Positions 1 through 63,122 of a stretch of 63,122 bases of DNA are shown here, piece after piece. The notes under the pieces are model-generated. The model had not been told where the DNA came from, ran no database searches, and worked only from the letters and a program-made list of their open reading frames with translations. The stretch is from a virus. Its lineage: Duplodnaviria; Caudoviricetes. The translations under genes and the position numbers were made by a program. The DNA lies in the IMG/VR virus record IMGVR_UViG_3300033067_000944, positions 1 to 63,122 of that record. The stretch is one strand, 5' to 3'. Position 1 is the stretch's first letter. The number at the start of each line of letters is the position of its first letter.

Positions 1-438
1 ACATTTGTTGGCAAGGTCGAACACGTTGGAGATGGTGATTCTTTCTGGATCAACACCGGAACAGTCACGCACAAGGTCCGCCTGTACGCGGTAGACGCAC
101 CGGAACTTAACCACGCACTATTCGGCAAGAAGTGGCCGGAACAGCCCTACGCGAAGGAATCGCGCGACGTGCTTAAGTCTCTGGTCATCGGCAACACCGT
201 GACGTGTACCGTCGTGAACAAGAGCTATGACCGGTACGTGTGCAAGGTGTTCGTTGGCAATAAGGACGTGTGCCTCGAAATGGTCAAGGCCGGGGCTGCA
301 TGGGTGGAACCTCGATACAACCACTCGCAAGCGTACAAGGATGCCCAGGACGCGGCCCAGTCGGCGAAGCTAGGTCTGTATGCAGACCACTTTAAGCCGG
401 CGATTGATCCGCGATTCTGGCGAGCGGGGAATCGATGA
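1..438 (+). CDS. Thermonuclease (SNase-like); 5' part probably at 63018-63122
   Basis: Frame 1 is open from base 1: VEHVGDGDSF...VRLYAVDAPE...YDRYVCKV...MVKAGAAW...AKLGLY. Confidence 0.9.
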   Translation, partial: TFVGKVEHVGDGDSFWINTGTVTHKVRLYAVDAPELNHALFGKKWPEQPYAKESRDVLKSLVIGNTVTCTVVNKSYDRYVCKVFVGNKDVCLEMVKAGAAWVEPRYNHSQAYKDAQDAAQSAKLGLYADHFKPAIDPRFWRAGNR

Positions 439-620
439 GTTGCTTCGGAAACTACCCAATTCTAAGCACAACCCGGAATAAATCGACAGGTGCGGTGTTG
501 GCCGCTTACGTGGGATTGCGTGGCGGCGTTGCGGTTCGCACCGAGGAGCTAGTAGACGGGAAAGCATTCGCGGACTTCGACAAGGAAGGCAAGCTAATCG
601 GCATCGAGATTTTATTGTGA
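435..620 (+). CDS. DUF2283-like small protein
   Basis: C-terminal DFDKEGKLIGIEIL motif; ATGA overlap with the nuclease. Confidence 0.7.
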   Translation: MSCFGNYPILSTTRNKSTGAVLAAYVGLRGGVAVRTEELVDGKAFADFDKEGKLIGIEILL

Positions 621-736
621 CGTGTGCCAAAAACCATCCACCTACAACTATCTGGCGACGTTCGACGTTCTGCGGCGCAATAACCCGGAACTATTCCGAG
701 CACTACTGGCGATAGCGATAGCGGAAAACCAACAGC

Positions 737-1273
737 ATGAGCGAACCCGCAGAACCAAAGACGTGGGACTGGAAACGAATCACCGCACGGAAAACGGCGG
801 AACAAACTTACTTCGAGGACGCAAGCGGTATGGCGATTGACACGATGGAAAGCGAGATGATTGAAAGCTGCTGCGACGGCGGGCGAGTAACCGGTCGATG
901 CACGAAAGCGTTGATTCCCGGCGTTGGAACAATGCAACCACTGTCGATTGCAAAGTCGATTCCCGTCGAGCAACCGCCTCCGACGCCGGACAACCACGGC
1001 CCGAAGAAGCCTGTAAGAAAACCTAGGCAGTATTCCTTAAGCGTCGAATGCCCGCACGCGGCATTGGCATTCGCGGCAACGATGCAAGAAGGCGCAGAGA
1101 CGCACGAAGAGGACGCCTGGCTGGCCGAGAGCGTCAAGTTCCACATCACGCACGCCGAGCAGCATCTAGCGAAGTACATGCTTGGCGACACTAGCGAGGA
1201 ACACTTGAGCCACGCCATGACGCGGCTGATTCTTGCGAGGCAACAGGCCGGACTGCGGGGAATGCGCACGTGA
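737..1273 (+). CDS. DUF5664-like dATP/dGTP diphosphohydrolase domain protein
   Basis: MQEGAETH...W...HAEQHLAKYMLGDTSEEHLSHA pattern. Confidence 0.65.
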   Translation: MSEPAEPKTWDWKRITARKTAEQTYFEDASGMAIDTMESEMIESCCDGGRVTGRCTKALIPGVGTMQPLSIAKSIPVEQPPPTPDNHGPKKPVRKPRQYSLSVECPHAALAFAATMQEGAETHEEDAWLAESVKFHITHAEQHLAKYMLGDTSEEHLSHAMTRLILARQQAGLRGMRT

Positions 1274-2034
1274 AACCGTACTACCAGACAGATCGAGTGA
1301 CGCTATACCACGGCGATTGCCTGGAAGTGCTGCCGACGCTGGCTGGTGGTTCGGTTGACTTGATTGCAACTGATTTACCGTATGGTGTGACGCAATGTAA
1401 ATGGGATTCTATTATCCCGCTAGAAAAACTATGGGAATTGTGCGGGGTGATTTTAAAGCGGGCTGCGGCATTTATCACCACATGCCAACAGCCGTTCACC
1501 ACGACCCTGATTGCGTCAAATCAACGATGGTTTCGCTACTGCCTTGTGTGGGACAAGCAGATAACGACAGGATTCCTAGACGCCAATCGCAGGCCCTTAA
1601 GGCGACACGAGGATATCGCAGTCTTTTGCAAGGAAAGAACGACATACAACCCACAAAAGGCGAGCGGCAATCCCTACGTTAAGCCCCGTAGAGCACTAAC
1701 TGAATCGTATGGCAATTACCAGACTTTGCCGGTCCTCAACGAAACCGGCGACAGATTTCCAACAACGATCGTGAACATCACAAACGCTAATCGCAATAAG
1801 AACGGGCACCCTACGCAAAAGCCTGTTGAATTGATGGCTTACCTTATTGCCACGTACAGCAACCCATATGCATTGGTGCTTGACCCATGCTGCGGAAGCG
1901 GAACAACCGGAGTCGCGTGCTCGCAACTCGGTCGGAAGTTTATCGGCATCGAGAAGGAAGAACGCTATTGCGAGACTGCCTCCAAGCGCCTAGCGGAAGC
2001 CGAGAAGAAGGAGCCGCTGTGGGCGACAGCATAA
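1270..2034 (+). CDS. N4/N6 DNA methyltransferase (beta class)
   Basis: GDCLEVL, DLPY, HPTQKPVEL, LDPCCGSGTT, FIGIE. Confidence 0.92.
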   Translation: MKPYYQTDRVTLYHGDCLEVLPTLAGGSVDLIATDLPYGVTQCKWDSIIPLEKLWELCGVILKRAAAFITTCQQPFTTTLIASNQRWFRYCLVWDKQITTGFLDANRRPLRRHEDIAVFCKERTTYNPQKASGNPYVKPRRALTESYGNYQTLPVLNETGDRFPTTIVNITNANRNKNGHPTQKPVELMAYLIATYSNPYALVLDPCCGSGTTGVACSQLGRKFIGIEKEERYCETASKRLAEAEKKEPLWATA

Positions 2035-2162
2035 GCAAGGTTTTATTTATCGCCTACCTGATACTAGCTGGCGTGTACTGCATCGAGGCGAACTACCCGA
2101 AAACACTCTATTTCATGTCCGCTGCCGGAATTATGGCAAGCGTACTGTGGATGAAAACTTGA
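2019..2162 (+). CDS. Small membrane protein
   Basis: GTG start after AAGGAG; two hydrophobic segments. Confidence 0.5.
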   Translation: MGDSISKVLFIAYLILAGVYCIEANYPKTLYFMSAAGIMASVLWMKT

Positions 2163-2422
2163 AGCATCTCCCGTGCGAAAAGTCCGACCTGGAATGGATC
2201 GTCTGGAAGGACGCCGTGGGCGATTCGACACGCACGCAACGGGACGCCATCGCGGGAATCACGCTGGCTGAAAATATCAATATCGGATGGGTGATTCGAG
2301 AGGATGACGAATTGCTAGTTCTGGCTCAAGGACAAAGCAGCACGGGCGAAGTGGATCATTTAACGATTCCGGTCAACTGCATCACGCAGCGGATTCAACC
2401 GTTCAAATCCCGAGGGCGATAG
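2147..2422 (+). CDS. Hypothetical phage protein
   Basis: Operonic ORF with WKDA...GW...TIP pattern seen in small phage proteins. Confidence 0.6.
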   Translation: MDENLKHLPCEKSDLEWIVWKDAVGDSTRTQRDAIAGITLAENINIGWVIREDDELLVLAQGQSSTGEVDHLTIPVNCITQRIQPFKSRGR

Positions 2423-2423
2423 C

Positions 2424-2666
2424 GTGGCGAAAGCAAGCGGAGTATCCGAGTTTATCGACGGCTGTATCAGCAAGCCGAAAACGAAGTGGGACACACTCAC
2501 GGAAGAGCAACGCAAGTTCTGCCGAGACGTTCACGCGGAATTGAAGAGAACCGGAATTCACTTGTCTGAAACCGCACTATCGAACAACTTCTCGAAGAAG
2601 TTCGGCGTGCGATTCAGTTGTTCAGCCGTCGCAACCATTTGGGCCATGCTCGATGGCGAAAAGTAA
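2424..2666 (+). CDS. Hypothetical protein
   Basis: Operonic ORF overlapping the next gene. Confidence 0.55.
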   Translation: MAKASGVSEFIDGCISKPKTKWDTLTEEQRKFCRDVHAELKRTGIHLSETALSNNFSKKFGVRFSCSAVATIWAMLDGEK

Positions 2667-3711
2667 AGCCAGCGAATTTATCGAGAACGCCGAGCGCGAA
2701 GAACAAGCACGCAAAGAGCTTGAACGCGACCGACGTGAGACGCAACGGAAAATCGAAACGGGCGACCTGCAAAAGAAGTACAAGCTAGCACTCCAAGAAA
2801 TCGAGACACTATCGCACCGCTGCGATTTTCTGGCGGCCCTGCAAACCGACCGCGATAAAAAGCTCTTTGACAACTTGACGAAAGGCAAGGGAGGCGGATC
2901 GACCGCGATTCTCGCATTGTCCGATTGGCATAGCGGGGAACTAGTCGATCCGGCAGTCGTCAACGACATCAACGAATTCGATATCGAGATTGCCCAGCGA
3001 CGAATCACGCGTGCATTCCAAAAAGGTCTGCAACTACTGCAACGCCTGCAATCGTTCGCTGACATCCACGATCTAGTCGTTTGGCTGGGCGGCGACTTGA
3101 TGACCGGCTACATCCACGACGACCTGATTCAATCCAACACAATGTCACCGGTCGAGGAATCGCTATTCGTGCAAGAGATGGTTTGCACGGGACTCGACAC
3201 CATCCTGGAAGAGAAACAAATCAAAACGATTCGAGTGGTAACGAATCATGGAAACCACGGTCGAACAACTCCCGAACGGCTTGTCAGTACGAGTTATAAG
3301 AATTCCTACGAATGGGGCATCTATCACTCGGTCGCGCGGCAGTACCGAGGTAACAATCGCATCGCATTCAAGATTGAAAACGGGATTCATAACTGGCTAC
3401 AGATTCAAGGTCGAGACGTTCGATTCCACCACGGCGATAACATCCGATACGCCGGTGGAGTTGGCGGAATCACGATACCGGTCGAGAAGAAAATTGCATC
3501 TTGGAACAAAGCGAAGAGAGCGGACTTAGACGTATTTGGTCACTACCACCAATTCGTGGACCACTACCGCTGGGTCTGCAACGCGAGCCTGATCGGACAC
3601 ACAGCCTACGCGGTGAGCATCGGAGCGGAACCGCAAACACCAAGTCAAACGCTGATCGTGGTTAGTAAAGAGTACGGCAAGGTGATGGCGATTCCTATTT
3701 TCTGCGAGTGA
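2653..3711 (+). CDS. Calcineurin-like metallophosphoesterase
   Basis: SDWH, GGDL, GNHGR, HHGD and GHYH metal-binding motifs after an N-terminal coiled coil. Confidence 0.88.
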   Translation: MAKSKASEFIENAEREEQARKELERDRRETQRKIETGDLQKKYKLALQEIETLSHRCDFLAALQTDRDKKLFDNLTKGKGGGSTAILALSDWHSGELVDPAVVNDINEFDIEIAQRRITRAFQKGLQLLQRLQSFADIHDLVVWLGGDLMTGYIHDDLIQSNTMSPVEESLFVQEMVCTGLDTILEEKQIKTIRVVTNHGNHGRTTPERLVSTSYKNSYEWGIYHSVARQYRGNNRIAFKIENGIHNWLQIQGRDVRFHHGDNIRYAGGVGGITIPVEKKIASWNKAKRADLDVFGHYHQFVDHYRWVCNASLIGHTAYAVSIGAEPQTPSQTLIVVSKEYGKVMAIPIFCE

Positions 3712-3715
3712 TGAG

Positions 3716-4021
3716 ATGGCGAGACGCGACAAGTGCTATCGGCGAGTCAAGTGGCACATTAACGAACTTGCTGGAAATTTCGAGTGGAGCGCGCACTGGG
3801 GTGCGAATAGTTGGTTTTGGAGCGACACAATGTCCATAGGCAAGAATGGTACAGCGCAATCACTAAAGTGCGCACGTCGATTAGTGCGCGATGCAATTAT
3901 TAAGATTCGCAAGCAGATACCCGAACCATACAACCCAAGGCGCGTAGCTGGCAGCCAGGAAATCAAGGACATCAGGCATCGTATTGAGTGGAAAAAAGAA
4001 TGTGAATCAATGGGGATGTAA
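3716..4021 (+). CDS. Hypothetical protein
   Basis: Operonic ORF. Confidence 0.5.
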   Translation: MARRDKCYRRVKWHINELAGNFEWSAHWGANSWFWSDTMSIGKNGTAQSLKCARRLVRDAIIKIRKQIPEPYNPRRVAGSQEIKDIRHRIEWKKECESMGM

Positions 4022-4236
4022 TGGCAGGTAACTACGTTCGAGACGAGACGCCGCGATGGGAGCCGACTCCCGAAGAGATTCGCATTGCTTGCGACGAGAT
4101 CAAAGCGGCGCATCTGGAAAAGAAACGAACCAAGTGGCGTCCAGGTACGGAGTACACCGGCGCCGGCCTGTGTAGCACACGGCAGCCAGTGAACACAACT
4201 AAAAACTGGAATCGTCGCCCCTATTCAACCCCTTAA
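4021..4236 (+). CDS. Hypothetical protein
   Basis: TAATG coupling; WEPTPEEI motif. Confidence 0.55.
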   Translation: MAGNYVRDETPRWEPTPEEIRIACDEIKAAHLEKKRTKWRPGTEYTGAGLCSTRQPVNTTKNWNRRPYSTP

Positions 4237-4246
4237 GGAATCGCAA

Positions 4247-4411
4247 ATGGATTGTGGACTGCGAAACGAATTGGATGCGTCAATCTGCAACGAGCTAGAC
4301 CGCATGATCGTGCGTGTCAACGAAGGCGAATGGCTGGACAGCGAAGCCGCCGACCGGATAGCGCGTGCGATGCGTGCCGCCAAGGACCGTCTGCATCAAC
4401 TTGTGTCGTGA
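4247..4411 (+). CDS. Small hypothetical protein (54 aa, not in ORF track)
   Basis: AAGGA RBS, ATG 4247, TGA 4409-4411; fills the gap. Confidence 0.5.
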   Translation: MDCGLRNELDASICNELDRMIVRVNEGEWLDSEAADRIARAMRAAKDRLHQLVS

Positions 4412-4425
4412 GAGTAGGATGCACC

Positions 4426-4902
4426 TTGAAGCGACACGAACGGTTGAACCAGCTAGTCGAGCAGCACTTGCATCTCGTTGCGCTAGTGTGCCGAGAGAAC
4501 AAATCTTCTGTCAGGCGGATTGGAATTGATGAGGCAAAGGCGATTGGTCAGCTTGCTCTTGTGTCTGCTAGCAGAAAGTGGCAACGCAACGGCGAGTTTG
4601 CAGCTTATGCCAAGGTGTGCATGGTCAATGCCATACGCCAGTCTGGACGATCAGAACCGTCGCATGTTTCATTGAACGGGCATGACCCCGAAGATCAGCG
4701 AGAGTGGTTTTCTGACGGCCCGGAAGTCGCCAGCATCTTAACCGACGACGAGAAGAAGTTTATGCAGCACATAGAAGATTCTCGCATGGGTCCGAGCGAG
4801 GTTCATAAAGCGTTAGCAAAACGCCGCAGGCAAAGCACAAAGCTCGTTGTCGAGAGGCACAAGCGTATTCTGCTGCGTATCGCGGAGGTATCGAATGAGT
4901 GA
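4426..4902 (+). CDS. Sigma-70 region-2-like protein
   Basis: LVEQHLHLVALV...GQLALVSASRKW...FAAYAKVCMVNAI; degenerate C-terminal helix region; TTG start inferred. Confidence 0.65.
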   Translation: MKRHERLNQLVEQHLHLVALVCRENKSSVRRIGIDEAKAIGQLALVSASRKWQRNGEFAAYAKVCMVNAIRQSGRSEPSHVSLNGHDPEDQREWFSDGPEVASILTDDEKKFMQHIEDSRMGPSEVHKALAKRRRQSTKLVVERHKRILLRIAEVSNE

Positions 4903-5161
4903 ATACACGCCGCCCAGTCCCGAGACGCATGTTTTCGTTGGTATGTTTCGTCCTCCGTTCTCAGAAGCCTGCGCAATCGAACACAGCACGCCACGTAACG
5001 GAGGAAGCGTTCGCTACGGCGATGCTCTCAACTACCATTGCCTAGCTGCGATTGGCGGCGACAAACATCGTGAGTTGTGGTTGCTTGGCCGATACGATAC
5101 GCCGGTTTACAAAACAATCGAGGAAGTTGTTGCGATGAAGGAAGGTAGACCCAATGAGTGA
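4895..5161 (+). CDS. Hypothetical protein
   Basis: GGAGG RBS, overlapping start. Confidence 0.55.
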   Translation: MSEYTPPSPETHVFVGMFRPPFSEACAIEHSTPRNGGSVRYGDALNYHCLAAIGGDKHRELWLLGRYDTPVYKTIEEVVAMKEGRPNE

Positions 5162-5357
5162 CGACGAACCCTACTCAATCCACCGCCAAGCCGGCATGGA
5201 CGAGGCCGATGCTGTCACAGCGTTGATGAAGATGGACCGTGAGAACCGGGTAGCGGCCATCAGGCGTCTGTACGAAGAGGCAGGCAACGCCGAATTTCAA
5301 GAAGCACTTTTTAGGAAGAAATACCACGCCAAAGGAGAACCGCGCCATGTGGATTGA
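5154..5357 (+). CDS. Hypothetical protein
   Basis: Coupled ORF with RBS. Confidence 0.5.
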   Translation: MSDDEPYSIHRQAGMDEADAVTALMKMDRENRVAAIRRLYEEAGNAEFQEALFRKKYHAKGEPRHVD

Positions 5358-5577
5358 AACGAAACTGGGAACGTCCGTGAATCTGGCAATGACGCACAGG
5401 ATTACCACCCGTGCAAAAGCTGCCTTGACGGATGGCGACCTGATCGACACACCGTTTGCTGTTGTGGCAGACAACACGATCATCGCCGGCGTAGCGAGCA
5501 AGGCTGCCGGCGACTCGCTGATTCGGGAAATCCTCGACCATTCGATCAGCAACGCTCACGGGGTGATGAAGCTATGA
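5347..5577 (+). CDS. Hypothetical protein
   Basis: AAGGAG RBS, coupled ORF. Confidence 0.55.
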   Translation: MWIETKLGTSVNLAMTHRITTRAKAALTDGDLIDTPFAVVADNTIIAGVASKAAGDSLIREILDHSISNAHGVMKL

Positions 5578-5804
5578 GCGAAACAACGCGACCGCACCAG
5601 CCGAGGGTTTGCGGGGAGTGCAAACACTGGAAGCGATGGATCGACGAATATCAGGATGCGGCCGTGGATAAGGGGATATGTTACCACCCATTTCCATTAA
5701 TGGTCGGATCGTTCTCGGAACTGTCGATGGAAAGTAGTTCTACCGTCTCCACCTACGCCACGTTCGGATGCAACCAGTGGGAGTCGAACAATGCCAGCGA
5801 GTAG
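5574..5804 (+). CDS. Small Cys-rich (Zn/Fe-binding) protein
   Basis: CxxCxxW...GxC...C pattern. Confidence 0.55.
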   Translation: MSETTRPHQPRVCGECKHWKRWIDEYQDAAVDKGICYHPFPLMVGSFSELSMESSSTVSTYATFGCNQWESNNASE

Positions 5805-6018
5805 ATCGAACACCTGCTTGCATTGTCGCTGGTGGGAGCACGCTGCGTACTTAGATCGTTCTGCATCGGGAGGCAAAGTTGGCTACTGTCACTTTCACGC
5901 ACCCGTTCGGAATGGATCGTATGATGGTGGCGCTTTTCCACCAACGCAGGGAATCGACTGGTGTAGTGAATTCACGGACGGGAGGTCTTATGCCGCCGCT
6001 GACGACGAAGCAGTTTAA
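5791..6018 (+). CDS. Small Cys-rich protein, similar to the upstream gene
   Basis: CxxCxWW...GYC...FPPT...DWCSEF. Confidence 0.6.
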   Translation: MPASRSNTCLHCRWWEHAAYLDRSASGGKVGYCHFHAPVRNGSYDGGAFPPTQGIDWCSEFTDGRSYAAADDEAV

Positions 6019-6139
6019 CGAACTGGTCGGTTCACTGGGCAAGGACGCCAAGAAGCGTGGCGGACGACCAGCGAACCAGCACGAGCCGCAGACGGAAGCT
6101 AAGGCTAAGGCACGGAACAAGAAGCGGAGGCGGAAGTGA
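5990..6139 (+). CDS. Small basic protein
   Basis: GGAGG RBS, K/R-rich. Confidence 0.45.
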   Translation: MPPLTTKQFNELVGSLGKDAKKRGGRPANQHEPQTEAKAKARNKKRRRK

Positions 6140-6393
6140 TGGGCGATTTTCTAATTGTGGAATATGAAAAGCTGAAAGCGAAACCGGCTAAGAATCCGGG
6201 ATTGTTCCAGCACGAAGATGATCGTCGGCATGTCCGTGACGCTCTGCAAGGCATCGTGCATAAGGCTTACGGTTTTCGTCTTGGTAGCAGTACCAGCGAC
6301 AGTCCGCGATGGGCAGAGGATCACGTCTTGCATCTCTGCACTGGATTAGCGGAAGTGTTGGTAGGTCCAACGTCATTCGAGCAGCGAACATGA
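6136..6393 (+). CDS. Hypothetical protein
   Basis: Coupled ORF. Confidence 0.5.
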   Translation: MMGDFLIVEYEKLKAKPAKNPGLFQHEDDRRHVRDALQGIVHKAYGFRLGSSTSDSPRWAEDHVLHLCTGLAEVLVGPTSFEQRT

Positions 6394-6474
6394 TCCAGCT
6401 AACCGTCTCACTGTGGCTGGTAGCTATGTGCATGGCGTTCTGGATTCTCGTTGACCTGTCGAGTTATCACGACC

Positions 6475-6693
6475 ATGAAGATCGTCGCTAAGCTCTACGG
6501 CGGTCCCCACGACGGCATGGAGCGCCGCATCGAGACGGTCACGCCGTATATCAGCATCCCGACGCCGTACAGCGTTCACGCCTACCGCTATAACCTGAAA
6601 TGCCTGATGACAGACACAGAGAGCCAAACAGAGCGACCACGATACGAGTACGGGGGCAAGTACAACCGGTTCACAGGGATACAGGTAACATGA
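6475..6693 (+). CDS. Hypothetical protein
   Basis: LYGGPHDG motif common in small phage proteins. Confidence 0.55.
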   Translation: MKIVAKLYGGPHDGMERRIETVTPYISIPTPYSVHAYRYNLKCLMTDTESQTERPRYEYGGKYNRFTGIQVT

Positions 6694-6905
6694 AATACGA
6701 GGTCTACGAACTGGTCGAGAACTCCGGGGTGTGGGTAGCCGAAGCGGTAGACCCGGAAGGCGAAGTCCATCGGGCTATCTTTGAGGGGACGGAGAGCAAG
6801 CTGAAAGCGGACGAGTACGCGGAGTGGAAGAACAAGCTCAAGCCGGGAGACTGGATTCAGTACATCAGCACGGGGAAGTTACCAGAAGGAGAGCAATCAT
6901 TGTGA
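6690..6905 (+). CDS. Hypothetical protein
   Basis: ATGA coupling. Confidence 0.55.
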   Translation: MKYEVYELVENSGVWVAEAVDPEGEVHRAIFEGTESKLKADEYAEWKNKLKPGDWIQYISTGKLPEGEQSL

Positions 6906-7450
6906 TGGATAGCGTATGGATCGTAGACGACGGAGACTACTACTCATCCCCCGTGGCTGTGTTCAGTTCTGAGGAACTTGCCAAGGCATACGTAGCCCAG
7001 AACTTGGGAGCCGAAATAACCGAGTGGGTGGTCAATCAGTACGGCAGCGAAGTCCGCACCCGCTTCTGCGCCAAGTGTAACACGGCAACCGGCGAAGTGA
7101 CCATTGGCGAAGCGATCCAAGCCGCTTCGCACCCAGGGGAAGAAGGGTATTCGGTAGCGAACAGCAAATACTGTGTCGGCTATTCCTACGACTCCCAGGA
7201 GCACGCTAACTTGCTGGCGATACGCAAGCGAGATGCCGTCATGTCCGAACGCGGTAAGGCTCGCAAACTGCGGCAGACCGCGAAACAGGACGAGTACAAG
7301 CGACTCAAGGAAGAGTGCGATATGATTGCCCGAGAAGGCAGGAAGTTTTGGGTAAGGAAAGTCACCGATCACGGCTTTGTTTTTGGCGATCCAAAACTAG
7401 GTTTAGATCAGTCAAAATATCATAGGGAACTTCCACCCACTACGCTATAA
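6905..7450 (+). CDS. Hypothetical protein
   Basis: TGATG coupling; VAVFSSEELAKAY motif. Confidence 0.6.
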   Translation: MDSVWIVDDGDYYSSPVAVFSSEELAKAYVAQNLGAEITEWVVNQYGSEVRTRFCAKCNTATGEVTIGEAIQAASHPGEEGYSVANSKYCVGYSYDSQEHANLLAIRKRDAVMSERGKARKLRQTAKQDEYKRLKEECDMIAREGRKFWVRKVTDHGFVFGDPKLGLDQSKYHRELPPTTL

Positions 7451-7693
7451 TCATACCCGAGCGGCGCCAGCGGCCTTATACCCCAGCAGCAGGGGAAAGG
7501 TCGAACCGCTACGACCGACGCGGCAGAGGCGAAAGCACGGCCCGTAAGACTTGCGATGAACCACTCAGCCGATGATCCCCGTGGGTGTAGCGCCGCCCCT
7601 ACCACGGGAGTAGGAAGAGGAAACCAGTCGTCAGCCCACAAAGCCCAAGACTGCTTACCCAGGGGGCGGCAGGCTCACACCGAGATACCAAAC

Positions 7694-7927
7694 ATGCGAC
7701 ACAAACCTCCCGGTGGCATCCTGCTACGAAAAGCCCGTCTGCGTAAGAAAGCCGACTCCGTGCTGATCGCCAAGACACGCCTGTTCGCCAAACGGCACTA
7801 TCCTTCTCTGCTAGCTTACGCCAAGCGGAACCTCCCAGTAACAACCGAAGCCTTACTGCTGGGCAACGACTTCCCCGCCCTATTAAACAGCGTGGCTGAC
7901 ATCCTAGAGCGTTTAACCTCCAAGTAG
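7694..7927 (+). CDS. Hypothetical basic protein
   Basis: ORF; start inferred. Confidence 0.4.
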   Translation: MRHKPPGGILLRKARLRKKADSVLIAKTRLFAKRHYPSLLAYAKRNLPVTTEALLLGNDFPALLNSVADILERLTSK

Positions 7928-7991
7928 CCACTTCTGTGCGCCTGTACCGTATAAACGCTTGTACGAGTCTGTGTGGCGTTCTAGCGAAGGG

Positions 7992-8183
7992 ATGAAAACG
8001 ATGGAAGTCAAAGTAGTCACAGCCTACGACGAAGAAGGCCATTACTGGCGAGCATCAATGAGTATGCTGGTTGGAAATCAGCACCATGCCGCTACGGATC
8101 GTGGCAGGACCGAGGCAGAAGCTCTCAAGTCCCTCGCCATGTCATTGGCCAATTCGCTACGCACCAGACTGGAACTTGCCTAG
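7992..8183 (+). CDS. Hypothetical protein (HicB-N-like pattern)
   Basis: DEEGHYWRA...GRTEAEAL. Confidence 0.45.
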   Translation: MKTMEVKVVTAYDEEGHYWRASMSMLVGNQHHAATDRGRTEAEALKSLAMSLANSLRTRLELA

Positions 8184-9083
8184 GGTCGGAGCCTATCCCC
8201 CTCTACGGTAGGGTGTGTGTAGTTCGAATACCCTTCGCTCCCCCCACCTATCAGCGCGATCCCACCACCTGTCGCCCCACCTGTCAGCGCTGCTGTTAAG
8301 ATAGGTAAGAAGCCGAGTTGAGATTTTGGGAAAAGTCGGGAGTGGGAATGTCAATAGATACGGGCCGGCGAGCGGGGCCTCCGGGGTAGGGGATGGCTGG
8401 CCTGGCGTGTTGTCCCCTAGCTACTGGCGCCGTGGTCGATGTTAGTTGGTCGATGCCGCTTGCTGTAACCCATTGCAGTGTAGGGTGTTAGCTCGCTTGC
8501 TGTAGACGCAACTGGGTGCTAGATGCTGGACAGTAACGACCGTTACTGTACAAGATGTACCTCTACCGGGTGGTAGCAGCGCAACAGAATGTTACACTCT
8601 GTCCGGGTTTGTTACACTTGCCGTGCATATACCCTACTAACCTACTCATCTTACTGTCGTCTCTAGTAGCAGTCTAACGGCATCCTAGCTAGCCACGAAT
8701 AGCAGCCCAGCAGCGGTCGAACTAGCTTCCAGCAACTAGCCGGCAATCCACTGCCGGCGTCCAGGTAGCTTGCCGATCCCTGGCGCCGAAGCCACTGGTA
8801 GCCTGCCCTGGTAGCTCCCTGCCATTGTGCCGGCGTCTAGTTGATCCTGTCCGGATCAGTCCGGATTATGTCCGGATCGGGAGACTGGCGACCGGCGTCT
8901 AGGCTAGCCTGCCTGGAGTCCGACCTAAGGGATCATGCGCGCGCGATAAGAAAATCGACAATTCGAGTTTTTCGATTTCGCCGATCTCTCAATCTAATTG
9001 CCGTCGGCTGTCCACCTGGAATAGAAGATCATCAGGCGGAGAATAGCGTTCGACTAAGTGTCCAGTTCGGGAACTGGAATTCC
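8184..9083. repeat. Repeat-rich non-coding block
   Basis: CCACCTRTC x3 (about 8243-8290), G-rich tract, palindrome CAGTAACGACCGTTACTG (8531-8548), GTCCGGAT x3 (8849, 8859, 8870), many CTAG. Confidence 0.6.
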
Positions 9084-9362
9084 CTAGTGTTCACTAGCGT
9101 TCCCGATCTTCTCCGGCGCCGGCGCTGCCTTGCTTCTCCGGCGCTTCGCCACTAACCGCAGGCCGAGGACGTTGGCCAGCTTTGCAGCATTGCGTAGCGT
9201 CATAGTGGTTCGCTCTCCGCTGATGAATTGGAATATGGCAATCGGCTGGTAGCCACTGGCGTTCGCTAGTCTCTGGACCTTGCCACCGTCCGCCAGATAG
9301 TCGGCAATCGCCTGCCGGATGATCGTTTCCCATTCGTCCGTTGTTCTGGCGCTATTCGGCAT
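9084..9362 (-). CDS. XRE/Cro-type HTH repressor
   Basis: VQRLANASGYQPIAIFQFISGER..MTLRNAAKLANVLGL; divergent from the early array. Confidence 0.75.
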   Translation of the reverse strand: MPNSARTTDEWETIIRQAIADYLADGGKVQRLANASGYQPIAIFQFISGERTTMTLRNAAKLANVLGLRLVAKRRRSKAAPAPEKIGNASEH

Positions 9363-9420
9363 CTATTCGTTCCTTATTTCTTTCTACTTTTTTTCGTGGC
9401 GCAAATCCTTGCCGCGTCTC

Positions 9421-9501
9421 AGTCTATCGTAGGTAATAGACTGCCGATGTCAAGATTCTCAGCAGAATTGTGTTGACGTCTAATATCGGGGCCGATATTC
9501 T
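9421..9501. promoter_or_regulatory. Divergent sigma-70 promoters with palindromic operators
   Basis: Plus strand TTGACG(9473)-17-TATTCT(9496) overlapped by AATATCGG-GG-CCGATATT; minus strand TTGACA-16-TACGAT overlapped by AGTCTAT-N8-ATAGACT. Confidence 0.75.
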
Positions 9502-9554
9502 TCCCTTAGTCAGTCGCTTGAGAACTGACAGGCACAAACGCGGAGAGTAAGACA

Positions 9555-9746
9555 ATGAACTACACCGTCGAACGAATGGACGTTACGCAAACCGCATACG
9601 GCACAGTTTCAAGCTGGTCTGTTGTCGCACAATACCAGCACCGCAGCGAGGCGCGCAAGTTTGCCGACAAGCTACGCGATACGCTTCCTGCCTCTTCACG
9701 GTGTGAGGTCTACGAGCGATCTGGTCGCATGGCTGTAAACGACTAA
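9555..9746 (+). CDS. Early array hypothetical protein
   Basis: First gene after the promoter and GCGGAG leader. Confidence 0.7.
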   Translation: MNYTVERMDVTQTAYGTVSSWSVVAQYQHRSEARKFADKLRDTLPASSRCEVYERSGRMAVND

Positions 9747-9834
9747 CGATTCGCCCCTGCCTGCCCTATCGACAGTAGGGCAGCATCGGGCGCACCGTTT
9801 GAGAGTGTGTAGGCTAAACGCGGAGAGTAGTAAG

Positions 9835-10218
9835 ATGAAAACTCGATATCAGTTTGAGGATCGTAAGACTGCCGAAGAAGCGTATCGCAAAGCAACCAAC
9901 GATACGCTACTGTCCAATATGGCAATCACTGATCTGCTATATGGTCACGTAGAGTGGTTCTCTGGTGGCGATTATCGCATTGGCGTCTGTCGTCCGACAT
10001 CGGCATCAGGCGGCAGTGTAATCGTGACATACTGCCCTGACGGCCAGAACCCATCGTCTAGCGTTCACTTCCTGGATGATTGGTGCGAATCAATTCGCCA
10101 GCAGCGCATCAGCGCATGCTTCGGCAACGATTCGGAGCTAGTTGGATTGTATGATCTGGCCGTCAAAGCAAAGGCCTATGCTCGCGCTTGTCAACAACGC
10201 GAATGGGTCGCAGCCTAA
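9835..10218 (+). CDS. Early array hypothetical protein
   Basis: ATG after GCGGAG at 9820. Confidence 0.7.
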   Translation: MKTRYQFEDRKTAEEAYRKATNDTLLSNMAITDLLYGHVEWFSGGDYRIGVCRPTSASGGSVIVTYCPDGQNPSSSVHFLDDWCESIRQQRISACFGNDSELVGLYDLAVKAKAYARACQQREWVAA

Positions 10219-10304
10219 CGGCTAGCCGTGAACCTGCCTTAGCAATAGGGCAGGCTACGGCTCGCCGTTTGAGAGCGAGTGGCATTAGCGCGGAGTAGAT
10301 TGAG

Positions 10305-10592
10305 ATGACAGCGAACGAACTATTAGCGATTGCACGCAAGGCGCGTCCGCATATCGAGTATGCGGTTCACAAGAATGGATCGGCGATTGCAGCCTACGAT
10401 CGGGAGCAAGGCCGATTCGTCGTGGTAGCGGCATTGTCGCTTTCCGGCCATTGGTACTCTAATCCAATGGAAGTTTTGGTTGATGGCGAGCGCTGGTATG
10501 CCGACAGTGATTTTGTCGCCGAATATGTCGAGCCAGTCCAGCCGATCCGCAACCCGTTTGAAGTGGTTGCAGTGATCGGGGGTGGCGCATGA
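10305..10592 (+). CDS. Early array hypothetical protein
   Basis: ATG after GCGGAG at 10290. Confidence 0.7.
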
Positions 10593-11230
10593 ACCTGTAC
10601 GAGCAATACCGCCCCCGATGCTGGTCCGATGTCGTTGGCCAAGATAAGGCAATCGCTAAGATCGATCAGCTACGCAAGCGCTGCCTCGCTGGCCGCGCCT
10701 ACTGGCTATCGGGGCAATCAGGGACAGGCAAGACTACGATCGCCAAACTGATCGCTGGCGAAGTCGCCGACGACTATGCAACCGAGGAACTAGACGCGGC
10801 CGTTGATTGCTCACCTGCGAAGCTGGCTGAATTAGAGCGCAAGCTGGCCAGTCGCCCGCTCTCCGGCGCCGGCTGGGCAGTCGTTATTAATGAAGCGCAC
10901 GGACTCAGCAAAGCGGCGATCCGACAATTACTGGTAATGCTCGAACGAATCCCGAACCACGTTGTTTGGGTATTCACAACGACCGTCGAGGGTGAAGAGA
11001 AGCTATTCGATGACTGCGATGATTCGCACCCTCTGTTGAGTCGTTGTTGCATCGTTAATCTGGCTCGCCGCGATCTGTCCAAGCCATTCGCCGAACTGGC
11101 GCTGTCAATTGCACGGGCCGAGGGCCTGGATGGAAAGCCAATCGACGCCTACGTGAAGCTAGCCCAGAAGCATCGCAACAATATGCGGGCGATGCTGCAA
11201 GATATTGAATCGGGCGGAATGCTGGATTAG
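10589..11230 (+). CDS. Clamp-loader-type AAA+ ATPase (DnaX/RarA N-terminal-like, truncated)
   Basis: [12 protein letters not shown], Walker [20 protein letters not shown]. Confidence 0.85.
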
Positions 11231-11264
11231 GTCACTAGGTCACAACTAACGAAGGGTAAATAGC

Positions 11265-11471
11265 ATGGCAACTACAACTAAGAAAATCTGTTCTGTCGGA
11301 TCGGGAGTCTACGCACTCAAACCGGCCGGCGCGAAGGTTCCTGACGGGTGCTATGAATATGAAGAGACAAGCGCCGGAATGGAGTTAAAGGACATCCGGT
11401 CAGACAAGCGTTTTACGCTTGCTAAGACACTGTTCTACTACTGTTTAACCGACTATCGGATCATACCCTAG
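11265..11471 (+). CDS. Early array hypothetical protein
   Basis: ORF between motif copies. Confidence 0.6.
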   Translation: MATTTKKICSVGSGVYALKPAGAKVPDGCYEYEETSAGMELKDIRSDKRFTLAKTLFYYCLTDYRIIP

Positions 11472-11559
11472 TCGATCCATCGCCAACCCCCTGCCTGGCA
11501 ATCAGGGGGCTGCGATGAACCGCCTGAGAGTTCATTAGGTCACTAGCGGAGTAGAAACA

Positions 11560-11988
11560 ATGGAAAGCAAGTTACATAAACTGTATCGCGCGGAGCGCAA
11601 GCTAGGATTCTCGGCTGCTGATGCTATGCGGAATGCTAAGATCCGCACCAACTGGAATGCCATTTGTCCCGAGTATGTTCAACTAGCAATAGTGCCGGAC
11701 TGCGACATCGACCTATCGTATCTAGATCAGGAAGATTGCTTTAGCACATCCGCGAAGCAAGAGACAATCGACCGATGCAATCGTGACGGCGCTTGGGGAA
11801 TCGTCGGCCAGTATCGCCTAACGGATGAATCGGAATGGATCACTGTTGATTCGTGCTGGGGATTCGTCGGCGACGATTGGGAGAATTCCGGGTATGACAT
11901 CGACATCATGCAAGCTACGCTTGACGCGCTGCGCGATGCTATCGCTTTCCGCGATCAGGCACAGTTAGCTCAATCGGTTATCGCCTGA
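11560..11988 (+). CDS. Early array hypothetical protein (DSCWGF motif)
   Basis: GCGGAG leader; VDSCWGFVG. Confidence 0.7.
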   Translation: MESKLHKLYRAERKLGFSAADAMRNAKIRTNWNAICPEYVQLAIVPDCDIDLSYLDQEDCFSTSAKQETIDRCNRDGAWGIVGQYRLTDESEWITVDSCWGFVGDDWENSGYDIDIMQATLDALRDAIAFRDQAQLAQSVIA

Positions 11989-12021
11989 ACAATACTAGGC
12001 CACTATCGCGGAGTTTAAGCC

Positions 12022-12381
12022 ATGAGATGCACGGTAGAAATTCGAGATCGTAAGGTTTACGCCGTTCATTCCTACGTTGAATTGAACGAACCAATCCGGC
12101 GCAAGATGTTTTTCCGCCTCGGGATTTGCGCCAGCGAACTAGACGCGCAAGCATTGGTGGAATTACCCGGCAAGGAAGTTTATTGCGATACGCAATACGC
12201 AACGGCGTCGGTGTACCTCGGGCCGTGGCGGGATTGGAAGTGTCAAGGTCCGGCAGGCAGCACCCCATGCGATTTTATTGAGACTGAGATAGTACCGGCC
12301 CCGAAGTGTAAGGTAGAAACGCGGTGGCGCAATGGTCGCTGGGATAAGTATCTGAAAAGCAAGGGCTGGGTTATCGCCTAG
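12022..12381 (+). CDS. Early array hypothetical protein
   Basis: GCGGAG leader. Confidence 0.65.
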   Translation: MRCTVEIRDRKVYAVHSYVELNEPIRRKMFFRLGICASELDAQALVELPGKEVYCDTQYATASVYLGPWRDWKCQGPAGSTPCDFIETEIVPAPKCKVETRWRNGRWDKYLKSKGWVIA

Positions 12382-12479
12382 TTCGCCCCATCTTCACCCC
12401 CTGTTAGGTCACTAATCCGGCCTTGACAGGGGAGACAGATGCGACGATTGGGATCGTATCAAGGTATTAACGCGGAGTT

Positions 12480-13130
12480 ATGACAATGAACGCTACAAGC
12501 AAGAAATGGTCAATCAATGACATCAAATCGGCCATGCGGGTAAAGGGGTCGCATTGGTTTGATGCCAGCGCACTGCGGTTCTTTAGGTCACGAATCGGCA
12601 ACGATGTATTTCAGGGGTCGGGCGGAGTCTACTTTGTGTCATCGGAACAATTCGGCGACGGCTCGCCTAGGCTGTATACCGTTCGCCAGTTCGATCCCGA
12701 TGCGATTGCGATCCGCGACGGTTCAAGCTTCCAAGAGTTCGCCACACTGCGAGCCGCCAAAGCGGCTGCTAGGTCACTGGCTGGCCCTGATGCTAGTTCG
12801 GTCGCGGAGTCTTTCATCGCGCCAACGGAGTTCGATGACTTCGTTCTCGTTGTGCAGGCGGAGTATCCCGACGTTAGCGCCGGCGTGCTGCGATTGCTTT
12901 GCCTATACGCAAAGCGACATCATGCAGCCTGCGAACGCGAATGTAACGAAGGCGGCGAACATGCCGAGGGAATGGAGCGGGTAATCAATGAATTGCTCGC
13001 AAAGCAAGGGCAAGGCCTTGTGGCGATCTTCCAGGGCGATCCGCGTGGCGTGACCGTCAAGGTTAAGCTGCCCAGCGGCGCTACCAATGACTTCGGCAAA
13101 GAAGGCATTTGTGTTCCGACCGACATCTAG
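12480..13130 (+). CDS. Early array two-domain hypothetical protein
   Basis: GSHWFDASALRFFRSRI...YFVSSEQ...RLYTVR; C-terminal FQGDPRG. Confidence 0.7.
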   Translation: MTMNATSKKWSINDIKSAMRVKGSHWFDASALRFFRSRIGNDVFQGSGGVYFVSSEQFGDGSPRLYTVRQFDPDAIAIRDGSSFQEFATLRAAKAAARSLAGPDASSVAESFIAPTEFDDFVLVVQAEYPDVSAGVLRLLCLYAKRHHAACERECNEGGEHAEGMERVINELLAKQGQGLVAIFQGDPRGVTVKVKLPSGATNDFGKEGICVPTDI

Positions 13131-13218
13131 TCGATGCACCTTGAACCCGCCTTAGGTCACTAGGGCGGGCTAAGGTTCACCGTTTGAGAGTGGACAGGTT
13201 TAGCGCGGAGAAATAGAA

Positions 13219-13443
13219 ATGACTGCAATCGTAATCCTTGCTCGTGACGTAACCGAAGAATTAGCGCCGGTAAGCGGCGCACGATGCAGGTACTGCGGCA
13301 AGCGCCCGTGGCGCGATCCCGAAGCGCTTTGGACAATCGACTGCTCGACGGCATTCTGTGATGTCTGTTGGGATGACCTGCAACAGGAATTGGCAGCCAG
13401 CTTGACGAAAGACCGAGCCGCGATCCTGCCCGATTCCATCTAG
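13219..13443 (+). CDS. Early array Zn-finger protein
   Basis: CRYC...CDVC; GCGGAG leader. Confidence 0.65.
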   Translation: MTAIVILARDVTEELAPVSGARCRYCGKRPWRDPEALWTIDCSTAFCDVCWDDLQQELAASLTKDRAAILPDSI

Positions 13444-13531
13444 CCGCCACGCCCGCACCCCCCGTGCTGCCAGCCGGGGGCGACGGGTTTGACGACGGAG
13501 TTCAAACTAGGTCACTAGCGGAGTTAGAAAT

Positions 13532-13840
13532 ATGGAAACAAAACACACACCGGGGCCGTGGACCAGTAATGCGTTCGCAAGAGAACCAGACTGCGAGTAT
13601 TTCGTTGCCGGACCCGAAGGCCAATGGCTGGCAGACGTAGGGGGTGGCGAGGACTACGTTGACCACAGCAGCATGGATACGCAACGCGCCAACGCCCGCC
13701 TGATCGCAGCCGCGCCTGATTTGCTGGCCGCGTGCGAAGCAGTGTTAGACATGGTCGAAAGCGAAGGTCGAGACACTGGCAGGGGTGGCGCATTTTCTGA
13801 TATGCGAGACGCCATTGCGAAAGCGACTGGTGCCGCATGA
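13532..13840 (+). CDS. Conserved phage hypothetical protein
   Basis: HTPGPW...ANARLIAAAPDLLAAC. Confidence 0.8.
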   Translation: METKHTPGPWTSNAFAREPDCEYFVAGPEGQWLADVGGGEDYVDHSSMDTQRANARLIAAAPDLLAACEAVLDMVESEGRDTGRGGAFSDMRDAIAKATGAA

Positions 13841-14145
13841 AGATAGCAGAACTAAAACGCACCCTTACACCCGGCACGAAATTGCGATGCGTTCACAATG
13901 CTCGTGGTCCCGTGCCTCCTGGCGAGCAGCACCGCGAAGTAGTTAGTGTCAGTAGCGCAAATATCGTAATGCGAGGAATGCTGAATGATCGACCGACAGC
14001 GCTGTCATACCTGCCGATGCCAAAGGCTAGCGAGCTATCATCTACTCGCAGTGGCTTTCGGATCGAAATAGCGGAAAAACCGCACTCTGTAGCGGTGGCC
14101 ATTGAGTATGAATGGGTACACGACACGGAAGGCGGTGCAGTATGA
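13837..14145 (+). CDS. Hypothetical protein
   Basis: ATGA coupling. Confidence 0.6.
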   Translation: MKIAELKRTLTPGTKLRCVHNARGPVPPGEQHREVVSVSSANIVMRGMLNDRPTALSYLPMPKASELSSTRSGFRIEIAEKPHSVAVAIEYEWVHDTEGGAV

Positions 14146-14414
14146 CCTTCACGCACACCACAATCCGCACCGCAGCCTACGACCGAGGCGATGCGGATCA
14201 ATGGGAGTCGGACGACGGGCGATATCGGATCGTCGCCGTCTACCGTGCCTGGGGAGTCTGTATGCCCACCCACGTTCACGCGATCTTTAGGACGGCAGAC
14301 GGTGAACGCCACCTGTGTCCCGAGCGTACTATCCGTAGTCGCCGCGTGGCCGAGCGGATTTGCAAACGTCACGCGCGGGAGAATAAGATTGTCGGGCAAA
14401 TGAGCATGTTTTAG
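14142..14414 (+). CDS. Hypothetical protein
   Basis: ATGA coupling (MTFTH...). Confidence 0.55.
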   Translation: MTFTHTTIRTAAYDRGDADQWESDDGRYRIVAVYRAWGVCMPTHVHAIFRTADGERHLCPERTIRSRRVAERICKRHARENKIVGQMSMF

Positions 14415-14446
14415 GGCACTAACGCCAGCACAAAAGGATACGAACA

Positions 14447-14830
14447 ATGAATACGACAGACACCAAAACCGATCCGGTTCTCGAACTGTGCAGCAACACG
14501 GAATGGATGCGCGAATACTCTGGTCTAAACCTGGATGCCATCGACTACGCATTTGCAGACGAGGCGGCGGTACACTTGCGCGAACAGATTTGGGACCGGC
14601 TTGATGGGAACGGTTTTCGAGTGGAACCGTCAAGAGGTCAGCGGTCTTTATGCCACGGATGGAATGGTGCGAACACGTTCACGCACAAGCTCGGACCAAT
14701 CGGAACCTTCGACGACCTGACAGCAGACCAGGAAGCGGCAATCTATTCCGCTATCGAGGACGCGATCAAGGCGACTGAAACCGCCTACGCGCCCACGGCA
14801 GGCAGTGTGATTGCCGACGACGAAGAATAG
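14447..14830 (+). CDS. Acidic hypothetical protein
   Basis: AAGGA RBS; D/E-rich. Confidence 0.65.
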   Translation: MNTTDTKTDPVLELCSNTEWMREYSGLNLDAIDYAFADEAAVHLREQIWDRLDGNGFRVEPSRGQRSLCHGWNGANTFTHKLGPIGTFDDLTADQEAAIYSAIEDAIKATETAYAPTAGSVIADDEE

Positions 14831-14905
14831 CAATACTCCGCGTGGCCGGGGTGCTCTGCGGCTCGTTGTCGCACCACCCTGGCCGTGCCTGGATTTAGGC
14901 CACTA

Positions 14906-15649
14906 ATGCCTCCAACCTGCTACGGCTATACCATCGATGATCCTGCCCCGCTGCTGGCGTACCATGCTGAGCATCTAGCGGTTGCTATGCCGATGGGTGG
15001 TATCTTTCGGGATGAGTATTTCTATCAGCCGCTCCGCGACCGTGAGCAATTCCACGGCTTGCAGATGACGCTGCAACGGGGCGACGTGCTGCTACTGTCC
15101 TCGATGCGAGCGCTGCACAAGAAGGCGAACGCCATCGACACCGTGAACAAGTGGCTGCGTCTCGGCATCCGGCTGGTAATCGTCGATCACAACGCCAGCT
15201 TGAATGATCTTACTCCCGAGGGTCGCAACGGAGTCAACGTCATTAGGGCACTAAACGCGGTCGCCAATCATCGGCAGCATAGCGTCTGCGAACGAAACAT
15301 TACCGACGAGCGATTCTACCGGTTCAAGGGCTGGGGCGTCATGCGGATGCGCAAGCACAAGAAATGGCTATGGGTCCACGACAAGCGTACCCGCGAAGCG
15401 ATGCGGCTGATCGTCGCCATGCGGGCGCGTGGTAGTCGCTGGATTGATATCCTGCGATGGCTGGTATCCCACCAGATATATCGCAACGGTAAGCGCTGGA
15501 AGTCGTCATCGACCATAGCCCTGGCCTACAAATACGAGATGGAATTTAGGGCATTAGAAGCAACGATCAAACAGGAGCAACAACAATGCGCGCCATCGGC
15601 TACGTCCGAGTCAGCACCGACGAACAAGCTCGCGACGGAGTTAGCTTAG
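14906..15649 (+). CDS. Degenerate serine-recombinase-like protein lacking the catalytic Ser
   Basis: CYGYTID where YxRxS is expected; REQF..L...LQRGDVLL; DLTPEGR; basic C-terminus. Confidence 0.6.
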   Translation: MPPTCYGYTIDDPAPLLAYHAEHLAVAMPMGGIFRDEYFYQPLRDREQFHGLQMTLQRGDVLLLSSMRALHKKANAIDTVNKWLRLGIRLVIVDHNASLNDLTPEGRNGVNVIRALNAVANHRQHSVCERNITDERFYRFKGWGVMRMRKHKKWLWVHDKRTREAMRLIVAMRARGSRWIDILRWLVSHQIYRNGKRWKSSSTIALAYKYEMEFRALEATIKQEQQQCAPSATSESAPTNKLATELA

Positions 15650-16266
15650 AGGTTCAACAGGCCAAGATTAAAGGCTACTGTGACCTGTATGGCCTGAACC
15701 TAACCGATACCATCACTGATGCCGGCGAATCATCCAAGACACTGAATCGCCCCGGCATAAAATACGTGTTGGAACATCTCGACGTTCAGGCAGCCGAGTG
15801 CGTTGTGATTGCCAAACTGGATCGTCTCACGAGGTCAGTATCCGACTGGCAATACCTGATCGACCGCTACTTCTGCGAGAAGGCCGGCAAGCGATTGTGC
15901 TCAGTGAACGACAGCATCGACACGCACAGCGCATCGGGCCGGCTTGTGCTGAATATCCTCATGTCGGTTGCTCAATGGGAGCGGGAAGCGATCAGCGAGC
16001 GCACGAGGGAAGCACTAGGTCACAAGATCAAGAACGGCGAGCGGTGCGGGCGCGTGCGGTATGGGTATACGCTGGCTGCGGATGAGAAAACTCTGGTGGA
16101 GGACAGGGAGGAATTCCTAATCTTGGTTGAGATGCGGATTCTCCGTGGCAATGGCTGGAACTACCGAGAGATAGCCAATCACTTAAACCGAAACTGCAAG
16201 CCATGCCGAACTGGAAAGCTGTGGTCGCACTCGACCGTGCGTTGCATCTTGAATCGCAGCGCATGA
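15586..16266 (+). CDS. Serine recombinase (resolvase family with a short recombinase domain)
   Basis: GYVRVSTDEQ, NRPG, AKLDRLTRS, DTHSASGRL, AQWERE, YGY...IANHLN...WSHSTV. Confidence 0.92.
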   Translation: MRAIGYVRVSTDEQARDGVSLEVQQAKIKGYCDLYGLNLTDTITDAGESSKTLNRPGIKYVLEHLDVQAAECVVIAKLDRLTRSVSDWQYLIDRYFCEKAGKRLCSVNDSIDTHSASGRLVLNILMSVAQWEREAISERTREALGHKIKNGERCGRVRYGYTLAADEKTLVEDREEFLILVEMRILRGNGWNYREIANHLNRNCKPCRTGKLWSHSTVRCILNRSA

Positions 16267-16301
16267 AAAAAACCGGCACCCGCGATAGGATCGGATGCCG
16301 G
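16266..16301 (-). terminator. Rho-independent terminator of the virion operon
   Basis: On minus, CCGGCATCCG/CGGGTGCCGG stem then T7, at a convergent junction. Confidence 0.75.
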
Positions 16302-16331
16302 GCCACGAAAGGATTCTCTCTCGCTGGTATT

Positions 16332-17549
16332 TTACCAGCCGTAGGAACCGGGGGCAACGGATCGGCCAGCAAGCGAGCTTGCGATTCCACCAATGCCCGA
16401 TGGCGGCGTGCCGACGTTGTGTGGATTGCCGGGGCCGTAATACTTGTATCCCGATGAAGCCACTTGGTTCTGTGTCGGCGTGGCCGTCTGATTTACAGGC
16501 TGGGCAACCGGCGCCATCGCGTTTTGAAGTTGCTGATACTGCGGTTGGTACTGGGCTAGTTCCGCATTCTGCCTAGCGCGTGCAGCAGCTTCGCTATCCG
16601 CTGCCGCTTTCTGATTGGCTGCGATGCCAGCCGAGTAGGCGTTGCTATCGAACTGCGGTCGGGGTGCAGGTGGTGGCGTATAGGCCGGCATCCCGGTCGG
16701 ATTGCCGAAAGCGTAGTACGCATTCTGATCGCTGTAGGGATTGTACTTTTCAAACTGGTTGGTCATTTCCTGCCCTGCATGACCATACCCAGTTCCGTAA
16801 AGTTTGGAGTTGTAGTCAGACCACTCTGAACTATGGTCCTTATTGTCCCACGTTGGTTCCGGCTTGGACGGATCGTAGCCCATGCCGGACCCGAGGAATT
16901 TCGTACCAAATACCCAATCGTTTGGATTCGACTGGCCGATCATTTCATTGAGGCCAGAACTAATCGCACCTGGGATGTCTGCTGGCCTGGGATTGTCCGG
17001 CGCACCGTAGGGACCGGCCACACTACCAGCCGCCATGCCATTGCCTTGAGCGCTGAGCGGCGCTGGCGTTGGTGGAGTCCACGGCTGCGGAGTCGGGAAT
17101 CCACTGGTCTGCGGCTGTTGATACGCCGGTCCGTTCATACCGTTGCCGGTTGCCGGCGCTGGTCCTGAGTTGCCACCACCAAAGAACACTGGTTGCGTCG
17201 GATGCGGCTGCGGCGTGCTGGTCGGATAGTTGTGCGCGGCAGGTAGTGGCGAAGGCGTGGCTGCTCCCGAGGCGTTCGGCGCAAATCCACCCGAGCCAAT
17301 ACTGCCTGTCGATCCTGAACTGCCGCCAGCAGTAGTGGTGGTCGGCTGGGCATCAGCAAACCAATTACTGAACAAGCCTGGACGCGGAGCGGGAGTCGTT
17401 GTCGTTGTCGGCGAAGTGCCGGCATTGTTGAACGATGCTCCGAATCCGCCACGCGGCGCCGCCATCTTCCCGAACCGATTGTTCAGACTACTGGCGATGC
17501 CATTGATTCCACCAAAACCACCACCACTCGATGCGCCAAACATACTCAT
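16332..17549 (-). CDS. Low-complexity G/P/Q/T-rich virion or ejection protein
   Basis: Last gene of the structural operon; start at MSMFG inferred. Confidence 0.6.
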   Translation of the reverse strand: MSMFGASSGGGFGGINGIASSLNNRFGKMAAPRGGFGASFNNAGTSPTTTTTPAPRPGLFSNWFADAQPTTTTAGGSSGSTGSIGSGGFAPNASGAATPSPLPAAHNYPTSTPQPHPTQPVFFGGGNSGPAPATGNGMNGPAYQQPQTSGFPTPQPWTPPTPAPLSAQGNGMAAGSVAGPYGAPDNPRPADIPGAISSGLNEMIGQSNPNDWVFGTKFLGSGMGYDPSKPEPTWDNKDHSSEWSDYNSKLYGTGYGHAGQEMTNQFEKYNPYSDQNAYYAFGNPTGMPAYTPPPAPRPQFDSNAYSAGIAANQKAAADSEAAARARQNAELAQYQPQYQQLQNAMAPVAQPVNQTATPTQNQVASSGYKYYGPGNPHNVGTPPSGIGGIASSLAGRSVAPGSYGW

Positions 17550-17551
17550 AG

Positions 17552-17857
17552 TTACCAACTCCAATTTGAATTGAACCCGTTGTTTTGCGGGAACATGGGG
17601 AATGCTGGAACGAACGGCGCTGGCGCTGCGAAGTTCGGTTGCGGGATGTTCGACCGGAACGTGGCTTGTCCACCCCACGGCGTATTGATCCACGAGTAAT
17701 TATAGACGGGCGTGTACTGGTACTGGTATGGCTGAAACTGATGCAGTTGCGGCAGTCCTTGCATGTGCCGACCGTGGTAGTGCTGATGCCCGTACTGGGC
17801 GCTGGCGACCGACGTTGCACAGAATAGGACAGCGGCGAGAATCAAACTTCTTGTCAT
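17552..17857 (-). CDS. Small secreted protein
   Basis: Signal peptide MTRSLILAAVLFCATSVASA-Q. Confidence 0.6.
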   Translation of the reverse strand: MTRSLILAAVLFCATSVASAQYGHQHYHGRHMQGLPQLHQFQPYQYQYTPVYNYSWINTPWGGQATFRSNIPQPNFAAPAPFVPAFPMFPQNNGFNSNWSW

Positions 17858-20800
17858 GGCGCGGACCTTTCTTTTCGTCTAGCTGCACTCTGTTTCTGAA
17901 TACTCTTCAGCAAAGCCATGAGTTGCAGCGTTGCTGGGTCCATTGTAGCGGCGTTCTCGGGAGAAACATACAAACTTTCGTGACGACCTACCCCCGGCTG
18001 CCCGCGTAGCATCTCTTCGATGATCTTTCGGGCGCTAATTTCCTTCTGTTTCTCGACATCTACGTCCGAGGTCCGCACGCCAGTCAACAGGTTGACCGCT
18101 TTTTGCAGGACACTTTTGCGACTGTCAACCAATTGGCCTACCGTACTGACCGCCCGTGCTGCCGGCGAGTTCATCAGCAGTTCATCCATCCAGTACGGCA
18201 CAGACTTCGGGGATTCGAGCAATCCCGTCTGTTCGCCGATGCGTCCCGAACGGGCGTCCAGGTCTTTCAGATCGCGGCCCGTGAAGAACTGCTTGCCGGT
18301 TGCTAGCTCTAGGGCAGTCTTTGGCACGGGATGAAGCTGGCCCAACAGGTCCATACCGGTTTTCTGGATTCCACCGGGACCAGCCGTGGCTAGGTTGTTC
18401 AGAATCTCATGCTGGAATCCAAGGCCGGTCAGGTACTTCTGAATCCCTTCCTTACCACCGGGGATCGGGATCGCCAAGCCACCGCCGATATAATCGGGCG
18501 TGAATCCGCTTTCATCTTTCAAGTCGTTGGTCAGGCGGATCGTCTGGGCAGTACCACCACCCGGATGTTCCATCAGCCGCTTCATTACCAGCGGCGCCGT
18601 CCGCGATGAATACTTGTAGAACGGGAATAGACGGGTCAGATACTTCTTCTCGAATTCGGTATAGGCCCGCGACGAGTAGTCCACGTTCGACGTGATGGCA
18701 CGCTTGGCCGCCTCGGCGGGATCGACACCCTGGAACAGTAGTTCATAGAACGGTTGCAGGCGGTTGCTATTCTCGATGCGCTGGCCTAGTTTCTCGCCAG
18801 CCATGACGGGACCGAACTTACTTTCGGTGCGAATCTCACCAGTCTTGTAGTTCTTCACACCACGCATGTCACGCGGGTTGCGTGTGCTTTCGGGACTGAC
18901 AGTGAAGAAGTCCTTGATGACTTCCGAGAACGGGGCCGGCTTCTCCCGACCGGGAACCGATTTGGTGAAGTTGCCTATGGTATCGGGTGCAAAGTTGGGA
19001 TCGACCGATGCACCCTGCCCCATGTACGGCTTGATGATTTCATGCTGGTACGCGAATTCCTGTGCAATCTTGGTCGCGTTCTCGGGAGTATTGGGCAGCC
19101 CACGGTCGATCAGGGCACGCTTGATAGCCGGTATCTCACCAGCACCGGCCAAGTCTTTCGCTTTGCCGTTAATAAACTGACCAATGGCCCTGGCGTGCGT
19201 CGGGTTGACGCCGCTCTCGTAGAGTTGATTCGTAACTCCGGTCGCCGCATTGCGTCCGTGGAACGCTGCCCAAGGCGTCGTCCACAATCCCTTGACCCAG
19301 TTCGTTTCCGAGTCCACCATTTCTTTGAGCGGATCGAGCACGCTGGATGTGGTCGATGACTTCATGCTCTTGAGCAATTCCTCGGCTACGTTCGCCGGGA
19401 GTCCAGCAGCCGTGATGTCGTTCACGCCATGCTTGGCTAGCATCGCCAAGGCGTTCGGATCGACGGCAGTTCCACCGGGCAGGACGAAGTTGGAACCCTT
19501 GAGGATGTCAGCTATCGGCACGATGCCATCACCACCCACGGGCGCGGCGTGCTGCGCCATGAATTTCAGCATCTCATCGCTGTGGGCGTTGGTCTTGCTT
19601 CGCTTAAGCTGATAGGTCAGGTAGTCGCCGACCGGATCGCCGTAGAACCGCTTGGCGTCACGCTTGCCGAAGTAGTTGGCGAGTTCCTTGGCTTGCTTCT
19701 GCTTCGCCTTGATGCCGGCGATGTGATCCGCCATCTGCTTGCGAACGGCGTCCGGCAAACCCGGATCGCCCATGACCTTGGCGAAGGTATCTTCCTTAAG
19801 CTGCTTCTGGAAGTCGAACGATTTCAATACATCATTATTCGACACGCCAAGATAATTATTCAGGACATGCCGAGCGGCTTGCAGCGGTTTGGTCGTGCGT
19901 CCAGCCACTACGTTCGGGTCGGTCGCTAATGCCTCGATGGCGCTGCGACCCTCGGGGATATCCAAGAACGCCTTGCGTCCCTTGCCAAACGTGGTATCGA
20001 ACAGCAACCCACCGGGCCGGCTCGCACTGGGACCACCAGCCGCGTTCGCAAACCGTGCCGAGTATTGGCCGGTATGCTCGCTGCTGAGTTCCTGCACATA
20101 GTTGCCCATGTCCACGCTACGCTGCCGTGTGGCCGCCTGATGCGATTGCATGTCGGTGACGACACTTTGTAGCTCTTGCTGTACGTTCGGCGGCAGAGAG
20201 GCTAATTCGGCGGCTGCGGCGGCACTGTGCTTGCCAACCGTGGGGTCAATGACACCACCCGGCACTTCCACCATGCGGTCGAGAATCCGAGTCAACTGGT
20301 CGGGCGGCAGCCCTAAGGCGGCGAGGCGATGCTGTACATCGAATGCCTTGCCGAGCACGTCTGCCCTGCCGATGTTCTCTGCTTGTCGGGCTGCGGCAGC
20401 ACCCTCTTGGCCGGCGCGGGTAAAGCGTCCGCCAGCATCAGGGCTGAATCCCATTGCCAAGGCGCGCCCAACAGGCGACCAGCGAGCGGCTGAACCAATC
20501 GCGTCCATCCCGCCAGCGATCTTCTGAGATAAGGCGCCTTTACCTAAGGTGAATGCCGGGTCTTTGAATGGCAGGCCGATACCGACCAATCCGCCCAGCT
20601 TGTCGCCGCTGAGTTCGGAGAGTTTTGCCGCACCGCCAACTAAGTCCTCGGCTTTCGTGACCGCCTCGGGTCCGGCGTGCGTGAGCAAGTCGCCCAGGTT
20701 CGTGGTCATGCGTGCCACACGCTTGCCGACTGTTTTACCGGCAGCCTGTGACGCTACTTTCGAGGCATCGCCCAACAGTCCAAGTTTCTTGGCGAGTTGT

Positions 20801-21168
20801 CCGGCTTTACTGACTGCCGAACCTCCCAGGGTCATATACGTGAGCGGGTCGCCCAGCACTTCGGCGGCGAATCCCATCAGATCGTCGCTGATGCCGGGAT
20901 GATTGATACCCTTGCCGTTAATCAGGTCGGTTCCGCTGGTCCGTTCCGAGGGGTTGAACACACCGGGTAGCGGGTTCTTGCCCTGTAGGGCATCCCACGT
21001 TGCGCCACGGACCGTATCAAGCACGTTACCGACCGCACTGGCAGCACCCAGGGACTTGTTGGCAATGCCACGGAGAAGCGAATCCTGTTCGTCTGGTGAC
21101 AGATCAGGAAGCGTGGCAGTTTTCTGCTTCTTGGGTCGGCTTGTGCCGAATACGTCAATCAGCGGCAT
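17854..21168 (-). CDS. Large DNA ejection / internal virion protein
   Basis: 1104 aa; DPLTY motif; C-terminal VDYS...FEKKYLTRLFPFY; position after the tail genes. Confidence 0.7.
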   Translation of the reverse strand: MPLIDVFGTSRPKKQKTATLPDLSPDEQDSLLRGIANKSLGAASAVGNVLDTVRGATWDALQGKNPLPGVFNPSERTSGTDLINGKGINHPGISDDLMGFAAEVLGDPLTYMTLGGSAVSKAGQLAKKLGLLGDASKVASQAAGKTVGKRVARMTTNLGDLLTHAGPEAVTKAEDLVGGAAKLSELSGDKLGGLVGIGLPFKDPAFTLGKGALSQKIAGGMDAIGSAARWSPVGRALAMGFSPDAGGRFTRAGQEGAAAARQAENIGRADVLGKAFDVQHRLAALGLPPDQLTRILDRMVEVPGGVIDPTVGKHSAAAAAELASLPPNVQQELQSVVTDMQSHQAATRQRSVDMGNYVQELSSEHTGQYSARFANAAGGPSASRPGGLLFDTTFGKGRKAFLDIPEGRSAIEALATDPNVVAGRTTKPLQAARHVLNNYLGVSNNDVLKSFDFQKQLKEDTFAKVMGDPGLPDAVRKQMADHIAGIKAKQKQAKELANYFGKRDAKRFYGDPVGDYLTYQLKRSKTNAHSDEMLKFMAQHAAPVGGDGIVPIADILKGSNFVLPGGTAVDPNALAMLAKHGVNDITAAGLPANVAEELLKSMKSSTTSSVLDPLKEMVDSETNWVKGLWTTPWAAFHGRNAATGVTNQLYESGVNPTHARAIGQFINGKAKDLAGAGEIPAIKRALIDRGLPNTPENATKIAQEFAYQHEIIKPYMGQGASVDPNFAPDTIGNFTKSVPGREKPAPFSEVIKDFFTVSPESTRNPRDMRGVKNYKTGEIRTESKFGPVMAGEKLGQRIENSNRLQPFYELLFQGVDPAEAAKRAITSNVDYSSRAYTEFEKKYLTRLFPFYKYSSRTAPLVMKRLMEHPGGGTAQTIRLTNDLKDESGFTPDYIGGGLAIPIPGGKEGIQKYLTGLGFQHEILNNLATAGPGGIQKTGMDLLGQLHPVPKTALELATGKQFFTGRDLKDLDARSGRIGEQTGLLESPKSVPYWMDELLMNSPAARAVSTVGQLVDSRKSVLQKAVNLLTGVRTSDVDVEKQKEISARKIIEEMLRGQPGVGRHESLYVSPENAATMDPATLQLMALLKSIQKQSAARRKERSAP

Positions 21169-23447
21169 TATTTAGCCCACGGATGAATAAGACTGGGAGA
21201 AATCATCGAGCCAATGCCGCGAACGATTCCGCGTCCTGCTACGTTTGCATCCCACCATTCGGCGGCGTGCTTGGGGTCAATTCCGCTTCCGCTATTGGCG
21301 ACGTGTTGCAAGAACGATTCTTTGGAGTCCGGTCCCCATTCCATGTTCGGCCCGTTGTCATAGAGGTTCTTGAGTTCGGCACGGGTATGCGGACCCAAGA
21401 TTCCGCCCTTGATTTCTTGACCGCGCAGGTACTCGGACATAACCGGACCTTCGATTCCTGCCGCACTTCCCGGCAGCAAATTTCCCTTCTTCGCTTCATC
21501 TTGAATAAACGCCATCTTTCCTTCCGGCGTGTCACCCTTGCCGGCAGCGATTTTAGCTTGTGCAATCGCTTCTTCCGACTTAGCTTGTTGGATAGCAGCG
21601 TATGCCGCAGGATGATTCGTCATCATCCACTGTTCAGCCTGTTTGTCGGCTGCTTGCTGTTGGGCTGCGGAGCGACTAGCGAGCGTAGCTTGCCGGGCGG
21701 CTTCACGGGCTGCTTGGTTTGATCCCGCTTGCGCCCATGCCTTCTGCTTGGCATCCTCGGCATTCAAGCTGAGTCCCGCCTTGCGATTGCCGGGGTCGGT
21801 GTACTTCTGGTTGACCGCTGCAATCTGTGTCGGCATGTCCGCAGACATGCGTTGCTCTTGCGTCATGTTCGCACCCTTGCGAGCCATGTTCAGATAATCC
21901 TGATACCACGGCTGGTCACGGAGCGAACCACTGTGCACAATGCCGGTCTGAGGGTGCAGTTCGGCAGCCGTAGCGATAGCAGAACGCAAGTCCCTGGCTC
22001 CTAGTCCGGCGCCGGGAGCGCCAACGCGCGGGAACACATTCTGATCCGCGCCGCGCAGTTCGTACCCAGACTTCGGCGGCGCATCACCCATCGACGGCCC
22101 TAGATCGAGCGGGTAATCCTTGGTTGCTGCCGTCACGGCAGGCTTTCGGACGCCTATTCCCGGCATCTTCCAGTCGGTTCCATTCGCCGCATCCTCGGCT
22201 GGATCGCCCGGAGTTGCTTCGTCGCCGGGAGTCGCATCGACGGAGCCAGCTAAGTAGCCTGCTGCGCGTAAGCCGGCTGCACCTGCCGCAGCACGGACGC
22301 CACTGGGGATGTCCACTCCCAATACTCCCGTTGCTGGCTTCGGCCCCCTGGCGGTGAGTCGCGGCTGCCCAGGTCCACCAGCGTTGATGACTGGTCCCGT
22401 GCCAACCGTGCTAGCCGAATCCGCACCTTCACGTTTCAGCCGTTCCGCTGCTTGCTCGACGGTTTCCTGTGCCGTGCCGAATGCTTGCTGTCCGGCTTTG
22501 TTCGACGCCACACGAGCTTGACCATGACCACCAGCCGTAATCGTTGGCCCTGAACCCACGGAGCGAGTAGCCGCTTCCTCGATGCCCCGCAGCCGATCCG
22601 CATTGGTCGGCATCGGAGGCAGTTCTCCAGCGCTGTCGAGCAACTTCTGCCGGCCACGACCGGGCATACCCTGTCGCTGTAAAGGTATCGCTGATCGTGG
22701 CCCACCATTGGGGCTAGGAACAGGTGCGTACCCACCAAGCCCTAGTCGTTCGAGTGCATCATTCATAAACTGTCGTGCGCCTGGACCGTACTTGGGCACG
22801 CTATCAGCGGCAAGCGGCAAGGCCGCTTCTGCCGAGTGGTCCGCCAATGCCATCACGCCATTCGGTCTCACAGCCGGCAGTGCAGCGTTACCAGCGGCAT
22901 CACTAGCGGCAATCGCCGCACGCAATCCACCTGGAACACGTTCAGCAGCCGGCAATGCGCGGGCGACATCGGGAGCAACTTGTCGCACCGATGTTTTCCC
23001 AGCAGCCTTACCTACGGTTGCAATCGCATCTCCCGCCTTGGCTGCCTTCGCTGCCGCAGCCGCACCTTTCACCCCTTTGGTAGCTCCAATCGCACCGCGC
23101 ACGCCTCGGCCAAGCATTCCGGCACCCTTGCCAAGAGCACCAACACCCTTAGCTGCTAATCCCAGTCCGCCCAGGTAGCTCAATGGATCGGTTGCGATCT
23201 CGCCCGCGACACCGGCGACATCGCCCATGTCGAGTCCCGGCGTATTGGCGCCGAGAACGCCGTACTGTTGGAGTAAGTCTCGGCCAGATGGCGCAGCCGG
23301 ATTGTCCACCACTTCGCTATTGCTAAAGTCGGTCAGTCCAGCCAGCGGGTTCTGACCGCCGAGCGTATTGCGAACCACGCGGGCCGGCTTGTCTGCCACC
23401 CCGGCGCCGTACTGAATCTTATGGAGAAGATCGCCGATTACCGACAT
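21168..23447 (-). CDS. Ejection / internal virion protein
   Basis: A/G-rich; N-terminus resembles that of the 1104-aa neighbour. Confidence 0.65.
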   Translation of the reverse strand: MSVIGDLLHKIQYGAGVADKPARVVRNTLGGQNPLAGLTDFSNSEVVDNPAAPSGRDLLQQYGVLGANTPGLDMGDVAGVAGEIATDPLSYLGGLGLAAKGVGALGKGAGMLGRGVRGAIGATKGVKGAAAAAKAAKAGDAIATVGKAAGKTSVRQVAPDVARALPAAERVPGGLRAAIAASDAAGNAALPAVRPNGVMALADHSAEAALPLAADSVPKYGPGARQFMNDALERLGLGGYAPVPSPNGGPRSAIPLQRQGMPGRGRQKLLDSAGELPPMPTNADRLRGIEEAATRSVGSGPTITAGGHGQARVASNKAGQQAFGTAQETVEQAAERLKREGADSASTVGTGPVINAGGPGQPRLTARGPKPATGVLGVDIPSGVRAAAGAAGLRAAGYLAGSVDATPGDEATPGDPAEDAANGTDWKMPGIGVRKPAVTAATKDYPLDLGPSMGDAPPKSGYELRGADQNVFPRVGAPGAGLGARDLRSAIATAAELHPQTGIVHSGSLRDQPWYQDYLNMARKGANMTQEQRMSADMPTQIAAVNQKYTDPGNRKAGLSLNAEDAKQKAWAQAGSNQAAREAARQATLASRSAAQQQAADKQAEQWMMTNHPAAYAAIQQAKSEEAIAQAKIAAGKGDTPEGKMAFIQDEAKKGNLLPGSAAGIEGPVMSEYLRGQEIKGGILGPHTRAELKNLYDNGPNMEWGPDSKESFLQHVANSGSGIDPKHAAEWWDANVAGRGIVRGIGSMISPSLIHPWAK

Positions 23448-24193
23448 TATAAACCCCCCAAGAGTGAACCGCTGCTGCCACCGTTGCCACCGAGCGAACC
23501 ACCCAGCAGCGACGAAATCAGATTCAGTAGCGAACTGTTTTGTGCCGTATTGAAACCCATGTTCGACGAATTGAATTGCGATAGGACGTTCGCCAGTCCC
23601 AAACCTTCGGCGTCTCGTCCCGTCTGGCCGCGAAGGATGCTTTGGGCGTTCGTGGTCGCGTCACCGAACGGTATCTGTTGGGCCGCTAATTGCCCCTGGC
23701 TGAGATACTGTTGGGCCTGCGGAATCGCCAATGCCATCTGCGATGCCGAGCGAGACACACCCGGCTTATCGTAAGGCTTCTGTAGCCAGCGCAGGTTGGC
23801 ATTCATCTGCGAATCGGCAATGGCTTGGTTCGTGGCCGCACGGGTATCCTGTGGCTGATAGACGGTCTGCGGTGTGATCGTGGTCTGGATGTTCGGCGAC
23901 GTGTCGCCAGCCGGCAGCGGAGCGGGAGTCGGAATCGGGCTAGACGGCTGCGACCAGTTTCCAAAGCTGCCGGCACCGACTGATTTCTTCTGCTGCAATC
24001 CCTGCCCCACCGTGTAGTCGTTGCTGAGTTGTTGCGGCTGCGGATATGGATTAGGCAGTACATTCCGCTGATCGCCGTAGCCTTGACCGAAGAGTGGCCC
24101 ACCCTGCGCGTAGGGATTCTTGTAGATGTTCGGTCCATCGGACCAGCCGACACCGTTACCGAATCCTGCATCGCTACTAAAGCCCATGCCCAT
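23447..24193 (-). CDS. Pilot/ejection protein, paralog A
   Basis: G/Q/N-rich; shared N-terminal GFGNGVGWSDGPN block. Confidence 0.65.
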   Translation of the reverse strand: MGMGFSSDAGFGNGVGWSDGPNIYKNPYAQGGPLFGQGYGDQRNVLPNPYPQPQQLSNDYTVGQGLQQKKSVGAGSFGNWSQPSSPIPTPAPLPAGDTSPNIQTTITPQTVYQPQDTRAATNQAIADSQMNANLRWLQKPYDKPGVSRSASQMALAIPQAQQYLSQGQLAAQQIPFGDATTNAQSILRGQTGRDAEGLGLANVLSQFNSSNMGFNTAQNSSLLNLISSLLGGSLGGNGGSSGSLLGGL

Positions 24194-24870
24194 TATAAAC
24201 TCCCCAGCAAGGAACTAATGATTCCCATGATATTGCCGTTCATCGCAGCCTGATTCGTCAAGTTGGTCGCGTTGATTCCCGCCAGCCAGTTGCCGCCCTG
24301 GACGCCAGAATTCGCCCGTGCGCTTTGGCTGTTATAAAGCTGATCGGCATTGGTCTTTTCGCCGGCACGCATGAATGCCAAAGCATCCGTAGAACCGTTG
24401 CCGCGCGCCAGATCGCTCGCCAATCGTTGCGAGTCGCCAGCCATTCCGACACCCGACACACTGGTCGGCATCGAGAACCGCTGATTCGCAATTGCGTTCG
24501 ACGCGGCAGTCATTTGTGGCTGACCCCAGACGGGTCCGGCTTCGATCCCGCTGGTGTACTGCGGCAAGGCTTGTTGCGTTGGCTGCGTTTGGTTCTGAAT
24601 CCCTGGAAGCTGACCCATCGCAGCCTGAATCGCACGACCAGCAGCCCGCATATCGCCGGGAGCAGATGTAGCATTGGCCGGCTGCACCGGATCAATCGGA
24701 GCGGCATTCCAGTTCTGCGGTTGCGGCGTAGGATTCGGCAGCACGTTCCGATGGTCGCCGTACCCCTGCCCGAACAAGGCACCGCCTTGCGCGTACGGGT
24801 TCTTAAAACTGTTCGGGCCGTCCGACCAGCCTACGCCGTTGCCAAAACCGAGATCGCTATTCATCGCCAT
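24193..24870 (-). CDS. Pilot/ejection protein, paralog B
   Basis: Start MAMNSD; same N-terminal block. Confidence 0.65.
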   Translation of the reverse strand: MAMNSDLGFGNGVGWSDGPNSFKNPYAQGGALFGQGYGDHRNVLPNPTPQPQNWNAAPIDPVQPANATSAPGDMRAAGRAIQAAMGQLPGIQNQTQPTQQALPQYTSGIEAGPVWGQPQMTAASNAIANQRFSMPTSVSGVGMAGDSQRLASDLARGNGSTDALAFMRAGEKTNADQLYNSQSARANSGVQGGNWLAGINATNLTNQAAMNGNIMGIISSLLGSL

Positions 24871-24871
24871 G

Positions 24872-25381
24872 TTAGACGTTTCCCATAGAACGTGGTGTCT
24901 GCGGAGTCGCCGCACCGTTCAATGCCGCACCCTGCCCGAAGTTGGTGGTGAACCCTTGCAGTCCGGCACCGCCACCACCGACGCCACGATTGCCGATCAA
25001 GGCGGTAATCAGCGGCATCAGCGAGGAAATCTGCTGCACGCGGGCGTTGCCCAACTGCTGCATGGCATCTGTCTGCCGGTTCGTTACGCCAGCGTTCGTG
25101 TTGGCGATATTCTGATCGGCGTTCGACCGGATGTTCGCCTGCGTCATCTGCGCTTCTGGCTGGTACTGAGCCTGCCGATTTTGCGAGTTCAGTAGATTCG
25201 CAAACCCAAACGAGTTTCCGATGGTGTTGCCGAGATTCCCCATCGTGCCCATGCCCTGCGACACCGCGTTCATCGGGTCGAGGTAATCAAAACCGCCGCC
25301 CGCTTGGTTTCCATGCTGCTGGGTTGGATCAAACCAACTGCCATTGTTCGACCAATAACCTTGTTGAATTGCCATGTTCAC
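24872..25381 (-). CDS. Pilot/ejection-like protein
   Basis: Q/N/G-rich with a hydrophobic C-terminal helix. Confidence 0.6.
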   Translation of the reverse strand: MNMAIQQGYWSNNGSWFDPTQQHGNQAGGGFDYLDPMNAVSQGMGTMGNLGNTIGNSFGFANLLNSQNRQAQYQPEAQMTQANIRSNADQNIANTNAGVTNRQTDAMQQLGNARVQQISSLMPLITALIGNRGVGGGGAGLQGFTTNFGQGAALNGAATPQTPRSMGNV

Positions 25382-25836
25382 TCTTCTCCTTCAATACGGA
25401 TGGTGCAGTTAGCTGTGGCCCCGCATGTGACGCGCACAGCGAGAAAACTACCACCCTTGACGTACATCGGGTTTGATTCGCTGTACAGAAACGTCGTGGA
25501 ACCTTGGACCGAGTTGCAATAACTCACGTCGATAGGCGTAAGGACAGTCGGTTCGACCGTGAACGAGTGCGTGCTAGTAGTCTGCAAGGTTTCTGAATCA
25601 GTTTCGTTGCGTTTCGTAACCGTGCCGGGAGTAGATGTTCCGGTACTAGTGCCGTCCTTGCGACAGACTTCCACCTTGGAATTTGCGGTTCCGGCTGCGG
25701 CACCGTACACTGTTACCTCGATGCGATTGATGCGCACGCGGGTATTCGTCGCGGCGACAACTTCCATGACCGTCACAACGGACGATCCGGTCCACGCGAT
25801 AGCAGCCTGTTGCGTGACAAAATTGATTCCGGCCAT
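25378..25836 (-). CDS. Virion structural protein
   Basis: Beta-rich, T-rich; coupled to the tail fiber gene. Confidence 0.6.
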   Translation of the reverse strand: MAGINFVTQQAAIAWTGSSVVTVMEVVAATNTRVRINRIEVTVYGAAAGTANSKVEVCRKDGTSTGTSTPGTVTKRNETDSETLQTTSTHSFTVEPTVLTPIDVSYCNSVQGSTTFLYSESNPMYVKGGSFLAVRVTCGATANCTIRIEGEE

Positions 25837-27344
25837 TACTCGAACCTTTCAATGAGATAGCACCCGATAACGGGCTGAATATGATTGACTGTGCTGGGAT
25901 TCGGCACCGTATGATGATGCCCGCTGGCGGTAATCGTCAGCCCCGTAATCGTGTGCGTGTGGCTACCGTCGCCCGATAGTTCTGGCGTGAAACCTGGAAT
26001 CGTGGCCGTGCCATTGGTAACTAAGATGCCTTCGATCAGGTCCGAGATTGGAACCGAGTGGTAATGCGTCTCTGGACTCACACCGAACGTCAGGCTCGAC
26101 AGGTCAATGGAATGCTTATGCCGTGGGTCGTTTACCTTGTGCGTCAGGTCAGGAATCTTGTGGTCGTGCTCACCAATTACGACGGACATGTTTTCGAGAG
26201 AATGATTGTGTCCCGTCGAATCGCTAATTGTGACCGTGACACCGCTAAACGTGTGAACGTGGCCGGGGTCCGTTATCGCGTGTGACCCAGCACTGGTTGC
26301 ACCCGTGGTGGTGTTGACGATATCTGCGAAATTGGCACCACCCGGAGCGGGTGCAACATAATTCTGGTAATGTGTGCTAATCGTGTGGGTATGTGCGTCG
26401 TGCGCGGCAATCGCAATTCCAGTTGTGGCCGATGCCGTTGTCCCGCTGGCGGTTCCAGAAATCGCCGTGATATAGGCTTGTCCTAATGTCCCACTGACCG
26501 AACCGACGAGTTGTGCCTTCTCTGTTTTCTGCCCCGTATGCGGATCGACAGTAATCATCGTGTAGGCGGGCTGCGTTTCCAGTTCCGAGCCGGCGCCGGT
26601 TCCAGTCAACGTCACGGGCGTTGTGTCAACATATCCGCCACCCCACAATTGCATTCCGGTGATGGAAATCTCACGCGATGGAACCTGAGAGAACGTCAAG
26701 CCCACCGTCGCCGGGTCAATCGTGGCCGAGGCCGATCCAATCGTGACGCTCGAATCGCCCGTATCGGAAATCGTGTGCGTATGCTCGTAGGTTCCGTTTG
26801 TGTCATAGGGGTTTGTCGTGCCGCTATTGCCGCCAACGTGAATGGGAATCCGGCCAGCCGCGCCAGTGACGATCCGCCAGCCGCCACGGATGTTCGCGGA
26901 CGAGCCGTACCACATTTTGCTGATGCCAATCGCATCGTCCATATAAGACGACAGGCAAAAGTAGTCCGCGTTATTGTCGAGTCCAGCCACAATCACATCG
27001 CCGGCACGCACGTTCGGATCGCCCATGCCACCGCAGCGCGGCAGATAAACCTTGATCGTCTGCGTGACACCGTTCTTCGGAATGACGTAGCTATTGCCAG
27101 TCCGGTCGGTGACTTGCTGGCAGAGCACGTAGGAATCGTTGCCGCTCGCATTCGTCCAAAGCGAAGTCGCCTTGACCCATTGCCCGGTTCCGCTGATGCC
27201 AGCCGTGAAGTTGACCGGCCCGTTGTGCGTTAGCTGCTGGGCGCAGTTGCCGAACGTCTGTTGCAACGTGTCGATCAGGATGTCAGGAATTCCCTGCACC
27301 CCGTAGAGGTCGCCCAGAGCTTTGACTTGTGCCGTAAATACCAT
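25836..27344 (-). CDS. Tail fiber with HxH repeats
   Basis: HTH/HNH/HDH repeats, ITDPGHVH, C-terminal NHIQPV; TAATG coupling gives a start at 27344. Confidence 0.75.
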   Translation of the reverse strand: MVFTAQVKALGDLYGVQGIPDILIDTLQQTFGNCAQQLTHNGPVNFTAGISGTGQWVKATSLWTNASGNDSYVLCQQVTDRTGNSYVIPKNGVTQTIKVYLPRCGGMGDPNVRAGDVIVAGLDNNADYFCLSSYMDDAIGISKMWYGSSANIRGGWRIVTGAAGRIPIHVGGNSGTTNPYDTNGTYEHTHTISDTGDSSVTIGSASATIDPATVGLTFSQVPSREISITGMQLWGGGYVDTTPVTLTGTGAGSELETQPAYTMITVDPHTGQKTEKAQLVGSVSGTLGQAYITAISGTASGTTASATTGIAIAAHDAHTHTISTHYQNYVAPAPGGANFADIVNTTTGATSAGSHAITDPGHVHTFSGVTVTISDSTGHNHSLENMSVVIGEHDHKIPDLTHKVNDPRHKHSIDLSSLTFGVSPETHYHSVPISDLIEGILVTNGTATIPGFTPELSGDGSHTHTITGLTITASGHHHTVPNPSTVNHIQPVIGCYLIERFE

Positions 27345-29866
27345 TAGTTCGTGACCCCCCGCAGTTCGATGGCACGCACTTGAATAGCGTTCGAGCCTTG
27401 AAAGCCTGTCAGTTGGATGCTGACCCAGCGGTCGCCACCCGGCGAACGGTCGTCGGTCCGTCCGGGGAAGTCCCAGCACCAAAGGCCCGTCGCATCTTGC
27501 TTGTCGCTGCGAGTCTTTAACAGGTCCACTACGGCGCTAGGATCGCTAGCGTAAGTCTGTACGCCATCTCCGTAGCCCTTGGCAACGCGATATTCACGGG
27601 CGCCGGTATCGTGGTTGTAGACGCACCGCATATCAATCGTCGCCGCCGATGCGGTCGGATCGGCAACCATGCGAATGCCGCGTTGTGTTTCGCGGTCGTT
27701 CTCGGCAAGCGGCAGAATTCCCGACTGCCATGTATAGGGAATCGCACCTATTTGGTAGACGCTGGTGGTGTCCGGTATGGTAGTCCAATCCGACGACAGC
27801 GTGAGTTGCGTGGCACTGGTGCGAGCCGAGACGACGCGCATTTGATCCTTGCCGGTTCCGGCGACAATCGCCACCGTGGTATATCCAGTAGCGGCATCGG
27901 TCGGAAACGTCGCGGTCGTGTCCGAGATCGTATTGTGCGAGGCGCTAGTAACCGTCCCACGTAACGTGCCAGTTCCCGCAATCCCGTCGAAAGTCCCTTG
28001 ACCAGTCTTGTAAATGGTTTCATTCTGTCCGCCGACTAACTGCCGAACCCTGGAACTAATCGAGATCAACGCCGAACCGCCAAGTTCCCACGGGTAATCC
28101 TCTGTCCACACGGTTCCGGTGCGATAGTTGATGGCAATCGCGTGCTTGGGTCGCGTATCACCCGACACGCAATAGTAGAACCGCACGATTTCCAGTACGG
28201 GGTCTTTCTGGGCGAAGAACCATTTCGACATGGTAAAGTCGATGGTCCCGTCGCGGAACATATCTTGGATGGAACCGCTGACCGGCTGAATCGAGCTATC
28301 GCCGTTGATGCGATAGATGCCGTAAAAATCCATGATGTACGGAACATCTTCGACCAGTACCCAAGCCCGATTATTCACGCAACCACGCGACGACATCAGC
28401 TTGATCGACACGTCGATTGCCGGCTGGGCGATGAAACTCAAGCGATAGACGTGCCGGCGCTGTAGCAGATAGATGCAACGTGCGGACGGCATCATGCCGA
28501 CCAGTTCGTCATCTTCACCCGTGCTGTTCTGGATGCGCACGACGTTGGAATCTGGCACGCTTTCCGGTTCCAGCGTTTCCGAGAAGTACAGTTGATTCAG
28601 TTCCGACTGCGGCGGTCGAATCGCGTAAGACTGACCAGCGGCACCCGTCCCGGTAAAGATTGACGTGAGCGTGATGGACGACGCACTAGCCGATTTGATC
28701 GTGTAGCTGGCAGATTCGCCAATGACGTAGAGAGTTCGACCAGCCATCGCGGAAGTCCACGACGTTCCGCTGCCTGTCACTGTTGTTGAACCATTCGACG
28801 TGGTAATCGTGCCGACGTTATATTCCACGTCCACGCCGTAGAACATGCGGTCTTGATACGTTGCCGAGCACGCCTTGAAGTTGGGCGGCTGGCCGAACCG
28901 GTTCGCATTCAGCGATCCGTCAGGATTCGTGATCGGCAACAGCCAGTCGAGTTCATGCGTCCAGGTTCCACCCGAACCGTTCGACGTGTAGGTCGCGTCG
29001 GTTACGAACGACGTGGAAGTTGGGCAGCTAGTGACCGTCTGGTGCGACGTGTTGTAGGCAATCACGTCATGGTCAGTGATCGTCACCTTCTGGCCGACTA
29101 CCAATCCATGCCCCACGTCGGTCGTGTACTTGACGCTACCCCCCGAGGTAGCCGACGTGCTGATATTACCGCCACCCGATGACATGCTTGCATCGGCACG
29201 GGCGGAGGCCGAGAACCCCGTCAGAACCCATGTGCTGGTAGCCGCATCGGCGGAGTAGGCAACGCCAGTCACGAATTGCTGAGCGCTATTCACCGCCGTT
29301 ACGGCGTGCGACGTGTTGTAGCCGCCGACCGAGCTACCGGAGATCGTGATAATCGCACCGACCGGAAGTGGGTGCGGAACGAGCATGGTGATTTTGCAGA
29401 ACCCGCCCGAGTTCGTGATCGAGCCGACAGTTCCACCCATCGCTAGCGTCGTGTCGTGATAGTAGACCGTCGCTTCGCCGCCCGTGGTGCGGAATAGCTG
29501 AATCTTGGCAGGCCGCGCATCGGAAGGAATCGTCAGGCTGCCGTAGATAATCTGGTGATTACCAGCCGCCGAGGTCGTCAGCTTCGTGGGCACACTAAGA
29601 TTCGACGGAACGCCGTCCCGGTCGATATAGCGATAGGCGCCGTAGTACACCAGCGAAGCCGAGACGTTGCCGGCAGCCGTGTTATCGGTGAGGGTCGGGG
29701 CGACCGTGGGCGCTGCGATGCCGAGCGTTTCGGCTGATGCAGTCAGAAAATCCCAGCGCAGGGGCGTGTCGATCCCGTTGGTGATGATGAGTTCACCATT
29801 GGGAGAGCGAGAAATCGTGACCGGCTGAAATGTATTCAGACCGGTTTTGATCGAAGGTGCGCCCAT
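27344..29866 (-). CDS. Tail nozzle / tubular-B-like protein (main part)
   Basis: YQDRMFY, LYFSE..EPESVP, SSRGCVN propeller-type motifs; inserted beta domains. Confidence 0.7.
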   Translation of the reverse strand: MGAPSIKTGLNTFQPVTISRSPNGELIITNGIDTPLRWDFLTASAETLGIAAPTVAPTLTDNTAAGNVSASLVYYGAYRYIDRDGVPSNLSVPTKLTTSAAGNHQIIYGSLTIPSDARPAKIQLFRTTGGEATVYYHDTTLAMGGTVGSITNSGGFCKITMLVPHPLPVGAIITISGSSVGGYNTSHAVTAVNSAQQFVTGVAYSADAATSTWVLTGFSASARADASMSSGGGNISTSATSGGSVKYTTDVGHGLVVGQKVTITDHDVIAYNTSHQTVTSCPTSTSFVTDATYTSNGSGGTWTHELDWLLPITNPDGSLNANRFGQPPNFKACSATYQDRMFYGVDVEYNVGTITTSNGSTTVTGSGTSWTSAMAGRTLYVIGESASYTIKSASASSITLTSIFTGTGAAGQSYAIRPPQSELNQLYFSETLEPESVPDSNVVRIQNSTGEDDELVGMMPSARCIYLLQRRHVYRLSFIAQPAIDVSIKLMSSRGCVNNRAWVLVEDVPYIMDFYGIYRINGDSSIQPVSGSIQDMFRDGTIDFTMSKWFFAQKDPVLEIVRFYYCVSGDTRPKHAIAINYRTGTVWTEDYPWELGGSALISISSRVRQLVGGQNETIYKTGQGTFDGIAGTGTLRGTVTSASHNTISDTTATFPTDAATGYTTVAIVAGTGKDQMRVVSARTSATQLTLSSDWTTIPDTTSVYQIGAIPYTWQSGILPLAENDRETQRGIRMVADPTASAATIDMRCVYNHDTGAREYRVAKGYGDGVQTYASDPSAVVDLLKTRSDKQDATGLWCWDFPGRTDDRSPGGDRWVSIQLTGFQGSNAIQVRAIELRGVTN

Positions 29867-29894
29867 AATCCTGTGGGCGCTGGCGCGAACTTAC

Positions 29895-30386
29895 TTAGTA
29901 GGTTCCAGTCAATTGGCAGACGAACGATGCCTGATATCCATCTTGTGGAACGAAGGCGATGTAGCCAGTTGTCAACTTGGCAGCCGGAATCGTAATCGTC
30001 ACGGCCATCTGGCCACGCTTACCGCCAGTAAACTGGTCGTACCCCTCCGTACCCGATCCAATCGCTACTCCCGACGACATGCAGCTTGGGTCTATCTTGC
30101 ACACGAACTGTCCATTTTTTCCATAGCCATCGACGCCCGCAAACAGACTAAAGGTTCCCTGAAACGGCGCGTGTGCTGTAATATGGTCATTAACCGGTGT
30201 GCCCTTGTAATTCGCACCAGCCTGATAGCCGTATGCAATGACTTCGAGCGTTGCCGGCGCGTTAAATGCCGTCTGCGTAAAAGCAATCACCACCGGGAAT
30301 GGTCCGACAGCACCGCCACCCGTCGATACGGCAGCGTTTGGGCAGCATGTAGAACCTGCGATTAAGCCACTATCAAAAGCCGCCAT
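29895..30386 (-). CDS. Hypothetical virion protein
   Basis: GGAG RBS; lies between the nozzle-like fragments. Confidence 0.55.
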   Translation of the reverse strand: MAAFDSGLIAGSTCCPNAAVSTGGGAVGPFPVVIAFTQTAFNAPATLEVIAYGYQAGANYKGTPVNDHITAHAPFQGTFSLFAGVDGYGKNGQFVCKIDPSCMSSGVAIGSGTEGYDQFTGGKRGQMAVTITIPAAKLTTGYIAFVPQDGYQASFVCQLTGTY

Positions 30387-30398
30387 GTGTCCATGCTC

Positions 30399-30701
30399 CT
30401 ATGTGGGATTGCGACCGGCGCGGATTGCGCCATCGGATGTTTGATAAACGATGTAGTCGCCTTCGGCGCGATGGGCACTGTACATGAAGATTATACTATA
30501 GGCTGAGTCCGCTTGCTCATTGGAAAACACGGACGGCAGCATCCCCCCTCGGCAAGACAAGATGCCCGGTACGATGCACTGCATATTGGCCTGAATCTGG
30601 GCGGCACCGGGCGGCAGGCTACGCGCATCGCTGTTCGATACTCGACCAGCCCAGTCGCTAATAATGACGCTATTTTTGTCCTGAGATTGCTGATTAGACA
30701 C
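30399..30701 (-). CDS. N-terminal-like fragment of the tail nozzle protein
   Basis: SDWAG....DARSLPPGAAQIQAN....GILSCRGG. Confidence 0.55.
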   Translation of the reverse strand: MSNQQSQDKNSVIISDWAGRVSNSDARSLPPGAAQIQANMQCIVPGILSCRGGMLPSVFSNEQADSAYSIIFMYSAHRAEGDYIVYQTSDGAIRAGRNPT

Positions 30702-31881
30702 TGTTATCTGCCCCTAGCGGACGGGTCAGTCCGTAAGCATCGTAGCAGCGGTTTGTGGTCCGGCTGAATTGCAGCATCGAGTCGGCATTCGCCGCTCGCA
30801 ACCGTTCCTTCTGGTAAGCGACTTCTCGCAGGCGAACGTCGTCCCTGTTCCGCAGGTTAGACAGTTGGTATTCCGCACCGCGTAGTAAGGCGTTGACCAT
30901 CGCCGGGTACAGATCGAGCGGGTCGCTAATCGTGTACTTCTTGGCAAGGTACGTTTCTTCGAGCGGCGAATCGACCGTAATGCTGGTCGCACTGGCGCGT
31001 GCCGTAATGATCTTCTGTTCCGTGAACGGGTTCAGTCCGCTCATACCGGTCGGATTCCCATTAAATCCGGTTTCGGTCGATTGCGTGAAGCGAATCACGC
31101 TGCCGACGTGCCGGTCGGCGAAGGCGGTCCCGCTGCCGGTAATGGTCGTGCCATCGACGGTCCCCGAGACGGTTCCCACATAATCAGCCGCGTCATAGCC
31201 GGTAAACCGTAGCGGTCGCAATTCCCGTTGGTACAGGAAGCGAATCCCTTGCGCCGTGCTAGCGTTCGGCTGGACGACAATCGCCATCTGCCCCAAGAAA
31301 TTTGGGTCGCCCATGATCGTCCAGAAGATCGGCGAGCCGGCAGAACTTGGGTCGCGTAGCTCAAGGTGCTGCCACTGGTCCGGTTCCAGGTATTGCATGA
31401 TCCCTTCGGACGTTTCCGACATCGGCTCGTAGATCGACCGGAAGTCAATCGGCAGCGAATAGACGTTGTGATACAGGGCATAAGCCGTGCTAGCGGCAAT
31501 GTCCGCAGCCGGACAGTTGTTGGCCGACAGGGTAATCACCGTAGAACTTTTTCTGTCCTCGACATCGTAGGTAATGCCGGCAATCGTGATGCGTCCCAGG
31601 GCTGCCCAGGTCGGCCAAGTGCCGCTCGTGAGCGTGACCATCCGTTCGTAGGTTCCGCCCGTGTAATCGTAGGCGATGGTTCCCGTGGTGTACGGAGCAT
31701 CGAGTGCGAGCCGATATTCGGAGAACAGGTAACGCCATTCGCGGCCCTGTACCAGATCGCGGAAGGCGTGCTGAACCGCATCTCGATAGTCCGATTGCTC
31801 CGCATCCATGCCACCCCCTCTGGTGAAATTCATCAGATGCGAAATCAGATCGTAATAGGTTAGTAGCGTTACGGATGCCAT
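30694..31881 (-). CDS. Head-tail adaptor / tail tubular-A-like protein
   Basis: WRYL, YSLPIDFRSI, GSPIFWT motifs. Confidence 0.7.
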   Translation of the reverse strand: MASVTLLTYYDLISHLMNFTRGGGMDAEQSDYRDAVQHAFRDLVQGREWRYLFSEYRLALDAPYTTGTIAYDYTGGTYERMVTLTSGTWPTWAALGRITIAGITYDVEDRKSSTVITLSANNCPAADIAASTAYALYHNVYSLPIDFRSIYEPMSETSEGIMQYLEPDQWQHLELRDPSSAGSPIFWTIMGDPNFLGQMAIVVQPNASTAQGIRFLYQRELRPLRFTGYDAADYVGTVSGTVDGTTITGSGTAFADRHVGSVIRFTQSTETGFNGNPTGMSGLNPFTEQKIITARASATSITVDSPLEETYLAKKYTISDPLDLYPAMVNALLRGAEYQLSNLRNRDDVRLREVAYQKERLRAANADSMLQFSRTTNRCYDAYGLTRPLGADNSV

Positions 31882-31884
31882 GTT

Positions 31885-34161
31885 TTACGTTCTGCGAAAT
31901 TGGGTTTTATCCGTGGTCGTGCGCAGGAACTTGTTGGGAAACGTCGTCGATCCCGTATCCATCACATCGGCGTCTTGCAACACCCAGAATCCCAGCGTGG
32001 CCGCCGAGCCGGTGTAGGTCGTCAGCGTTGCGGCGCTAATCGTGGTCGTGGTCGCATCGTTGTAGGTAATGACGACATTCGCACCGACTTGTGCCCACGT
32101 CGGGCTAAGGTTCGGATTCGGCGTATAGCGACTGACCCAGCGATAGCCGCACCAGACTTTCGTATACAAATACTTGGGAGGAATTGTATCGGCGAATGGT
32201 CCGAGTACGCGACCTGGAGTGTACAGGGCGATTTCATCACGTTCGCGGACCAGATCGACGACACGTTTGTGTTCTAGTGACGTGGAATTCGGATCGTTGT
32301 AGAAGTTGATTTCTCGACTAGGCAATGTCGCGTGCAGGACAATCTCTTCCCACAAGCCACTCGTTCCCCACTTAGCATAACCAAGCGCTACAATCGACGG
32401 CGCACCGACGTAGGGATAGCGGTTCTTCGTGCTGGCGCGGCACATCGACATATTGGCCGACCAGTCATAGACGAAGTAGGCCCAGTTGATTTCTCCCGAC
32501 GTTCCGCTGACCGCCTCGACATCGCCATCGGTCGAACTTCGCCAGTTCCAGCGATCATCACCAATGGTCGGCTGGCCGTAGAGTGGTACGGTACTGCCGT
32601 TTCCGATGCACCCCGCTACGCCGAACCCTGGACGCCACGGGTTGACCGGCAAGTCCCACGAATAGAGCGATGACGTGTAGGCGGCATCGTAGGCGTTGAT
32701 GATCGCGTTGGGGAAGTATTCGAGCACGACACTCATCGCAGTGTTGATGGTGTCTACGTAATACTTTTGGAAGAACGCATCGTACAAGAACGGGAAGTTT
32801 TGGTTGTACCAAGTGTAAGCAGTCGCCACATGCAGGTTCGCGTGGTCCCAGATGTTCGCCTGGCTCAAACCGGCTGGCTGAAATACGCTGTCACGAATCG
32901 TTGACCAGCCGCTATCGGCAAACACTTCGTCGCAGGTTTCCGTAATCCAAGTCGCCGTGATCGCGCCGCTGCCGGTCGAAGAGATATTGACCGCGTTCTG
33001 CGGAACCAAGGCGTCCGCACGGCGCTTGTAAAGCGTAGCTTTCGTGACGCCACCAGCCACGTTCACGTAATACGGATAGTTCGCTAGCAATCCGGTCGGC
33101 ATCGTCGTGGCGGCTGCGATCATTACGGCATCGCCGGTCGTCCAGCCGTGTGCAACGCTAGTGGTAATCTCGCCCGTACCGGTATTGATCGCGTTGACAG
33201 TTTTCACCGTAATCGGCGACAGCAGATTGACTCCCGTGCTGCTGCCGTTCACGCCACGTTGGAAATCGTAAAAATGCTTGTGATGCTCGATATCGGTCAA
33301 AAACCCGTCGAGGATATCGGTCGCATTCGCCGCTCCGTACTCGGCAGCACCAGCCGCCAATAGCTCTTGCATGAACACACGCAGCTTCGAGTCGGACGCG
33401 ACAATCTGGGTACGATAGCTCGATGAACTTAACCCGCTACGGTTTGCGGTCGTCAGTTCCAAGTCCCAGAATGCGTAGCGGCCATTTCCGGCACCGGTCG
33501 TGACCGGGATGCCGAGCATACAGCCGACGCTGCTAGGCGACGTGTAATTACCCTGGCGGTCGGCATGGATATAGCGGCGGCCGGCCGGTTGTGCGATCAA
33601 CAGCGATGCTACCAATGCCGAGTTCAACACATCCTGGCCGACCGCACCGTGATTGTAATAGGTATGTACCGGTCGAATCAGGTTGTCACGGACGGTGATT
33701 TGCGGATAGGCGGCAATCGCTGCTGCGGCGTTCGCATCGGTCGAGGCACACACGATCCGGGTAATCTGCGGCGTCAGGTCGAGCGTTTCTTGCGGCTGAA
33801 TCAGTTCAAACTGTCTCGATTCCGTCGCACCGGTGTTCGTCAAGAATGTCAGACCGCTCGAATCCCAGGCAGCCGACATGAGATCGTAGAGCAAGTGGGC
33901 ACGGTCGGTCGTGCCGCGTGTCAGTCCGGTTGCCGTGTACTTATTCGTGACCAGACTGCTGATGCCGGTTCCGCCACCATCGTTCCAGACAATCCAACTT
34001 AAGGCACCCTCGGCAGTCAAGTGACTGGGCGGCGTGCCGATGGTATTCGAGATCGACAGTCCCGCCACCAAGAACGCGCGGCATTCCGCAGCCGTCATGC
34101 GAGCGAATACCCGCTGAAAGTCTGCGCCGGATGCCGTGAGTTGTGCTTGGGTTACTGCCAT
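31885..34161 (-). CDS. Large virion protein (possible tailspike or carbohydrate-active protein)
   Basis: 758 aa; AHGWTTGDAV...PTGL...YYV module; aromatic-rich core. Confidence 0.5.
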   Translation of the reverse strand: MAVTQAQLTASGADFQRVFARMTAAECRAFLVAGLSISNTIGTPPSHLTAEGALSWIVWNDGGGTGISSLVTNKYTATGLTRGTTDRAHLLYDLMSAAWDSSGLTFLTNTGATESRQFELIQPQETLDLTPQITRIVCASTDANAAAAIAAYPQITVRDNLIRPVHTYYNHGAVGQDVLNSALVASLLIAQPAGRRYIHADRQGNYTSPSSVGCMLGIPVTTGAGNGRYAFWDLELTTANRSGLSSSSYRTQIVASDSKLRVFMQELLAAGAAEYGAANATDILDGFLTDIEHHKHFYDFQRGVNGSSTGVNLLSPITVKTVNAINTGTGEITTSVAHGWTTGDAVMIAAATTMPTGLLANYPYYVNVAGGVTKATLYKRRADALVPQNAVNISSTGSGAITATWITETCDEVFADSGWSTIRDSVFQPAGLSQANIWDHANLHVATAYTWYNQNFPFLYDAFFQKYYVDTINTAMSVVLEYFPNAIINAYDAAYTSSLYSWDLPVNPWRPGFGVAGCIGNGSTVPLYGQPTIGDDRWNWRSSTDGDVEAVSGTSGEINWAYFVYDWSANMSMCRASTKNRYPYVGAPSIVALGYAKWGTSGLWEEIVLHATLPSREINFYNDPNSTSLEHKRVVDLVRERDEIALYTPGRVLGPFADTIPPKYLYTKVWCGYRWVSRYTPNPNLSPTWAQVGANVVITYNDATTTTISAATLTTYTGSAATLGFWVLQDADVMDTGSTTFPNKFLRTTTDKTQFRRT

Positions 34162-34511
34162 TAGATTTCGATGTAACTAAGATGCCCATTCGTGGCCGTG
34201 GATGTCGCTACAGAGGCGTTCAGCAGCGTGCTAGCCGCCGTCTCGAACCATCCCGATGGATTCTCTTGCAATACCAGCGGAGTGCTGCCCAAGAGCGGCA
34301 TCGTGCCCGTGAGGGCCGTACCACCCGCACCCGACTGAATCGCCAGCGTGCCGTTTCCGGTCAGGCTGATGCACAGCGAGATAACGCGGATTTTCTTGCC
34401 GGTCACGGCGGCTACCAGCGTGACGTTGCCGTTCGTTCCGGTGAACGTCGCATACTTGATCGATCCCGAGCCGGGAGCGTAATCCCGGCATAGTTGTCCA
34501 GCCATTTTCAA
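34161..34511 (-). CDS. Small virion protein
   Basis: LVAAVTGKKIRV...GWFET. Confidence 0.6.
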   Translation of the reverse strand: MKMAGQLCRDYAPGSGSIKYATFTGTNGNVTLVAAVTGKKIRVISLCISLTGNGTLAIQSGAGGTALTGTMPLLGSTPLVLQENPSGWFETAASTLLNASVATSTATNGHLSYIEI

Positions 34512-35047
34512 TCACTCCATTTCGGTGCGTGGTTAGCGAGCACCTTTTCACGTAACTCGCGTTTATCAGCTTTGGGCGTAGCCTTGAGTTCCATGTTGAC
34601 GTGGCGCTCGATGATGTCCTCGGCAAGTGGTACGGGCGGCGTCTGACGAATCGTCCCCTGGACGTTGATCGCGCCCGTCACGGTCAGATTGCGATTGCGA
34701 GCTACGCGGCGAACATCGTCGGCACTGCCTACCCACGCTTCGGGATCGAGCGGACCACGGGTATCGGCCAGCTTTCCGCAATAGACTTTGTTGCTTACAT
34801 TGACCCCGGTTTTCTCATGGACCGCTTGCATCACGGCACCCTTGAGATTGTCGGGAATGAACGGAACCGGGTCGCTCGCAAACTCTGCCGAGAAGGCCCG
34901 TTCGCTGTTGCTGTACGGCGTGGCTGGCGGTCGCTGGTGAGCGAGCACATCGGCCATGTTATGGCTTTCCCCGCGCTTGCGTAGTTCTTCGTAGAACGAC
35001 TGCACGAACGGGTTGCTGCTAACCTGTGGGTACTGGTGCGTTTCCAT
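34508..35047 (-). CDS. Portal-adjacent hypothetical protein
   Basis: DPEAWVGS..DVRRVA; start inferred. Confidence 0.6.
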   Translation of the reverse strand: METHQYPQVSSNPFVQSFYEELRKRGESHNMADVLAHQRPPATPYSNSERAFSAEFASDPVPFIPDNLKGAVMQAVHEKTGVNVSNKVYCGKLADTRGPLDPEAWVGSADDVRRVARNRNLTVTGAINVQGTIRQTPPVPLAEDIIERHVNMELKATPKADKRELREKVLANHAPKWSD

Positions 35048-37034
35048 GTTCGACAGGAGCCTGTTGTGGTTGTGGCGGTCCCTGCGCGGGTCCATTCCCG
35101 TGCGGGCTGGGCGGTCCTTGTGGACCCGGAGGCGGCATCATCATTTGCGGCGGTGGCGGTGGCGGCTGGATCAGGTACGCATCCGGCTGGATGTCGAGAG
35201 CCTTACACCAATCGCCGATCAGCGAGTTCATCGGACCTACCTGCCCCTGCTGCGCGAATGGAGCAAGGAACTGACCCAGCACTTGCATGGCCTGTGTCAT
35301 TTGCTGGACGCGGGTATCCTTGTTCGGTCGTCGCGTGCTGCCGGCTTCGATACGGCAATCGTATTCGCGTGCCATCGTCTCTGGATCAAGTTGCTTGACC
35401 AGCATGTCCCAGGCTTGCGATCCGAGCGTGCCTAGAATCGGTTTCAAGGCCGCACCGTCCAAGCCCCAGTAGCACGCGAATGCTTCCTTGCGAGCGATAT
35501 TGGTCATCGCGCCATCGACGATCGTTGCCATGTCGTCGGGGCGTATTCGACTGTTATTACTGCGCACATTGGCGTCTGTTGCGGAGCGGGATTGACTCGA
35601 CACATCGCCATACATCATGTCCGACAGGCCGACACGCTTATCAAACTCGTTCGCAACCGCCTCGATGATCGTGTAGATGTCACGATTGATCGGCTGATGC
35701 TGTAGGAAGCTGACGACGTTCTTGATATCGGTGTGCATGTCGCCGTCGATTTCCAGCGTGGTCATATCCTTGCCTTCGAGCACCTGTTTTTTCAGGTTCG
35801 ATTCGGCGGACTTGAGAAACACGATGAAATCGCGGCAGGTCGTTTTGACTTTGCCAGCCAGAAACGACATAGCCCAGTTCAGGAACTTAAGTTCACCGAG
35901 GCCGGGACGTAGCGGGCTGATCGGATAAGGGTTATCGGGCGACCAGTGAAAACCCATGACTTCGCACGGCCAGCCGCCGTCGATCCAAAACGGGATTGGC
36001 CATTGTGCGGCTGAGAACACGCTGTCGAGTTGCTGTTGATCTTGCGACTGGGCCGCTTCGGTAATCATCTCGTTGGGAATGTTCAGCGGGAATTCGACGT
36101 TCTCGGCAACCGCTAGATAGCAGTAGTCACCAAACTCATCGAACATGCCCTTGATGTCCGGCGACATACCGGTCATCCGGTCGCCCATGCCCATCTTGGA
36201 GTAGACTTGCCAATAGACGAGCAGGTCGTTCGTCTTGCCAGCCTTGCGTAAGTAATCGGCCTGCCAATTGTCGGTCGTCTCGCCCTGGCTTTGGAGCGAT
36301 TCGAGATTGCCCTTGCCCTTGAGCGTGTCAGGTTTCAGGCCGTACTTCTGTTCGACTTCCCACGTCGGATGAACGCAACGGCGAGCCACCCATTGCACGC
36401 CTTCCATCCAGCTTGTAGCGTCGGCATCCCAGACGATGTTGTCGCAAGAATCCCAGAACGTACCGACCAGCTTTCCGCTGAATCCTGGCGGCTGATAAAA
36501 CTCAGTCCACCACGTAGACATGCCCTTGATGAGTCCTTCGTCGATCCCTCGACGCATATGCTCCTTGGCGTTCTGTTCGTTCGGCAGGTAGTTCAGTACC
36601 GTCTGCACCAGCGACGAGACGGTGTTGCGCGAGATCAGTTCGTGCTGGTGCATCATGCCCATCTGCTGGAACATGGGCTGGGCCATCGGGTTGTTCGGAT
36701 CGCCGAACAACTGTGGCGGCACGTTCGGGAATTCTGCCGGCGTGACCAGCCGATTCGGATTCTGGTAGTACAACGCGGGTCCGTAGAGCGACTTGAATTC
36801 AAACGCCTTATTCACCACCATGCGGAACGAAGGCATGTTCACGTCGTTATCGGAATCGACGTACTTCTTCATGTCCCGCGAATTCCAGAAGTCTTTCGAC
36901 CGACCGTCGAAGAACTTCATCAGTTCCTTGGCGTCCAGCGAAAACTTCGTGCGCTTCCACTCCAAGGCTTTCTTGATCTTCTCAAGCCAGCCACGGCACA
37001 GTGGAGACATCGGACGTTGCGGGTCAATGCTCAT
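35019..37034 (-). CDS. Portal protein
   Basis: 671 aa after the terminase; VGLSDMMYG...RSATDA, IEAGST motifs; P/Q-rich tail. Confidence 0.85.
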   Translation of the reverse strand: MSIDPQRPMSPLCRGWLEKIKKALEWKRTKFSLDAKELMKFFDGRSKDFWNSRDMKKYVDSDNDVNMPSFRMVVNKAFEFKSLYGPALYYQNPNRLVTPAEFPNVPPQLFGDPNNPMAQPMFQQMGMMHQHELISRNTVSSLVQTVLNYLPNEQNAKEHMRRGIDEGLIKGMSTWWTEFYQPPGFSGKLVGTFWDSCDNIVWDADATSWMEGVQWVARRCVHPTWEVEQKYGLKPDTLKGKGNLESLQSQGETTDNWQADYLRKAGKTNDLLVYWQVYSKMGMGDRMTGMSPDIKGMFDEFGDYCYLAVAENVEFPLNIPNEMITEAAQSQDQQQLDSVFSAAQWPIPFWIDGGWPCEVMGFHWSPDNPYPISPLRPGLGELKFLNWAMSFLAGKVKTTCRDFIVFLKSAESNLKKQVLEGKDMTTLEIDGDMHTDIKNVVSFLQHQPINRDIYTIIEAVANEFDKRVGLSDMMYGDVSSQSRSATDANVRSNNSRIRPDDMATIVDGAMTNIARKEAFACYWGLDGAALKPILGTLGSQAWDMLVKQLDPETMAREYDCRIEAGSTRRPNKDTRVQQMTQAMQVLGQFLAPFAQQGQVGPMNSLIGDWCKALDIQPDAYLIQPPPPPPQMMMPPPGPQGPPSPHGNGPAQGPPQPQQAPVEHGNAPVPTG

Positions 37035-37390
37035 TACTTACGGTTCGATTCCAGGCGCGACAAACGAGTTTCGAGGCCGCGCACCTTTTCCGATAGCAAC
37101 TTGCGGTCGGTCTGCAATTCCTTGTAGTCCGGCGTGAAGTCCCAAGCGCCGTTCTCCTTTTGGGCCGGGTTCGTCAGGCGTGGATCGCTGATGTACCGAA
37201 CCGACTGATAGGACGCCTTGTCGCCGAGCGACTTGAGCCAGAGCGTTTCGTGGTCGGCTTCAAACACGACACACGGAATCGGCAACGCTGCCGGACCTCG
37301 GGTCAGGACGAAGAAATTGACAATCTGACCGCAGCGAACTTGCGGCATGGCGTAAGGTTTCGTTTCGACCGCTTCTTCGACACTGGACAT
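37034..37390 (-). CDS. Hypothetical protein
   Basis: Coupled between terminase and portal. Confidence 0.6.
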   Translation of the reverse strand: MSSVEEAVETKPYAMPQVRCGQIVNFFVLTRGPAALPIPCVVFEADHETLWLKSLGDKASYQSVRYISDPRLTNPAQKENGAWDFTPDYKELQTDRKLLSEKVRGLETRLSRLESNRK

Positions 37391-37392
37391 AA

Positions 37393-39183
37393 CTAAGCTC
37401 CTAAGGCGATGTGATTGCTGGCACCACTCTGACGGCGAGCACGGCGCTCGAACTTCTCGACCATCAAGTCCAACGCGGACTTCATGGTTTTTTGCACGAT
37501 GGATGGCGGCTTGCGATAACGCAGGCCCGGCCAGTGAATCAGGTACTCGGCACAGTTCTGCAAATGCGAGTACATGCTGCGCGGATCGGGATGATCTTGG
37601 ATGATTTTGTTGACCACCTTGCGGCGGTAATACTTGATTTCCATCTGGTAGTTTGGGGTCGTTTCCTTGACCACCAGAATTTTCGGTTTGCCGTCCGGCA
37701 GCCGTTCATTCAGCCACGAACGGACCATTGCACAACGACCGTCAACGTCGTCCGAGCCGAGCACAAAATCGTGACCGGTCGAGATGCTACTAACCTTGTG
37801 CTGACGGAAGGCGGCGACTAGCTGCTGACGAATGCTGAACCCACCAAACTCGCTACGCCGTGAACCGTGGTCGTCGATGACGAACGCCTGTATTTTCTGA
37901 TGCTCTAACTTCGCCTTCATCGCCTGCGCGATTTTGTCAGCGGTCGCGTTTCCGGTCAGGTAGATTTCGTCATAGAAGTAAATATGTTCGTGGTCGCCGG
38001 GCGGGACGGCGCAGAACAACGCGGCGCAAAATCGGTTGCCGGGGTCAATCGCGACGTAGCGGCACCAGCTATCGGGAATCCGCTTCTCGGGAAAGGATTC
38101 CAGCGAGACGCCATGCGTCGTGATGTTAAACTCGGGGTACATCAAGTAGCCGAGTGCGGCAAACTCGCCCAAGATACGGACGTTGTATTCGTCGGGGTTG
38201 TTCTTAAACTTCTCCTTGAGGATTTCCTTCTTGTAATCCTCCATGTACTTGTTGTTGTCCATCGTGACGAAGAATTCTTCGACGCGCGGCTTTTCCTTGA
38301 TGCGTTCGAGTCCCGCATCTTCGTGCAGCTTCAATAGCTGTTCCGTGCCGGCTTGCGGCGTGGCGGACCACATAAAGCGACCGGAGATGATGTCGGGCGA
38401 ATCCTCGAAGCGGTCCACCAAGCGGGCCGACATTTCGGGATACCAGTTGGAGTCCTCGATTTCTTCGTCGAACCACACCACGTCTACGTCCATACCCTGC
38501 GGCGGCTTGGCACCCGAGGCGTAGCAGCAGCATTCCCACCCGTTTACCATCGTGAACTTGGTAAACACGTTGTTCTTCTTCATGCGCCAAGCGATGCCCT
38601 TAAGTCCACCCTTGACCATGCGTCCAGGGATGAGCGGCGGCGCAGGCTTGGATTCCTTGACGCGATGGGCATCGTGCCACGGACGATAGGCGCGCCACTT
38701 CTGCGTGACTTCATCGCGGATCATCCGAAACGCACCAGCCTTGAACAGTTTCGGATAGATGACTTCGCCGATTTGCTTTTCGTCGAACGTGACGATATAG
38801 AGTCGTCCGTTCTTCTTGGGATACGGCAAGTAGGGATGATTGCCCGAGAGAATCCAGGCCGCTTCGACGGCACACGTTGTCGTCTTGCCCGAGCGATTGG
38901 AGCCTCTGTTGATGCGTTCCGCAGCACGCGACCGATGGAACTTCTCTTGCATCTCCATCGGTTCGTAGATGCGGAGCGATTCGCACTGCCGCTTCGCTAG
39001 TTCGAGTTTGACTCGCAACCAGCGAGCGGCGTCGTGCGGGTCGATCTTGGGTTTGGCTGGTGGTACTGCAACCGGAGTCGGTGCGTCCATCACGGGCGCA
39101 ACAGGCACGGACGCAACGTAACCGGCTGGGATCGCCGGCTTCGCTACGCCTTGCATTCGGTTGTAGATTTTCTTCTTAGCCAC
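37393..39183 (-). CDS. terL: Terminase large subunit
   Basis: GSNRSGKT Walker A, VWFDEE Walker B, SATP, AIDPG nuclease motif. Confidence 0.93.
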   Translation of the reverse strand: MAKKKIYNRMQGVAKPAIPAGYVASVPVAPVMDAPTPVAVPPAKPKIDPHDAARWLRVKLELAKRQCESLRIYEPMEMQEKFHRSRAAERINRGSNRSGKTTTCAVEAAWILSGNHPYLPYPKKNGRLYIVTFDEKQIGEVIYPKLFKAGAFRMIRDEVTQKWRAYRPWHDAHRVKESKPAPPLIPGRMVKGGLKGIAWRMKKNNVFTKFTMVNGWECCCYASGAKPPQGMDVDVVWFDEEIEDSNWYPEMSARLVDRFEDSPDIISGRFMWSATPQAGTEQLLKLHEDAGLERIKEKPRVEEFFVTMDNNKYMEDYKKEILKEKFKNNPDEYNVRILGEFAALGYLMYPEFNITTHGVSLESFPEKRIPDSWCRYVAIDPGNRFCAALFCAVPPGDHEHIYFYDEIYLTGNATADKIAQAMKAKLEHQKIQAFVIDDHGSRRSEFGGFSIRQQLVAAFRQHKVSSISTGHDFVLGSDDVDGRCAMVRSWLNERLPDGKPKILVVKETTPNYQMEIKYYRRKVVNKIIQDHPDPRSMYSHLQNCAEYLIHWPGLRYRKPPSIVQKTMKSALDLMVEKFERRARRQSGASNHIALGA

Positions 39184-39460
39184 CAGCGAGTTCCCGTTCC
39201 AAATCCTCTTCGCTCATGCTCGTTACATCGTCGTCGTCACCCTTGGCGCGAATGGACATTTGCACCAGCTTGACAACCAGGTCCATCACCTTGGCCTTCG
39301 TGGCCGAATTGCCTTCTTCGTAAGTCGCATCGAGTTTCTGCGCGATTCCATTCGCGCCACCAAATTGCTCCAAGCAAGCGTCTGTCAATTCGACAATCCG
39401 CTTGATATCGGTTTTCGCCTTACTGGCTTCACGAACCAGCGTGTTGAGTGATACGTCCAT
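39176..39460 (-). CDS. Probable terminase small subunit
   Basis: Helical ORF directly upstream of terL; ends MSEEDLERE. Confidence 0.5.
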   Translation of the reverse strand: MDVSLNTLVREASKAKTDIKRIVELTDACLEQFGGANGIAQKLDATYEEGNSATKAKVMDLVVKLVQMSIRAKGDDDDVTSMSEEDLERELAGG

Positions 39461-40922
39461 TAGTTGCTGACACTTCCGCAGGAATGGTTTTGTACCACAT
39501 TGAATTCTGTGTTCCGTCGATCCCGCATTCGTTCGCGGCACGAATGACGCCTGGAAACTGCGGCAGGTAATCGTGTCCGCAGACAACACCACCCGGACGC
39601 ACAAACGGCGACCATGCCGCGATATCGGCTTTCACGTCCTCGTATTCGTGGCTGGCGTCGATGAATACCATGTCGATTGCCGAGCACCAGTTGGCGGCCA
39701 CATCGAGCGATGCGCCACGATGCACGAAGATTGTCTTATTGAGACGGTCGCCGATGTTCGACAAGAAGGTTTCGTAGGCGTTTTTGGGAGCCTTACCCAG
39801 TTGATCGTTTGGGTTCCCTTTCCAATGATCGACGCAATGCACAATTGCGCCGGCATCGGCCATTTCGATTGCAGTCAGGCCAGCGTAGGTTCCAACCTCG
39901 ACGACGATAGGCTTGCGCCCTAGTTGTTCCCTCAAGTCGTGAATAGTTTCCACGAGCGCATCGCGGTCGCAAAACGGAACTTCGTGCCCCATCCAGTCCC
40001 CGGATGAGGACTTGGGAATGTCGTTGCGATGCGTGTCACCGACGAGAACTAGCCGGTCGTCCGCGTGCCGGCCTTCTAGTACGGATCGCTTGAGCGTGTC
40101 CGTCACAAAGTCGGTCGTGATGATGTAGGGCTTGCCTACGCATTTTGGTTTCCAGTGTCCGGCCCAGGCGTCCCAGTTGCAGAACACCGGGTTGTAGCCA
40201 AGCTCTAACTGTCCTCCGAGAGAAATGTTTCGCGTGTTGTACACGTCCTCGGTGGAACACTTCTTCATGCGCGGCCCAGGCTTCGGCTGATTGCAGACTT
40301 GGCAGCGCCCGCCGTCACCTTCCCATTCGTAATCGAAGTAGGGTCGGTCGATCAGGTCGAAGCACCGCATGTCATACATAATCACGCCGGTCGGCAGAGC
40401 AGCGCACGGCTGAATACCACTCATGGCGGCGGCTTCTTCGCGGCTGTAGGCAACGATGGATACGAACGGATTCGGCGTGCCCGTTTCTCGATGCGCCCAG
40501 CGAAATACGTAGACGTTCTCGATGCCGCCTTTGGTGGCGTGCGGAGGCGGTCCGCAATAAGGAGTTCCGACGACGTGTGGTCCGCGATCCCAGTTTTCAT
40601 AGAGAAAGTCGAAGCTCGATTCAAAGAACGGCTTCGCTAGCGGATCGTTGCCGACGTAAATGTCGGGGGCATTGTCGCTATCCAGCATGACAATGATGTC
40701 GATGCCGGCTTGCTGGGCGTGATGAATCGCTTGATTGCGGGTCATCGTGATCGGCGTATCGCTGATGCGAATCGAACTGATATCGCTGATGCGCGGGTCT
40801 TTTTTCGCCTTGCAGACGACGCCCGTTACCCAGTCGCAGATTTCTGGAATCTCTGCGGACGTAGCTCCATTACCGCCGTAGGGGAACCTCGCGATTAAGA
40901 CAGATAATTGTCTCGGCTTCAT
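39429..40922 (-). CDS. Glycosyltransferase (GT-A-like) fused to a class I SAM methyltransferase
   Basis: RNQAI...MLDSD...TGVIMY...RPYF...TEDVY; VEVGTYAG, FIDASHEYE, GHDY. Confidence 0.8.
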   Translation of the reverse strand: MKPRQLSVLIARFPYGGNGATSAEIPEICDWVTGVVCKAKKDPRISDISSIRISDTPITMTRNQAIHHAQQAGIDIIVMLDSDNAPDIYVGNDPLAKPFFESSFDFLYENWDRGPHVVGTPYCGPPPHATKGGIENVYVFRWAHRETGTPNPFVSIVAYSREEAAAMSGIQPCAALPTGVIMYDMRCFDLIDRPYFDYEWEGDGGRCQVCNQPKPGPRMKKCSTEDVYNTRNISLGGQLELGYNPVFCNWDAWAGHWKPKCVGKPYIITTDFVTDTLKRSVLEGRHADDRLVLVGDTHRNDIPKSSSGDWMGHEVPFCDRDALVETIHDLREQLGRKPIVVEVGTYAGLTAIEMADAGAIVHCVDHWKGNPNDQLGKAPKNAYETFLSNIGDRLNKTIFVHRGASLDVAANWCSAIDMVFIDASHEYEDVKADIAAWSPFVRPGGVVCGHDYLPQFPGVIRAANECGIDGTQNSMWYKTIPAEVSATNGRITQHAGS

Positions 40923-40958
40923 TTCTGGCGCTTTCTCGAAAAGGGTTCATAAAAACAA

Positions 40959-41351
40959 CTACACACCGGCTACGGATTTCCAAGCCGATCCATTCCAAAA
41001 CTTGATCGTGGTTGTGGTGGTGTCGAAAACGAGTTGCCCAGCCGTTGGAGTTCCGGGAAGAGAGCCGGTTGCGAATCCGGGAAGTACAATTCCATTCGCG
41101 GTGATGTTCACTCCACCGAATGACCCCGAGGTCGAACCAACTACTGCCAGCCCAGTCACGATTCCTGACGCGGCAGTGACGTTCGCACTGGACGTAATCG
41201 TTCCGCAGGTAATGCCACCCGCAGATACATCCAGCGAACCGCCAACGATAGAACTGGTCCCGAAGTTGGAGTCGAGGTTGTCGCAAATCTCTTTGGCAAC
41301 GCCGATATCGAACGTCTGAGATAAGGCGTTTTTGGTCTGTGCGCTTACCAT
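40959..41351 (-). CDS. Small virion protein
   Basis: GQLVFDTTT..IKFWNGSAW. Confidence 0.65.
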   Translation of the reverse strand: MVSAQTKNALSQTFDIGVAKEICDNLDSNFGTSSIVGGSLDVSAGGITCGTITSSANVTAASGIVTGLAVVGSTSGSFGGVNITANGIVLPGFATGSLPGTPTAGQLVFDTTTTTIKFWNGSAWKSVAGV

Positions 41352-41362
41352 GATTCACCTAT

Positions 41363-41416
41363 AAAAAAACCGCGCTGGCGAGTCGCCCCACCAGCACGGC
41401 CCGAGTCGCGCCAGCG
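41363..41416 (-). terminator. Terminator with a competing alternative stem
   Basis: On minus, CCGTGCTGG/CCAGCGCGG then T7; an upstream CGCTGGCG can pair with the 3' arm. Confidence 0.65.
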
Positions 41417-41445
41417 ACATGCTTGCAATTCCGATGAGGCGCGAA

Positions 41446-42063
41446 CTACCATTTCGTAACGTGGACAAGAACGTCGGCAGCCGTGCCAATCGTGGTTCCG
41501 GCGTAAGTCGCGTTCGATGCCACCGCCGAGAGTGCATAGCCGATCCGATTCAGAACCGGATTCGTCGCAGCACCCGCAGTCGCCAGCGTCATCGTTGCCG
41601 GAGTAACGTGACCAGCGGAATTCGATGTCGATGCCGCCGAAGTGCTTCCGACGAGCAAGTCGCCGTCAGCAATCGCAGCCAGAACGTCAACGGTCTGGGT
41701 TGCCATCGCCGGACCTTCCAGCACAATCCAGCCGATGTCGTTGACGGGGATGCCGGTTGTGGCCGGCAGATACTCGTCAACCAGAAACGCACGTTGCGAT
41801 CCGAGCATCGAGTGACCATCGGCCTGCTTCACGCGATTCAGACCAGACGCCTTGAGCGTCACGCCGCGCTTGGGCAGCAAGCCAATCGTTCCGACGTTCC
41901 GAACAGCCATGCAGCGAACTGGCATATTTGTTCGCGTAATGCCCGTCGCTGGATTGACATCCTCGAAGTCCCAGATAGTTCCTTCGATGTTCGTGCCGTC
42001 AGTCGTGGTCGTTACCCCCAGCGTAGCGCCACGGGGAAACGGGGGATTCTTTCTCGATGACAT
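41446..42063 (-). CDS. Capsid decoration/cement protein
   Basis: Directly after the capsid gene; GWIVLEGPA; A/T/G-rich. Confidence 0.65.
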   Translation of the reverse strand: MSSRKNPPFPRGATLGVTTTTDGTNIEGTIWDFEDVNPATGITRTNMPVRCMAVRNVGTIGLLPKRGVTLKASGLNRVKQADGHSMLGSQRAFLVDEYLPATTGIPVNDIGWIVLEGPAMATQTVDVLAAIADGDLLVGSTSAASTSNSAGHVTPATMTLATAGAATNPVLNRIGYALSAVASNATYAGTTIGTAADVLVHVTKW

Positions 42064-42095
42064 ATTTCAACTTCCCTTAGCTAGGGTTAATGGAT

Positions 42096-43220
42096 TTAGA
42101 CGATGCCGTTGGTCGAGTTGATGTTGGTGAACTTGCAGAAGTGACGCGGGCTTTGGCAAACCAAGTTGCCGAAGTACCGAGCCATGTAGCGGTTCGCCTG
42201 CGACTCTTCGTCGTAGAACGGACCCTTCAACTCGAACAACGTGTCTTTGGTCGAGTACAGCGTCATAAAGTCGGCGTTGATGCCGTAGCCGAGCGGAGCC
42301 GGCACCGAGTAGTCCGACATGACTTCCACGCCGTCGATGCTCATCACATCCTTGAACCCGAGCGAAACCATGCCGTCGTTCTTATCGACGTTGATGCGCT
42401 GAATCGGATCCCACTTGTCCTTGAACTGACGGTACAGGTCGCGATCCAACAGGATCAGATCGAGGTCGCCACGCTTCGACTTGTTACGCTTCGAGTGCGT
42501 AATGCCGAACCGCAACGCTTGAACGCACTGTTGCGCGAACGTCGCAGCCGCACCGCCGAATGCTGTGGACTCGTAGTTGACGACGAGCGGCGTCCAGAAA
42601 TCCAGGCCCGGTTGAGAAACGACACCGAGCGGCCAGCCAGCGGCGGGCAGCGAACCAGTGTAGTTTCCGAGCGTGCAAACCAATCCGGCGTAAGTCGCAG
42701 TCGGCCAGCCGACGTAATCGGCAGCATTCGCAGAGCGAGTACCGGAAGCGGTTGCGATGGTGTTCGTGCCGGTCGTTCCGAACATGGATTCCAAACCGGT
42801 GATATCGCCGGTGTTGGTTACGTCCGATCCGAACAACTTGTCTGGGAACTGTTCCTCAAGCGTTTGCGAGAGCCGCTTGCCGAGGTTTTCAAAGACGTTG
42901 ACCAGGGCTTCTGGCCCTTTATTCAACTCAAGTTCCCGATCATAGATGGCATCGGTAGCACCGTAGCCACGGTAGGTCAGGTACGCATTTTTGTACGCAT
43001 CCTGGCGAGCAAACGTGAGCGTTTGTTCGTGGTTGTTCTGTTGCATCGGGGTCTGTCGGTATTCAACCTGCCATTGAATGCCGTCGCCGCCGACGTTGTT
43101 GACGATGCGTCCCTTCTTTTTCAGCAACGCCAGTACGGCGCGATTACGAAACACTTCCGCTTCGTACCCCTTGAGGTACTTGCGAGTCGTGGTCGTGGCA
43201 ACACGTGTCCACTCAGCCAT
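42096..43220 (-). CDS. Major capsid protein
   Basis: 374 aa; ATTTRKY, GGDGIQWQVEY, GLESM, LGFK, GNLVC..PR; follows the scaffold. Confidence 0.85.
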   Translation of the reverse strand: MAEWTRVATTTTRKYLKGYEAEVFRNRAVLALLKKKGRIVNNVGGDGIQWQVEYRQTPMQQNNHEQTLTFARQDAYKNAYLTYRGYGATDAIYDRELELNKGPEALVNVFENLGKRLSQTLEEQFPDKLFGSDVTNTGDITGLESMFGTTGTNTIATASGTRSANAADYVGWPTATYAGLVCTLGNYTGSLPAAGWPLGVVSQPGLDFWTPLVVNYESTAFGGAAATFAQQCVQALRFGITHSKRNKSKRGDLDLILLDRDLYRQFKDKWDPIQRINVDKNDGMVSLGFKDVMSIDGVEVMSDYSVPAPLGYGINADFMTLYSTKDTLFELKGPFYDEESQANRYMARYFGNLVCQSPRHFCKFTNINSTNGIV

Positions 43221-43240
43221 GTGCTCAGCCCTTTCTCAGT

Positions 43241-44260
43241 TCAGAAACCAGACATGCCGGCTTCTTTGAGGTCTTGCATCAACATCTGACGCAGGTTTAG
43301 GAGTCCGTTTTGGTCTGGCGCATCGTTGGTTTTCGGAATGGAACCGCTGCGATTCGGTGTACGAACGGCAGCGTTCTTAAGAAATTGCTGGCGGGTATCG
43401 ACGGCTTGCGTCTCGGCGACTTGTTGCTGTCCGCGCTGGGCGTTGATTTCCAACGTCAGCATCCGTTCGCCCATTTCGAGCGCTACGCGATCCTGAATGC
43501 CCGGCACCTTGACGGCGATGTCTTGCAGGATTTCACCGAGCCGGCGCCCGTAAGCTGACGGCACACCTTGACCGGTGATTTGATTGAACAGCGGGCGACC
43601 GTCTGGTCCTTTTTCATAGGCCCAGTCCGCATTCTCAGCGAGATAAGTGCGTTGAAACGTCTCGGCTTGAATCTGTTGGAACCGTTGATTGACCGCCTGT
43701 TCGGCAATCGCGGCGGCTTGCTGTTGAATGAACGGCGCAAGCGCTTCGCCGGGATTGTGAGTGAACTTCTCAACGAAGTTCATGCGGTATGTATTGAACG
43801 CTTCGATCTCGGATCGAGCGGATACCGGCGCGGATTCGATGGGCTGACCGTCCGGTCCCATGTACCGACGACTGGCATCGGATAGCTGCGGCGGGGACCA
43901 CGGATTCGGCGGCGGCTGCGGAGCGTACTGCTGTTGGGCGAAGTGCTGCTGCTGAACTAGCTGCTGCTGTTGCTGCCGGCGAAACTCGGCAAGCTCGTAC
44001 TGGGCCTGTTCCAACTGCCGATGCTGTTGGAGTAGGTACTGCTGCTGTTGAGCGATTTGGCCGAAGGCGGCTTCGTCACTGTCGGCATCGACGTGAACAC
44101 CAGCGGCCAAGAGTTGGTCGCGGAAAATGGTCGAGGGCGTGACCGCCTCTGGCGCGGCGGCAGTCTCGGACGTTTCGTCCGATAGAACTGGTTCGTTTTC
44201 GAGGACTTCCGTATCAACGGCTTCGTCGTCGATTACTTCGGCTGCTTCGGCTGGCGTCAT
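43241..44260 (-). CDS. Capsid scaffolding protein
   Basis: Acidic N-terminus, Q-rich coiled coil, immediately upstream of the capsid gene. Confidence 0.7.
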   Translation of the reverse strand: MTPAEAAEVIDDEAVDTEVLENEPVLSDETSETAAAPEAVTPSTIFRDQLLAAGVHVDADSDEAAFGQIAQQQQYLLQQHRQLEQAQYELAEFRRQQQQQLVQQQHFAQQQYAPQPPPNPWSPPQLSDASRRYMGPDGQPIESAPVSARSEIEAFNTYRMNFVEKFTHNPGEALAPFIQQQAAAIAEQAVNQRFQQIQAETFQRTYLAENADWAYEKGPDGRPLFNQITGQGVPSAYGRRLGEILQDIAVKVPGIQDRVALEMGERMLTLEINAQRGQQQVAETQAVDTRQQFLKNAAVRTPNRSGSIPKTNDAPDQNGLLNLRQMLMQDLKEAGMSGF

Positions 44261-44422
44261 ACGATCTACTCACTAGCGCAAAAAAGGCGTCTAGTAAGTA
44301 AATCAGGGAGAGGTTTTTTTAGACCGAACGCAAGTTGTTGCCGTAGCTAGTCTTAGGTTGTTCTGTACCATCGGAAAATCAGGGGTAAAAAATGCGCACC
44401 TTTAGCGCACCTTTTCCGGCGC

Positions 44423-45280
44423 CTAGCCCAACGCAGGCGGCATGGTCGTCTGCTGGCCGCAGATGCGCGAATCCTTGTAGTGTCTCTCGAATAGTTGCGG
44501 AGAACGATGCCCGAGGTGTGCCGATCCGCACCCCGGCTGCGACCGTTCAACCGCACTGGCCGACAGGATGCGGATTCCCTTGGTCGCTTTCTTCGTCTCG
44601 ACACCAGCAGCAATCCGTATCGCGTGAAATAGCGGATACCAGCGATTCCGGTTGCACCAGAGCGGCCAGATTAGCCGCCTGTCTGGTTGTGACGCCATGC
44701 AGGCGTCGATTGCTTCTAGCGTTGACGGTCGCAACTGTACGCGGTGTGTATGTCCCGTCTTGCCCTGGGCAATCGAGAGATAACCGCCCGGCCAAATCCA
44801 AGAGCGTTCGAGCGACAGAACATCACTCAGCCGCAACGCGGTATCGTAGCTCGCCATCAGGAACGACGGCCACCAGAGTCGGCGGGGAATCTTCACCTTC
44901 CGACCGACGTTTCCAGTGAGCGATTCGGCAACGCGGATCATCGCGGATAGCTCACCGGGAAGGAAGCCGACCGGGATCAACTCGGGGCACTTGATGCGGC
45001 GAATCCTGCCGACTGGCGGGGCGAGTCCGGCATCGTGGGCGGCGGTCCAGAGTGTGACAATGCAGCGGCGTTTGCCGTGGATTGTTGGTGCGGCTAGACC
45101 GGACTGCTGCTGGCTAACAAGCCAAGCGTTGACCTGATCGGATGACAATTCAGCTAGCGATATCGGATGGCCGACGAACCGCTCTAGGCCGCGTGCGGCA
45201 ATTTCCAACTGCACCACATAGCCAGCACTGACGCCTCGGTGCATCGCGTAAGTCGCCGCATACCCCAATAGAGTTTCCAT
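44423..45280 (-). CDS. int: Tyrosine integrase
   Basis: DTALRLSD, KT, KGIR, HLGH, RHY; adjacent to a tRNA fragment. Confidence 0.85.
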   Translation of the reverse strand: METLLGYAATYAMHRGVSAGYVVQLEIAARGLERFVGHPISLAELSSDQVNAWLVSQQQSGLAAPTIHGKRRCIVTLWTAAHDAGLAPPVGRIRRIKCPELIPVGFLPGELSAMIRVAESLTGNVGRKVKIPRRLWWPSFLMASYDTALRLSDVLSLERSWIWPGGYLSIAQGKTGHTHRVQLRPSTLEAIDACMASQPDRRLIWPLWCNRNRWYPLFHAIRIAAGVETKKATKGIRILSASAVERSQPGCGSAHLGHRSPQLFERHYKDSRICGQQTTMPPALG

Positions 45281-45449
45281 TCCGCCCGCCCTAGTTTAGC
45301 GCAGCACAAAGACATAACTACGCTCCGTCTGGTAAATGGGCTGCGCGACAGGGACACCAATCGAAGCTGTCTTAGCTCCGTTCCGTTTGGCATCGCCATA
45401 GTAATTGCGCACCTGCGTGGTGCAACATTATTTCCGAAAGATATCTACG

Positions 45450-45491
45450 TTCCCAAGCTGGATGTCGAGAGTTCGAGTCTCTTCGCCCGCT
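45450..45491 (+). other. attP core: 3' half of tRNA-Gly(CCC)
   Basis: TTCCCAA-GCTGG-ATGTC-GAGAG-TTCGAGT-CTCTT-CGCCCGC-T; the 5' half is absent. Confidence 0.85.
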
Positions 45492-45522
45492 CTTTGAAAA
45501 CCTGTTTTTATGGAGCAAACCG

Positions 45523-45681
45523 ATGAAGTCGTCTGAAAATTGGAACAACGAATCCGTTCGGGATCGCGAGCGCCGCGAACTGGATGCCAATGTCGAAAAG
45601 CGACTCCAAAACCTAGAAGCCCGAATGAACGACTTAGAACCCAGGGTCAAAACACCAAAGGCTCGCAAGTCACCGATATAG
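45523..45681 (+). CDS. Small coiled-coil protein (52 aa, not in ORF track)
   Basis: GGAG RBS; MKSSENW...; followed by a terminator. Confidence 0.55.
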   Translation: MKSSENWNNESVRDRERRELDANVEKRLQNLEARMNDLEPRVKTPKARKSPI

Positions 45682-45690
45682 ACAGACATT

Positions 45691-45752
45691 GAGTCGCGGC
45701 GACTGTATCCCCAGCTTAGCGGGGTGTCTTACCAGTCGTCGCGGCTCTTTTT
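45691..45752 (+). terminator. Rho-independent terminator
   Basis: GAGTCGCGGCGACTG/CAGTCGTCGCGGCTC then T5. Confidence 0.75.
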
Positions 45753-45755
45753 CCG

Positions 45756-46064
45756 TTGCCCAACTATCCCGATAACGCTACCATAAGATGGATGATTGCA
45801 ACAATGGATTTACAAAAATTATGCTCCGTGGAAGAAGCGGCCCGCGTTCTAGGACGTGACCCAAGCCTTGTGCGCCGATTTTGCAGAGAAAACAGGATCA
45901 AAGCAAAGCCAATTGGCAAAAGAGGTTGGGTGATCGACCGCAAGGATTTGGACCGATTTATGATGGAGGAACGCCCAGCAGGACGACCAGGACAAAATCG
46001 AACAAAGAAAATCAACAAAAGCACTAAATAGGTATTGCAATCTATCCCGATAGTAGGATAGATT
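45756..46064 (+). promoter_or_regulatory. Two promoters sharing CTATCCCGATA in the spacer
   Basis: TTGCCC-17-TACCAT (45756-45784) and TTGCAA-18-TAGATT (46035-46064); 11-mer at 45764 and 46042. Confidence 0.65.
45792..46031 (+). CDS. Excisionase-like HTH protein
   Basis: SVEEAARVLG....VRRFCRENRIKA....GWVI. Confidence 0.8.
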   Translation: MIATMDLQKLCSVEEAARVLGRDPSLVRRFCRENRIKAKPIGKRGWVIDRKDLDRFMMEERPAGRPGQNRTKKINKSTK

Positions 46065-46218
46065 AACGCCCGTTGAGCGAAGAGTAAGACCTTTTCTCAA
46101 CGAGAATGACGCTAAGCAACCCTCTAGCCCACATCTGGGCCGGTTCGTTGCACACGAACGATTTTCCAACAAGCGCACAGCCTAGTTTTCCGTGCGCTGA
46201 CAGAACGGAGTCTGCAAC

Positions 46219-47286
46219 ATGTCTACGGCAGCCATCATCCCGATTCGTGAGACGAAGCCTCTGCTTATGCTCGCCGAGGTTCGGGACGCATTGGCGGAAG
46301 TCGTGAGCATCGGTGACGCACTGCCTCTCATTAGCAAGGCGGAAGCGTTGCGGGTGTGCTGCCGCAAGGCTGGACTGTCGGTCGAGATTCAGAATCAAGC
46401 AACTGAGGTCAAGTTGCGGTGCGAGCGTGAAGCCGGACGGTTAATTCGTCTCGGTCAAGAGTGCGGTGAAATCTCTACAAGAGGTGGCGACAGAGCAAAC
46501 TTCCACGATGGAAGTTTGAAACTAGACGACATTGGAATTACGCACAAGCAGTCCCATCGATGGCAACGCCTCAACGCAATCGACGCCGAACAATTCGAGG
46601 AAGAATTGGAATTATTCCACGAGTCCGACCGCGAGATTACCACAGCCCACTTCCTGAAACTTGCAGCACGCCAAAGTGCCAACGAAGAAGAGTCGGAAGA
46701 GTCGTCTGCGATTGGCGGCGATGTTGTAGCGAACCTGCAAGAGCTAATAGACGCAGGAAGGAAGTTTCGCACCGTCTACGCCGACCCTCCGTGGCGGTAT
46801 GGCAATCAGGCTACCCGTGCGTCAACGGATAACCACTATCAGACCATGACGGTGGACGAGATTTGCGCTGAGCCAGTATCGCAACTGCTTGAGGACAATG
46901 CGCACCTTCACTTGTGGACAACCAACGCGTTCCTGTTCGAGTCCAAGCGAGTACTAGAGGCGTGGGGGTTCGAGTACAAGTCGTGTTTCATCTGGTGCAA
47001 AAAGCAGATGGGAATTGGCAACTACTGGCGGCTGAGTCACGAGTTCCTAATTCTTGGCGTGCGTGGCAGCCAGCGATTCCGCGACAAATCCCTGATGAGT
47101 TGGCTCGAAACGGAAAGCAGCGTTGCAATCACTGACCGAACCAAGCACAGCCAGAAGCCGCGTGCGGTTCGCCTCATGGTCGAGAAGGCAAGCAGGGGAC
47201 CATACCTAGAAATGTACGGACGCGAAGCGATGCCCGACTCGCCGTGGACTGTGTACGGAAACCAAGTTGGCAAACGGATGTTCTAG
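46219..47286 (+). CDS. MT-A70 family adenine methyltransferase
   Basis: ADPPW, HLWTT, WGFEYKS, HSQKP, LEMYGR. Confidence 0.9.
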   Translation: MSTAAIIPIRETKPLLMLAEVRDALAEVVSIGDALPLISKAEALRVCCRKAGLSVEIQNQATEVKLRCEREAGRLIRLGQECGEISTRGGDRANFHDGSLKLDDIGITHKQSHRWQRLNAIDAEQFEEELELFHESDREITTAHFLKLAARQSANEEESEESSAIGGDVVANLQELIDAGRKFRTVYADPPWRYGNQATRASTDNHYQTMTVDEICAEPVSQLLEDNAHLHLWTTNAFLFESKRVLEAWGFEYKSCFIWCKKQMGIGNYWRLSHEFLILGVRGSQRFRDKSLMSWLETESSVAITDRTKHSQKPRAVRLMVEKASRGPYLEMYGREAMPDSPWTVYGNQVGKRMF

Positions 47287-47288
47287 AA

Positions 47289-47894
47289 GTGACCGACACG
47301 GAAGTTAAAAAGCTACTACTGACCGCATCCGACAACGAACTCGGCAACTTTGGCGAGCGTCTGTGGTCGCGTGTTTTTGAATCTTCGTCAGTGAACTACA
47401 TACCGCTTAGCCAGATATCCAACGGCGGGGCACCAAAGATTCAATGTAAAGGCAATGGAACCGTTCTGCCCGACTTCGACGTGGCATGTGGAAGGTGGAC
47501 GGCATACATAGATTCCAAGTGCAAAACCCAAAGCGTGCTTTTCAGGAAGAAAAATCAAGTTAGGCACGGAATAGATCGTCGCATCTGGGCTGAGTATCAA
47601 AAGGCAGGGCTGACTTACAGGAAAGAATGCGCTATCGCTGTCCTTGAGTTACTGGACCACGAGGGTAAGTGGTCCGGGGAAATCATGATCGAAACACTTC
47701 GAGAACTCGGCGAACCGTTCGCCGGCGAGAGCAATCAAAGGCACATGGTTTACTGGCCTAAGAAAGCCTTTCGCAACTTGCATTCGTTTACTCCGTGCGA
47801 ACTCTGGAATGCGTACAAGGGCGTGGGTGTTCCTTCGTTTGCGCCAGAACTAGACCTCGTGTTTAACCGCAAGAGTCAAGGCGGTTTGTTTTAA
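47289..47894 (+). CDS. Putative PD-(D/E)XK endonuclease
   Basis: LPDFD...IDSKCK; follows the methyltransferase. Confidence 0.6.
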   Translation: MTDTEVKKLLLTASDNELGNFGERLWSRVFESSSVNYIPLSQISNGGAPKIQCKGNGTVLPDFDVACGRWTAYIDSKCKTQSVLFRKKNQVRHGIDRRIWAEYQKAGLTYRKECAIAVLELLDHEGKWSGEIMIETLRELGEPFAGESNQRHMVYWPKKAFRNLHSFTPCELWNAYKGVGVPSFAPELDLVFNRKSQGGLF

Positions 47895-47921
47895 CCACCA
47901 CCACCATAGGAACGGAATCCC

Positions 47922-48116
47922 ATGTTTGAAATCATCCTATTTCTCTCGGCCCTGTTGAACCTGACCTTAATCGCCATGCTGCTAACCGACCGACCAGCAT
48001 CGCCGCTAACCGGCATCGCCTGGCACGAGACGACGAGGCGAACGGTAATCAACGCACAGTTTCGCAGGCTACCGGAATGCGGCGTCGGCTACCTGATCGA
48101 GAACGAAAGGAACTAA
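47922..48116 (+). CDS. Small membrane protein
   Basis: N-terminal hydrophobic helix. Confidence 0.5.
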   Translation: MFEIILFLSALLNLTLIAMLLTDRPASPLTGIAWHETTRRTVINAQFRRLPECGVGYLIENERN

Positions 48117-48118
48117 GC

Positions 48119-48376
48119 GTGACGGATCACGAGATTGCACGGTTTATAAAGAAGCGGAGAACAGTCAGGGAATTGGTGGCGGTTAAGGCTTTGCCAATGA
48201 CACAGCGGGAAGTTGGCTTGCATCTTGGCATCAGCTACCAGCGTGTTCAGCAGATCGAACGCAAAGCACTGCGAAAGCTGATGAAAAGCATAAGCATGGC
48301 GAACATCAATCGTCGGCACTGGGAAACCATCGCCGACGCGGAGGATGAACATCACCGAAGGAATCGTGTGATGTAG
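48119..48376 (+). CDS. Stand-alone sigma-70 region 4 HTH protein
   Basis: MTQREVGLHLGISYQRVQQIERKALRKL. Confidence 0.8.
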   Translation: MTDHEIARFIKKRRTVRELVAVKALPMTQREVGLHLGISYQRVQQIERKALRKLMKSISMANINRRHWETIADAEDEHHRRNRVM

Positions 48377-48672
48377 TGCATGGACGCAGCGACGGATCGC
48401 AAACCAGTGTGAAGAGGCACTACACCCCGGCAGAGCGATGGATGCCGAGCCGGGATTTTCAATCGAAGGGAAACAACGATGCAGTCAAGGAAGCTATTTA
48501 TTTGTGTGGTCGAGATCGAGAACATGCACCGAGTTTACTGCGGGCGCTCGCTGTCGCTGGCGGCAATTCGCCTTGAACCTGGAACGTGCTACGGATGGGG
48601 CGATAACCACCACGAGGCATTGACCGCTGGCATGGATGAGGCATTGGCGTTCAGGAAGAACGGAAGCAAGTA

Positions 48673-49023
48673 ATGTCCACCTACTACCCGATGCGACCGA
48701 TTCCCGCGTTGAATCTTCCGGCTCCCGAACTGGCTGTGGACGCACCGGTCATTCACGACCGGCACATGGACCTCGATATCAACGACTACGAATTCGAGAC
48801 GCCCGCGATGATGGCGAGCTTTACCCTGCGGAAGCTGGTTATCGGCGAAGGTGTCGAGTGCGAATCGGTCACGCTCAAGGATTGCAGTATCTACTTCGGC
48901 AAGACCGAGATTGTGATTGACGGCGTTGAAAGCCTGATTCGCATCGAGCGGTGGATTCGTGACGAGTTGGAGCGGAACGCGGAATTTCGGCAGGATGTTC
49001 GCGACAAGGCTTTTGACGCCTAA
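48673..49023 (+). CDS. Hypothetical protein
   Basis: TAATG coupling; acidic. Confidence 0.55.
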   Translation: MSTYYPMRPIPALNLPAPELAVDAPVIHDRHMDLDINDYEFETPAMMASFTLRKLVIGEGVECESVTLKDCSIYFGKTEIVIDGVESLIRIERWIRDELERNAEFRQDVRDKAFDA

Positions 49024-49040
49024 CCCAAAGAAGGAAAACA

Positions 49041-49916
49041 ATGGCAACCGAACTAGAACCAGTTCCGCCAACACCAATCGCCAACGGTCGAATCTCGACC
49101 GATCTTCGCTCCGTGTCAATGTCCGCCAGCGTTGAGGATATGCAAGCAGCATTGTCTGAGTACGCGGCACGCCGGGTAGCGTTTCGTGACTGGCTTCTGT
49201 CGAACATGATCGAGGGAATCCATTACGGATACCCGCCCGGATGCGAGCCAAAACTAGACGATTCCGGCAACGTCGGCGTGTGGGATTCTCGCAAGAGCCA
49301 ATACAAGTGGTATCCAAAAACGCAGTGGACCGCGAAGAAATGCCTGTACAAGGCCGGTGCGGACTTCATTTGCGACCTGATGGGGATTAGGGACGAGTAT
49401 CACGCCGACATGGAAGCGCACGCCCAGATTGGATCGCCGACCGACACGTTCGTATTCTCGTGCAAGCTCATTTCGCGGAGCAACGGGGAGCTAATCGGCG
49501 AAGGTCGCGGCGTTCGCAAGATCGGCCAGAAGGGCGGCGATGCGAATAACGCCATCAAGATGGCAAAAAAGAGCGCCAAGGTTGATGCGGTTCTGAGCGC
49601 CTATGGCTTGGCCGACCTGTTTACCCAAGACCTGGAAGATGCCATCCCACCAGCCACGCACATTAACCCGCAGCCACGCGAAGATGCTCCACAAGCGGCA
49701 GCCCGCGCTGCCCGCGTCACGCTCGACGAAATCAAGGCGGCGTTGAACAACTGGAAGTCGATCCGGCACGACGCGGTAGCCACGAAAGCCGACTGGGCAA
49801 AGTGGGTGCGTGAAACCGTGGGACGCGAATTCGATGAATCCAAGATCACGCAATGGACGCGCGACGACATGAGCAAAGTGTCGGCAGCCATCGAAAAGGA
49901 GTTGGTGAATGTATAG
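49041..49916 (+). CDS. Putative ssDNA-annealing recombinase
   Basis: LYKAGADF...NNAIKMAKK..VDAVL...DLFTQDLED; upstream of an exonuclease and an SSB-like gene. Confidence 0.6.
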   Translation: MATELEPVPPTPIANGRISTDLRSVSMSASVEDMQAALSEYAARRVAFRDWLLSNMIEGIHYGYPPGCEPKLDDSGNVGVWDSRKSQYKWYPKTQWTAKKCLYKAGADFICDLMGIRDEYHADMEAHAQIGSPTDTFVFSCKLISRSNGELIGEGRGVRKIGQKGGDANNAIKMAKKSAKVDAVLSAYGLADLFTQDLEDAIPPATHINPQPREDAPQAAARAARVTLDEIKAALNNWKSIRHDAVATKADWAKWVRETVGREFDESKITQWTRDDMSKVSAAIEKELVNV

Positions 49917-50970
49917 CGACGAAACATTGGCGGCATTCGTTGACCTGGAAGATGCGAAGCTCGTCACGACCGACCGTTCGACCCTGGAACGGTTCTCAGT
50001 CTGCCCGGCCCAGGCGTTATTCGTCGAAGCCGGATTGACCAATAACAATTCATTTCTGGCTGCGACCGGAGAAGAGATTCATTCGGCGTTCGGCAAGGCA
50101 ATCACCGACTACATCAACGACGATGGTTCGTATTCTCCCGGTGACTTGGCGGAACGTGCCGACTACTACCTGAAACATTCGAGGCCCGACGTACAGCCGG
50201 AAGTGATTAAGGCGTCACGGGCGATGGTCTGGGACTGGTCGAAACTGATAGCGTCGATGCACCCCGCGAACATTCTGCGATATGACGGCGGCGAATCCGA
50301 CTATTCCGGCCAGCTATCGTGGGACTTGAAAGACCTTGGTATCCGCGTCACTTCTGAACTCGACCTGTTATTCGCTGGACCGTCCAAGCAGCTATTGCAC
50401 GAAGCCGATTACAAGACCGGCTACAAGGTGCATTCGAGTACATCGGTTCGTGATTCGTTCCAGTTCCAGGTCCATGCCTGGCTGGTACTGAATAACTATC
50501 CCGACGTTGAAGGTCTGGAAGTTCGCGTCTGGAATACCCGGTCGCGGCGGCTGTCGTTCGGCGTTGAATTCGAGCGAAAAGACCTCGGGACATTCGACAG
50601 CCGAATTCGGACGACCGCCGAAATCATGCTCAAGCATCGCGGTATGCTGCCGACGATGGCCGAGACGTGGCCGACTGTCGAGAAGTGCGGATTCTGCCCG
50701 GCTGCCGTGATGTGCCCTGTGAGTGGTCAGTCTACGCAACTAATCGAGGATAACCCCGGCCTGTTTGTCGATCAGCTTGTGGCTGCCGAGGCACGCGTTA
50801 CAGCGATGCGGAAGATGGCGAGCCAGTACGTATCGAAAACCGGCAAAGACATCGTGAGCGAGGCGGGGAACGCCTTTGGGATCGGCAAGCCCAGGACAGC
50901 ACGGGCGCCAACGAAAGCAACCTACTCGGTCGAGGCGACTGAGGATGAAACCGAAACGGAGAGCGAGTAA
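49909..50970 (+). CDS. PD-(D/E)XK (RecB/Cas4-like) exonuclease
   Basis: CP, ELDLL...DYKTG, CGFCP...C. Confidence 0.8.
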   Translation: MYSDETLAAFVDLEDAKLVTTDRSTLERFSVCPAQALFVEAGLTNNNSFLAATGEEIHSAFGKAITDYINDDGSYSPGDLAERADYYLKHSRPDVQPEVIKASRAMVWDWSKLIASMHPANILRYDGGESDYSGQLSWDLKDLGIRVTSELDLLFAGPSKQLLHEADYKTGYKVHSSTSVRDSFQFQVHAWLVLNNYPDVEGLEVRVWNTRSRRLSFGVEFERKDLGTFDSRIRTTAEIMLKHRGMLPTMAETWPTVEKCGFCPAAVMCPVSGQSTQLIEDNPGLFVDQLVAAEARVTAMRKMASQYVSKTGKDIVSEAGNAFGIGKPRTARAPTKATYSVEATEDETETESE

Positions 50971-51215
50971 TGGCCGACGAAAAGATTCGACTGGGCGGAT
51001 TGTGGGCGAGCAAGATGAAAGACGGAACCGAATACCTGTCTGGGAATCTTGGTCAGGCTCGCTTGATGATCTTCCCGAACGGATTTGCGAAGGGCGACAA
51101 CGATCCGACGCACATCATGTACATCGTGGCGCAGAAACCGAAGGACGGAGACAAGCCGGCTGGTGCGAAGCCGGCGACGAAGCGAACGCCAGCGAACGAC
51201 GATGTTCCTTGGTAA
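50970..51215 (+). CDS. Small SSB-like protein
   Basis: GGLW...YLSG; acidic tail DDVPW. Confidence 0.6.
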   Translation: MADEKIRLGGLWASKMKDGTEYLSGNLGQARLMIFPNGFAKGDNDPTHIMYIVAQKPKDGDKPAGAKPATKRTPANDDVPW

Positions 51216-51270
51216 TGACCTGCGATCCCCTCGGCAGCATCGGGAGGCGTCACCGACTGTCGGGGTTTAT

Positions 51271-51342
51271 GCGTGAATTGGATGGCAGGCGAATACCGCA
51301 AGACTATTGGCCTGACCGCTCGGTTCGATTCCGGCTCACGCT
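51271..51342 (+). ncRNA. tRNA-like RNA lacking a D-stem
   Basis: GCGTGA/TCACGC acceptor stem, CGG-TTCGATT-CCG T-arm, long central arm. Confidence 0.45.
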
Positions 51343-51381
51343 CTTTTTGTACCAGTGTTTTAATCAACGAAAGGAATCTCA

Positions 51382-52011
51382 ATGGCAACCGACGTAGCCG
51401 AAGAAGTCGCCGAAGAAACAGAAACCGAAGTGGTCGAGACGGCTGAGCCAGCCATCGCACCGGTCGCGGAGACGCCAGCCGAACCGAGTGAACACGACAC
51501 GCTTGAGGCAATCATTACGCAAGCGCAGAAAGTAACCGGCTTGCGCAACGAGTACGAAGATGCAGAGGCCGAAGCGAAGGAAGCCAAGGAAGTGGCCAAG
51601 GCTGCCAAGACTCGCTGGGAAGGCCAAGCTATCGCCCTGGAGCGGCTTATTCTCGGCAAGAACGAAACGCTGCCACTGTTCGACAAGAAAGAGCCGATTG
51701 GCGAAGTGACTCCCAAAGACGAGTCGTGGCGCGAAGTGAAAATCGAAGTTCTTGAATTGCCGCACGGGCTGATTGGCAAACTCTACGAAGCGAACATTGA
51801 AACGCTGGGGCAGCTTGCCGATTACACGCTCCCGCAGAATGGCAATAAGCGACTAACCGACATCACTGGCGTAGGCCCTGGTGCAGTCGAGAAGATCGAA
51901 GCGGCGACAACGCAATTCTGGGCGACATACCAACAGCCAGGAGCGGGGACAACGGAACTCAAAGAAGAGATTGCCGACGCCTTTCGTGAGGCCGGAATCT
52001 TAGCAAGTTAG
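51382..52011 (+). CDS. Acidic protein with an RNA polymerase alpha-CTD-like domain
   Basis: IEVLEL....GKLYEANIETLGQL...LTDITGVG.GAVEKIE. Confidence 0.7.
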   Translation: MATDVAEEVAEETETEVVETAEPAIAPVAETPAEPSEHDTLEAIITQAQKVTGLRNEYEDAEAEAKEAKEVAKAAKTRWEGQAIALERLILGKNETLPLFDKKEPIGEVTPKDESWREVKIEVLELPHGLIGKLYEANIETLGQLADYTLPQNGNKRLTDITGVGPGAVEKIEAATTQFWATYQQPGAGTTELKEEIADAFREAGILAS

Positions 52012-52057
52012 CAAGCAGCCCACCCAGACAGTTGCGTGTCTGTGAGGGAATGATTGG

Positions 52058-52104
52058 CCGCCTAGTGCCCGACAGCTTGTGGCCTAGGGCTAGGCGGTTT
52101 TTTT
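52058..52104 (+). terminator. Rho-independent terminator
   Basis: CCGCCTAG/CTAGGCGG then T7. Confidence 0.75.
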
Positions 52105-52119
52105 GACAAGGAAGTTGAC

Positions 52120-52317
52120 ATGTCAAACGCTTTCGACGAACGCCGCTTACTCGACCCAAGCGGATTGATAGATGACCTGGTGCAACAGACATCGGCCCAG
52201 GCGAAGCGAATCCATGACATGCGAGGCGATATGGAATGCTCGCTAGAGGCGGTCGAACTGTCAATCGTGGAACTAACAAAAGCCAAGGAAGCTTTAACTA
52301 ACGCTCTGGCTATTTAA
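52120..52317 (+). CDS. Hypothetical protein
   Basis: AAGGAA RBS. Confidence 0.55.
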   Translation: MSNAFDERRLLDPSGLIDDLVQQTSAQAKRIHDMRGDMECSLEAVELSIVELTKAKEALTNALAI

Positions 52318-52349
52318 CCAGACACAACCATCAAGAATGGAGTCTTGAA

Positions 52350-52619
52350 ATGCTCGTGTTATCGAGAGCCAAAGGCGAAGGAATCCTAGTCGGCGAGACG
52401 GTTCTGATCGTCGTCACCGCGATCCACGCTCACGACGTGCGTATAGGAATCCAGGCACCGCATGACGTGCCGATTCACCGCTCAGAAGTCGTTGAACGCA
52501 TCATTGCCAACGGTGGCAGGCTCAACGAGCAGGGCGAGTTAATCGAGCGTTCGCGGCAGGATTTGATGGCGGAGATTCAATCGCTCAAGGGGCAGTTGGC
52601 TTTGGCTACGAAGCGATAG
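52350..52619 (+). CDS. csrA: Carbon storage regulator CsrA homolog
   Basis: MLVLSR..GE.I.VG...VRIGIQAP.DV.IHRSEV. Confidence 0.92.
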   Translation: MLVLSRAKGEGILVGETVLIVVTAIHAHDVRIGIQAPHDVPIHRSEVVERIIANGGRLNEQGELIERSRQDLMAEIQSLKGQLALATKR

Positions 52620-52696
52620 CGAATCAGGACACTTGTGCCACGGCGGCACGCGGGAAACCGCAGGGACGAAGAACGGATTTATTAGGATGTTAGCCG

Positions 52697-53542
52697 ATGG
52701 CCGGTGACTGGATGCAGGTTGACCTAGACCTACCTGAAAAAGTGCAGGTTCATGCAATCCTCGATGAGACGGAATTGCCAATCGACGTTGTGTGCGGTCG
52801 CATTGTTCTGTTCTGGCGATGGGTTGAGCGTCATGTAACTGACGGATTTAAGCCTGGTGCTACGGTTCGCAGTCTCATTCGAGCGGCTGGTGGCGACGAA
52901 TCATTCTGGCTAGCCGTTTCAAAATCAGGATGGCTTTGCATCGAACCGGACGGTTTGAGGATTCCAGATTGGGAAAAACGCTTTTCCAAGGCGTCAAAAC
53001 AGCGAATTGTAAATGCAAGGCGTCAAGCAGTTTACAGAAATAGTAACGCTGACAGTAACGCTGCACGTAACGGTCGTGTCACGCTCGACGTAACGCAAGA
53101 AACGCTTGCTGGTAACGCACCACCGTTACCTAAAGAAGAGTTAAGTATAGAAGAGTTAAGTAAAGCTAAGAGTCCTTCGGACTCTTTAAAGAGCGATCCG
53201 GTCATTGAACGGCGTACGCTGGAATTCATCTACGACGCCATCGACATGGATCTCGCAACCGAATTCTTCCAGTCGGTTCAGTCGATGCTCCCGAATTCCA
53301 AGTTTCCCGTAATGGTGCAATGGGCGGCGGAGTTCAAGGCCATGCGGACGAAAGACCCGCCCGACCGGAACCCAGAGAACATTCGGGAGATGTTCGCTTG
53401 GGCGCATTGCGACGATTTCTGGCGGCAGGCTGTTCTGACTCCAATGTCGCTGAGGAAAAACTGGGACGCGATCACGATGCGGCGAGATCAAGCCGCTAAC
53501 GCATCAAGCAAAGAACTAAACGCACTAATCGACGATTTTTAG
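52697..53542 (+). CDS. Phage replication initiator
   Basis: MAGDW...G.IV.FW.W; DDFWR...L.P.SLRK.WD; internal iterons. Confidence 0.8.
   Translation: MAGDWMQVDLDLPEKVQVHAILDETELPIDVVCGRIVLFWRWVERHVTDGFKPGATVRSLIRAAGGDESFWLAVSKSGWLCIEPDGLRIPDWEKRFSKASKQRIVNARRQAVYRNSNADSNAARNGRVTLDVTQETLAGNAPPLPKEELSIEELSKAKSPSDSLKSDPVIERRTLEFIYDAIDMDLATEFFQSVQSMLPNSKFPVMVQWAAEFKAMRTKDPPDRNPENIREMFAWAHCDDFWRQAVLTPMSLRKNWDAITMRRDQAANASSKELNALIDDF
53042..53162 (+). repeat. Iterons of the probable replication origin
   Basis: GTAACG at 53043, 53055, 53067, 53090 and 53112, inverted at 53124, then AGAAGAGTTAAGTA x2. Confidence 0.7.
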
Positions 53543-53544
53543 CC

Positions 53545-54213
53545 ATGACCAAAGAACAGTTCCGAGAATGGTTTCAGCATCACGTTGCGGCGTTCCCGTC
53601 GTGCCGTTCGTGGTTGAAGAAATATCCCAAGGACCGCGATGCGAATGCACCGGTCTCGTTTGGGGCCGAGCCGACGCAACGCGAGATCGTAGCGGAGTGG
53701 TTCAGGACTCTCGAAAAGGTGAACTACGAAGATGCGATTCGAGCTACCGACCAGCTTGCACAAAGCGATGAGGATTTTAGTTTTTCTTATGAACGTGCTG
53801 CGGCGAAGGTGCGTAGCATCGCTACCGGGTTCGGTCGTGTTAGAAAGTTTTGCGAGCCGAAACGATTCGATCCGAACACTCCGACGTTCAAGTGCCACTA
53901 CTGCCAAGACAGCGGCAAGGTTCCTGTAGTGTGCCCGTGCTGTGTCGATGTGATGGGCGAAGCGTGGCCGGAAGGACCGCCCGACCATTGGAACGCACAG
54001 CCGATTTGTGCGGAGCCTGCGAAGCGAATTCACATTGGCAGATATTCGGCTGATTGCTTTTGTGCGATAGGTATTCGATTCCATCACAACATTCGATTTG
54101 ATCCCGAGACGGTTTGTTATTTCACCGGTCACAACTGGCAGAGCGTCCGCGATTGGTTCGCGGCCCGCGCGGTGCGGATCGCGGAGTCGAGGAAGTTCAA
54201 GGAGTGGGTATGA
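53545..54213 (+). CDS. Putative helicase loader / replication accessory protein
   Basis: Follows the initiator; W...L....YEDA..A; C-terminal Cys cluster. Confidence 0.5.
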   Translation: MTKEQFREWFQHHVAAFPSCRSWLKKYPKDRDANAPVSFGAEPTQREIVAEWFRTLEKVNYEDAIRATDQLAQSDEDFSFSYERAAAKVRSIATGFGRVRKFCEPKRFDPNTPTFKCHYCQDSGKVPVVCPCCVDVMGEAWPEGPPDHWNAQPICAEPAKRIHIGRYSADCFCAIGIRFHHNIRFDPETVCYFTGHNWQSVRDWFAARAVRIAESRKFKEWV

Positions 54214-54533
54214 GTCTGGATGTCTACCTAAGGCGATTGCAGCCTTCGCTGGTTTACGAAGCGAACATTACGCACAACCTCAACAGCATGGCTGACGAGG
54301 CGGGTATTTACTATCACTTGTGGCGACCAGAAGAAGTTGGCGTCACGAAGGCAGAACAATTGATCGAGCCGCTGACGATTGGACTGGCGCAGTTACGAGC
54401 GGACCCTGAACATTTTAAAAAGTTCAATTCGTCCAACGGATGGGGGATGTACGAGAACTTCGTTCCGTGGGTCGCTAGATACCTCGAAGCATGCCGGGAA
54501 TATCCAGACGCGGACGTGGAGGCTTTTCGGTGA
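54210..54533 (+). CDS. Conserved phage hypothetical protein
   Basis: MSLDVYL...NITHNL..MA...NGWG.YE. Confidence 0.75.
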   Translation: MSLDVYLRRLQPSLVYEANITHNLNSMADEAGIYYHLWRPEEVGVTKAEQLIEPLTIGLAQLRADPEHFKKFNSSNGWGMYENFVPWVARYLEACREYPDADVEAFR

Positions 54534-54898
54534 AACTGCGCCTCCCCTACCCGCCGAGTGCAAACCGCTATTGGCGCAACTTTCGCGGACGCATGGTCGT
54601 CAGCAAGGAAGCGAAAGCGTACAAGGAGTGCGTTTCTCTGCTTGCTTGTGGCGATGGTCCGCTATCGGGACCAGACCCGTTCATCGGACCAGTGCGAGTT
54701 AATATCGACGTGTACAGGCCACGGAAAGCCGGCGACCTCGATAACAAAATAAAAATCCTACTCGATTCGATCCAAGGGGTTTTCATCATCAACGATTCTC
54801 AGGTGCATCACATTGAGGCGCGACTATTCGACGAGCCGAAGCAACACAAGAAGCATAAGCGTGAAGGCTACGTTGAAATCACAATCTCAGCGATCTGA
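54530..54898 (+). CDS. rusA: RusA Holliday junction resolvase
   Basis: LPYPPSANRYWR, DLDNKIK..LD, NDSQV. Confidence 0.9.
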   Translation: MKLRLPYPPSANRYWRNFRGRMVVSKEAKAYKECVSLLACGDGPLSGPDPFIGPVRVNIDVYRPRKAGDLDNKIKILLDSIQGVFIINDSQVHHIEARLFDEPKQHKKHKREGYVEITISAI

Positions 54899-54912
54899 AA
54901 GGTTGGTGCGGG

Positions 54913-55311
54913 ATGGGGAAGGTGGTGGCCAGAAAAACCATTCTCGTCATGTTCGCTTGCAACGACTATCGAAGCGGTAATCCAGCCAATGAACTGTTTG
55001 GAATCCACTTTGGTGACGCGATGACGATCGAGCGGTACATCGTGGATGCGAAAACTAGTTTCTGGGATGGCGGCGGAGAAGTGGTCCACATCGGCCGGAG
55101 GAAGTTTCCGTGTCGCAGTTATCGAAACTGGATTGGCAATTGGTGCTGGGACGGTGCGCAGTTCACGTTGCAGGTTGCGGCCGATCTCGCAAACTACGTT
55201 AAGTCGCTTCGGATTGGAGACACGCAGAAGTTTTGTATCGAGAGTGGTGCGGACGGATTGTTCGATAAATGGAAGTCCGATGAGTTGTTTATCGCAAGCG
55301 ATTTTAAGTAA
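54913..55311 (+). CDS. Hypothetical protein
   Basis: ORF with GNWCWD. Confidence 0.55.
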   Translation: MGKVVARKTILVMFACNDYRSGNPANELFGIHFGDAMTIERYIVDAKTSFWDGGGEVVHIGRRKFPCRSYRNWIGNWCWDGAQFTLQVAADLANYVKSLRIGDTQKFCIESGADGLFDKWKSDELFIASDFK

Positions 55312-55357
55312 CCAACGCAGCCCTAACCCCCTAACCAGCAGCGAAAGGACGTGGTGG

Positions 55358-55585
55358 ATGAAGATCGACAAGATTACTTTCGAGATGGGACGCGACTTCT
55401 ACGCAGTCATGCGGTGTGAACATTGCGACAGCACGCAAGAAAACAAAGCAGGCTATCACGACGCCTATTATCACAACGAAGTGATTCCATCGATGGTCTG
55501 CGAAACGTGCGGACGAACTGGACGCAATCGAGACGGGACGCTTACGCACACCACCCCCACCAGCGAAAGGGCGAGCGATGAGTGA
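55358..55585 (+). CDS. Zn-ribbon protein
   Basis: CEHC...CETC. Confidence 0.65.
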   Translation: MKIDKITFEMGRDFYAVMRCEHCDSTQENKAGYHDAYYHNEVIPSMVCETCGRTGRNRDGTLTHTTPTSERASDE

Positions 55586-55757
55586 GCGTGAAGCAGAGAC
55601 GAAAAGACTGTCGGCAATTCAGGTTTTGAGAAAGATTCCGCCAGATATGACGGTTAGCCAAGCTCTCAAACTACTGAAAGAACGTCAGGACGAATACGAA
55701 GCCAGAATGGATCACGAGGCGTGGATAGAAGACTGTCGGAGTGACCAGGATTATTAA
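55578..55757 (+). CDS. Small hypothetical protein (59 aa, not in ORF track)
   Basis: Starts within a GGCGAGCGATGAGTGA repeat. Confidence 0.55.
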   Translation: MSEREAETKRLSAIQVLRKIPPDMTVSQALKLLKERQDEYEARMDHEAWIEDCRSDQDY

Positions 55758-55779
55758 CTAACTGCCAGTGAGGCGAGCG

Positions 55780-56079
55780 ATGAGTGACGAACGGATTGAA
55801 GAAATCAGGAAGCGATGCGAGCTAGCTACGGCTGGTCCGTGGTTCGCGGATTGCCATCCAGGCGGCATTGCCGGATCGAGGTGCTATCGAGAACTGATTC
55901 GGTCGCAGGCGAGCTACCCGCCTATCACGATTGCCGCACGACCGATGCGTGGAATCGAGTCGGGGTCAAGCAAACAGACATTTAGCGACATGCAGTTCAT
56001 TGCCAACGCCCGGCAGGATATTCCGTACCTGCTCGAACAGATCGCTGAATTAAAGGCGGCTTTGTACTCGATTGAATAA
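55780..56079 (+). CDS. Ead/Ea22-like phage protein
   Basis: ATAGPW...DMQFIANARQDIPYLL. Confidence 0.7.
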   Translation: MSDERIEEIRKRCELATAGPWFADCHPGGIAGSRCYRELIRSQASYPPITIAARPMRGIESGSSKQTFSDMQFIANARQDIPYLLEQIAELKAALYSIE

Positions 56080-56102
56080 CCACCCAGAAAGCGAGGCGAG
56101 CG

Positions 56103-56294
56103 ATGAGTGACAAGCCGATTGATTTCACCTGCAAGGTCTGCGGCAAGGAATGCGACTGCGCACCGGACCCGCCTGATCGTGCTGTGTGCCCGGAACACTG
56201 CGAAGATCATGACTACGAATACGACCGCATGAGACGCGGCAAGTTCTGTAAGCACTGCGACGAACCTGTACCGGAGGATTATTACGATGAGTGA
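56103..56294 (+). CDS. Cys-rich small protein
   Basis: Several CxxC motifs. Confidence 0.6.
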   Translation: MSDKPIDFTCKVCGKECDCAPDPPDRAVCPEHCEDHDYEYDRMRRGKFCKHCDEPVPEDYYDE

Positions 56295-56577
56295 CAAGCC
56301 ACTAACCCCGGAAGAACGAGCCTGGAAGCTGTGGGAAGAGTACCAGGAACTATGCAAGCAAGGCTCGCAGGGTAATTTCCCCAGCGATGACGACGAAGCC
56401 GCACTATTCGCCAAGCACATCGCCGCAGCCGTGGCCGACGCTCGGAAGGATGAGCGTGCGAGGATTATTGCGACGATCACTCAGTACATCGACGATTGCA
56501 GGTTGTACGAAGATGTCAGGTCGCTCGATGTCGCGGAGTACATCGTGCAGGAAATTCAACAGGAACCAACCCAATGA
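56287..56577 (+). CDS. Hypothetical protein
   Basis: Coupled ORF. Confidence 0.6.
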   Translation: MSDKPLTPEERAWKLWEEYQELCKQGSQGNFPSDDDEAALFAKHIAAAVADARKDERARIIATITQYIDDCRLYEDVRSLDVAEYIVQEIQQEPTQ

Positions 56578-56783
56578 CCGGCAAAGTATTCACATGTTCG
56601 CTACGCCGTCGCGAGCGTAGCGAACTATACTTGGCGGCACAATCAGTAATTTTGGACCTCGAACGCGACATGGAGCGTAGAGACGCGAACGGCGAAAAAA
56701 CGAGTCGCACCAAACGAAAAATCGAAAGGCTTAAGCGTGCTTTAGAATCTTTGCGAACAGCTATCAAGGAGCCAACCCCATGA
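56574..56783 (+). CDS. Hypothetical protein
   Basis: ATGA coupling. Confidence 0.55.
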   Translation: MTGKVFTCSLRRRERSELYLAAQSVILDLERDMERRDANGEKTSRTKRKIERLKRALESLRTAIKEPTP

Positions 56784-57931
56784 CCACCGAAGCGAAGAAC
56801 GCGAACGAACTAATCCGATACCCGGTTGCTGTGATGGCCGGATGCCCGTGGAACATCCTTGATGCTGCCGGGATGCGAATTGCGATGTGCGGAGACCCTG
56901 GAAAGCTGGGGTACAACCACACCGATACATTGCGAGCCGCCGAAATCGTCCGCGCGCTGAACGCCTACCACGCTATCGAAAGCAAGCCGGCACCAGTGGA
57001 GGCGAGCGGAGAGCCGAGCGGGGCGGCGATGCGGGCATCACGCGAAATTGACGGTAGCGATAATTCAAAACCGCCATCGCCCTGGGTACGTGAAATAGCC
57101 CGCATCATCGACGACGCCTTCGCCGCCGAGCGTGCGGAAGCTGCTGAGCAGCTAGAGCGTCTACGAGAAATCCAGGTGGACCTGAACGGCGATTGCGAAA
57201 AAGCATGGGGAAAATTTCGTGAAGCCGAGCGTGAGCGGGACGAGGCGAGGGCGGAAGCCAAGTGTCTGACTAAGCGTTCCAGCGATTACCACGACGCATG
57301 GAAGTCAGTAACAGCTTTCATTAAGGAACTGGAAGCGGATTTAGCCGTATCCTACAAACTGCGTGAGCAAGCGGAGATATCGGCAATGTCGAACCGGAAA
57401 GAACACGCACAACTCCGTGCCGACCTGGACGAGGCTGTGGTGATTCTCAAAAACTGGGTCAGTGCGTCAACAGTTTCGATTTATGCAAGGCGAACGCAAA
57501 TATTCCTCGACCGCCTATCCAAGCCCAGTGAGCCGGGCAACTGTTCGGAACTCCCTGCGCAAGCTCCCTGCGCAAGCGTGGATACTCCCTGCGCACCGCC
57601 CGAGACAGCGACCGAGAGCGGGGATGCCTACGTCGGCTGGCATGATCGTCGTGATGAGCTTGGCCGGCGAGTTAGAGATACCTGGGTTCGATGGGCGCAA
57701 GATCAGCTATACACCAAGCCGTCATGGGTCATTCCGTATGATGAAATATCAGAAGCAGACAAAGAGGTGGACCGCCAGATTGGCGAGGACATCGCTGTGT
57801 TTGTGGAACTACAAGCACAAGCCACCATCGCCACCCTACGCCAGCAACTAGCCGAGCGGGACGCGGAGATTGAGCGGCTGAATTCCGTGCTGGCAGGCGT
57901 TCGGGAATTAATACACTCGTCAGGGGCTTGA
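56780..57931 (+). CDS. Mosaic coiled-coil phage protein
   Basis: Coiled coils plus a PYDEISEADKEVDR (RyR-repeat-like) segment. Confidence 0.6.
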   Translation: MTTEAKNANELIRYPVAVMAGCPWNILDAAGMRIAMCGDPGKLGYNHTDTLRAAEIVRALNAYHAIESKPAPVEASGEPSGAAMRASREIDGSDNSKPPSPWVREIARIIDDAFAAERAEAAEQLERLREIQVDLNGDCEKAWGKFREAERERDEARAEAKCLTKRSSDYHDAWKSVTAFIKELEADLAVSYKLREQAEISAMSNRKEHAQLRADLDEAVVILKNWVSASTVSIYARRTQIFLDRLSKPSEPGNCSELPAQAPCASVDTPCAPPETATESGDAYVGWHDRRDELGRRVRDTWVRWAQDQLYTKPSWVIPYDEISEADKEVDRQIGEDIAVFVELQAQATIATLRQQLAERDAEIERLNSVLAGVRELIHSSGA

Positions 57932-57944
57932 CATTTGGTATAAT
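57928..57944 (+). promoter_or_regulatory. Probable promoter of the lysis-like region
   Basis: Extended -10 TGGTATAAT (57936-57944); TTGACA nearby. Confidence 0.5.
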
Positions 57945-57955
57945 TTCCGCAGTAA

Positions 57956-58150
57956 ATGAGGGGACGCATGGCGGCATCCGGTTCAAATTCGCGCACCATC
58001 GAGCCTGAAAGCATCAGGCACATGGTTGGCGAATTGGTTCAGAAAGTCACGCGACCCGGTTATCACGGAGCATTCACGCTAACCGTACAAGTCCGCGACG
58101 GAGCAATCTACGCGGCTGACAAGGAACTCAAAGAGACGATCCGAGCGTAA
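57956..58150 (+). CDS. Small hypothetical protein
   Basis: Between a promoter and a terminator; YHG.FTL.V.DG.I. Confidence 0.55.
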   Translation: MRGRMAASGSNSRTIEPESIRHMVGELVQKVTRPGYHGAFTLTVQVRDGAIYAADKELKETIRA

Positions 58151-58176
58151 AACTTAAGGCATCTGAAAGCATCAGA

Positions 58177-58228
58177 GCCGCATTTGTGCAGTACCGGATA
58201 ACCCGGGCTGTGTGAATGCGGCTTTTTT
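58177..58228 (+). terminator. Terminator/attenuator hairpin
   Basis: GCCGCATT...AATGCGGC then T6. Confidence 0.7.
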
Positions 58229-58245
58229 CGTTTTGGGAGTCAATC

Positions 58246-58458
58246 GTGAACGGTACGCCGAAGTTTAGTTTCAACCGTGACGACCTAGTTCGAGTGCTGG
58301 AAAGTGCGGCGTTTTCCGCCGTTGCTGCCGGACTGGGATATCTGGCGTCGAACCTGACCAGCGTACACGTGAGCGGACCGACCGTGCTGATTTTGCCGTT
58401 GGTCGTTTCCGTTCTGTCGGCTGCACAGAAGTTCTTTTCGGATACCCGTACACCGTGA
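58246..58458 (+). CDS. Holin-like two-TM protein
   Basis: Two hydrophobic helices, GGAG RBS. Confidence 0.55.
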   Translation: MNGTPKFSFNRDDLVRVLESAAFSAVAAGLGYLASNLTSVHVSGPTVLILPLVVSVLSAAQKFFSDTRTP

Positions 58459-58465
58459 GTTAGCC

Positions 58466-58636
58466 ATGAAGTGGCTCGCCATGCTGCCAATTATCGGTGT
58501 TGTGTTCTGGAACGTCAGGCCCATCGAGACGGCGGTTAAGCGAGTGCTGTTATCGCGGGAGGTAGCGAAGTTGATCGGCTGGATTCTTTCGATACTGGGC
58601 GACTTACACGAGTTTCTTAATCGGACTCTGGCATGA
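58466..58636 (+). CDS. Small membrane protein (not in ORF track)
   Basis: MKWLAMLPIIGVVFW... Confidence 0.45.
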   Translation: MKWLAMLPIIGVVFWNVRPIETAVKRVLLSREVAKLIGWILSILGDLHEFLNRTLA

Positions 58637-58727
58637 GTAATTGCGAGCTTCTTTTAACGCTGCTGTTGGTTTTTGTGCTTGCCGGATCTTTCGTAACCGG
58701 ATTCCTGATTGTTGGTGGACCAAGAGC

Positions 58728-59885
58728 ATGATTCGATTCACAAGCATTGTACTGCTGCTAGTCGCCCTGCATGGCGGCGGGACGGCTAGCGGGCAGTCTC
58801 AAACGCCAAGCCCAGACGCATCGCACCACGAAGCCGTGGTATGGGTTCTAAGCCCAAGCGACTCGGCGGCTGGCACTGGCACACTCATCGACGTGGAAAG
58901 CCCGACAGGGCAGGTTCTAGGCGTCGTCATCACGGCCAATCACGTATACGAAGGCGGCAACGGTTCGGCAGTTATCGAATTCAAACATGGCAAGTATGCC
59001 GGAAAGAAACTGCGCGGAAACGTCGTCGCCAACGATGCAAGGCTCGACCTGTGTGCTATCGGATGTCAGGTTCCCCCGGATGCCCATCGCGTGCCTATCG
59101 CGTTCACCTATCCCGCCAAGGGCGATACGGTCGAGATGTGCGGCTATGGTGGTGGAAATTGGCGGCATTTCTTCGCCCCGGTTCTCGGGGCCACCACGCA
59201 TCAGTCAGCCGAGAATACGGATTTAGGCGTTGACTTCCAGAGCATATCAGGCGACTCGGGCGGCCCGATTCTCAGCCAGCAATCCGAGTTGATCGGCGTG
59301 CTGTGGGGCGGTCCAGGTCACGCTTATCCAACGCACGGCTGCTACGGCGATTACGTGCAGACGTTTCTGCGAACCGCTGGCATGATTCCGCGACGATGCC
59401 CGAACGGTCAATGTCCGCAGCCAACTCCGCAACAGCAGCAACAGCCCAGGTACAAGAATCCGCCCGTTATCGCTCAGCCTGACCCGCAGCCGCCAGCGGC
59501 GACTTCACCCGCGACTGTACCTGTCACTTCACCTGTCAAGCCATGCGAATGCGATCCAGCGAACGCCTGCAAGTGCGACAACGCGAAGCTGATTGCACCG
59601 CTGATCGAGCGAATCAAGATTCTCGAATCGAAGCTAGAGCATCTAACGCTAGCGAAGGGCGAGCCGGGTCCAGCCGGACCCAAGGGCGACACCGGACCAG
59701 CGGGCACTAACTGCATCGAACCAGACCCCGCGAAGCTGGCTGAACAAATCCAGGCGCATTTGAAACCGTTCTACATCCGAGTCGTGCCACCAGCGGGATA
59801 CACGGACAGCACGCCGCCCTACAACGCCGTCAAGCTCGGCCAAAAACTTGACTTGCAATTGGAACCAGTGCCGGCAGCCCAGTAG
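58728..59885 (+). CDS. Secreted trypsin-like serine protease with a collagen-like segment
   Basis: Signal peptide; TANHV, DL, GDSGGP triad; GEPGPAGPKGDTGPAG. Confidence 0.88.
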   Translation: MIRFTSIVLLLVALHGGGTASGQSQTPSPDASHHEAVVWVLSPSDSAAGTGTLIDVESPTGQVLGVVITANHVYEGGNGSAVIEFKHGKYAGKKLRGNVVANDARLDLCAIGCQVPPDAHRVPIAFTYPAKGDTVEMCGYGGGNWRHFFAPVLGATTHQSAENTDLGVDFQSISGDSGGPILSQQSELIGVLWGGPGHAYPTHGCYGDYVQTFLRTAGMIPRRCPNGQCPQPTPQQQQQPRYKNPPVIAQPDPQPPAATSPATVPVTSPVKPCECDPANACKCDNAKLIAPLIERIKILESKLEHLTLAKGEPGPAGPKGDTGPAGTNCIEPDPAKLAEQIQAHLKPFYIRVVPPAGYTDSTPPYNAVKLGQKLDLQLEPVPAAQ

Positions 59886-59918
59886 TGCCCCGGCTTTACC
59901 TTGTTAGGAGTTAGTTCA

Positions 59919-60140
59919 ATGGCAGATGTTCTAGACGTACCGGGCGGACTGCAACAGCAGGCTCTCGCTCGCATCAGTGCTTCGGGCGCGGCAGCGAACG
60001 AGCACTTCGTTTCGTTCGGCAAGATTCTGGACCTGAACTACGAAGCCGACCGCAAGATGGTTTCGCTCGTCCAGTCGCTTGGCGTCCGCGAAGTGACCAG
60101 TAAGTCGGGTCAGGAAGGCATTCCTGGGGCGGCCAAGTAA
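59919..60140 (+). CDS. Hypothetical protein
   Basis: AGGAG RBS. Confidence 0.6.
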   Translation: MADVLDVPGGLQQQALARISASGAAANEHFVSFGKILDLNYEADRKMVSLVQSLGVREVTSKSGQEGIPGAAK

Positions 60141-60151
60141 GCGAGTAAAGC

Positions 60152-60412
60152 ATGACCGAATCAATGGAGGATGAGGTCGTTCGGCTGCGAGCCGAAATCG
60201 AATCCTACAGGCAGCGTGAGTTAGCGGACCTAAAAGCCGCGCTCACGACTGCCCGTCAGGATGCCGACCACTACCGCAGCGAGGCACAGCGAAACGCCGA
60301 TCTTGGTCAGCAGATTGCAGCCGGATATCAGCAGCAAGTTGCCGACTTGAAATCCAAACTCGACGCACAAAACATCCTGAACCAAAGCAGGCGACCGGTC
60401 ATCGATGGATGA
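60152..60412 (+). CDS. Coiled-coil protein
   Basis: Heptad pattern. Confidence 0.6.
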   Translation: MTESMEDEVVRLRAEIESYRQRELADLKAALTTARQDADHYRSEAQRNADLGQQIAAGYQQQVADLKSKLDAQNILNQSRRPVIDG

Positions 60413-60593
60413 GCTAGAGCGAATCGTGATGGATGGCGTCTCGGCACACGAAAGATTCGTCGCCGAGTCGAAAGCGATTGACTACGCATGGAAAACGGGC
60501 ACGCTGGCGGACCTTGTGAACCAAATGAAGGAACGCGCGATTTATGAGTACAGCCGAACCGACCCCCGCGCCGCAGCCGGACCCGTTAGCTGA
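60405..60593 (+). CDS. Hypothetical protein
   Basis: Coupled ORF. Confidence 0.45.
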   Translation: MDELERIVMDGVSAHERFVAESKAIDYAWKTGTLADLVNQMKERAIYEYSRTDPRAAAGPVS

Positions 60594-61035
60594 CGAACCT
60601 GTCGATCTAGACAACGGAGTAAAGAAGGCACTGAATCTGTGGGCACTAACGCAAGTGGCCCACGAAGGCATGATGCTCGACAAGATCGGCAAACAAACCA
60701 AGCGAGTGCTTCAATTGGCTGATGCAGCGAGAACAGGAAAAACGGCAGCGAGCGATAGCCAGCCCGATGGTGAGGATATGGGCGTTAGCATCGGAAACGA
60801 AAAGCGGGAGTACCACTATCACTACGCACCGCAGCAACAGGATTCATCCGTGAAATCTCTCATGCCGTCCGCGAATACGCTGGGCACTGTCGGCAAGGTG
60901 TTGGCTGCTGCTGGTATCGGCGTTGGTGGTTTGCTCGCCTATCAGAATTACATGAAGCCCGACACACAGCCACCAGCCGGAAACGTGACGATCAACGGGC
61001 ACGATTACCAACTCGGCATCAAGGTCAAAGACTGA
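60544..61035 (+). CDS. Membrane-anchored hypothetical protein
   Basis: VLAAAGIGVGGLLAY hydrophobic segment. Confidence 0.6.
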   Translation: MSTAEPTPAPQPDPLADEPVDLDNGVKKALNLWALTQVAHEGMMLDKIGKQTKRVLQLADAARTGKTAASDSQPDGEDMGVSIGNEKREYHYHYAPQQQDSSVKSLMPSANTLGTVGKVLAAAGIGVGGLLAYQNYMKPDTQPPAGNVTINGHDYQLGIKVKD

Positions 61036-61622
61036 TGCAGATAGTGAACGACCACGAATTCCGAGTCGGTGACGTTATCGGCTTCTCCGGTAGCGACCTG
61101 ATTTCACGCGCGATTAAGCTCGCAACAGTGCCACCGTGGTATTGGCTTTCGGCACATTGGCGTTGCGTATCGCACGTCGGAATCTGCGTTCACTGGCACG
61201 ATAAGACTGTTATGGTTGAGAGCACGACGTTCAACAGCGACCCGTGCCTGATTACGAAACACAAGATAAAAGGCGTCCAGGCACACTTACCGCGTGAACG
61301 TGTCGAGAACTATCCGGGATACGTGTTCCGAATGCGACTCGATGAACGCTGGCGTTTCAATAAGTGGGACGCGAAGCACTTTAGCAGCGACGTGTTGAGC
61401 TACATCGGATTTCCCTACGACACACTCGGTGCGATCCGTTCGGCGACCGACGTTCCGGCTTACGCGAATCACAAGCGGCAGTTTTGCAGCAAGGTTGTTG
61501 CCGCAGCACTGGCACGGGCGAACCGATTGCCGCTATCGAATTCAAACTCGTACACGCCGAGCGGACTCATGCACCGGCTGTACGACGTAGAGACTTACGA
61601 CGAAGGTATCAGACTTAAATAA
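61035..61622 (+). CDS. Permuted papain-like (YiiX/YaeF, NlpC/P60) amidase
   Basis: GDVI.F, SHVGI, G.PYD, FCS, TP. Confidence 0.85.
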   Translation: MQIVNDHEFRVGDVIGFSGSDLISRAIKLATVPPWYWLSAHWRCVSHVGICVHWHDKTVMVESTTFNSDPCLITKHKIKGVQAHLPRERVENYPGYVFRMRLDERWRFNKWDAKHFSSDVLSYIGFPYDTLGAIRSATDVPAYANHKRQFCSKVVAAALARANRLPLSNSNSYTPSGLMHRLYDVETYDEGIRLK

Positions 61623-61632
61623 GGAGACGGGT

Positions 61633-61815
61633 ATGGCGTCCGAGAAACTGAAAGCCGTGATTGACACGGCAACTGTTCTGGAACAGGCCAAGAGCACGGC
61701 GGACGCGAAAGCTGACGCACTGGCTACGGCTACGGCTTCGGACGTAGAAGCGAAACAGGCGGTCAGTGACGCATTGGCAGCGTTCGATACGGCTGTGGCC
61801 GAACTCAAGTCATAA
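61633..61815 (+). CDS. Ala-rich small protein
   Basis: AAGGAG RBS. Confidence 0.6.
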   Translation: MASEKLKAVIDTATVLEQAKSTADAKADALATATASDVEAKQAVSDALAAFDTAVAELKS

Positions 61816-61826
61816 GGGCAACGACC

Positions 61827-62036
61827 ATGAAGCCATTCGTTTACACGCTAGCGATCCTGACGGCGATTGAGGCGGCTAAGGCAAACGCACAGCAGCCATG
61901 CCCGAACGGCAACTGTCAGCCGCAAGCCCAGGGCGAGTACCACCCGGCAACCCGCGTGCTCAAGCGTGGTTATCACCGCGTGGGACGTATCTGGTACGGC
62001 ATCTTCTCGCCAATCAACCTTCCGATTGGAAAGTAG
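61827..62036 (+). CDS. Small secreted protein
   Basis: Signal peptide followed by CPNGNC. Confidence 0.6.
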   Translation: MKPFVYTLAILTAIEAAKANAQQPCPNGNCQPQAQGEYHPATRVLKRGYHRVGRIWYGIFSPINLPIGK

Positions 62037-62042
62037 CGATCA

Positions 62043-62378
62043 ATGGGGCCAATCGAGGACAAGGCGAAGTTCTGGACAGTGCAGCTTAAAAGCGTTGTCC
62101 AGACGGTGGGCATCTCGGGCGTGATTCTCGGGATGGTTATGTATGGCGGCTACGGAATTATGATGCGCGTGATCGACGTCGTTGAGCCAAAGCTAGAGCG
62201 AGTCACGTCGGCAACGGTAGATCACATGGCGGAACAGACTGCCACCACCAAGCAAATATCCCAGACGATGAAGCAACAGAGCGAACTAATCCAGGGTTTG
62301 CATACGAAGGTGGACGGAGTTTCGAGTCGAATCGAGCGTATCGAAATCAAACTCGACAATCGAGGGCAACCGAAGTGA
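62043..62378 (+). CDS. TM plus coiled-coil protein (holin/spanin-like)
   Basis: One TM helix then a coiled coil. Confidence 0.55.
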   Translation: MGPIEDKAKFWTVQLKSVVQTVGISGVILGMVMYGGYGIMMRVIDVVEPKLERVTSATVDHMAEQTATTKQISQTMKQQSELIQGLHTKVDGVSSRIERIEIKLDNRGQPK

Positions 62379-62473
62379 AGTCATTCCTGCGCTGCATACT
62401 TCCCGACCTGATTTTCATCGCCGTACTCGGAGCCGTGGCGGCAATTGCACTAACCGCGAAGGGTAGCGACGAA

Positions 62474-63019
62474 CTAAGAAACGTGCGCCCAAGTGTAGCC
62501 GGTCACTGCGTTTGTGATAGTAATCGCGTGCACTCCGTAGATCGTGCCAAGTTCATTATGGGATGCACCGAGACTGCTCAGCACACGGACTGTCCTAACA
62601 ATATCCTCAGTCAGCTTTGCGCAGTGTTGCCTTTCTCCGCGAACTTGCGTTCCATGCTTAATTCGATCCCGCATGTTGCCAGTAGGGGTGTCCCATCGAA
62701 GATTGGATACGTCGCAATTGAGTGGATTTCCATCGTTATGGCATCCATGCATTCCATCTGGTCTTGCGCCGATGAAGTGCTCAAGTACCAAGTGGTGCAC
62801 GTGCTTCCATATCCGTTTTCCATTCATCCGAAATCCGACAACAAGGTAACCGTTGGCGCGGGATCGCTTGGTTGTCATGCGATTCCAGGTGTCAGATATA
62901 TGCCACTCGAACCCCATCGTTTTCGGCACTCTGCGTTTTGCTTTACACGTCCACACTGATCCATCTGAACCGATTCGATATGCTTCGCAACCATAAACAA
63001 GTTCGTAACGGATTGACAT
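62474..63019 (-). CDS. HNH homing endonuclease (NUMOD4-HNH type)
   Basis: Y.IGSDGSV, GYLVV, VHHLVLEHF, CHNDGNPLNC.VSNLRWDT..GN. Confidence 0.9.
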   Translation of the reverse strand: MSIRYELVYGCEAYRIGSDGSVWTCKAKRRVPKTMGFEWHISDTWNRMTTKRSRANGYLVVGFRMNGKRIWKHVHHLVLEHFIGARPDGMHGCHNDGNPLNCDVSNLRWDTPTGNMRDRIKHGTQVRGERQHCAKLTEDIVRTVRVLSSLGASHNELGTIYGVHAITITNAVTGYTWAHVS

Positions 63020-63122
63020 GACCTATAGACTCCGACATGTGATTGTTAACGCAACGATATCCATCGTGTATTACGCGATTTGTTGCGAATATGTTCACGC
63101 GGCAAATCAACAAAAACCAACG
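63018..63122 (+). CDS. Probable N-terminus of the thermonuclease, continuing at base 1
   Basis: 35 stop-free codons, MTYRLRHVIVNATISIVYYAICCEYVHAANQQKPT, in frame with 1-438. Confidence 0.5.
   Translation, partial: MTYRLRHVIVNATISIVYYAICCEYVHAANQQKPT

Follow-up and report, generated by a model that had tools for sequence, protein, structure and literature searches.

What is the function of a small RNA-like hairpin that recurs seven times, each time just ahead of a start codon, in the early operon of a temperate-looking phage whose genome is a closed circle of 63,122 bp (the window, that is, the whole stretch of DNA that we analysed)? The seven hairpins, which we call H2, are probably a shared control site for the synthesis of early proteins. 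Tentatively, we favor the explanation that H2 is a protein-bound translational operator common to seven early cistrons, with processing at an upstream hairpin, H1, as a possible added step. The operon is preceded by a rightward promoter-like site that lies inside a 190-nt divergent region and is opposed by a leftward TTGACA-16-TACGAT site, and its hairpins are arranged as follows:

9473..9501, plus strand: promoter-like site of the rightward early operon, TTGACG-17-TATTCT (9/12 matches)
9509..9529, plus strand: H2 copy 1, GTCAGT / loop CGCTTGAGA / ACTGAC, without an upstream H1 (model R1, 56.7 bits)
9790..9810, plus strand: H2 copy 2, GCGCAC / CGTTTGAGA / GTGTGT, with two G-U pairs (model R1, 57.0 bits)
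10260..10280, plus strand: H2 copy 3, GCTCGC / CGTTTGAGA / GCGAGT (model R1, 53.8 bits)
11514..11536, plus strand: H2 copy 4, (G)ATGAAC / CGCCTGAGA / GTTCAT(T), followed by TAGGTCACTA and GCGGAG (model R1, 50.9 bits)
12438..12460, plus strand: H2 copy 5, GATGCGA / CGATTGGGA / TCGTATC, with GGA in the loop (model R1, 56.6 bits)
13175..13195, plus strand: H2 copy 6, GTTCAC / CGTTTGAGA / GTGGAC (model R1, 60.3 bits)
13486..13508, plus strand: H2 copy 7, (G)GTTTGA / CGACGGAGT / TCAAAC(T), with ACGGA in the loop, followed by TAGGTCACTA and GCGGAG (model R1, 49.5 bits)

All seven hairpins of the original prediction were recovered, by reading and by a mechanical search, with the coordinates, stems, and loops that it had given. 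Each consists of a plus-strand stem of 6-7 bp, which begins with a paired G in every copy, and a 9-nt loop, CGNNNGRGW, which reads CGYYTGAGA in five of the seven and in which positions 1, 2, 6, and 8 (C1, G2, G6, and G8) are invariant. Across the window, this loop on a stem of at least five pairs occurs seven times on the plus strand and not once on the minus strand. When stems of at least six pairs are required, 200 dinucleotide-preserving shuffles yield a mean of 0.495 and a maximum of 3 for the loose loop pattern, as against the seven real copies, and a mean of 0.010 and a maximum of 1 for the strict loop CGYYTGAGA, as against five observed. The loop word CGNNTGAGA by itself is not enriched (13 matches vs 10.9 expected), so the signal resides in the combination of loop, stem, and position. 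An unbiased scan for hairpin families (stems of at least 6 pairs, loops of 7-11 nt at most one mismatch apart, and at least four different stems) returned H2 as the only family whose loop has at least 8 nt.

The claim that every stem differs and nevertheless pairs was borne out: in an alignment of the seven copies, which are paralogues from one genome with pairing among their selection criteria, all 42 stem cells are paired, changes on both sides are found at 6/6 pairs, none of 500 shuffles reached the observed pairing or covariation score, and slid alignment registers give 14-45% pairing. G-U pairs make up five of the 42 and would be A-C if read on the opposite strand, and these, along with the lack of minus-strand copies and the fixed distance to the ribosome-binding site (RBS), agree with the earlier proposal of a plus-strand RNA.

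The relation of H2 to the gene starts is equally regular, and here too the expected order of hairpin, GCGGAG, and start codon was found at each copy. The GCGGAG block lies 9-12 nt beyond the end of H2 and the ATG a further 8-9 nt on, such that 23-26 nt separate H2 from the start codon even though all stem positions have changed:

9540..13523, plus strand: span of the invariant GCGGAG blocks, starting at 9540, 9820, 10290, 11546, 12008, 12472, 13205, and 13518, with ATG 8-9 nt on
11996..12024, plus strand: eighth start block, without hairpin, TAGGCCACTA-TC-GCGGAG-8 nt-ATG (model R1, 19.9 bits)

H2 is restricted to gene starts in this one operon; in the genome outside it, gene starts carry other RBS types and no H2-like hairpins. 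The first copy, said to lack the long stem and to sit at the start of the transcript, does so: its first paired base, 9509, is 7 nt past the -10 box, the transcript start itself being predicted from the promoter-like site. These two facts, the constant Shine-Dalgarno/ATG distance and the placement of copy 1, weigh against hairpins formed in single-stranded plus-strand DNA for a recombinase or nicking enzyme (integron attC-like, or with an HUH-type nonanucleotide loop), a reading that we consider most unlikely. It could draw on the G-T pairs, which DNA hairpins tolerate, on the two recombinase genes of the phage, and on a resemblance to rolling-circle origins, where a conserved 9-nt loop is carried on variable stems; a Pfam scan of roughly 70 ORFs, with some 27 rough ORFs outside it, however, detected neither an HUH nor an integron-integrase domain.

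The fixed spacing would also suit a protein-free translational insulator or enhancer, in which a locally folding H2 keeps the RBS from being paired with the GC-rich H1 or with coding RNA further upstream, so that unrelated inserted genes are translated alike, and in which the loop is kept for a stable fold, such as a hexaloop closed by C1-G8 or a T-loop-like turn. RNAfold does close the H2 loop with a C1-G8 pair in 7/7 copies, and the genes downstream of the copies are unrelated ORFans. The formation of H2, however, brings no consistent rise in the computed accessibility of GGAG, and four invariant loop bases exceed what a stable fold usually needs; we judge this explanation improbable.

Most copies are accompanied by a second structure. 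As had been claimed, six of the seven copies follow a long stem, which we find to be a two-part, GC-rich hairpin (H1) that begins 8-10 nt past the upstream stop codon:

9752..9792, plus strand: H1 of unit 2, 5-bp outer helix and GC-rich inner helix, 16 bp in total, no U tract
10217..10269, plus strand: H1 of unit 3, three-part 22-bp stem (minimum-energy fold), 3' strand overlapping H2
11478..11517, plus strand: H1 of unit 4, 6-bp outer and 7-bp inner helix
12389..12441, plus strand: H1 of unit 5, 13-bp inner helix whose loop holds TAGGTCACTA, outer helix CATCT/AGATG possible
13138..13176, plus strand: H1 of unit 6, 5-6-bp outer and 10-bp inner helix, loop holding TAGGTCACTA
13451..13488, plus strand: H1 of unit 7, 5-bp outer and 9-bp inner helix

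U tracts are absent from H1, and none of the six was called terminator-like; we read H1 as a divider between adjacent cistrons and not as a terminator. The original prediction gave an antitermination RNA (boxB- or put-like) as an alternative. For such an RNA, of the nut/boxB or put type and allowing RNA polymerase to pass the H1 hairpins, one may cite a conserved-loop hairpin just 3' of the early promoter that is repeated after terminator-shaped stems. A U tract is present in a terminator elsewhere in the genome (52057-52108), unlike in H1, and H2 lies downstream of H1 and so could not prevent it from folding. A boxB-type loop, moreover, is a GNRA-like pentaloop, whereas that of H2 has 9 nt; the plus strand of 9500-13600 contains no boxA-like word; and a processive mechanism requires one site per operon rather than seven. 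We therefore hold antitermination to be very improbable.

H1 and H2 appear to be rivals for the same bases. Alignment columns 62-63 are common to the H1 outer helix and to H2 and covary with both partners in 6/6 units; the outer helix would compete for the first two bases of H2, and H2 would consequently be favored after a cut or unwinding at H1. In RNA that begins at the stop codon, the predicted occupancy of H2 is at most 0.21 in five of the six internal units, and in RNA that begins 3 nt before H2, it is at least 0.72 in six of all seven; these folding predictions are compatible with processing at H1. They also lend weight to the main rival of the translational operator, a possible though rather doubtful processing and stability module (the main idea of the original prediction), in which RNase III or another endonuclease cuts H1, what is left of H1 stays on the upstream mRNA as a 3' protective hairpin, H2 shields the 5' terminus of each downstream mRNA against 5'-end-dependent decay, and the conserved loop serves folding or nuclease recognition instead of a regulator. 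Such a module would account for an intercistronic two-part stem with an internal loop and no U tract, for an H2 fold favored only once the upstream RNA is gone, for the paired G that starts every H2, and for the distance of copy 1 from the -10 box, which would make it 5'-terminal on the primary transcript. A plain 5' cap hairpin, however, could do without conservation of its 9-nt loop and without constant spacing from the Shine-Dalgarno block.

The closest known counterparts of H1 are the RNase III signals of the T7 early region, which are likewise irregular stems with internal loops between the cistrons of one early transcript. Those sites are not known to be followed by a distinct hairpin whose loop is conserved. 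In the portion of the literature cited here, the ideal E. coli RNase III substrate has 22 bp, single-strand cuts at internal loops yield 3' stabilizing hairpins, and cleavage at T7-type signals would leave such a hairpin on the upstream RNA (PMC3867540); only one of the six H1 stems attains 22 bp, the other five having 13-16 bp and falling short of that ideal. The self-cleavage that had been entertained for the long stem is not supported, no Rfam ribozyme having been matched.

The wider setting of the operon invites yet another explanation, in which the units are boundaries of mobile regulatory cassettes, homology patches or recombinase sites that shuffle ORFans, and any RNA role is secondary. 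Among 113 fetched loci, 13 of the 16 early-region proteins have no relative; ten ORFs separate the clamp-loader gene from the recombinase gene in this phage, whereas of 12 relatives listed, at least 8 have the recombinase gene within ~110 nt after the clamp-loader gene; and the units have a mosaic make-up, the 5' half of unit 6 grouping with unit 5 and its 3' half with units 2 and 3, and a stretch of 31 nt being 84% identical between units 4 and 7. The model for such cassettes would be the PeSLs of T4-type phages, described in the sections cited as promoter plus stem-loop units that are mosaic, run from stop to start between genes, contain a Shine-Dalgarno sequence and a GC-rich stem-loop with G-T pairs, and concentrate before ORFans in the hyperplastic early region (PMC2839356). 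According to the same sections, the defining features of PeSLs are that every unit has a strong sigma-70 promoter and that the stem-loops terminate (PMC2839356), and PeSLs are not known to include another, conserved-loop hairpin, whereas here none of the six internal units (2-7) has a sigma-70-like promoter and H1 has no U tract. Recombination, moreover, requires sequence identity, but the H2 stems have diverged at every position and remain paired, which points to selection on structure; the cassette explanation is in our estimation unlikely.

The supposition that the element belongs to no described RNA family is upheld insofar as Rfam gave no match at gathering score in the whole window and, in the H2 region, only four chance-level matches (E 2-9.2). 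In some 1.5 Mb of phage DNA, either related or selected by pattern, the model found no further copy. The original interpretation as a whole is partly supported. The element, found in one genome only, joins the known start-associated regulatory elements of phages, of which the SAS/ESAS of Cluster K mycobacteriophages are, in the part of the report cited, asymmetric conserved blocks that include the RBS and stand in a single orientation before some non-structural genes; about half have an inverted repeat just 5', and a translational role is suspected (PMC3203893). The sequences are unrelated to H2, and ESAS conserve 17-bp arms around a variable spacer (PMC3203893), whereas H2 keeps its loop constant between arms that vary with compensation, a pattern that points to RNA structure.

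How seven such sites would act together is suggested by better-known operators. The T4 gene 43, Mu com-mom, and MS2 coat operators are single-hairpin translational operators, and like H2, they place a sequence-specific loop hairpin next to the RBS; unlike H2, each occurs once per genome. The T4 RegA/RegB shut-off puts many early mRNAs under one phage protein, as would be the case here, but its sites are not hairpins; in the text cited, RegB acts on early genes at their GGAG Shine-Dalgarno sequences (PMC3014915). With T4 RegA and gp43, Mu Com, and CsrA as models for joint control of targets through binding sites, we propose that the H2 copies are cis-acting elements of the plus-strand early mRNA, that each would offer a sequence-specific binding site, the conserved 9-nt loop on a stem of any sequence, held at a set distance 5' of the Shine-Dalgarno block, and that one trans-acting RNA-binding protein could through them jointly control the translation and mRNA stability of the seven cistrons; both the binding and the direction of regulation are what we infer. 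Against this proposal, the predicted accessibility of the Shine-Dalgarno block shows no consistent shift with versus without upstream RNA. If H1 is processed, each cistron would begin like the primary transcript, at H2 as in copy 1.

Pfam revealed no RegA, RegB, or Com homologue among the scanned ORFs, and the most concrete candidate for the trans-acting partner, whose identity we infer, is a CsrA homologue of the phage itself; the presence of its gene is what gives the proposed protein-binding role of H2 a definite candidate:

52350..52619, plus strand: gene for a CsrA-family RNA-binding protein, 89 aa (Pfam PF02599), candidate trans-acting partner

The Pfam match has an E value of 6e-19 and 68.2 bits (cut-off 27), and residues 1-54 align without gaps to solved CsrA/RsmE chains (E ~4e-10), with R44 kept. 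As stated in the portion of PMC7652899 cited, one CsrA dimer bridges a hairpin-loop site and a Shine-Dalgarno site 10-63 nt apart, with an optimum of ~18 nt. From the end of the H2 loop to the GGA of the Shine-Dalgarno block there are 17-20 nt, a spacing that by analogy fits two-site binding, and a CsrA dimer could thus span the loop and this GGA. CsrA/RsmA leaders of the glgC and hag type resemble the present ones in having an upstream hairpin and a GGA-bearing Shine-Dalgarno sequence, in this intersite distance, which falls within the range and close to the optimum, and in the GGA of loops 5 and 7; a CsrA-family gene is also present in the same genome. GGA is found in all seven Shine-Dalgarno blocks but in just those two loops, UGAGA taking its place in the other five, and the invariant loop bases differ from the CsrA core; further differences are that seven leaders stand within one phage operon and that a 9-nt loop on 6-7 bp contrasts with the hexaloops on stems of at most 4 bp that predominate among SELEX sites in the cited part of PMC7652899. 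Some CsrA homologues keep repressing after a hairpin GGA to GAA change, according to the excerpt cited (PMC13443453). The portion of a survey cited reports no phage-encoded CsrA target (PMC7366521). Neither CsrA nor H2 is present in two complete relatives, but the distance of both (43% and 56% protein identity) makes this weak evidence. Canonical CAAGGA-type hairpins occur near the phage csrA gene and also ahead of a leftward gene, which suggests that the phage CsrA keeps the ordinary GGA specificity.

Phage early regions carry many small genes of unknown function, and their joint switching is understood in few model phages only. The genome described here brings together seven early genes, an invariant ribosome-binding block and a CsrA-type RNA-binding protein, and its seven natural variants of one RNA hairpin, with compensatory stem changes built in, form a compact and testable system. 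All seven hairpins (H2, a 6-7 bp stem closed by a 9-nt loop) were located where the original prediction had placed them. The loop pattern CGNNNGRGW in a stem of at least 5 pairs occurs 7 times on the plus strand of the window and 0 times on the minus strand; with a stem of at least 6 pairs and a loose loop, the mean count in 200 dinucleotide shuffles is 0.495, and the strict loop CGYYTGAGA is observed 5 times against a mean of 0.010 in 200 such shuffles. Taken by itself, the loop word shows no enrichment (13 observed versus 10.9 expected), and an unbiased scan returned the H2 family as the sole hairpin family with a loop of at least 8 nt.

When the seven copies are aligned, which are paralogues of one genome (n=7) for which pairing was among the selection criteria, 42 of 42 stem cells are paired and both-side changes occur at all six pairs; these values are reached by none of 500 shuffles, and slid registers pair only 14-45%. 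Because the stem sequence is wholly turned over, plain shared ancestry is ruled out as the cause of pairing. Four loop positions (1, 2, 6 and 8; C, G, G and G) are invariant. Five stem pairs are G-U, and therefore only the plus strand fits, which bears out the earlier claim that the stems differ in sequence yet pair as plus-strand RNA; single-stranded DNA sites, a reading that would have the hairpins act as DNA, are less likely. That H2 is a plus-strand RNA hairpin family, selected for its pairing, its loop sequence and its distance to the ribosome-binding site, is near certain.

The hairpins sit in a fixed intercistronic unit, in which the stop codon is followed by 8-10 nt, an outer helix of ~5 bp, a GC-rich inner hairpin, the 3' strand of the outer helix (helix and inner hairpin together being termed H1) and H2, and then by 9-12 nt, GCGGAG, 8-9 nt and ATG. 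The distance from stop codon to H2 is 41-44 nt in five of six units and 57 nt in unit 5, and that from the end of H2 to ATG is 23-26 nt. As predicted, GCGGAG and then ATG follow H2 in all seven units. An eighth gene start, at 12022, has the GCGGAG block without the hairpin, and gene starts outside the operon have other ribosome-binding sites and no such units. Counted over the full 63,122 bases, GCGGAG has 46 plus-strand and 6 minus-strand occurrences, being present also where genes run on the minus strand, and several other hexamers likewise have a strong strand skew (CCGAGC, for example, 42 versus 4). The first copy does lack the long stem, as had been noticed, and its first paired G (9509) falls 7 nt past the -10 box of a promoter-like site, TTGACG-17-TATTCT, which faces a leftward promoter-like site across a 190-nt divergent region. 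At 9420-9443 a perfect 8-base inverted repeat (CAGTCTAT-8 nt-ATAGACTG), which looks like an operator, extends over the -10 box of that leftward site.

Between 8000 and 17000, plus-strand promoter-like sites were found only at 9473-9501 and 15736-15763, with none in the six internal units. An intrinsic terminator is a GC-rich hairpin with a U tract; no H1 stem is of that kind (0 of 6), whereas the U-tract terminator at 52057-52108 shows that the genome does use this signal. Since no promoter-like site lies on the plus strand between 9501 and 15736 and no H1 is terminator-like, the operon from 9555 to 16266 is most simply a single transcript that carries the units internally. The same observations bear on recombination sites resembling the PeSLs of T4-type phages. 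The genomic setting is similar, but a PeSL cassette has a sigma-70-like early promoter in each unit, where the six internal units have none, and this reading is less likely. The stem-loop of a PeSL is a terminator or attenuator that flanks ORFans in a hyperplastic region; the units here have the stem-loop and the ORFan context, and a U tract occurs in none of the six H1 stems. Antitermination, put forward originally as a boxB- or put-like alternative, is also less likely. The lambda nut site has a boxB hairpin with a 5-nt GNRA-like loop and boxA upstream; the H2 loop, by contrast, has 9 nt in 7 of 7 copies, and no boxA-like word with at most one mismatch occurs on the plus strand of 9500-13600.

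H1 is itself supported by covariation, with 93% of the cells of the outer helix paired and double changes in four of its five pairs (RNAalifold and pair counts). Alignment columns 62 and 63 are used by both helices, the outer one and H2, and in 6 of 6 units they covary with either partner; two base pairs would therefore be contested between the helices or let one slide along the other. In predicted folding, H2 has a probability of at most 0.21 in five of the six internal units for an RNA that begins at the upstream stop codon, and of at least 0.72 in six of seven units for one that begins 3 nt before H2 (unit 4, 0.12). In the operator reading given below, H1 would be an intercistronic insulator whose removal favours H2; an insulator working free of protein is less likely. 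No consistent change was computed for the accessibility of GGAG. The idea that the 5' half of H2 masks the Shine-Dalgarno sequence was dropped for want of a consistent trend, and short 3-bp stems around GCGGAG were discounted as register-dependent.

The main rival to a protein-bound operator is RNase III-type processing that leaves H2 as a 5' protective hairpin, a reading that can coexist with the operator and that we regard as rather unlikely. A T7-type RNase III signal is an irregular helix of ~22 bp (two helical turns) with an internal loop. Five of the six H1 stems have an internal loop, and the helix totals of all six (minimum-energy or centroid) are 16, 22, 13, 13, 16 and 14 bp, so that 22 bp is reached by one of the six. 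If the hairpins were processing or 5'-protection signals instead, they would amount to a natural set of modular intercistronic insulators. Self-cleavage of the long stem, also proposed, finds no Rfam ribozyme match. Several further candidates were set aside: a loop-to-spacer pseudoknot, a k-turn and a hammerhead core, as well as sigma-54 or sigma-70 sites in the conserved blocks, have unfitting bases or spacings when judged by eye against their consensus sequences, and the loop word TTGAGA as a -35 box has no -10 box at 16-18 nt. A T-loop is a turn of five bases, the first and fifth of which form a reverse-Hoogsteen pair; UGAGA or UGGGA, found in six of seven loops, is T-loop-compatible by sequence, and GGAGU in copy 7 is not.

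The claim that H2 is not a described RNA family held, with 0 matches at gathering score to Rfam 15 in the whole window; in 9300-13800 the same collection, self-cleaving ribozymes and known phage cis-elements included, gave 4 matches with E values of 2-9.2, far under gathering. For the covariance-model search then proposed, R1, a model of H2 plus the start block, was built and recovered all seven copies at 49.5-60.3 bits (the hairpin-less eighth block scoring 19.9 bits), and it gave no credible match in the fetched phage and metagenome loci. Protein-guided fetches yielded 1 + 1 + 3 IMG/VR loci, 80 metagenome loci and 5 genome loci, the best identity among the fetched relatives being 66% for the clamp-loader and 43% for the terminase. 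In 88 loci around clamp-loader-like or terminase homologues (651,797 bases) nothing scored over 13.4 bits, two further fetched loci (L002 and L003) gave nothing, and in three whole genome records (G002, G003 and G004) there was no match or a score of 10.3 bits. From IMG/VR, exact patterns retrieved 19, 4 and 61 loci in three scans (84 in all), in which the R1 maxima were 16.2 and 23.3 bits, none of them credible; two of the loci, L004 and L160, were judged to be chance, with no stem present. Chance also accounts for the best matches in an 8.4-Mb genome (G001; 21.5 and 16.3 bits), where the matched strand is antisense to a pair of paralogous signal-peptide coding regions. A rough look at the intergenic regions of three relatives' loci (L030, L110 and L111) revealed single hairpins past stop codons and no second hairpin family. 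So far, then, H2 is private to this genome, the public collections having been scanned by exact pattern or protein only.

The window has genes for a large terminase and for the tail, and many of its ORFs belong to no known family; blastn of 9400-16400 found no DNA-level relative among 50,697 phage records. A public contig of 63,151 bases contains the entire window circularly permuted, its own ends overlapping by 29 bases, and the genome is therefore a closed circle of 63,122 bp; the IMG/VR label of the record (linear, with a completeness estimate of 58%) is contradicted by this circular contig. In four runs of contigs, which contain the circular assembly and, from a related strain, short fragments, no variation was seen inside any hairpin. 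In all four runs a 50-base stretch at 13685-13740, within the gene at 13532-13840 (PHROG 1273), was matched at 80-90% identity in very many unrelated contigs; it is a segment of a phage gene that is shared widely. As the circle is closed, every phage-encoded factor should be in view. The Pfam scan covered ~70 of 97 rough ORFs, leaving out ~27 that are mostly structural. Among its matches, a 99-aa protein at 48077-48376 (plus strand) has a sigma-70 region 4 domain (E 5e-8) and is a possible phage transcription factor, and five ORFs (737-1273, 1270-2034, 39429-40922, 46219-47286 and 169-438) have nucleotide- or DNA-modifying matches, including a dATP/dGTP diphosphohydrolase N-terminal domain, the three DNA methyltransferase families N6_N4_Mtase, Methyltransf_24 and MT-A70, and a staphylococcal-nuclease-like ORF, which hint that the phage may modify DNA or tamper with the nucleotide pool.

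The best explanation, which we hold tentatively and at somewhat below an even chance, is that H2 is a protein-bound translational operator common to seven early cistrons. Among the remaining ORFs, Pfam identified an 89-aa protein of the CsrA family (gene 52350-52619; PF02599, 68.2 bits against a cut-off of 27), and this phage CsrA is the leading, though doubtful, candidate partner of H2. Its residues 1-54 align without gaps to solved CsrA and RsmE chains and it keeps R44, a residue whose mutation, according to passages on CsrA-RNA recognition, disables an RNA-binding surface (PMC7652899). The same passages describe binding of GGA in hairpin loops, bridging by one CsrA dimer of two sites 10-63 nt apart with an optimum of ~18 nt, and, for glgC, two sites formed by a hairpin loop and the Shine-Dalgarno region (PMC7652899). 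Here the distance from the end of the loop to the GGA of the invariant GCGGAG is 17-20 nt, which agrees with the two-site spacing of CsrA leaders. The GC ahead of GGAG is not accounted for by known pairing with 16S rRNA. A GGA in the upstream hairpin loop, the other mark of CsrA leaders, is found in two of the seven copies (5 and 7), the other five having UGAGA, although some CsrA homologues tolerate a GGA-to-GAA change in the upstream hairpin, as reported in part of one account (PMC13443453). Also against the link, the invariant loop bases differ from the CsrA core, and the H2 stem is longer and its loop larger than in SELEX sites. Moreover, hairpins of the CAAGGA type (12 sites against 5.5 expected) are found around csrA and ahead of the leftward gene 9084-9362. 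Two hairpins have the classical form of a CsrA site, in which a stem of 5 bp carries a loop reading CAAGGAU or CAAGGAA:

9395-9411, minus strand: CsrA-type hairpin within the leader of gene 9084-9362, which is leftward and repressor-like
52284-52300, plus strand: CsrA-type hairpin 50 nt before the csrA start

These hairpins suggest that the phage CsrA keeps ordinary specificity, which counts against the link to H2; the one at 52284-52300 falls inside a possible 65-aa ORF (52121-52318). GGA-loop hairpins in general, with 544 on the plus strand, were uninformative.

A more elaborate form of the operator reading, which we consider unlikely, would have the phage CsrA turned into a RegA-like master switch of its own early genes, acting through seven two-site operators formed only after the RNA is cut. 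Each operator would comprise a non-GGA loop (CGYYUGAGA) and the GGA of GCGGAG, bridged by a CsrA dimer, and the 2-base overlap with the upstream hairpin would let it form only once the polycistronic RNA is cut. Were the hairpins CsrA sites, this would explain why phages carry csrA, and the recognition code known for the family would become wider; the master switch would further provide the first target set of a phage-encoded CsrA and a loop specificity new to the family. Both csrA and H2 are absent from two complete, distant relatives, searching IMG/VR with the phage CsrA protein turned up no relative, and tblastn of the protein against 178 loci (flanks of ~10 kb) gave no match. No hairpin family of this kind is present in Dartukuta, a Bacillus phage that bears csrA. 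Matches to csrA occur in 45 of 50,697 phage records; a 2020 survey counted the gene in 30 of 2,517 phage genomes (~1%), and its passages on phage csrA call for loss-of-function experiments and describe no target (PMC7366521).

In its presumed working mode the element is nearest to CsrA-type or phage translational operators, with the defining GGA in only 2 of 7 H2 loops. Its layout resembles the SAS/ESAS of Cluster K, for which parts of the description give a conserved 13-bp start-associated word, conserved 17-bp inverted-repeat arms and a variable spacer (PMC3203893); here the pattern is reversed, the arms varying and the spacer being conserved, and the likeness is best taken as analogy only. 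As one defining feature failed for each system compared, the element is filed outside every named family, among the start-associated regulatory elements of phages, of which it would be a new variant.

Relatives in the fetched loci were found for three of 16 early-region proteins, namely a clamp-loader-like ATPase, a DUF7447 protein and a 226-aa serine recombinase; Protein Atlas returned a zinc-finger-like fold and unnamed phage clusters only for two early proteins. Of the 12 relatives listed, at least 8 have the recombinase gene within ~110 nt after the ATPase gene, whereas in the window ten ORFs and four units separate the two. With these intervening ORFs and the mosaic units, the early region behaves like the hyperplastic ORFan regions of T4-type phages. 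The short recombinase (15586-16266, plus strand; Resolvase, E 1e-33) ends the early operon, and a second recombinase gene, at 44423-45280 (minus strand), has a weak tyrosine-integrase match under the cut-off (E 1.5e-4).

The motif TAGGTCACTA has 14 matches with at most one mismatch at 11228-16025 (plus 3536), all on the plus strand, against 1.3 expected, and was not found repeated in any other locus examined. Its sites include the H1 loops of units 5 and 6, the H2-to-GCGGAG stretch of units 4 and 7, two stop codons (11228 and 14412), a position directly upstream of a possible ATG at 14906, and the interior of three genes; by lying between genes and in one orientation it recalls the stoperator sites of mycobacteriophage L5. 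A relative's locus (L031, 2955-8557) contains ~20 repeated hairpins whose loop is TTCGTTCGT and which are spaced by multiples of ~71 nt; they look like a CRISPR-like array and lie within a few kb of the gene for the clamp-loader-like protein, and a similar repeat with 72-nt spacing is present in another locus (L034, 1841-2273).
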